DNA from: Holosporales bacterium
GTDB lineage: Bacteria; Pseudomonadota; Alphaproteobacteria; UBA3830; JAIRMZ01
DNA length: 24,578 nt
Direction: 5' to 3'
Assembly (NCBI GenBank): GCA_031258355.1
Contig: JAIRMZ010000033.1
Coordinates: 1 to 24,578 of the forward strand
Shown piece by piece: positions 1-24,578 of the stretch (the stretch's first letter is position 1; the number at the start of each line of letters is the position of its first letter). Both the position numbers and the translations under genes were made by a program. The notes beneath the pieces were generated by a model. It was not told the DNA's origin. It saw nothing but the letters and a program-made list of their open reading frames with translations, and did no database searches.

Positions 1-17758: not shown

Positions 17759-20500
17759 TCAGAGTAAGGAGGGAGGGAGCGACAATAAAGGGGCAAGATA
17801 TTGACCTGTGAGACTTTGAGGAACTTTAATAATATCTTCTGGAGGACCTTGTGCGATGATTCGGCCTCCGTTCTCACCTCCTTCTGGGCCTAGATCGATG
17901 ATCCAATCTACAGCTTTGAGAACATCCAAATTGTGTTCGATAACAATCACTGTATTCCCTTCATCAACAAGAGCTTGCAAGGCTATAAGCAACTTTTGCA
18001 CATCTTCGAAATGTAACCCTATCGTGGGTTCGTCCAGAACATAGAGCGTTTTTCCGTTGGAATGTCGAAGAAGTGCCTTAGCCAGCTTTAATCGTTGCCT
18101 TTCCCCTGTGGAGAGCGTATCGAGAGTTTGTCCAATCGGAATATATCCGAGGCCTAGGTGTTCCAAAACCGTCAATTTCTTTCTTATCGACGAAAAATTC
18201 TGGAAGAAGGCTATAGCCTCTGAAAGAGACATGTTAAGAATGTCTGCTATGGATTTATCCTTGAAAGTAATGGTCAGTATCTCTGTTTTATAGCGTCGTC
18301 CCTGACATCTTTCACAAAACATAGAGATGTCTGGAGGAAACGGCATTTCTACACGCTTTGTGCCTTCTCCTTGACAAAAAGGACATCGCCCTTCGCGCCG
18401 ATTAAAAGAAAAATGCCTGGCTGTATACCCTTGCGCTTTTGCCTCTGGTAAAGAAGCAAAAAATTCACGAATAAGGCCAAAAATTCCAAGAGTGATAAGA
18501 ATATTGGAGTTCGCTGTTTTTTCAAGTTGCTCATGATTAACGATAACCACTCGATCAAGGTTCTGATCTCCCTTTATACAATGAAATTGTTTGCTTTTTA
18601 TCTCTTTTCTTAGTTGTGGGAGAACACCTTCAAAAATAAGTGTAGATTTTCCACTTCCTGAGACGCCTGAAATACCAATGAGTCCCCCTAAAGGAATAGA
18701 AAGATCAACCTGTTTGAGATTTCCATAAGAGATGTTGTTTATGGATAAAAATGGATGATTTGTGAAATCTCTGCGCTGTAAGGCTTTTCTTTCTTTGTTG
18801 TTAAGATAACGTCCCGTAAGACTTTCAGAACAACGGAGAAGACCTTTTCCGGGGCCGGTATAAATGACCCTCCCTCCTTCTTTTCCCGCTTTCGGCCCCA
18901 AATCAATGATATAATCCGCTGCACGAATCATCTCTTCATCATGTTCAATAACGATCACGGTATTCCCAGTGCTGCACAATCTCTTCAAAACCTTCAATAA
19001 GCGTTCCTGATCTTGGGGATGAAGACCTACAGAAGGTTCCTCAAGTGTATACAAAACTCCACAAAGCTCTGAACTTAAATAAGGGACGAGATGAATACGT
19101 TGGTATTCTCCTTTGGAAAGGGTTTGTGCCGCTTGATTAAGCGGCAAGTACCCCAGCCCCATTTCTTCCAGAAGTTGAATACGTTGGAAAATCGCATCGA
19201 GTAAGGGGTAAGTTACTTTTTGCTGTTCTTCTGTAAAAGTTAGCGAAATAAGAAATGGACGTATTTCTGAAATGGAATAATGATGTATCTCGGCAATGGA
19301 TTTGCCTGATACTTGAAACTGAAGCGCTTCTTGACGTAAGCGCATCCCTTGGCAAACCGGACATTTTTGTTCTTCTTGATAGCTTTTCAATTCCTCTCTC
19401 ATTTGGAAGCTATCGGCCTTTTTTAGTCGTTGTTCTAGATCAGGGATAACTCCTAAAAAAACACCTTGTTCTCCGTGGAGAATAAGCGTCTGAATACGGG
19501 GAGAGAGATCCCTAAAAGGTGTCGTTAGAGAGAGAACCTCTTTCTTTGCTAAACCTCTCAGAATACGACGCAGGCCCATTTGTCCCCATCTTCTCCAAGG
19601 TTTTATCGCTCCTTCAAGAAGGCTTTGCTGGGGATCTGGAACAATCAGATGTTCACTGAAAAAACGATATTTCCCCCATCCTGCGCAACGGGGGCACGCT
19701 CCTTTAGAAGAATTGAAAGAAAACAGACAGGGAGGGAAGTGGGTGTCTTTCTCCATCCTTTCCAGGGCAGACGAAAAAGAAAATTCCGTTGTCTGACTGG
19801 TTTCGCAATCATATATCTCCACTATACTTTCGTTCCACTGTCGTGCGATATCGAGAGAATCTTGCAGTCTTTCAAGAAGATTCATATGCACAGTACACCG
19901 ATCGACAACAACAGCAGGAGATTTTTTCAATCCTTCCGGTTGTGTAGAAATTTCTTCCCATTCATAGAAAACGTCATTGATATACACCTTTTGAAATCCT
20001 GCACGTCTTAGATCTTTCTGCATTCTCGATGATTGAAAAAAAGACGGAATAGGTGATAGAATAAATATACGTTTGCCGAGAAATTTCTTACAGATTTGAG
20101 TTGCCTCAAAACGAGGAGACGCGATTTTCGGATCAGGAACGTGAGGAACAGCAATATGCGCATATAAGATGCACAAATATTCATGAATTCCTGTTATCGT
20201 TCCTACGGTCGATTTTTCATCACCTCTCAACTCTTGCTGATTTACCATGATCGTAGGACAGATGCCTGTCATTATCGTATAATCAGGCCTTGCAATATCA
20301 AGCGATTTCCGTGTTTCTAAAGGAAGCTTTTCCGTGTAACGTCTTTGTCCTTCTGCGCCAAGAATATTAAAAACTAAAGAGGATTTTCCTGAGCCGCTGA
20401 TTCCTGTAACAACAGTGAAAACGCTTTTGGGCACTGTAACAGAGATATTCTTTAGATTGTGAACGTATCCACCCTGCAAAGAGATATATTTTTGTGACAA
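17759..20500 (-). CDS. uvrA: Divergent excinuclease ABC subunit A (UvrA-like)
   Basis: 913 aa. HNLKN, Walker A GISGSGKSS and GVSGSGKST, FSFNSSKGACPRC, FSFNRREGRCPFC, LYVLDEPTIGLH, IEHNLDV. TTG start. Confidence 0.88.
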   Translation of the reverse strand: MSQKYISLQGGYVHNLKNISVTVPKSVFTVVTGISGSGKSSLVFNILGAEGQRRYTEKLPLETRKSLDIARPDYTIMTGICPTIMVNQQELRGDEKSTVGTITGIHEYLCILYAHIAVPHVPDPKIASPRFEATQICKKFLGKRIFILSPIPSFFQSSRMQKDLRRAGFQKVYINDVFYEWEEISTQPEGLKKSPAVVVDRCTVHMNLLERLQDSLDIARQWNESIVEIYDCETSQTTEFSFSSALERMEKDTHFPPCLFSFNSSKGACPRCAGWGKYRFFSEHLIVPDPQQSLLEGAIKPWRRWGQMGLRRILRGLAKKEVLSLTTPFRDLSPRIQTLILHGEQGVFLGVIPDLEQRLKKADSFQMREELKSYQEEQKCPVCQGMRLRQEALQFQVSGKSIAEIHHYSISEIRPFLISLTFTEEQQKVTYPLLDAIFQRIQLLEEMGLGYLPLNQAAQTLSKGEYQRIHLVPYLSSELCGVLYTLEEPSVGLHPQDQERLLKVLKRLCSTGNTVIVIEHDEEMIRAADYIIDLGPKAGKEGGRVIYTGPGKGLLRCSESLTGRYLNNKERKALQRRDFTNHPFLSINNISYGNLKQVDLSIPLGGLIGISGVSGSGKSTLIFEGVLPQLRKEIKSKQFHCIKGDQNLDRVVIVNHEQLEKTANSNILITLGIFGLIREFFASLPEAKAQGYTARHFSFNRREGRCPFCQGEGTKRVEMPFPPDISMFCERCQGRRYKTEILTITFKDKSIADILNMSLSEAIAFFQNFSSIRKKLTVLEHLGLGYIPIGQTLDTLSTGERQRLKLAKALLRHSNGKTLYVLDEPTIGLHFEDVQKLLIALQALVDEGNTVIVIEHNLDVLKAVDWIIDLGPEGGENGGRIIAQGPPEDIIKVPQSLTGQYLAPLLSLPPSLL

Positions 20501-20522
20501 TTGTATTTTAACCTATTTTCAA

Positions 20523-20610
20523 TGGCGGAAGAGGTGGGATTCGAACCCACGGTACGCAAGCGCACAACGGTTTTCGAGACCGCCCCGTTCGACCTCTCCG
20601 GCACCCTTCC
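20523..20610 (-). tRNA. tRNA-Ser (anticodon CGA), 88 nt, CCA encoded
   Basis: Minus strand GGAAGGGTGCCGGAGAGGTCGAACGGGGCGGTCT-CGA-AAACCGTTGTGCGCTTGCGTACCGTGGGTTCGAATCCCACCTCTTCCGCCA; long variable arm, T-loop TTCGAAT. Confidence 0.96.
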
Positions 20611-20618
20611 TCTCTTAC

Positions 20619-20647
20619 CTTCTAACAAGTATTCTCTTGATTTTCAA
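20619..20647 (-). promoter_or_regulatory. Putative promoter of tRNA-Ser (and probably uvrA)
   Basis: Minus strand TTGAAA-N17-TAGAAG with TGn extension, ending 8 bp before the tRNA 5' end. Confidence 0.45.
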
Positions 20648-20678
20648 GGTGTCCTGCAAATATCCTTCCATTTATGAA

Positions 20679-20694
20679 TGTTTCACGTGGAACA
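20679..20694. promoter_or_regulatory. parS centromere site
   Basis: TGTTTCACGTGGAACA, a canonical 16-bp parS, 390 bp upstream of parA. Confidence 0.92.
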
Positions 20695-20733
20695 GTTTTG
20701 AAGGTGATAAGGAGATCCGTATCTGTTAATAAT

Positions 20734-20742
20734 TGTGAATAA
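20734..20742 (-). promoter_or_regulatory. Single DnaA-box consensus match
   Basis: TTATTCACA on the minus strand fits TTWTNCACA. One copy only, so it could be chance. Confidence 0.4.
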
Positions 20743-21084
20743 GTATTCAGGCGTGCTATCATGAGAATGCTTTGCAGTCGATACAGAAGAATATTTTTAA
20801 GAAAGATGATGGTTATCTTAAAGATTGTGCGATCTAACAATTATTGGATTGTGAGGTTAGGAAATGCAGGATAGTTTCAATAAGAAATCTTTGTGCCCTC
20901 TTCATTCTTTATTTTTTGCTATTTCTAAGATCTTTTCTTTATATAAGCATGAATTTTTCTCGCAAAAGGAAAATTATAGAGTTTTTCTTCTTCAAGAAAA
21001 GGAAAGGATTCCTTCGGCCTATGCTCTTATTAAAATGCAGCAAAAGAGATATGTAGCGCTTGTAAGAGAGGGGAGGTCTTTCTT

Positions 21085-21876
21085 GTGAAGATTGTTGCTA
21101 TAGCAAATCAAAAGGGAGGGGTAGGTAAGACGACAACTGCTGTTAATTTATCAGCAGCGCTAGCCGCAACATGTCGACGTGTTCTTCTCATAGATCTTGA
21201 TGCTCAAGGGAATGCAACAAGCTGTCTGACGATAAAACATCAATTTTCCGCGAACAGCTACACACTTCTTATGCAGCAAAATACATTATCGCAGGTCATC
21301 ATACCGACACGCATCCCTGATCTTTTTTTGGTTCCGGCGGTGCCAGATTTGGCGGCACTAGATATAGAGCTTGCAACACAAATGGAAAAAGAAAAAAGAT
21401 TGCACTACGTTCTTAAAGGGGAGGAGAGGCCAAAGATTCAAGAGGGAGAAAAACAAACTTACGACTATGTTTTTTTGGACTGCCCCCCTGGTTTAGGATT
21501 AACGGTTCTCAATGCATTAGTTGCTGCGGATGCTGTTATTGTGCCTATGCAGTGTGATTTTTTTTCTTTGCAAGGCCTCGTACAGTTGTTTTCTACAGTG
21601 CAACGTGTTAAGAAAAATTTCAATAGTCATTTATGTTTTTGTGGGATTGTTTTTACCATGTTCGAGCCGCGGAATAACCTTAATCTACAGATAGCACAAG
21701 ACGTTGAAAGCCATTTTCATGACCTTGTGTTTAAAACAAAAATTCCTCGAAATGTCCGAGTAAGAGAAGCCCCTTCCTATGGGAAGCCAGTACTTCTTTA
21801 TGACCTTCAGTGCAGCAGCTCACTGGCTTATATTGATTTAGCTAAAGAATTTTTGAGAAGGGAGAAAGAGTCATGA
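21085..21876 (+). CDS. parA: Chromosome partitioning ATPase ParA/Soj
   Basis: NQKGGVGKTTT, DLDAQGNA, LDCPPGLG, IPRNVRVREAPSYGKP. GTG start. Confidence 0.97.
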   Translation: MKIVAIANQKGGVGKTTTAVNLSAALAATCRRVLLIDLDAQGNATSCLTIKHQFSANSYTLLMQQNTLSQVIIPTRIPDLFLVPAVPDLAALDIELATQMEKEKRLHYVLKGEERPKIQEGEKQTYDYVFLDCPPGLGLTVLNALVAADAVIVPMQCDFFSLQGLVQLFSTVQRVKKNFNSHLCFCGIVFTMFEPRNNLNLQIAQDVESHFHDLVFKTKIPRNVRVREAPSYGKPVLLYDLQCSSSLAYIDLAKEFLRREKES

Positions 21877-22691
21877 AATCGACTTTAGGAAGGGGATTAT
21901 CAAGTCTTCTTGGTCCAGATATTGCAGAACAAGCATCCTTGCAACTTCTCCCCGTACAAGACCTCGTTCCTAATCCCCTTCAGCCAAGACGTCAATTTGA
22001 TGCTCAATCTATAGAAGAATTATCTGCGTCTATCAAGGAGAACGGAGTTCTTCAGCCCATTATTGTTCGTCAGGACCCAAAGAATCCTACGAAATATCAA
22101 ATTGTCGCAGGAGAGCGAAGATGGCGTGCTGCCGCAAAAGCACAACTCGAGAATATTCCTAGTCTTGTTTGTTTATTGGATGATAAGCAAAGCTTAGGGT
22201 ACGCGCTTATTGAAAATGTTCAACGAGAAGATTTGAATTGTATGGAAGAAGCGGAGGCTTATGCACGTCTAATACACGATTTTGCGTATACACAGGAATC
22301 GCTTTCTCGCACAATAGGCAAAAGTCGCAGTCATATTGCCAATGTTTTACGTCTTTTAAATCTTCCCGATTCTGTAAAAAGTCATGTACGTACAGGTTCT
22401 CTTTCTTTCGGGCATGCGCGTGCTCTTGTTGGGCGACAAAACGCAGAAGAATTAGCGCAAAATATTATCCATAAAGGGTTAACTGTGCGTCAGGCGGAAA
22501 AAATCTCCACTTTTCCTAAAGAATCTGTTTTAGATGAAGAAGCAACTTCTGAAGCTGTGCTCTTGGCGGAGCAGTTAACGCATGCTTTAGGAACACGTGT
22601 CCGTGTACATTTACGTCACGAAGGTGGAATGCTCCAGATTTATTTTCGTGATTTGCAAGGGCTACAACGTTTAATAGATAAATTTTCTTAA
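21873..22691 (+). CDS. parB: Chromosome partitioning protein ParB
   Basis: LGRGLSSLL, PNPLQPRRQF, GVLQPIIVR, IVAGERRWRAA, ENVQREDLN, HTH GKSRSHIANVLRLL. Confidence 0.97.
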   Translation: MKSTLGRGLSSLLGPDIAEQASLQLLPVQDLVPNPLQPRRQFDAQSIEELSASIKENGVLQPIIVRQDPKNPTKYQIVAGERRWRAAAKAQLENIPSLVCLLDDKQSLGYALIENVQREDLNCMEEAEAYARLIHDFAYTQESLSRTIGKSRSHIANVLRLLNLPDSVKSHVRTGSLSFGHARALVGRQNAEELAQNIIHKGLTVRQAEKISTFPKESVLDEEATSEAVLLAEQLTHALGTRVRVHLRHEGGMLQIYFRDLQGLQRLIDKFS

Positions 22692-22825
22692 ATCCATATG
22701 AGGAACCTAGATATTAATAAAAATAAGTTCACGAAGAACAGTCGTTTTTGATCAATAGAATTGTTATTGTCTGCTTGTAAAGGGTTTTTATTCTTTTCCT
22801 TAAGAAAAAACTATTTCCGAAACGA

Positions 22826-22850
22826 TTTTAAGAGAAGGAATCTCTTAAAA
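22826..22850. terminator. Perfect 10-bp stem-loop downstream of parB
   Basis: TTTTAAGAGA-AGGAA-TCTCTTAAAA. AT-rich stem, so it is a weak terminator or a protein-binding site. Confidence 0.35.
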
Positions 22851-24085
22851 GAATACTGAGTTATAGCAGAAAATCGTATAAAAATTTGTTATTTTCTTTC
22901 TTCATGCTCTGGTAGAAGCTCTACAAATGAAGGTGGATTAGCATGTCCCCTTTCCTTCGAAAGGGTTTGCGATCTTGCCTTATAATAATCTAGGAAACTA
23001 AAGGTGCTATCGCCTATATTTCACTGAAGAACGTTCATGATCTTCTTTAGGAGTTTGCCCTTTATGCAGTTTTTCATAAGGCGGTCTTATGAAAATAAAT
23101 TCACGATTCTTTAGTTAGTTGGGAAGCAATCTATTTATATTTCTTATGCTTTTTTTTAGAACAGGTAAATTGCATTTTTGTGTGTGCTCTTGCACAAGAC
23201 AAGGCCGAAAACGGCTTTTATTTTTATCATGAAAGGATAACTTCACCATTATATGGCCTCTTACGAAGCAAAATGACAGAGGAGAAAGTTATTAAGGTGG
23301 AGAACACAATTTCCTTTATTTTAAAACAAGGCAAAGAAAAAAGTCATACTGTTTTCATCAAAAAAACCATCTTCAAAACTAATATATCATTTATCTTGTT
23401 AAGCATCTTTTTCGCAAAAGCATTACTTTGTAGAAAATTTTTGTAAAATATTTCATATATTTTAAGCAGATAGAATTGAAAAAAATCTTCAATGGTGTGA
23501 AATTATAGAATTTCCCTTGTTTATTTGAAAAAATTATAGATCAGAGAAAAGCAAGGTTGTTTATAAAAGACGTTTTTATTCCTAGTAGCAAAGGAACGTC
23601 GATGTAATTTTTATTTTTTTTGTTAGAGAACAAAAGATAAGATAAGATAGTGCAATATTTTGTGGCAAGATGAGAGGGCGCAATAACACCATTTAAAGAG
23701 AAAAACAGACCCATCTGTTCTCCAGGGAAGAAAACTGATCACTTGTGGACGATAGAAAGAACATCGCATAGAACAAAAAGGAGATCAAAGTTTAACGAGC
23801 GTATGTTCTGGAAGATTTTAGTATTCTATCAGTGCATAGCACGGAAATTTGAGAAGGAAATGACTTTGTCTATCAATGGATATATAAAGAATCCTTGTAT
23901 ACTTTATGATACTTTTTCGATTCGGAGGATTTGTATACAAAGAAATGAGATTATGCTCGATATTGCGCTTTAAATCTTATACGAGAACAGAGTAGATTTT
24001 TTCAAATAATGTTACCGAAGTAAGTATTGCTTTCAGTGATTTTGCCACTTTATTTTCTAGATGAAAAACATTTTTCCGTATCCCT

Positions 24086-24259
24086 TCAGAAAACATCATC
24101 CTCCTCCTCCACGCTAGCGTAATGCACTTGCAGGAGGGAGCGAACGGCCGGGTCTAGTGTCGTCCCACAATTGATCTGGATTCATTTCCCAAAAAGCCTT
24201 TATAGCGCTGAATCGCCACCCCCCCCTTACGCGTCTGCTCAAGAAGGGTCCGCTATCTC
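24086..24259 (-). pseudogene. gyrB: Decayed, truncated copy A of the gyrB 3' end
   Basis: Reads LLEQTRKGGVAIQRYKG, then after frameshifts MNPDQLW and LDPAVRSLLQVHYASVEEEDDVF-stop. Confidence 0.8.
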
Positions 24260-24513
24260 TCAAACGTCCACGTCGGCCACTTTGAGAGCGTTTTCCTGGA
24301 TAAAATCACGCCGCGGTTCGACCATATCTCCCATCAGCATCGAGGAAATATCACCAACCTCCTCCACGCTAACATAATGCCCTTGTAAGAGGGAGCGAAC
24401 GGCTGGGTCTAGCCGTTCCCACAATTGATCTGGATTAATCTCTCCCAAGCCTTTATAGCGCTTAATCGCCCCCCCCCCCCCCCTTACGCGTCCTGCTCTC
24501 AGAAGGGTCCCTC
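24260..24513 (-). pseudogene. gyrB: Decayed copy B of the gyrB 3' end
   Basis: AIKRYKGLGEINPDQLWERLDPAVRSLLQGHYVSVEEVGDISSMLMGDMVEPRRDFIQENALKVADVDV-stop. One codon is lost in the ETTLDP motif; G15 run; no genuine start. Confidence 0.85.
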
Positions 24514-24578
24514 TCAAGCGTCCAAGTGGGCCACTTTGAGAGCGTTTTCCTGGATAAAATCACGTCGCGGTTCGACCA
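24514..24578 (-). CDS. gyrB: gyrB C-terminal fragment, copy C (end of the intact gene or another repeat unit; truncated by the window edge)
   Basis: VEPRRDFIQENALKVAHLDA-stop (TGA at 24514-24516). Confidence 0.6.
   Translation of the reverse strand, partial: VEPRRDFIQENALKVAHLDA

Follow-up and report, generated by a model that had tools for sequence, protein, structure and literature searches.

Tandem copies of the gyrB 3' end at a contig terminus are most likely an ordinary duplication relic in a small decaying alphaproteobacterial genome

What is a repeated gyrB 3' end doing at the extremity of a bacterial contig: is it a working genetic system, the scar of inserted elements, an assembly artefact, or the leftover of a neutral duplication? 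The window analysed here (24,578 nt, the entire contig C1 of its assembly) terminates on the minus strand, at 24088-24578, with a head-to-tail array of a 254-bp unit that comprises the last ~84 codons of gyrB, the stop codon and 6-11 nt. An array of about 254 bp with at least three copies had been put forward in the original prediction, and the period was borne out both by TRF, which reports a single array at 24103-24578 (period 254, 1.9 copies, 85% matches, 6% indels, score 694), and by BLAST of the array region against itself, which gives 84.0% identity over 244 nt (E = 3.6e-69), far beyond chance. Three units are indeed present; their description is refined to one functional tail, of which 70 nt lie in the window, and two pseudo-copies. 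Along the minus strand the order is the gyrB tail (copy C), copy B, copy A, an AT-rich stretch and the 3' end of parB. What the sequence shows is a gyrB gene that is intact and, beyond it, the 3' end of this gene in two incomplete, non-functional copies.

Copy C (24514-24578, minus strand) holds the last 20 gyrB codons and the TGA stop codon (24514-24516), the body of the gene being found on another contig, C46. Copy B (24260-24513, minus strand) is a complete 254-bp unit, with the junction, the last ~84 gyrB codons and a TGA at 24260-24262. It carries an open frame of 85 codons (24260-24517) containing the motifs INPDQLW, QGHY and GDIS, and a poly-G run of 15 nt (24469-24483, minus strand; a C-run on the plus strand) that stands where the true gene has GGGAATGA; downstream of this run the copy stays in frame, with one 3-nt deletion. 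It was placed by tblastn at 24266-24475, and is 88% identical to the true tail (BLAST, 190/215). Copy A (24088-24259, minus strand) is a truncated unit made of the junction and ~50 codons, devoid of the stop codon. It reads EMNPDQLW before the frame shifts, contains an internal TGA, and ends at ...GATGATGTTTTCT, ~30 codons short of the gyrB stop, with 86% identity to the true tail (BLAST, 138/161, 7 gaps). Its poly-G run is 8 nt long (24219-24226, minus strand; again a C-run on the plus strand) and occupies the position homologous to the run of copy B. The earlier details of motifs, frame status and poly-G length (8 in A, 15 in B) were all reproduced, as was a stop-to-internal join common to both junctions, each of which reads TGAGAG...GGACCCTTCT...ACGCGTAAGGGG, the gap from one stop codon to the next unit being only 6-11 nt.

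The suggestion that copy C might belong to a full gyrB could be followed to contig C46, where a 796-codon ORF ends with its stop codon at C46:6-8, 5 nt from the contig end. The last 70 nt of C46 and window positions 24509-24578 are identical at 69 of 70 positions, and because of this agreement copy C, which had been said to look like a true C-terminus, is, or is nearly identical to, the terminus of that gene. In tblastn, copy C and the true tail share 95% identity. C1 and C46 are likely neighbours: the regular contig-end overlaps of this assembly measure exactly 119 nt, whereas that of C1 and C46 is 70 nt long and contains one mismatch, an atypical overlap that makes the adjacency likely rather than proven. 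The physical continuity from the true tail through B to A is based on one assembly. The break between the two contigs lies ~25-30 nt from the G15 run and was presumably caused by the long homopolymer together with low coverage; further, or near-identical extra, gyrB-tail copies may be located there. The mismatch itself falls 13 nt upstream of the stop codon and opposes a C in C1 (window position 24528, His) to an A in C46 (C46:21, Asn), Asn being the residue conserved at this codon in relatives. Possible reasons for it are polymorphism among strains, an error close to the G15 run and the presence of another near-identical copy.

By their sequences, A and B are paralogous copies and not imports. 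When their DNA is aligned with gyrB tails from four relatives of the same family, both group with the gyrB of their own genome, and they are 86-88% identical to the true tail, compared with about 75-79% for the orthologous tails of relatives G001-G004. Moreover, the unit start has derived bases in both A and B (GGACCC, versus AGACTG in the true gene), and both carry the poly-G expansion of the GGG found in the Arg-Lys-Gly codons; the branching order is therefore ((A,B),true). This derived junction and poly-G, shared by two copies that each have private substitutions and indels, agree with the earlier proposal of one duplication that was later amplified and whose copies decay independently. At third codon positions the true tail differs from B by 20% and from its relatives by 51-60%; the duplication therefore postdates the genus split, that is, the split from the congeneric genome G001, and the single gyrB tail of G001 fits this age. 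The gene downstream of gyrB differs among the family relatives examined and, since this synteny is not conserved, the ancestral flank is not reconstructable.

The changes were polarised in the ~125 nt that are common to the true tail, A and B. The true tail has three private changes (0/0/3 at first, second and third codon positions), all synonymous, and no other damage. Copy B has 13 (2/4/7) besides its 3-nt deletion, and copy A six (3/1/2) together with frameshifting indels and the 3' truncation. Several replacements in copy B affect residues that are invariant in four relatives, namely Q to K, M to I in GEMNP, and F to S. Transitions and transversions stand at 22:8 and 13:7, as in genuine mutation. 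The synonymous share of copy B is statistically indistinguishable from 0.28, the value expected under neutrality (P = 0.11-0.18, with low power for B alone). The extra copies A and B are under relaxed constraint; given its open frame and some excess of third-position changes, copy B could once have been constrained.

With substitutions at all codon positions in both A and B, neutral amplification fits best among the four origins that had been listed for the array, and a neutral tandem duplication, then amplification, then decay is probably the correct reading. A segment of ~254 bp, consisting of the last ~84 codons, the stop codon and a few bases, would have been duplicated head to tail by replication slippage or by unequal exchange at a short homology; the junctions are too decayed for a microhomology indicative of slippage to be called. 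Unequal recombination between the two units would then have added a third, and the junctions would therefore be identical, while a later deletion would have taken the distal end of the outermost copy, A. Selection would have kept only the unit fused to the gyrB body. A and B, lying beyond the stop codon, would be left to drift, acquiring substitutions at all codon positions, frameshifts and an in-frame deletion, with GGG growing to G8 or G15. Beyond making the 3' untranslated region of gyrB about 430 nt longer, the array probably has no effect.

The array was searched for in other genomes at several depths. A second tail match was found in none of the 57 other species-level genomes of the order, nor, up to 3 kb downstream, at any of 80 other alphaproteobacterial gyrB loci. 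With the gyrase-B C-terminal domain model (PF00986), nearly all of 400 genomes across the class gave one or two matches, two being presumably what gyrB and parE would give, and five gave three; among these five, only genome G367 has two tails adjacent (1/400 in the class). An unpublished genome of the class sample, G097, has the ordinary two matches. The genome carrying the array also has two in the PF00986 HMM search, the true tail and presumably copy B. The junction pattern had no match in JGI metagenome contigs, and a protein scan of JGI metagenomes revealed no close relatives, identity reaching at most ~40% over the full query. When the copy B product and the full GyrB were looked up exactly in public assemblies, only the genome's own record came back, and a homology search with copy B found, apart from itself, no variant above 68% identity. 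A scan of genome contigs retrieved distant alphaproteobacteria only (best 60%, an uncultured Rhodospirillaceae MAG, then 58%, a Candidatus Finniella MAG), none of these matches having a second tail within 3 kb. A limited text search of the literature on gyrB duplication or pseudogenes, or on the run accession, gave nothing relevant.

Two observations were made alongside these searches. Five short stand-alone GyrB C-terminal proteins encoded on long contigs were inspected: four are gyrB genes called in pieces, most simply because of frameshifts or assembly errors, and the remaining one, on contig L018, is a true second tail. Furthermore, the relatives of the order (G001-G057) have one gyrase-B C-terminal domain or tail match each, versus two in most other alphaproteobacteria, which suggests that parE, encoding topoisomerase IV subunit B, is missing from the entire order.

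An assembly artefact would consist either of allelic gyrB tails from co-existing strains strung together, or of a low-coverage mis-join near the long homopolymer. The genome is a metagenome bin of 724 kb in 115 contigs, 63% complete, the array sits at a contig end whose overlap with C46 is imperfect and atypical, a G15 run is difficult for short-read chemistry, and other duplications of the bin, such as the in-frame, 93%-identical case on contig C30 described below, could be allelic. All this would suit an artefact, yet A is frameshifted and truncated and B is altered at residues invariant in four relatives, and with such damage no living strain could have either one as the tail of an essential single-copy gene. 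In a test for false haplotypes, the copies were indeed not plausible as functional alleles, given the frameshift, the truncation, the radical replacements and the non-genic junction sequence. The stop-to-internal junctions hold sequence that is absent from the true gene and must therefore exist in the reads, and assemblers do not create a divergence of 12-16%. Moreover, a Logan contig of run SRR14710907, produced by another assembler, is 100% identical to window 20979-24163, a segment that spans the spacer/copy A border. Because alleles of an essential gene cannot look like A and B, we regard an artefact, one of the origins originally listed, as quite unlikely. A functional array is more improbable still, and very much so. 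It would be either a store of variant GyrB C-termini on which gene conversion could draw, as had also been suggested, or a structured or slippage-prone (poly-G) 3' untranslated region regulating gyrB. Copy B still has its open frame and presumably accounts for the second PF00986 match, the poly-G length differs between units, and RNA of the array is predicted to fold slightly more stably than shuffled sequences do (z = -2.46). Against this, terminator and promoter signals are no higher than in shuffles, copy A is broken, no relative shares the array, and we know of no need for C-terminal variation in GyrB, a housekeeping enzyme. Nor is there any sign of conversion in this one genome, where the true tail differs by its three synonymous changes and the variants private to A or to B are all absent from it.

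Insertion at the gyrB 3' end is the third alternative: an element with homology to the gyrB tail would have entered, on one or several occasions, through a single crossover or site-specific recombination, duplicating the tail, and its cargo would later have been lost. A gyrB-tail direct repeat flanking foreign DNA does exist in an unrelated alphaproteobacterium (L018 / G367), and the downstream border of gyrB is rearranged, with a neighbour gene that varies among the relatives examined. Between the units of the array, however, there is no cargo, only the 6-11 nt, and the homologous junctions would call for a duplication or amplification of the unit under insertion as well. The ten largest ORFs of the window, a part of the ORFs in its 24.5 kb, contain no recombinase, integrase or transposase according to Pfam. 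The AT-rich spacer (22692-24087, 31-35% GC, no ORFs), which lies between parB and the array, outside the repeat and bordering copy A, has no recognisable remnant of an element either. Searches of this spacer returned no Pfam match reaching the cut-off, small ORFs included, and thus no integrase or transposase, no tRNA, no gyrB-like remnant, no homologue in 10 relatives, and no Rfam match reaching the gathering score, with one sub-threshold snoR99 hit (E 0.78, 27 bits versus 41). Recurrent use of the site is also opposed by the counts of adjacent second tails given above (0/57 genomes of the order, 0/80 loci, 1/400 genomes of the class). With neither cargo, nor a recombinase in the ORFs scanned, nor a second tail in any relative, the scars of integration and excision originally envisaged seem an unlikely origin, and a neutral duplication that was amplified and then decayed is preferred.

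The locus in the unrelated alphaproteobacterium, of ~70% GC, was found twice, as L018:3779-6300 (ENA ERZ25072258 ctg8075) and as G367:C1:700343-702741. There, a full gyrB is followed by a 1.9-kb insert of 39-49% GC and then by a second gyrB tail, the two tails forming a 314-bp direct repeat with 311/314 identical positions. Within the insert lie an ORF of 62 aa and the gene for a protein of 512 aa that has cytidine-deaminase / MafB19-like deaminase domains. No recombinase gene was found within the insert, and the called flanking genes have no recombinase Pfam family. The locus looks like a recent homology-mediated insertion at the gyrB 3' end.

Known systems offer three points of comparison. 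Tandem segmental duplications and gene remnants occur in reduced or decaying bacterial genomes, for example those of obligate intracellular alphaproteobacteria. The array resembles these in being head to tail with one shared junction, in having one copy under selection while the rest decay by substitutions, indels and truncation, in being lineage-specific, and in having several similar cases in the same genome; it departs from them in that the repeated segment, present in three units, is the 3' end of an essential gene, and in that a homopolymer has expanded at one common site in the two dead copies. Genomic islands, prophages and integrative elements displace the 3' ends of genes and leave attL/attR duplications at tRNA, tmRNA and some protein genes. 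As in such duplications, a partial 3' end lies downstream of the intact gene, G367 / L018 being an example at gyrB, whereas the present array has no cargo, no recombinase in the ORFs scanned, directly adjacent repeats and identical junctions. Silent-cassette conversion arrays are represented by pilS/pilE, vls and msp2-type systems. Here too partial, promoterless copies adjoin the expressed gene, but the target is a housekeeping gene, the copies number two, of which A is truncated and out of frame, and neither conversion tracts nor conservation of the array are seen. Thus the array is most likely an ordinary lineage-specific relic of tandem duplication in a small decaying genome, and not a new genetic system.

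As such, it documents an ordinary evolutionary leftover and in itself matters little. Since gyrB is a common phylogenetic and typing marker, pseudo-tails of this kind deserve attention because they can be mis-called as genes, and because they can break assemblies. A public protein collection already lists copy B (24260-24517, minus strand) as P0001, a protein of 85 aa bearing a gyrase-B C-terminal domain; this copy is a pseudogene fragment that is likely to be annotated as a gene by mistake. Furthermore, the array, the other duplications of the genome and its G-runs may hint at a lineage-specific mutational tendency.

The same genome (G000) contains at least four further tandem duplications at gene ends, ranging from 187 to 331 bp. 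One comprises the last ~45 nt of groEL and its terminator hairpin (C92:1370-1821, 238 bp, 83% identity). Another concerns the 5' end of a gene at C30:12403-13500 (331 bp, 93% identity), whose product has a CxxxCxxC motif that, read from the translation, we take to be radical-SAM-like; additional weaker matches nearby suggest a third copy, and this 93%-identical, in-frame duplication might be a strain-allele artefact. Two more are 5'-end duplications, at C37:3712-4231 (247 bp, 89% identity) and C24:10792-11204 (187 bp, 88% identity).

Runs of G or C are also in excess. There are 55 runs of at least 8 nt in the 724 kb, up to 15 nt long, for ~10 expected from composition by our own estimate. Of those of at least 9 nt, 13 fall within long open frames and 15 elsewhere, even though these frames make up 87% of the genome. 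The excess is also seen in the congeneric G001, and is absent in G002 and G003, which represent two other genera of the family. Growth of G-runs in unconstrained DNA thus appears to be a mutational habit of the genus, and the G8 and G15 of the dead copies, versus GGGAATGA in the live gene, fit such genus-wide growth without selection. It is conceivable, and rather doubtful, that the gyrB-tail array, the other gene-end duplications of 190-330 bp and the excess of G/C runs are joint symptoms of one lineage-specific process. This would be either a defect of replication or repair under which template switching and G-run expansion are favoured, or a process in which small cargo is time and again inserted at gene ends through homology and then lost, the gyrB locus of G367 being an intact example. 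Were either single process real, the genus would provide a natural model for the origin of short tandem duplications.

Some minor features of the window and of the genus complete this description. Examples of G/C runs are found at window positions 17398, 10395 and 24469 and at loci L192-L211 of G001, and some runs lie directly before start codons, where they resemble extended Shine-Dalgarno sites. The spacer next to the array (22692-24087) and a second stretch at 15600-17750 are both AT-rich (26-35% GC), 1.4-2 kb long and without ORFs, and may represent decayed genes or foreign DNA, the rest of the contig being gene-dense with 45-55% GC. BspA-type LRR_5 proteins with coding repeats of 141/144 nt are frequent in both genomes of the genus; they are encoded at window 3083-4477, on contigs C11, C26 and C109 of G000, and at L193, L195 and L203 of G001.
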